Assembly (NCBI GenBank): GCA_964565945.1
Contig: CAZMGY010000030.1
Coordinates: 30,001 to 62,000 of the forward strand
Source of the DNA: an uncultured bacterium
Lineage (GTDB): Bacteria; GCA-001730085
DNA: 32,000 nt
Direction: 5' to 3'
Part shown: positions 1 to 32,000 of the stretch, piece after piece
How positions within the stretch are numbered: the first letter of the stretch is position 1
How the letters are laid out: each line of letters opens with the position of its first letter
Notes under the pieces: model-generated
Databases searched by the model: none
What the model saw: the letters and a program-made list of their open reading frames with translations, nothing else
What the model was told of the DNA's origin: nothing
Translations under genes and position numbers: made by a program

Positions 1-1270
1 TTTTACCCTTAAACATTTTGATTTCTCGCTGATAATGCTTAACCAAAACTTCAACTTGGCTTTTATTGCGTTCGAGTTCATCTATGCGAGATAGCGCCAT
101 CTTTAGTTCGTTTTTGATCACTTCGATTTCTTGATGGGATTGCTTGTACTTTTTGTTATAAGGATCATGTTTAGGTTTGGTAGCAACACTTTTAACCTGT
201 ATCAACTCATCTTGCAAAAATGCTCCCATCCGTTGCAACTTTTTAACCTCTTGCATCCCTTGCGCTTCATCAACTCTTTTATTTTTGCTATCTCGATACA
301 GCTGCTTGTACTTCTCGACCTTTTCTTTAAGACTGATAATCTCATCTTCTCTCTCAGATAAGTTTTGTTCAAACTCATTCGTCAAACGGTCTTCCAGCAA
401 ATCGATTTCACGGTTAAGCTTACGAATATGCCGATCATACCTCTTCGCTTCATTTATGTAATGAGCCACTTGATTCTTCATTTGGGTATTTAGGCGTTGC
501 ACATGCTCCATCTTCATTTCTAAGGCTTCTTGTTTGGCTCTATTTAAGGGAGTCTTAACAACACGAGGAACTCCTTTTTCAACAACCACTTCTTTGTAAA
601 TCACCTTAGGAGAAGACGAATTTTTGTGGGACTGACTTGCCAAGGCTTTAAGTCCTTTGTTCTCACGCAACAACTCAGCCACACGTTCTTGATAATTGGC
701 TTGACCATGCTTTTCTTTAACCAACAATGACGCGAACTTTCTTTTCTCGCGCGCCATCTTGCTATAATTTTTTTGAAGGACTTTAAGACGGGTTTTGATC
801 TGCTCTACATTTTGGCTAGAGTTTTTTTTTAAAGATCCCGTCGTTTTTTCAGAATACTCCTTTTGCAACTTGATGTATTTGGACTCAAGACCCTCAATTT
901 TCTTCTGCGTGTCCGACAACTGCTTCATAAGATGATTTTTGTCTTTAGCTAAATCCGAAAGCATCTTCACTTTTTTCTGAGACTTCAAGCGATCCTTTTC
1001 TAGCTGACGAATGGTAATCGTGTACGATTGCATCTTTCGATCCAAGCGTTGAATAACCTCTTGAGACACATTTTTATTTTCTTTAAGCTCTAATAAAACC
1101 TCCTCGTCCAAGAAAGACGTAAAACCTTCTGATTGATTCCAAGTATTGAATTGCTGCTGACGCTGCTCATAGGCGAGCTCTCGAGAGGACTGATTTAACG
1201 CATCAGACGAAACAACGCCTCCCAGAGGCAAACTGAAAAAAATAAAACCTAAAATAACATTCTTTTTCAT
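1..1270 (-). CDS. Secreted/periplasmic coiled-coil protein; C-terminus lies beyond the left window edge (at least 423 codons present)
   Basis: Not in the supplied track because there is no stop in the window. Hand translation of the minus strand from ATG 1270-1268 gives MKKNVILGFIFFSLPLGGVVSSDALNQSSRELAYEQRQQQF..., and the frame stays open to position 2. A GGGAGAG Shine-Dalgarno sits about 9 nt upstream. A hydrophobic signal-like N-terminus is followed by continuous K/E/Q/L-rich heptad-like sequence. The plus-strand ORFs at 131-461 are its shadows. Confidence 0.7.
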   Translation of the reverse strand, partial: MKKNVILGFIFFSLPLGGVVSSDALNQSSRELAYEQRQQQFNTWNQSEGFTSFLDEEVLLELKENKNVSQEVIQRLDRKMQSYTITIRQLEKDRLKSQKKVKMLSDLAKDKNHLMKQLSDTQKKIEGLESKYIKLQKEYSEKTTGSLKKNSSQNVEQIKTRLKVLQKNYSKMAREKRKFASLLVKEKHGQANYQERVAELLRENKGLKALASQSHKNSSSPKVIYKEVVVEKGVPRVVKTPLNRAKQEALEMKMEHVQRLNTQMKNQVAHYINEAKRYDRHIRKLNREIDLLEDRLTNEFEQNLSEREDEIISLKEKVEKYKQLYRDSKNKRVDEAQGMQEVKKLQRMGAFLQDELIQVKSVATKPKHDPYNKKYKQSHQEIEVIKNELKMALSRIDELERNKSQVEVLVKHYQREIKMFKGK

Positions 1271-1320
1271 TGTCATACTCTCCCTTACGGATTTGACCTC
1301 AATATTTATACAAAAACTGT

Positions 1321-1353
1321 AAAAAAGCATATTAACAATATAATAACATGCTT
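1321..1353 (-). terminator. Weak hairpin plus T-run immediately after the ftsQ stop (possible attenuator or terminator)
   Basis: Minus strand reads AAGCAT-(17 nt)-ATGCTT followed by TTTT. The stem is only 6 bp with 2 GC pairs, so it is weak. Confidence 0.2.
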
Positions 1354-2168
1354 TAGAATTTAGCGTCACGCCATTTTCTCTTGGGCCGAATAATCACCCC
1401 GCCAAAACGCAAATCAACATAACTGGCATTGTCCATCGATGTTTTCTTTTCTTGCATAATCACCGATAAACTCTCTAGCTTTTGTTGAAACTCATTACTA
1501 CCTAACTGTATTTTAACATCATCAGTCGTTGTCAAAATAATTTGCTTAATATTCCCCATATTGATTTTTTTGATTTTCAGAGCCCGAGCAACCTCCGACA
1601 CAGAAAAAGTTTTCATCACTTCCAACGCTTTCAGTATTTTGGGAGACGTCACAGGACTCCCGACTATTAGTTTTTCTTTTAAATAACGCAAGCCCGTCAC
1701 CACAGGCTTGGAACTATCTTCTTTTTTGTTCCTCACACGGACAATATAGCCCTCACGATCAATCTCATAATAATGACGCTGGTACAACAAAAGAATGTAA
1801 GGAGTCCTTTCTACGACACGAATATCCAAAGTATAAGGCAAAATGCGTCTAATTTGAACATCCTTCACATAGGGATGACGCAAAAGTCTCTGGGACATCT
1901 GCGTTATATCGACATCAAAAATATGTTGACCTCGAGAGACCTGCAAACTTTGATAAATATCATTTTGAGTCAGTCTTTTTTGCCCCTTAACTTTAATCTC
2001 TTTGAGCAAAAACATATCGGATATATAAACACGTTGATACAGCACATAACCGCCAAACCCAAGAGGAACCACAACAGCCAGCACGAGCAAAACCTTCCAA
2101 AGCATTAAAAATCGCTCTTGCCACATTCTTACATAGACATTTTTTCCAAACGATTTGCGCTTTCCCAC
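1353..2168 (-). CDS. ftsQ: Cell division protein FtsQ (single TM plus POTRA domain)
   Basis: Basic N-terminal tail, then a TM helix (LMLWKVLLVLAVVVPLGFGGYVLY), then POTRA-like LKEIKVKGQKRLTQNDIYQ. It sits directly downstream of ddl, as in dcw clusters. The GTG start at 2168 is preceded by AAGAGGA 7 nt upstream; the alternative ATG at 2126 lacks an SD. Confidence 0.85.
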   Translation of the reverse strand: MGKRKSFGKNVYVRMWQERFLMLWKVLLVLAVVVPLGFGGYVLYQRVYISDMFLLKEIKVKGQKRLTQNDIYQSLQVSRGQHIFDVDITQMSQRLLRHPYVKDVQIRRILPYTLDIRVVERTPYILLLYQRHYYEIDREGYIVRVRNKKEDSSKPVVTGLRYLKEKLIVGSPVTSPKILKALEVMKTFSVSEVARALKIKKINMGNIKQIILTTTDDVKIQLGSNEFQQKLESLSVIMQEKKTSMDNASYVDLRFGGVIIRPKRKWRDAKF

Positions 2169-3076
2169 TTTTTTTCCTCTTGATTATGTCGTTTTATAGT
2201 ATCGTCAACGATTGTAGCACAGAGCTCTTCAAAGCCTATTCCTCTGCGAGAGGCGGCCATTGGAACTAAACTTGTTTCGGTAAAACCAGGAACCGTATTC
2301 ACTTCCAAAACAACAGGAACCGCCTTAGATAAAATAAAATCAATACGAAACACCCCAGTCAAACGTGATTCTCGCAAAAGACGTTGTACCATTGCATTAA
2401 TATTTGTGCGTTCCAAAAACGTTAATTGCGGATCACACACGTAACGTGTAGCACCCTTATTATACTTGGCATAATAATCAAAAAAAGAACTCCGCGGAAT
2501 GATTTCTATCGGATCCAACACCTGACCAGCAACCACACCAACAGTCATTTCCCGCCCATCAATCTTGGGCTCCACCAAAGCTATGTGATCGTAACGAAAA
2601 GCTTCGTCCAAAGCATCCTCGTAGTCATCCACACTCTCAACCAAAGACACCCCAAAACTCGACCCTTCAGCCGAGGGTTTCACAATCCACGGTAAAGCAA
2701 AAGGAGGATACAAAGGATAAGTATTGTGAGGCCGACAACATATATACGGCGCTACAGCAACACTCGCCTCTAAAAAAAAGGCCTTGCTCAAACGTTTATC
2801 AAAAGACCAGCGACAGGTCTCCGAGTCAGAACTTGTGAAAGGAATGCCTTTTTCTTCTAATATCGCCTGGATTTGTCCATTCTCTCCAAAGCCACCATGA
2901 AGTGCGATAAACGCCAACTCACATTCTTCGGAATCAATTTCATAAATCTCTTGAAGCGCCCCATCCCATAAACAGGTTCTAAAACCAAGCGTTTCAAATG
3001 CTTTTTGGACCGCTCTTCCAGACTTTAAAGATATGTCTCGTTCGGCCGAAGCCCCCCCAGCTAACACATAAATCAT
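2129..3076 (-). CDS. ddl: D-alanine--D-alanine ligase
   Basis: N-terminal VLAGGASAERDISLKSG, HGGFGENGQIQ, and the ATP-grasp C-terminal motif LEVNTVPGFTETS. The ATG at 3076 overlaps the murB TGA (TGATG). The track start at 3079 is a GTG one codon upstream. Confidence 0.9.
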   Translation of the reverse strand: MIYVLAGGASAERDISLKSGRAVQKAFETLGFRTCLWDGALQEIYEIDSEECELAFIALHGGFGENGQIQAILEEKGIPFTSSDSETCRWSFDKRLSKAFFLEASVAVAPYICCRPHNTYPLYPPFALPWIVKPSAEGSSFGVSLVESVDDYEDALDEAFRYDHIALVEPKIDGREMTVGVVAGQVLDPIEIIPRSSFFDYYAKYNKGATRYVCDPQLTFLERTNINAMVQRLLRESRLTGVFRIDFILSKAVPVVLEVNTVPGFTETSLVPMAASRRGIGFEELCATIVDDTIKRHNQEEKKWESANRLEKMSM

Positions 3077-3930
3077 CACAAACCAACCGTCTTAATTTCT
3101 AATTCCAAAAAAACACCAAACATGCGTTCAACCCGCTCACGCACCTCTTGAATAAGATTCCAAAAATCTTTGGCACTGCCAACACCACGATTAATAAAAA
3201 AATTAGCATGCATTGGTGACACTTCTACATCACCAACAGCTAAATTTTTTAGACCAGCTTGATCAATCAACTGACTTGCATAGAGGCCTTGAGGATTTTT
3301 AAAAACACAGCCCAAAGATGCCTCCTTAAGGGGCTGTGTCTTGTAGCGATAATCCCAACACTCCTTAAGCTTAGACTGAATCAAAGCTCTCTCCGCGTTA
3401 TCAGTTCTCAAGGAAGCTTTGCATATTACACCAAATTCTTTAAGAGGACCCTTGCGATACGTAAAGGTCAGCTGCTCACCCTTTAAGGTCTTCAACTGCC
3501 CCTGTGCATCCATATAGCTAAGCTGACAAACTAAATCTCCAATAGCTTGAGATCCCGCCCCAGCGTTTCCAAAAATAGATGCCATAACATAACCTGGAAC
3601 ACCTGTTAAAAATTCGATTCCAGTGCGATTTTGTTTATGCCACAAAGCCATAAAGCGCTCCAAACGCATATCACCTTTAAAAGTTACCGAATCCTCTTCA
3701 AAGCAAACATTGGTCTCAAAATCTCTCAATAAAATCATCACTCCTGGCCAACCCTCATCGCTAAACAAAACATTCGAACCATTCCCCATCACATAGACAG
3801 GAACATCGTGACGATGGCACAACTGCAAAAGCTCCTGCAAATCTTGTTCATGACGCGGATAACAAACCGTTTCAGCCGCCCCTCCCATCTTCAAATAAGA
3901 GAGCTCCGCCAGTGAACATTGCCACACCAT
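3076..3930 (-). CDS. murB: UDP-N-acetylenolpyruvoylglucosamine reductase
   Basis: Motifs KMGGAAE, VMGNGSNVLF and SLGCVFKNP. The track start (4050) is a TTG that would overlap rnhB by 92 nt. The ATG at 3930 is preceded by GAGGG and leaves a 28-nt gap after the rnhB stop, so I prefer it. Confidence 0.85.
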   Translation of the reverse strand: MVWQCSLAELSYLKMGGAAETVCYPRHEQDLQELLQLCHRHDVPVYVMGNGSNVLFSDEGWPGVMILLRDFETNVCFEEDSVTFKGDMRLERFMALWHKQNRTGIEFLTGVPGYVMASIFGNAGAGSQAIGDLVCQLSYMDAQGQLKTLKGEQLTFTYRKGPLKEFGVICKASLRTDNAERALIQSKLKECWDYRYKTQPLKEASLGCVFKNPQGLYASQLIDQAGLKNLAVGDVEVSPMHANFFINRGVGSAKDFWNLIQEVRERVERMFGVFLELEIKTVGL

Positions 3931-3958
3931 GCGACCCTCAAAGTTTAAAGATTGAAGA

Positions 3959-4624
3959 TCATCTTCCCACACAAAGCACCTCGTTCTGAACCAAAGACTT
4001 AATCGGCTCAAAGCTTCGACGATGAATCGCACAAGCTCCCAACTGTTCAATCGCTACCCGATGCTGATCCGTACCATAACCTTTATGCTTAGAAAAACCA
4101 TAGCCAGGATAGGTTTTATCACAAGAAACCATCATTCGATCACGTGTTACCTTGGCTAACACAGATGCCGCAGCAATCGCTCGACAACTGGCATCCCCTT
4201 TCACAATAGCTTCCTGCGCTCCGTCCCAATCTTCAATAGGATTACCATCCACCAAAATATAATCAGGAAGCACCTTCAACTCCGATAAAGCTTGTTTCAT
4301 CGCAAGAAACGTTGCCTGACAAATGTTGATCGCATCGATCACTTCACAGCTCACCGAAGCAACGGTATAGGCCACAGCATGTTCACAGATATCTTCGTAG
4401 GCAGCTTCTCGACGCTTTTCGGACATTTTTTTTGAATCATTCAAGCCCTTCGGCCAATAACTTTGAGGTAGAATAACAGCAGCCGCAACCACAGACCCAG
4501 CCAAAGAACCACATCCCACTTCATCGACACCCGCAATCGAAGTAAATCCTTGCTGATAAAGCGATTCTTCTTTTCCCAATAATAGATATTTTCTTCTTTC
4601 TTCGATCAAAGACAGTGCATCCAT
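3959..4624 (-). CDS. rnhB: Ribonuclease HII
   Basis: Motifs IAGVDEVGCGSLAGSVVAAAVIL, DSKKMSEKRRE, VDGN and AASVLAKVTRD. The ATG at 4624 is preceded by a strong GAAGGAGGGG SD 6 nt upstream. The longer track start at 4726 has no SD. Confidence 0.85.
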   Translation of the reverse strand: MDALSLIEERRKYLLLGKEESLYQQGFTSIAGVDEVGCGSLAGSVVAAAVILPQSYWPKGLNDSKKMSEKRREAAYEDICEHAVAYTVASVSCEVIDAINICQATFLAMKQALSELKVLPDYILVDGNPIEDWDGAQEAIVKGDASCRAIAAASVLAKVTRDRMMVSCDKTYPGYGFSKHKGYGTDQHRVAIEQLGACAIHRRSFEPIKSLVQNEVLCVGR

Positions 4625-4852
4625 GGCATCCCCTCCTTCACACATCCCTCCCAAGAATAGCCTATTATACCTTTGAAAGAGGCCATTGCAAAATATACTA
4701 AAACCTCCCCACACACTCTCAATCATTACATTTTTCTAAAATATAACAATTATTGGCATATTTTAATATAATCTATTCAATTTTTTTCGAATACCTTTAA
4801 CACTAAACTTAAGTAAATTATCCGTAACATATTAAATAAATTTAAAAAATAT

Positions 4853-4881
4853 TTGACAACATATTTGTTATCATATATATA
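4853..4881 (+). promoter_or_regulatory. Putative sigma70-type promoter for the giant gene
   Basis: Consensus -35 TTGACA (4853-4858), a 17-nt spacer, then the AT-rich -10 TATATA (4876-4881). This lies about 95 nt upstream of ATG 4978. Confidence 0.3.
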
Positions 4882-4897
4882 TACAGATATATATATG
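4872..4897. repeat. Perfect 11-bp inverted repeat of (AT)n type, CATATATATAT-acag-ATATATATATG
   Basis: Read directly: left arm 4872-4882, spacer 4883-4886, right arm 4887-4897. It overlaps the putative -10 of the giant-gene promoter. Confidence 0.85.
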
Positions 4898-4977
4898 TAG
4901 ATAATATGTTTTTTTCGTAAACTACAAATAGTTCTGCACGACGTCGAATTATTAGGTAGTCTGAGCCAAACTGGGAA

Positions 4978-7900
4978 ATGTATTGTATGCGCTTTGAACG
5001 AAGCCCTCTCAGCAATAAATTTATCAGCCTAGTCACCTTATCTTTATTCATTCTCACTGATTTTGTTTTCGCCCTTAGCCCTGAGTCTCAACTGAACAAC
5101 AGTCGTTTTCGCGAATTTATGAAAAGACAACTAGGCCCAAGCGATACAGGCGTCACAACTACAAATCTTCACCCGCCTGCTCCCAACATCAACAATAATC
5201 GCCTTCAACAAACCTCTATTGAACTACAACATCCTTCTCACCACGAAAGGTCGGATATCCAAACTGTGGCAGCGCTACTTGATTTTTTCCAAGAACAAAA
5301 CCCCGACTGGAACACATTTGTGGATAGATGGAATGGCGATCAAGGCAGCAAAGACTTTAAAGATCTCTCCGCCCATAATCCTACAACTTTAACTCAGAAC
5401 CCTTTTAACCCGCGCAATCCTAAATTTCGAGACATGACCAAGATGCGCAAAATCCTTTTCGGAAAGCGTGATAGTGACTTCACAAGCCCTACAGCGGGAC
5501 CAACCTACAACCTCACAGCTCCCAACATAACCTTCACCCATACCGTTAACGAACAGCTTGTGGGAGGCAATATTAACATTCAAGACCTCAACTTTCGTTA
5601 TAGCATTCAAGGTGATCCTAACGTTCACTCCACACCTCTCACAGTCATTCGTGTTTCTAATGAGCGCGCTAGTGATCTAGCTCAATTTTTGACTCAACTT
5701 GACTCAACACGTTCATCTCACAATCGTGCCATTCAATATGATAAAAAGGGTCGAACAGGTCTTCATGCCTTTGTTGAGGGCAATGAAACCTTTATCGTCA
5801 TCAGACGTAGCCTCAGAACCGCTTCATGGTTAGACCTATTTGGCATGCCCAGCCAAGCACCGCAGGGAACCAACAACACTCATCCTTATCATCAAGTGCA
5901 GCTCTTAAAAAGAAGAAATACCCGCATGCGTATCGAAAACGAACAATTGGCTTACGGAGACATGGCTCACCACACACTCTTACAGCAAACCAGTTCTGTC
6001 AAACAAGCGCGCAATATTTTAAAATCCACAGGTGTATTTATCGATCAACGTTTTAGTGCCAGTATGGATGTTTTGGGATTACAACGTCTCCAAGACCCTT
6101 ATCAGGTCAGCTTTCAAGGACAAACGCTCAAACTTGATCCTAGTCGTCCCACACAAAGCTTGCTTGATCAATACCAAGCCCACTTGGATGGTCATCTCGA
6201 AAAACTCCTTAAAGAACAAACCCAACGCGAAGAAACGTTCCTCAATTTGAAGCCTAGCCCTCTTGAAATAGACCCTGTCCAAACACTAAAAATGCCCTAT
6301 GTGCGCCATAAACTAACTACGTTTTACGCTCAACTCACAAATCCTCAAGAACAGCTTCACAACCAAACCAAACAACATGTGGATTCTTTGGTTCGCGACC
6401 GGATTCAAACCATTATTCAAACTGATTACAGTGCTCTAGATAAATTTCCCACTGTCGAGGTATGGCAACATCGCCAACAAACGCTTAATTCACTCCATCA
6501 GCAATTACGACCTTTCATGGAAAACTTCAAGACATTTTTGCAACACTCACGAGCTCTTGGCAATGCCTTTAGAACTGAATTACAGCAAGACGTTGCGTCC
6601 ATCGATGAAACTCTACTCAAAGGCTTCACTCTGACTAATGATATCGACAAATTCATCATTGCCTTACTCACTAATCCCAATGGTATTCAGCATAAAATTC
6701 AAGCTATGGCCCAACGCAACCCCGCTTTAGAAGAACTGCAGATATTCTTCTCCACCACATACTTTCCTCACAAGCACAGTGCTATCAATAAGCTTGAACG
6801 AACCCTTGATCGTTACGGTAACGTTCAACAGCGTTTCCTCAAGCAAACACACCAGGAAGAACAGACTGTAGAACATCTCAAACATCATGTGCAAATGCTC
6901 AAAACTCTATTGAATGTTCCTAGCAATCAGGTTCTGATCAATGTTTATTTAAAGCCAGGTTTAAGCATCAAAGACTCTATAGATTCCTTAACTCTTACAC
7001 TCGATAATCTCGAAATAAGACAAACTCAACTAAAAAAACTCAAACAAGAACCTAACAGTGACTATCCTACTCGCACGGATATTGATTTTGAAAACTTAAA
7101 CAATGTGATCCAACTCCTAAACGGTCAATTTTTAGGTCTTAAGCAGCCGCATGCCTCCAAAGTTCAAGCACAAGCCGACCAGGTCAAACGAGTTAACTAC
7201 TCCAAAACCAAAGAGTCTTATATTGATGGCAATAAACTTGCCATCGAAGCTATGGAAGCCTATTACGACGACCTCTTTGCCCAAAATCTTCAAAAAAAAC
7301 AAAAGATTTGGACTGTGTTCTCCCATTGGGATAACCTTCGTTCCCCAGAATTTCAACAAACTTTCGATCAATGGAGTAATTCTTACCAACAACTTCTGAC
7401 TGGAGAGACTGCACAGCACAAGGCCAAAGCTCTTATGAAAGCTGTGATCGTTTTGCATGAAGCAGTCCAACTTATTCGCCAAGTGGATGCCCCTTACTTA
7501 AGTCGCGAGTTCCATCACGTTTCCCCTGCTCTCGAAGCCCTTTATCAGACGTTTGCCAATAACTCCATACCTTGGCAAGCAAAAGCCGCCTGGCAAACTT
7601 TAGTGCAAAACCAATACATCTCTCCACTCTCTCAACACCAACAAAGCACCTTTATGGAGAAAGTACGCAAAATCTCAACAGCTCACTCGACCGAACTTCT
7701 CCAATTTGAATTTCGCGAACTTTACAAATCCCTGCGTAATAGTTTAGAGGCTGACTATGGAAACCTTCCTCATTTAAAACAAGCCTTGCAAGAGGTTTTG
7801 GATCAACCTTCTGTAGAGCGCGACCAACCCATCACACTTGATATCGATAAGCCTTTGGTGGCCATCCATCAACCTGATGATAAGCTCCTTATGGTTCCGT

Positions 7901-10900
7901 CGGCATCACTCCCTGCATTTTACCGTCAATCAAGACCTCTACCGATGGTCCAACTGGCACGATCAGGCAAATTAGGGCACCATCCAGTGGTCTCTCAACA
8001 AACACAGCAACATAGACAGCGCCAAATTACTAAGTCCTATCATCCTCAAACTCAAAAATTTCAGCAAACAACATCTATCCGTCCAGGATTTCAACTGAAC
8101 CCAACAACATCACAATTTGAACCACAACTGGTTCAAAACCGTCCTCTTGTGCAACCTTTGAGTTCACAAAATCAAGGACCCGATTACGAACAACTTATCC
8201 AAGATGAATTTAAAAAACGGGCGAGAGTCCATACAAAGCAACAGCAACCCCAAGCAAATTTTCCTCAATCACTTCGAACTAATGCACAAGAAGATCGGTT
8301 TGTCTCAATCACTGCTTTCGACAACTTCACCAAGCTAGATTCACAACATCAGGACACAATCCAAGAACAGGACGCCGCACCACGCAACAAAAAACGTATG
8401 CAAGAAATTTATCAAGAACGTAGTCAAAAATCTTTCCACCGAGCCATTATAAGCCAACTAAGGCCTCAAGATGACCCCAAAGACATGCACACAGGTCGCA
8501 AAAGTTTTGCGAATCAAGCCATGAAATTAATTGACCAAGTCCAAGTCCTCATACCAACCACAGAAAAAAGCAAGGGTTCTTCATCAGATACCTTTTCGCT
8601 TTGGGACCAGTTTCAACAAAACTTTAAAACCCATATGAGCGCCAATCCATTAGATACTGCAACACAAACGCTATTTTTGAAACATCAAAGCAACTGGACA
8701 GAGCGCCTCGAAGCCATAAAAAAAGCAACAAGACAAATTCAAAAAAATTCTGACAGACCTCGTTTTTTGGGTTCCAGTGAAACAACACTAAGACAACAGT
8801 TCCAGGAGCAGGAGCAACACCTCGAAGATATTCGACGTGAGATGATTACAGAAGCTACTCGGTTGGAAGAAGCCGTGGAAGGCACACGCTATCGACCAGA
8901 CTCGTTCAAAACTTACAATACCCTTCTGTCCGAAGTATCTCTTCTCTCCGCAACAGATTTTCCAAACCATATTAAAAGACTCCAAGCAAAAATTCACCTT
9001 AGGCTACAAAGCCCCCAAAGCATCCGCCAGGATGTACTTAACCTTCTCGAGGCCATTCGCAGTACTGACAATCAAGAACTTATTCGCGAAGCCTACACAA
9101 TCGCCTCGCATGTGTTGAAAGGCCCGCACTTCCCAGACTTCACACTCTTACCCAACATTTCTGTCGACTCAAATGCAATTAGACCTTTACTCGTTCAAGC
9201 ACAAGATCTTCAGCAACGTGAAAAACAGGTAAAAGCTAACGACATGAAGGAACAAAATGCTATTGCCGCAGAACTTAAAAATCTTAAAACTGCTATAACC
9301 ACTCCAGCATTACTCGCTGAACTGTACGAATGCATGGTCAAAGAAGTTGCCGCTCAGTTGGCCCAAATCGTCAGTACAGGACAAATACCTGATCACACCG
9401 CCGAAATTGCCAAACGTCGCCAAGCCATGGACGAGCAAAAAAAAATCTTAGAAGAAAAAATAAACCAAAAAAACTTACCCAAAAACTATTTGTTTCTAAC
9501 ACACTTTGGTCCAATGACGATACAGCAAATTAATGTCGCCCTTAACTCGGCTTATTCATGGTCGACCCCAATTATGTTAGCATTTCTCATAGAGCTGAAT
9601 TCCGCAGTGACACAAAGCTTCCCTAACAGGCTACAGCGTTATCAACGCCTTAAAGAATCAATACGCCGTGATTTGTGGAGCGAAGTAAGCTGGACAAGTA
9701 CAGCACTAAAACAAGAAGTCTCTTTAGAAACACTTGATCAAACACTAAAAGACTTAACCACTCCTTTGCAAGTCTATCAAACTCAAGTATTGCTTCAAGA
9801 GGCTATGCAAGCCATTCACGAATATTACACGAATCGACAGTCCATAGAATCTCAAAGAGATCATACAGGACACCTTCAACACCTTCAGCGTATGAAAAAC
9901 TTTACAAACGATATTCATTTTGGCATGAAATTGAGAATTATCAATAACAAAGTTTATGTCGTCGATGTACTGCCTGGAACAGCGTCCGCAGGAAACTCTA
10001 TACCACTTTACAGCCAAATCACAAAAGTTGTTGGTTTTTTTCGCAATATAACCGAGCCTACAGATATCCTAGCCAAACTCCAAAACCAAGCGACATTAAG
10101 CGTAACCATTCACTACCAACCCAGTTTGTCCTCGATCTTAAATTCGGAGGTCCAGAGTGTCCACTATCAACCAACGCTTGGATTGGCTGGCTTCACCACG
10201 CAGGTGGTCGAACATCAAACCGTTGAGATTCCTTTTGACATTTATGAGAGAAAATACAAAGCCGAAATGCAACATCTCCAACTAAATGCCTCAACAGAAG
10301 TTGTATACTCCTCCTCCAACAATTTGGACACAGATTCGATTAGCGAAGCCACCTATAACGCTCTTCCAGCTAAACTACAAAAAAACTATAAAAAGATGAT
10401 TATCTTCCCAGCTAAAGTGAGAAACCTTCCTAACGTGGGAAAGCTTCCAATGGACGCTGTCGATTACCTTCAAAGCAGATACCGTGTTGTGGTCACCAAT
10501 ATCACCGACCCCAAACTTACAAGTGAGCTACCTTTAAACGCTGCAATTACGGCTGTTCGCATCAAAGGACAGTTGTATCCTATTCACAAAACAAGCCCTC
10601 GCGAGGCATTGGCCCTACAAGCTAGAATCAATAGCGCGTTCGCCAATGGTACCCCGATGACGATCTATTTCAATACATCTGAAAAAACTAAATATACAGT
10701 TTCTCCATTCGAGAGCGAAGTTCACTCTTTCACTGTCAAACGCGAAAACGCAAAAGCCCCGATTTCCATCATGACTGCCCCCACCATCACAAACATCGAA
10801 GTCACAAAAAATGGAACCTTCTACACATTCACCCATGTCGTCACCGAAGTCTCTCCGAATTCGCCTTTTTATGGTTCTCTTTTTCCTGGAGACAAACTCG

Positions 10901-17900: not shown

Positions 17901-20900
17901 ATGTTTTATAACTTTAAATTGCCGTTAACCATTCTTATTTGGAGTATTCAGGCTCCTCTCTGGGCTTTGCCGCCCATCGAAATACTTCCCATGCTGGGAG
18001 CGGGCTTTATTTTTCCCATTCTGCTTACACTCCTTCTGGGACATACCCTTTTCAAAGTTCTCGAACTAAGCTCTTATGTACAATCTTGGATCAATCGCCT
18101 CAAGGCTTGGCAGTTGATCCTTATTATGGTTTTCACCTTTCTGGCAGTAGGCACAGGGTTTAACCTCCTCAACAACTCTCATCACACTTATAGCCTATCT
18201 GTGGCCACACTGCACCAAACCCTTTCATCGACCCCAAATCAAATACTCATCATCGATTTACGGACCGACACCTCGCATCGCCGATCTCACCTGACACGTT
18301 CAATATCACACCCCATGAAAAGTGTTCAAGACATCGTCAATAAACTTAGTCAATTGTCCCCAGATCAAGCCAACAGACCAAAGATTGTTCTCGCTTGCCA
18401 TCGGGGCGAACGTTCTTCATCGCTGGTCGAAAGCATTCGCAAAGGGCGTTTTGACGAACTTTCTCACCTGCCTAGGCAACATATCTATTATCTGCACGGC
18501 GGCCACCACACAATGAAAGCTCGTTACCCTCATCATTTTGTATCTCAAGCTCCTCCTTCCAATCTGCAGGCCTTGTTGAAACCTTGGATGACATTGGTAG
18601 GTGGGCGAAAACAAATGCTCTATCTATTTTTTGCCAGCCATGCCTTATTTTTTTTCGTTTTTCGTTGGCATAGCCTTAAGCGAACACTCAACCCAATGCA
18701 TCTCCAACGCAATCCTTGGCTGTATCGCCTCTCGTTCGTTCACCTCACAATTGCATGGCTCCTGTTCGAAGAAACATCTCTCGTATCCGACGGGCGCTAC
18801 ATCCCATGGACTCTCAACCTGGTTTTTCTAAGTTTTGCCTACTTCAGCAGCATCATGCCCTCCGACAAACGCCAACAAATCGTTCACACCCTATGGCATC
18901 AAATCTTGGGCCAACACACAAGCACCCCTTCCGTAGACAAAGTTTTTCATCCGATTCTCTTCTTAGGTCTCTTGCTTCACTGGGGCATTATATTACAAGA
19001 TTTTGTCATCTACACAAGCCTATGGCTCGGCTTTCTATGGATCTGTGACCTTAGCCTTGCTTTTTTCGGATCTTACCAGTTACGCCGTCACCAACAACCC
19101 CACGGTCTCGTCCTAAGCTGGATTGGTTTTAAAACATCTCTAAGCAAAAGCCCCGCTGGCCCGACAATACTTAAGCTATATGTCGCTAATGCACCGGGTT
19201 GTTTTGAACTTCACAACACCAACCAAACTTTGTTGATCGGGCTTTTTTCAGGACAGATGCAACAAAAATGCCCTACCCCATCTTTAAATATCTCTAAGTT
19301 CGTGCAAACGGCTCAGGAAATTCGAGCCACATTTCCAAGCGATTCTATCCAACTTCAACTGAACGACCATCACGCCATTGTAGCGATTGAAATCCTAGCC
19401 CCCGATCGAGAAGCGCCATGGAACCTTTATCAACAATGGAGCACACTGCTTCCTTGGTTGCAACATTTCAAACCAAACGATGTGATTTGGCAACGCTATC
19501 AAGATGGGGCTATTCAACAACCTCTCAAACCTCTTGAGCAAGATATTTTACAAGAACGTTGGCGCCACCGTGGTGGTGCCCGTAGAGCCTTAAGCTTTTT
19601 AGGCTTTAGGCATCAACTCAATGAAACCCTCTTACCTCCTCTATGGCTATCATGGGGATCGCACCATTATCAGCTGCAAGTGCAACAGCTTCTTCAGCCC
19701 CAAGCCGTGTTGGGATTTAAAGCGTGGCAACATCTGCGATTTCATGCCAAAGTGCGTGCTTTCATTCAAACAGCTTGTCGTCATCTCTTAAGCACACAAA
19801 TAGCCCAACATCACCAACGGATCACTTGGATTCAGAACTTACTCACTCAATCGTCTCGACGAACTCCCCGTAGACTAATCAAAGTGCTCAAAAGTCTTGG
19901 ACAAGAGGCCGCTTTTTGGCCAGAGCTGACAAGTCAATTACATCTATGGGCGTGGAACCATCAAAACGACAACACCCATCATAAACCTTGGCCGCAGCAA
20001 ACTCCTCACACAAACCAACACTATCACTTTGATCTGTCTAACTCACAAACCCCTCAAGACCTATCCCTTGCCCAACGACACCTTTGGATCTGCGAACAAA
20101 TGAAACAGAACGCGCAAGACCACTTTTTAACCGAATGGCAGTGGGTCAATCAACTGCTTCAAACACAGGCCCCCTCATCTCTTTTGTTTTGCCGATTAAA
20201 GGAATGTCTCTCCTTACTTCAAAAACAGACACCCGATTCTTTAACCAAACGGATCCAAGAAAGGCAAAAGCTCTGGCAAGCTACATTACACCTCATCCTC
20301 CCAGAAACCCTTACGATCAAAACTATCGAAAAGGTACGCTGTAATGAAGCGTCGGAGCCAAAAATCCAATCGAAACAAAGCTCGTATCTGATTTGTATGC
20401 CCAACACACGTATTTGGGGACAGTGCCAAAGCCAAGCTTTTAATCCTAATAAAATCACAGTGACCCCTAACATCTCTCCCCATAAAGTCGCTTCCGACAC
20501 CATGCAAGGTTTAGTTCTCGAACAAGGTAGCCCTTTGTGTCACCAAGCTATTTTAGTGCGTGAACACAACCTGCCATCGCTGTTTCACGTATCACAAGCA
20601 ATTCAAGAGTATCCCGAAGACAGCTATATTCTTATCAACGATCAAGGCCTCATCAACAAACTTCCTCAACCAACATCCTATTGGACCTTCCTTAATCAAA
20701 CCACAGCAAGCCATGGACCCAAAGCTTATAACTTGGCACGTTGTGCCCAACACAATATACGAATTCCAAATGCCTACGTCATTCAATCGCTATTGCTAGA
20801 AGAGTGCATCTCTCTCAAAACTTGGGATCAACCTTGGATTCATCTTGCCCAACAGGCCCCGTCAGATTTACAAACCAACCAACTCCCTCCAGCCATTAAA

Positions 20901-21449
20901 ACAATTTTACACAATCTCTGGAACACGTTTACCTGCCCAGCCAGCGGGCTTTTGGTGCGTTCTTCGGCTCACAACGAAGACAGCCAACAGCACTCAATGG
21001 CGGGACAATATACATCCATTGGCCCTATTATTAACAAAGAAGAATTTGAGCGAGCCGTTACCCAATGCTGGGCCGCAACCTGGACGCAAGGGCATCCAGA
21101 CTTGCCCAAACAAGAATGCCACATGAATTTGATTGTACAAGATTACATCGTAAGTTCATTAGGGGGCGTGATGTTCATCCACGACACCTCAGACAAACCT
21201 ATTCAAATCGATGTCTCTTCTCAAGGACCCGAAGGAACGGTGCAGGGACAAGATGTGGAACACCTAGAATACGACACAGCAACACACTACCAAGCTAGTT
21301 TGCTCTTAAGTGCCCAGCAACAAGACAAGCTCCTCAAACAAGCCAAAAATCTTCAAACAATTTTTAGGACCAACCTCGATATCGAATGGTTAATCCACAA
21401 TAATAACATTGTGATTCTGCAAGTTCGCCCCATCACGACGTCTTTTTAA
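17901..21449 (+). CDS. Polytopic membrane protein with rhodanese, PEP-utilising swivel (phospho-His) and PPDK_N ATP-grasp domains (dikinase-like phosphotransferase; substrate unknown)
   Basis: The ATG is the first start after an in-frame TGA, and a GAGGGA SD is present. About 3 N-terminal and about 5 further hydrophobic helices flank the rhodanese domain. Domain motifs are listed in the sub-features. Confidence 0.88.
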   Translation: MFYNFKLPLTILIWSIQAPLWALPPIEILPMLGAGFIFPILLTLLLGHTLFKVLELSSYVQSWINRLKAWQLILIMVFTFLAVGTGFNLLNNSHHTYSLSVATLHQTLSSTPNQILIIDLRTDTSHRRSHLTRSISHPMKSVQDIVNKLSQLSPDQANRPKIVLACHRGERSSSLVESIRKGRFDELSHLPRQHIYYLHGGHHTMKARYPHHFVSQAPPSNLQALLKPWMTLVGGRKQMLYLFFASHALFFFVFRWHSLKRTLNPMHLQRNPWLYRLSFVHLTIAWLLFEETSLVSDGRYIPWTLNLVFLSFAYFSSIMPSDKRQQIVHTLWHQILGQHTSTPSVDKVFHPILFLGLLLHWGIILQDFVIYTSLWLGFLWICDLSLAFFGSYQLRRHQQPHGLVLSWIGFKTSLSKSPAGPTILKLYVANAPGCFELHNTNQTLLIGLFSGQMQQKCPTPSLNISKFVQTAQEIRATFPSDSIQLQLNDHHAIVAIEILAPDREAPWNLYQQWSTLLPWLQHFKPNDVIWQRYQDGAIQQPLKPLEQDILQERWRHRGGARRALSFLGFRHQLNETLLPPLWLSWGSHHYQLQVQQLLQPQAVLGFKAWQHLRFHAKVRAFIQTACRHLLSTQIAQHHQRITWIQNLLTQSSRRTPRRLIKVLKSLGQEAAFWPELTSQLHLWAWNHQNDNTHHKPWPQQTPHTNQHYHFDLSNSQTPQDLSLAQRHLWICEQMKQNAQDHFLTEWQWVNQLLQTQAPSSLLFCRLKECLSLLQKQTPDSLTKRIQERQKLWQATLHLILPETLTIKTIEKVRCNEASEPKIQSKQSSYLICMPNTRIWGQCQSQAFNPNKITVTPNISPHKVASDTMQGLVLEQGSPLCHQAILVREHNLPSLFHVSQAIQEYPEDSYILINDQGLINKLPQPTSYWTFLNQTTASHGPKAYNLARCAQHNIRIPNAYVIQSLLLEECISLKTWDQPWIHLAQQAPSDLQTNQLPPAIKTILHNLWNTFTCPASGLLVRSSAHNEDSQQHSMAGQYTSIGPIINKEEFERAVTQCWAATWTQGHPDLPKQECHMNLIVQDYIVSSLGGVMFIHDTSDKPIQIDVSSQGPEGTVQGQDVEHLEYDTATHYQASLLLSAQQQDKLLKQAKNLQTIFRTNLDIEWLIHNNNIVILQVRPITTSF
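18190..18515 (+). other. Rhodanese-like domain with an intact active-site loop
   Basis: ILIIDLRTDTSHRRSHLTRSISHP...KIVLACHRGERSSSLVESI. The C-x-x-G-x-R-S loop (Cys codon 18396-18398) matches the 6-residue sulfurtransferase-type loop, not the 7-residue Cdc25 type. Confidence 0.8.
20380..20665 (+). other. PEP-utilising enzyme mobile (swivel) domain with candidate phospho-histidine
   Basis: KITVTPNISPHKVASDTMQGLVLEQGSPLCHQAILVREHNLPSLF...SYILINDQGLINKL, compared with the PpsA/PPDK consensus GG.TCHAAIIARE.GIPAV. The His codon is at 20541-20543. Confidence 0.7.
20715..21446 (+). other. PPDK_N-type nucleotide-binding (ATP-grasp) domain
   Basis: GPKAYNLARCAQHNIRIPNAYVI, LLVRSSAHNEDSQQHSMAGQYTSI, NLIVQDYIVSSLGGVMFIHD and LDIEWLIHNNNIVILQVRPITT match the signature blocks of the PpsA/PPDK/rifampicin-phosphotransferase N-terminal domain. 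Confidence 0.75.
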
Positions 21450-21811
21450 ACAAAGAACGCTCTGGTGGTCTGTAATGAAATATCAAAAAGAAAATTAGCT
21501 AAAATCCACTTTTGGCCTTGTTTATAAGCCAAGAATCGCGCCGTTACATCCGTTTTTTCGTAGTTAAAAGTCAAGAAAATCAAATGAGCCGTTGGTGTAA
21601 TCACTTGAATGTCTTTGACTTTGTAACCAACAAACTTACCATGAGCATACTCAACCTGACGCAACAATTTGGCTTTGTCGTCTAAATCTGCATGGCCATC
21701 TTGCGCACTTCCACAAGCCCAAAAAGCTACTACCGTTGCTGCATCCTTTTCCAAATAAAGATCTAATCCTTCCACAAGAATTTCGGGAATATCTTTTTTA
21801 CTTTTAGCCAT
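21446..21811 (-). CDS. Hypothetical 121-aa cytoplasmic protein
   Basis: Clean ORF with its own strong promoter (next feature). I recognised no motif. Its TAA overlaps the TAA of the convergent 1,182-aa gene. Confidence 0.6.
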   Translation of the reverse strand: MAKSKKDIPEILVEGLDLYLEKDAATVVAFWACGSAQDGHADLDDKAKLLRQVEYAHGKFVGYKVKDIQVITPTAHLIFLTFNYEKTDVTARFLAYKQGQKWILANFLFDISLQTTRAFFV

Positions 21812-21863
21812 AAAAATACCTTTTGTGTATAAATATATTATAAAAAGACCCTATAAGGATCTT

Positions 21864-21892
21864 ATTATATCAAAAGCAATCTTTTTTTTCAA
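21864..21892 (-). promoter_or_regulatory. Near-consensus sigma70 promoter with extended -10
   Basis: On the minus strand: -35 TTGAAA (21892-21887), a 17-nt spacer, then TGaTATAAT (21872-21864). This is about 50 nt upstream of ATG 21811. Confidence 0.5.
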
Positions 21893-21953
21893 TTTTTTTA
21901 TTCTAAACAACCATTATTAACAAATAAATATATTTTAAATAAATTTAATACAA

Positions 21954-23423
21954 TCAAATTAACCCCATCCATTCGCGCAAAGCATCCAAATGGCTCTTCA
22001 GCCGCGTCCGAGCATACATTTCACTTTGGCCAGTGGCCATCATAAATATCCAATCACTGCTCAAAACCTCTCTCCAGTGAACCTCACAGGCCTGATGAAT
22101 GGATTGATCCCATGATCCATGTTGATAATGAGCCCAGAGCGCTTTTAACTCCCTCCAAACCCAATCATTATTGGGGTTAAGCCACCTACGGTGATATCCC
22201 CCCTGCCCCCAACTGGACAAAGCGGGCTGAACCATCTCACAATCGCCCCATTCAGGTCCATATTGCTCAGGAGTGCTCAAAACCAAAAGATCATCCTTAT
22301 CCAAACTATCCCAAACCCGCTCCAAGAACCACAAACCTTCCCACCACCAATGGCCAAACAACTCGGCATCAAAACAGAGTGTCATGCAGGGCTGAGGTAC
22401 GCCCGCCGCCTGGATGTGATCCACCCGTTGCCTTAGTTGGTCCATGAAAAGCAAGGCATGCTCCCGGACTAAAGTCTGTCCCTCAGAAGGTCTATATAAA
22501 GATGGAAAATCTTCCTTAAAACCAACCCGACGATGTTTGAAGCCAGTGGCCGTGATTCCTCCTCGCTTGGCCTGATAATTCTGCAAACAAGAACTTGTCT
22601 CATCAAAACCAATATCGCAGTAAAAATCACGGTAAACCCCAGAACCTGGGTACCCTTCACTCGCACTCCAAATCCATTTGCTACTCGTCGCATCTCTCCC
22701 CCAAGCCATCACATCATTCGCACATCGAACTGGGTGAAAAACACCTCGTCGCGGTTGAGGGTAGGCCTGCAAAATACCATGTGTCTCTAAAAAAAAGTAC
22801 TCCACACCTATGGAGTGAAGGTATTGTTCAAAGCCTGGCACATAGCCACATTCTGGCAACCAAAACCCTCTCGAATTAAAGCCAAACGCTTGTTCAAACA
22901 CAGCACAGCCTTGGGATATTTGTTGCTGAACCAGCTCGGGTTGATCATTCCAAAGAGGTAAGTAGGCATGACTTTCCGACGTGGTGATTAAGGCCAGAAC
23001 ACCCTTACGCGCTAAATCTCCCCAAGCTTGCACCAGTCCTCCTCTTCCTAAAGAGACCCAGCCATCACGCACGCGCAAATAATGATCCAGGTAATGTTGC
23101 GCCAATTTGGTCGCTTCGGATTTCTGGGCATGACGCTGGGCATAGTCTTCAGCCAAAGCAATATGTTCATCAAGGTAAGCTTCATATTGTTCAAGTAAAA
23201 GGTCTTCTTGCATCATGCGCAACAAAGGCGGTGACAAAGACAAAGTGAGCACATGACGATAAGCTCGCACATCTAATTTTTGTAGCAAGATCAATAACGG
23301 AATGTAGGTTTCGGTCAAAGCTTCAAAAAACCAATCATGCTCTAAACAATAAGCGAGATCGTCATGACACACATAAGGCAAATGAGCATGCAAGACCCAT
23401 TGCACCCGCCCTTTCACGACCAA
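21954..23423 (-). CDS. Glycoside hydrolase family 57 1,4-alpha-glucan branching enzyme
   Basis: GH57 signature regions are present: WVLHAHLPYV, GFWLPECGY (nucleophile Glu region) and CFDAELFGHWWWEG (acid/base Asp region). The start is either TTG 23423 or GTG 23417; the GTG forms a GTGA overlap with the upstream stop. Confidence 0.9.
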   Translation of the reverse strand: MVVKGRVQWVLHAHLPYVCHDDLAYCLEHDWFFEALTETYIPLLILLQKLDVRAYRHVLTLSLSPPLLRMMQEDLLLEQYEAYLDEHIALAEDYAQRHAQKSEATKLAQHYLDHYLRVRDGWVSLGRGGLVQAWGDLARKGVLALITTSESHAYLPLWNDQPELVQQQISQGCAVFEQAFGFNSRGFWLPECGYVPGFEQYLHSIGVEYFFLETHGILQAYPQPRRGVFHPVRCANDVMAWGRDATSSKWIWSASEGYPGSGVYRDFYCDIGFDETSSCLQNYQAKRGGITATGFKHRRVGFKEDFPSLYRPSEGQTLVREHALLFMDQLRQRVDHIQAAGVPQPCMTLCFDAELFGHWWWEGLWFLERVWDSLDKDDLLVLSTPEQYGPEWGDCEMVQPALSSWGQGGYHRRWLNPNNDWVWRELKALWAHYQHGSWDQSIHQACEVHWREVLSSDWIFMMATGQSEMYARTRLKSHLDALREWMGLI

Positions 23424-23776
23424 GAACTACACCCTTCCTCATACTGAGAAAGTTCGTAAATGGCTTGCATATCGGGGCAAAAAGGAACTCGAGGCGCGGG
23501 AAAGGTTTTAAACGGCTCGCTCTCGGCCAAAACCTCCTCGACGTTTGTGGCATCATCCACCATCAGCACACGATAAACGTTTCCTGGATCAGGCAACATC
23601 ATATGCCAACTCTGACTAGCCGAAGCAACTGAAATATGGTAACATTCAGCCCAGTTCCCAGAGACGTCTTGCTTATCTAAACATAAAGTGACTTGCAAAG
23701 AAGCCCCCTGCTCCATGTCCCAAGAGACAAACACCCAGCTGGAGTCACTTTGCTGAACTGATAACTGTTTGCGCAT
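23414..23776 (-). CDS. Small DUF4912-like protein that commonly accompanies GH57 branching enzymes
   Basis: Position immediately upstream of, and translationally coupled to, the GH57 gene. The segment SDSSWVFVSWDMEQ resembles the DUF4912 core. I prefer ATG 23776 over the TTG 23785 used by the track. The family call is from memory only. Confidence 0.45.
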   Translation of the reverse strand: MRKQLSVQQSDSSWVFVSWDMEQGASLQVTLCLDKQDVSGNWAECYHISVASASQSWHMMLPDPGNVYRVLMVDDATNVEEVLAESEPFKTFPAPRVPFCPDMQAIYELSQYEEGCSSWS

Positions 23777-23792
23777 AAAAATCAACCTAGTT

Positions 23793-23817
23793 TGATATAA
23801 TGAAGATCATTATATCA
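23793..23817. promoter_or_regulatory. 25-bp perfect palindrome carrying two divergent extended -10 boxes (bidirectional promoter and/or operator)
   Basis: TGATATAATGA-aga-TCATTATATCA. TGaTATAAT reads on the plus strand at 23793-23801 and on the minus strand at 23817-23809. It lies between the divergent DUF4912/GH57 and ferredoxin/desulfurase/thiI operons. Confidence 0.5.
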
Positions 23818-23876
23818 TAGGCCAAGTTTAGTGATACAATAGAATCTTTGATAACAACAATAAAGTATCTGAACCT

Positions 23877-24110
23877 ATGGCCTCCAAGGAACACAAATAC
23901 ACAGAAAATGTCGATGGTGCTTTTTATGTCGATGAAGAATGCATTGTCTGCGATGCCTGCATGGAAGTTGCGCCAGACCATTTTGTGATAACCGAGGATA
24001 ATGACCATGTCTACATACGGCTTCAGCCCCAATCCGATACTGAACAAAAAGCTTGCTTGGATGCTCTCGAAGCCTGTCCAGTTGACGCCATTGGTCAAGA
24101 TGGTGCTTAA
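23877..24110 (+). CDS. Small single-cluster [4Fe-4S]/[3Fe-4S] ferredoxin
   Basis: 77 aa and acidic, with CIVCDAC (CxxCxxC) plus a distal ACP Cys-Pro ligand. Confidence 0.85.
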   Translation: MASKEHKYTENVDGAFYVDEECIVCDACMEVAPDHFVITEDNDHVYIRLQPQSDTEQKACLDALEACPVDAIGQDGA

Positions 24111-24115
24111 AAATA

Positions 24116-25237
24116 ATGCTTTATCTCGATAATGCCGCCACAACCCAACCCCTTGAGTCTTCCATTCAATTGATGCAAAGCATTTTACAAAACCAATGGG
24201 GCAATCCTTCTTCACTCCATCGCCTCGGGGTTCAGGCAGCCGACATATTAGAACAGGCCCGTTTTCGTTTGGCTCAAAACTGGTCGATTTCTGCCGAAGA
24301 AATTATCTGGACCAGTGGCGCCACCGAAGCCAACCAAACGATCCTTCTTCAAGCTCCGGGAAACCCCAACTCTCGCAAAAACCACATCTTAGTTTCGCCT
24401 TTCGAACATCCTTCGGTGACTAAAGCATTACCTATCCTTAAAGCCAACGGCTTTGAAATTGAGTACCTGGCCATTAACCTTAAAGGGCATATCAATGCCA
24501 AGGACTTAGCTAGCAAACTGCGCCCCGAAACAGCTTTGGTCAGTGTGATCGGTGTGCATAATGAACTTGGTGTCAAACAAGATATTGATCACCTGAGCCA
24601 AATCATTCGCAACACAAATCCCAAAACACGTTTTCATGTCGATGCCGTGCAGTGGATCAACAAATATCCTTTTCCAAGTGGGCCCTACCGTCCCGACTTC
24701 ATCACCTTTTCAGCACATAAATGCCATGGTCCCAAAGGCATCGGAGGCATTGTTAAACGCAAGGAGGTTCCTTTAACACCTCTTTTACAAGGTGGTCAAC
24801 AAGAACACGGCTTTCGTGCAGGTACCGAAAATATTGCTGGGATTGTGGCCAGTGTCGAAAGTTTACTCAAAATGAACGCTAAAATTGATCACAGCTGGGC
24901 TCAAAGTATCGAACAGACGTTGCACAGTTATGTCAATGCTCACCCCGATCTGGTCTGGGTCAGTCCCCCTCCTGGACCACACAAAAGTCCCTGGATTCAT
25001 ATGATCAGTGCTCCCAAACATAAAAGTGAAGTGCTCATTCATCGCTTAGAGGATAAGGGAATTTTCATTTCTTCGGGAAGCGCTTGTTCCGAGAAAAAAA
25101 AGGAGCGCAAAGTTTATGTCGATCTCATGAAGCTGTCTCCGACAATTGAACAAGGTTTACTAAGAATCTCCCTGTCGAGCTCCAATCAAACCGATGATAT
25201 GCAAGTCTTAATCACCAGCTTAGGAGACATCTTATGA
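24116..25237 (+). CDS. Cysteine desulfurase (class V aminotransferase, NifS/IscS/NifZ-like)
   Basis: LDNAATT, SGATEAN, PLP-lysine motif SAHKCHGPKGIG, GTENIAGI, and the catalytic-Cys loop SSGSACS. Confidence 0.9.
   Translation: MLYLDNAATTQPLESSIQLMQSILQNQWGNPSSLHRLGVQAADILEQARFRLAQNWSISAEEIIWTSGATEANQTILLQAPGNPNSRKNHILVSPFEHPSVTKALPILKANGFEIEYLAINLKGHINAKDLASKLRPETALVSVIGVHNELGVKQDIDHLSQIIRNTNPKTRFHVDAVQWINKYPFPSGPYRPDFITFSAHKCHGPKGIGGIVKRKEVPLTPLLQGGQQEHGFRAGTENIAGIVASVESLLKMNAKIDHSWAQSIEQTLHSYVNAHPDLVWVSPPPGPHKSPWIHMISAPKHKSEVLIHRLEDKGIFISSGSACSEKKKERKVYVDLMKLSPTIEQGLLRISLSSSNQTDDMQVLITSLGDIL

Positions 25238-32000: not shown

Follow-up and report, generated by a model that had tools for sequence, protein, structure and literature searches.

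The gene at 17901..21449 of the window (the whole 32,000-nucleotide stretch; the gene and its parts listed below lie on the + strand) encodes a real kind of membrane protein, one that combines a rhodanese domain predicted to face outward with an ATP-driven phosphotransferase, predicted to face inward, that is related to rifampin phosphotransferase (RPH), the kinase that inactivates rifampicin. Sequence comparisons make it moderately likely that the product is a membrane-anchored, circularly permuted “small-molecule” dikinase of the RPH/PigC/HpeHI group, which would act on a membrane-proximal hydroxyl acceptor. The combination of rhodanese, phospho-histidine swivel and ATP-grasp domains in one membrane protein is no one-off: it recurs in a conserved family, with members in Legionella.

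Domain architecture and protein family

The open reading frame starts at an ATG located 6 nt downstream of a Shine-Dalgarno-like GAGGG read from the sequence (17890..17894), and its 1182 codons plus stop yield a protein of 1182 aa. All motif strings quoted in the original prediction are found in the translation, namely CHRGERS (C166), GSPLCHQAILVREHNLPSL (H881), VRSSAHNEDS...AGQYTS and DIEWLI...ILQVRPIT. Pfam searches identified the three expected domains, each above its gathering cut-off and following one another from N- to C-terminus: 1) Rhodanese (PF00581) at aa 106-201 (E 2e-5; 25.4 bits against a cut-off of 22.2); 2) PEP-utilizers (PF00391) at aa 848-913 (E 1.2e-7; 31.6 bits against 23.1); and 3) PPDK_N (PF01326) at aa 939-1100 with a second stretch extending to the C-terminus (E 2.2e-22; 80 bits against 27). 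The PEP/pyruvate barrel, PEP-utilizers_C (PF02896), gave no Pfam match in this protein. Among NCBIfam models the best partial matches were PigC, RedH and PRK06241, with scores far below all equivalog cut-offs. As none of the curated NCBIfam families fits, and papers on such a protein were not found, the view that the combination lacks a characterized representative stands.

An exhaustive HMMER search recovered approximately 17 clusters of homologs with the same layout, 1200-1400 aa in length and including proteins of Legionella. Both PPDK_N and PEP-utilizers domains are present in 18/18 homologs and rhodanese in 15/18, the other three having no detectable rhodanese while the remaining domains are kept. 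The Legionella members carry the annotation “pyruvate phosphate dikinase,” a label which is unjustified because the PEP/pyruvate barrel is absent and the domain order differs. The ATP-grasp and swivel domains of PpsA and PPDK are homologous to those of the 1182-aa protein, which differs from both in its domain order and in having no PF02896 match.

Membrane topology and the rhodanese domain

The earlier count of about three hydrophobic helices preceding the rhodanese domain and about five following it was confirmed by hydropathy and by AlphaFold2 (AF2) secondary structure, taken from models of modest quality (pLDDT 69.6 and 62.1) with low confidence in the membrane part. The N-terminal hydrophobic segment (aa 1-25, 17901..17975, ending APLWA|LPPIE), delimited by hydropathy and family alignment, is followed across the family by a conserved A-x-A / I-P-P-P-E motif and is probably a signal peptide that would be cleaved, or alternatively TM1. 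TM2 (aa 29-52), a cytoplasmic loop containing K/R, and TM3 (aa 69-91) span 17985..18173, as judged from hydropathy, AF2 helices and loop charges across homologs. In the five-helix block TM4-TM8 (aa 238-391, 18612..19073; hydropathy, AF2 and alignment), P302 is invariant, as is R324 in a cytoplasmic loop, and D383 marks a conserved acidic position in TM8; the block has no Pfam match and no membrane protein among its Foldseek matches.

Lysine and arginine residues of short loops are distributed 73 predicted-inside to 3 predicted-outside in four clean homologs, and 14 to 1 in the 1182-aa protein. Because this strong positive-inside pattern (3+5 TM) accompanies a signal-peptide-like N-terminus, the rhodanese domain would lie on the periplasmic side and the dikinase on the cytoplasmic side; this predicted topology is based on hydropathy and the positive-inside rule, with helix counts ambiguous in one or two homologs.

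The rhodanese domain itself (aa ~100-215, 18198..18545) is supported by PF00581, by a family profile that matches GlpE, PspE, YgaP and a Francisella rhodanese, and by Foldseek matches to Cdc25 and GlpE folds. Its active-site loop, C166-H-R-G-E-R-S (Cys codon 18396-18398), has the six-residue C-x-x-G-x-x-S/A form of PspE, GlpE and YgaP, and at least 90% of homologs retain C166, G169 and D119. The predicted location resembles that of periplasmic PspE, while YgaP is membrane-anchored; the putative sulfurtransferase described here differs from all three in being inserted between TM helices of a polytopic protein and fused to a dikinase.

The dikinase domains and the middle region

The phospho-histidine swivel domain (aa ~827-915, 20379..20645) was delimited by PF00391 and aligns to the swivel of RPH-Lm. 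Its catalytic H881 (codon 20541-20543) is invariant in 18/18 homologs together with G876, R887 and E888, and C166 is nearly invariant. The C-terminal ATP-grasp nucleotide-binding domain (aa ~925-1182, 20673..21446), delimited by PF01326, the family profile and Foldseek, carries the key residues K941, R1020-S-S, E1026-D1027, Q1080, E1162, Q1174 and R1176, and K941, R1020, S1021, S1022, E1026, D1027 and Q1080 are invariant among the 18 homologs. For this domain the family profile matches RPH-Lm at E 4.6e-78, and Foldseek matches include 5hv1 (E 9e-11) and HpeI (9goj). The 1182-aa protein contains counterparts of Lys22 and Arg117, both essential in RPH-Lm (PMC4844700). The conservation of catalytic His and ATP-grasp residues, with RPH and HpeI as closest solved relatives, supports the original view of a membrane-bound, dikinase-like phosphotransferase.

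The preceding stretch of about 470 aa had been regarded as unassigned, which did not hold up: hhalign places it collinear with RPH-like dikinases. Family residues 410-850 align with the RPH-like family over 388 columns (probability 92%, E 5e-7), covering template residues 222-793 of 865 and starting inside the template ATP-grasp domain. With phmmer, residues 765-901 could be aligned with 707-845 of an RPH-like protein 865 aa long, and a further comparison gave a partial match. The central domain, which is helical (aa ~536-826, 19506..20378; hhalign, phmmer, all-helical in AF2), is a shortened homolog of the RIF-binding or HpeH-type substrate-binding domain and is the presumed acceptor site. 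The Arg-Glu pair that is catalytic in RPH lacks clear in-register conservation. Upstream of it, a beta-rich segment (aa ~417-500, 19149..19400, GLFSG ... D-x-x-L), defined by the hhalign register and an AF2 strand-helix-strand, weakly matches the protein's own C-terminal ATP-grasp in the same register, and is probably, if tentatively, what remains of the C-terminal subdomain of an ancestral ATP-grasp located at the N-terminus.

Both the sequence and the structure of the 1182-aa protein are best matched by the group of RPH-Lm (5hv1/5fbs), PigC/HapC/RedH and BsPPS, with which it has ATP-grasp, helical substrate-binding and swivel domains in common. In RPH, ATP is consumed to form AMP, Pi and, via a beta-phospho-His, a phosphorylated acceptor (PMC4844700), and by analogy the same chemistry may be expected here. 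The ATP-grasp domain is N-terminal in RPH and C-terminal in the permuted 1182-aa protein, whose central domain is ~150 aa shorter and which has an extra N-terminal module of ~400 aa comprising eight hydrophobic segments and the predicted periplasmic rhodanese. The “reversed order” noted originally is thus present, but is less unusual than implied, as it also occurs in soluble bacterial proteins and in the HpeH/HpeI pair. HpeH consists of a RIF-BD-like and a swivel domain, and HpeI of an ATP-grasp domain (PMC12167813); an H-then-I fusion of HpeHI, CreHI or PpsAB (phenylphosphate synthase) would give the observed order. The HpeI structure (9goj) ranks among the top matches by Foldseek and by sequence. 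The two-component HpeHI differs from this single, membrane-bound, rhodanese-bearing polypeptide. Duplication and truncation fit better than simple gene fusion because the probable ATP-grasp remnant precedes the central domain.

Gene neighborhoods, acceptor and alternative readings

In the favored reading, the C-terminal ATP-grasp would bind ATP on the cytoplasmic side and H881 of the swivel would attack the beta-phosphate, releasing AMP and Pi while the beta-phospho-His remains. The swivel would then move to the helical central domain, situated just past the last membrane helix, where the phosphate would be handed to an acceptor hydroxyl. The acceptor may be membrane-embedded or membrane-proximal; candidates are glycans, hydroxylated lipids and polyprenol-linked or glycolipid intermediates. 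The rhodanese, looped out into the periplasm between TM3 and TM4 as predicted, could not be the phospho-acceptor for that reason; it may act as an independent PspE-like sulfurtransferase or as a sulfur/redox-sensing input modulating the cytoplasmic enzyme via the helix bundle.

Across the homolog loci no neighbor is conserved family-wide; in host-associated bacteria the gene mostly stands alone, outside any pathway operon, and its neighbors in the window and in Legionella are unrelated housekeeping genes. Environmental relatives repeatedly adjoin B12-radical-SAM arrays, GT-C/GT2 glycosyltransferases and alpha-glucan hydrolases. The B12-radical-SAM arrays occur in four relatives' loci and are mutually homologous. 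PMT_2 GT-C genes lie at most 5 kb away in four relatives' loci, an association which could be due to chance because the PMT_2 genes of separate loci are not orthologous and the genomes are GT-C-rich; GT2, epimerase and DegT genes are also found near relatives. These neighborhoods speak for a membrane or envelope connection, as in the favored reading. Processing of a giant protein encoded upstream, once proposed as a role, is unsupported, as no relative has such a neighbor.

The protein is unlikely to work in the manner of plant alpha-glucan, water dikinase (GWD) and to add phosphate, on the inner side of the membrane, to a glycogen-like alpha-glucan or to an envelope or lipid-linked glycan. 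The likeness to GWD noted originally is correct, since GWD/PWD have the identical order of central substrate-binding part, His domain and C-terminal ATP-binding domain without a PEP/pyruvate barrel (PMC13553574). However, the GWD central domain is reported to have very low homology to RPH substrate-binding domains (PMC13553574), and that of the 1182-aa protein is of RPH type by profile comparison, with no GWD structure among the Foldseek matches and no carbohydrate-binding module (CBM45/CBM20) detected in this membrane-anchored, bacterial protein. An envelope or glucan acceptor draws weak, indirect support from relatives' neighbors, namely the GT-C and GT2 genes close to four relatives, a GH31 gene immediately upstream on the same strand in locus L021, and an amylase-like protein immediately upstream in L020/L026, the latter a weak match below the Pfam cut-off; most family loci have no nearby glycoside hydrolase. 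In the window, genes for a GH57 branching enzyme and a DUF4912 protein are located 0.5 kb downstream, but the GH57 genes, previously described as an operon, are on the opposite strand, convergent with the dikinase gene, and do not form one operon with it. Glycogen, moreover, is cytosolic and would not require membrane anchoring.

We also assign a low probability to a transmembrane sensor, in which periplasmic C166 would sense thiosulfate, persulfide or oxidants and switch the cytoplasmic dikinase on or off to phosphorylate a regulatory small molecule or protein, resembling a one-component receptor built on a PEP-utilizing-type phospho-His module such as the GAF-domain Enzyme I PtsP. The receptor-like layout (a helix-flanked extracytoplasmic domain, with N-terminus out and C-terminus in as predicted), the retention of C166 and the mostly solitary gene would suit this role, and the few conserved polar residues in the membrane helices fit a transducer better than an enzyme or transporter. 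Against it, no conserved partner protein or receiver is found nearby, the central domain is of small-molecule-binding type, and the three rhodanese-free members keep the remainder of the protein. We know of no precedent for a periplasmic sensor role of a rhodanese domain, and a literature search gave nothing relevant.

Very improbable is the proposal that the dikinase activates a persulfide or selenide borne on C166, in analogy to the chemistry of selenide, water dikinase. An intact rhodanese Cys and a dikinase do share one polypeptide across the family, and several loci have sulfur-related genes no more than a few kb away: the window has IscS-like and ThiI genes, L. micdadei has YeeE-like genes and a PALP enzyme, L015 an FGE-sulfatase and L017 a single-domain rhodanese. 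These neighbors vary between loci, however, and the predicted topology has the rhodanese in the periplasm and the ATP-dependent module in the cytoplasm, separated by an odd number of helices (five) in the best-behaved members; the membrane helices contain no conserved Cys for sulfur relay.

It is equally hard to credit that the copy in the window has diverged into a pseudo-enzyme with its fold kept and its activity lost: although it diverges more than any other member (19-24% identity to the rest), differs from the consensus of the family at several positions of the central domain (TPL to KPL; a conserved Arg to Q739) and has an unusual composition (111 Gln, 65 His, 39 Trp), it retains the rhodanese Cys and all invariant swivel and ATP-grasp catalytic residues, and its ORF is intact across 3.5 kb, with an identical protein encoded on 18 contigs of public assemblies from several samples.

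Domain content and family of the predicted membrane-anchored dikinase

The dikinase gene occupies 17901-21449 on the plus strand (1182 codons) and starts with ATG, with a GAGGG box lying 6 nt before it. The protein it encodes (here the window protein) recurs unchanged among the gene calls of 18 contigs, which derive from several public sequencing runs. Three domains scored above their Pfam gathering cut-offs, in agreement with the original prediction: a rhodanese domain (PF00581, residues 106-201, E 2e-5), a PEP-utilizers mobile domain (PF00391, residues 848-913, E 1.2e-7) and a PPDK_N domain running from residue 939 to the C-terminus (PF01326, E 2.2e-22). The motifs that the prediction quoted were all found in the translation, and its numbering of the rhodanese cysteine (C166) and the swivel phospho-histidine (H881) was right. 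Hydropathy and AlphaFold2 (AF2) secondary structure place three hydrophobic helices N-terminal to the rhodanese domain and five C-terminal to it; neither the membrane part nor the middle part has a Pfam match. Membership of the PEP synthase/PPDK group was rejected, as the PEP/pyruvate TIM barrel (PF02896) had no Pfam match in the window protein at E-values up to 1 and TIGR01418 scored 47.7 bits against a cut-off of 739.75. PADLOC gave no defence-system match, and a plasmid collection gave generic ATP-grasp matches only.

Searching 1.8 billion cluster representatives exhaustively with HMMER uncovered a family of about 17 proteins of 1200-1400 aa with a C-terminal ATP-grasp domain; in a multiple alignment they are 19-24% identical to the window protein, which is the most divergent member. 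A word-index homologue search, with either the window protein or the family alignment, returned the query alone, and a scan of 185,579 species-representative genomes with the single window protein found no close relative; the same genomes scanned with a Legionella-type alignment of the middle region yielded Legionellaceae only. The members with a species name belong to Legionella sainthelensi and L. micdadei, and the genome scan extends the list to L. longbeachae, L. santicrucis, L. gratiana and Legionellaceae MAGs. The annotations these proteins carry are generic or wrong (“pyruvate phosphate dikinase”, “rhodanese-like domain-containing”, “PEP/pyruvate-binding domain-containing”), the first being a mis-annotation. 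No NCBIfam model came near its cut-off for the window protein, and a literature search on the architecture, the Legionella members and lipid dikinases found nothing relevant.

In an 18-sequence alignment, H881, K941, R1020-S-S, E1026-D1027 and Q1080 are invariant, as are G876, R887 and E888 of the swivel domain, and the rhodanese residues C166, G169 and D119 are kept in at least 90% of sequences. PPDK_N and PEP-utilizers domains were detected in all 18 members and the rhodanese domain in 15. The original prediction would have taken loss of the catalytic His or Cys among homologues as the mark of a degenerate pseudo-enzyme; the His is kept in every aligned sequence and the Cys in at least 90%. 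Homology and these invariant residues support its central proposal of a membrane-bound, dikinase-like phosphotransferase, and the architecture is supported as a conserved membrane-bound, permuted branch of the small-molecule dikinases. In one member (P0020, at 13459-14025 of locus L015) the last ~100 ATP-grasp residues lie in another reading frame, owing to a frameshift or an assembly error, or because the gene is a pseudogene.

Relationship to RPH-type dikinases and the permuted domain order

By both sequence and Foldseek, the closest solved proteins to the catalytic part are the Listeria rifampin phosphotransferase (RPH-Lm) and HpeI; the family profile matches RPH-Lm at E 4.6e-78, and Foldseek matches 5hv1 at E 9e-11. 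The best partial matches in NCBIfam are the PigC, RedH and PRK06241 “PEP synthase-like” models. Lys22 and Arg117 of RPH-Lm bind ATP and are essential (PMC4844700), and K941 and R1020, which are among the family's invariant residues, align to the corresponding motifs. The window protein also carries the swivel motif G-x-x-x-H-x-A-I-x-x-R-E with its catalytic His. It shares with RPH and PigC a PPDK_N-type ATP-grasp domain, a swivel His and a helical domain directly before the swivel, but whereas the canonical order is ATP-grasp, substrate domain and swivel, here it is substrate domain, swivel and ATP-grasp. This order, together with scores of 54-103 bits against cut-offs of 999-1350 for the NCBIfam RPH/PigC equivalogs, makes the window protein a permuted relative rather than a member of those curated groups.

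The middle region also resembles RPH-like proteins. Comparison by hhalign of family residues 410-850 with a canonical-order RPH-like profile gave a probability of 92% (E 5e-7, 388 columns) over template residues 222-793 of 865, with a partial match in a further comparison. The matched span runs from the C-terminal subdomain of the template ATP-grasp, through the helical central (RIF-binding-type) domain, and into the swivel domain; because of this match, residues ~536-826 are assigned to a shortened substrate-binding domain of the RIF-BD/HpeH type. In the AF2 model the central domain is all-helical, and it is shorter than its RPH counterpart. Residues ~417-500 (GLFSG ... D-x-x-L) are modeled as strand-strand-strand-helix-strand-strand and give weak, same-register matches to the protein's own C-terminal ATP-grasp domain. 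They resemble what would be left of the C-terminal subdomain of an ATP-grasp domain, an assignment that is not statistically secure alone. On these comparisons the window protein would be a circularly permuted RPH-like enzyme, and we infer an origin by tandem duplication followed by truncation at both ends, which would yield exactly the observed series of ATP-grasp remnant, central domain, His domain and full ATP-grasp. The probable remnant ahead of the central domain would count as a textbook trace of permutation by this route.

The original prediction correctly stated that the ATP-grasp domain precedes the His domain in PpsA, PPDK and RPH, and its comparison with the alpha-glucan, water dikinases (GWD/PWD) also holds, as these too place a central domain, a His domain and an ATP-binding domain in that order (PMC13553574). 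The GWD/PWD N-terminus bears CBM45 or CBM20 domains, in contrast to the membrane and rhodanese module of the window protein, in which no CBM family was matched even at permissive Pfam E-values. Neither the Foldseek nor the PDB sequence matches, from a library that may lack 9HA9/9QVI, included a GWD central domain, and profile comparison favors a central domain of the RPH type. The permuted order itself is shared with soluble bacterial proteins of ~700-1200 aa found in the homologue search (P0054, P0072, P0098, P0140 and P0064), and the two-component kinases HpeHI, CreHI and PpsAB divide the same parts between subunits, HpeH holding the RIF-BD-like and swivel domains and HpeI the ATP-grasp (PMC12167813). 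A single origin of the permuted order is unsupported, since proteins of canonical order, rather than the soluble permuted proteins, are the family's nearest ATP-grasp neighbors; repeated emergence of the permutation is probable for the same reason. What distinguishes the family is its N-terminal membrane and rhodanese module. Among the ATP-grasp matches, P0085 (758 aa) fuses a radical SAM-SPASM domain to PPDK_N, and P0064 (1208 aa) joins a cytidylyltransferase-like domain to central, His and ATP-grasp domains.

Membrane topology and the rhodanese domain

The distribution of charge across the loops is strongly asymmetric. In four homologues with clean 3+5 helices, the N-terminus and the TM2-3, TM4-5 and TM6-7 loops hold 73 Lys/Arg residues in total, and the TM1-2, TM5-6 and TM7-8 loops hold three; the window protein has 14 inside, counting the 40 residues after TM8, versus one outside. 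As the dikinase requires ATP, it is expected to be cytoplasmic, and this placement combined with the loop charges would put the rhodanese domain in the periplasm. At the end of the N-terminal hydrophobic stretch the family conserves an A-x-A / I-P-P-P-E motif (APLWA|LPPIE in the window protein) that resembles a signal-peptidase site. Within the membrane module, a proline (P302) and an arginine in a predicted cytoplasmic loop (R324) are invariant, and the last helix has a conserved acidic residue (D383). For residues 1-430, a second AF2 model reached a pLDDT of 62; no solved membrane protein matched the module, the Foldseek search of this model giving rhodanese folds only.

The rhodanese loop reads C-H-R-G-E-R-S, against a family consensus of C-x-x-G-x-x-S/A, and the family profile matches GlpE, PspE and YgaP. 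The window protein thereby has the six-residue loop of the sulfurtransferase type, with the catalytic Cys at its start, as in GlpE and the periplasmic PspE, and Foldseek matches the domain to rhodanese folds. A phosphatase of the Cdc25/arsenate reductase type was rejected on loop length, as it needs a seven-residue C-X5-R loop; the Arg of the window protein lies at C+5 (C-X4-R) and is replaced by K, T, Q or A elsewhere in the family, so it is not conserved. The top Foldseek matches to Cdc25 reflect the shared fold only. The domain may serve either as a tethered PspE-like sulfurtransferase or as a sensor input.

Proposed mechanism, acceptor and genomic neighborhoods

Homology, the invariant residues and the established mechanism of RPH, PPDK and HpeHI together suggest a reaction in which the C-terminal ATP-grasp domain would bind ATP, the beta-phosphate would move to H881 with release of AMP and Pi, and the swivel domain would bring the phosphate to the central domain by the inner membrane face, where a hydroxyl-bearing acceptor would receive it. 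We favor a membrane-embedded or membrane-proximal molecule as this acceptor. The rhodanese domain, predicted to lie outside, would not be the acceptor, and the predicted topology likewise disfavors the activation of a persulfide or selenide that the original prediction had offered as one reading. We consider it an unlikely possibility that the protein is a transmembrane device in which a bundle of seven or eight helices mechanically couples an extracytoplasmic rhodanese domain, as a sulfur or redox input, to an ATP-driven dikinase in the cytoplasm that acts on a membrane lipid or lipid-linked envelope precursor. If so, envelope chemistry inside the cell would be controlled by sulfur or oxidant status outside. 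To our knowledge, neither phosphorylation of a lipid by a dikinase nor gating of one by a rhodanese domain in the periplasm has been described. Dikinases with a phospho-His swivel are known to act in central metabolism (PpsA/PPDK), on starch (GWD), in resistance to antibiotics (RPH), in the synthesis of pigments (PigC) and in phenol catabolism (HpeHI), and a membrane-embedded branch would extend their chemistry to the cell envelope or to signaling. The culturable members from L. longbeachae, L. micdadei and L. sainthelensi make the question directly testable.

An envelope or glucan acceptor, also put forward in the original prediction, is faintly suggested by the GT-C, GH31 and amylase-like neighbors of relatives, while no neighbor is conserved throughout. 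Across 14 family loci, all-against-all BLAST found no such gene and no shared protein of unassigned function, and the sole family common to some loci is that of the B12-binding radical SAM proteins. Arrays of two to four mutually homologous genes of this family flank homologues at four loci (L009, L021, L029 and that of P0006), with 25-40% identity between loci, and are accompanied by GT-C, GT2, DegT, SPASM radical SAM and methyltransferase genes, a grouping that resembles a so far undescribed gene cluster for the tailoring of lipids or glycans. PMT_2 (GT-C) glycosyltransferases lie within 5 kb at four loci, and GT2, NAD-epimerase, DegT aminotransferase, SPASM radical SAM and methyltransferase genes occur at several. 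A GH31 gene lies directly upstream on the same strand at one locus, and an amylase-like gene, weak and sub-threshold, directly upstream at one other. The Legionella loci have unrelated housekeeping or unknown genes as neighbors. The neighbors in the environmental subclade, which are not orthologous partners, hint at lipid, glycolipid or glycan tailoring at the membrane. The amylase-like gene is that of L020 and L026, which represent the same Legionellaceae sequence; it encodes a 738-772-aa protein on the same strand as the homologue (31 bp away in L026), with a match to the amylase domain of glycogen-debranching enzyme at E 1.4e-4 (21.5 bits versus a cut-off of 27).

In the window, the GH57 neighbor named in the original prediction is present, but it and the dikinase gene are convergent and are not transcribed together. 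The neighbor belongs to a minus-strand cluster (21954-24215) of a GH57 gene with a branching-enzyme C-terminal domain, a DUF4912 protein gene and a 142-aa ORF, which probably functions in alpha-glucan metabolism. A 121-aa ORF (21446-21811, minus strand) also converges on the dikinase gene, with a 4-nt overlap with its stop codon; it has no Pfam or PADLOC match, is called as a gene in other assemblies of the same organism, and lies by a strong sigma-70-like promoter match (21892-21864, 11/12 positions). Processing of the giant protein encoded upstream, a further reading in the original prediction, found no support, as no counterpart of that protein adjoins any family homologue. The giant ORF (4978-17781, plus strand, 4267 aa), 119 bp 5' of the dikinase gene on the same strand, has weak PDZ matches only (Pfam, and one PDB entry at E 0.008) and no sizeable tandem repeats.

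Further out, the window holds rnhB-murB-ddl-ftsQ, IscS-like, thiI, thioredoxin-reductase-like and 2-oxoacid:ferredoxin oxidoreductase genes, and neither a tRNA nor an Rfam match was found within it. At 24116-26388 (plus strand), a gene for an IscS/NifS-like cysteine desulfurase runs into the 5' end of a gene for a 384-aa ThiI, which is without the C-terminal rhodanese domain that ThiI has in E. coli; gene calls in related assemblies include a small Fer4_13 ferredoxin just upstream. The 2-oxoacid:ferredoxin oxidoreductase (27645-31539, minus strand) is unusual in having a CBS domain inside its TPP-binding subunit and an adjoining 157-aa CBS-pair protein. The closest named Ddl, from “PVC group bacterium (ex Bugula neritina AB1)”, is 49% identical, and this distance, taken with the lack of a close relative in the species-representative scan, points to a deep, probably host-associated lineage. 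The proteins of the window are rich in Gln, His and Trp, its GC content is 38-47%, and along its whole length the plus strand shows a strongly negative GC skew (-0.10 to -0.28).
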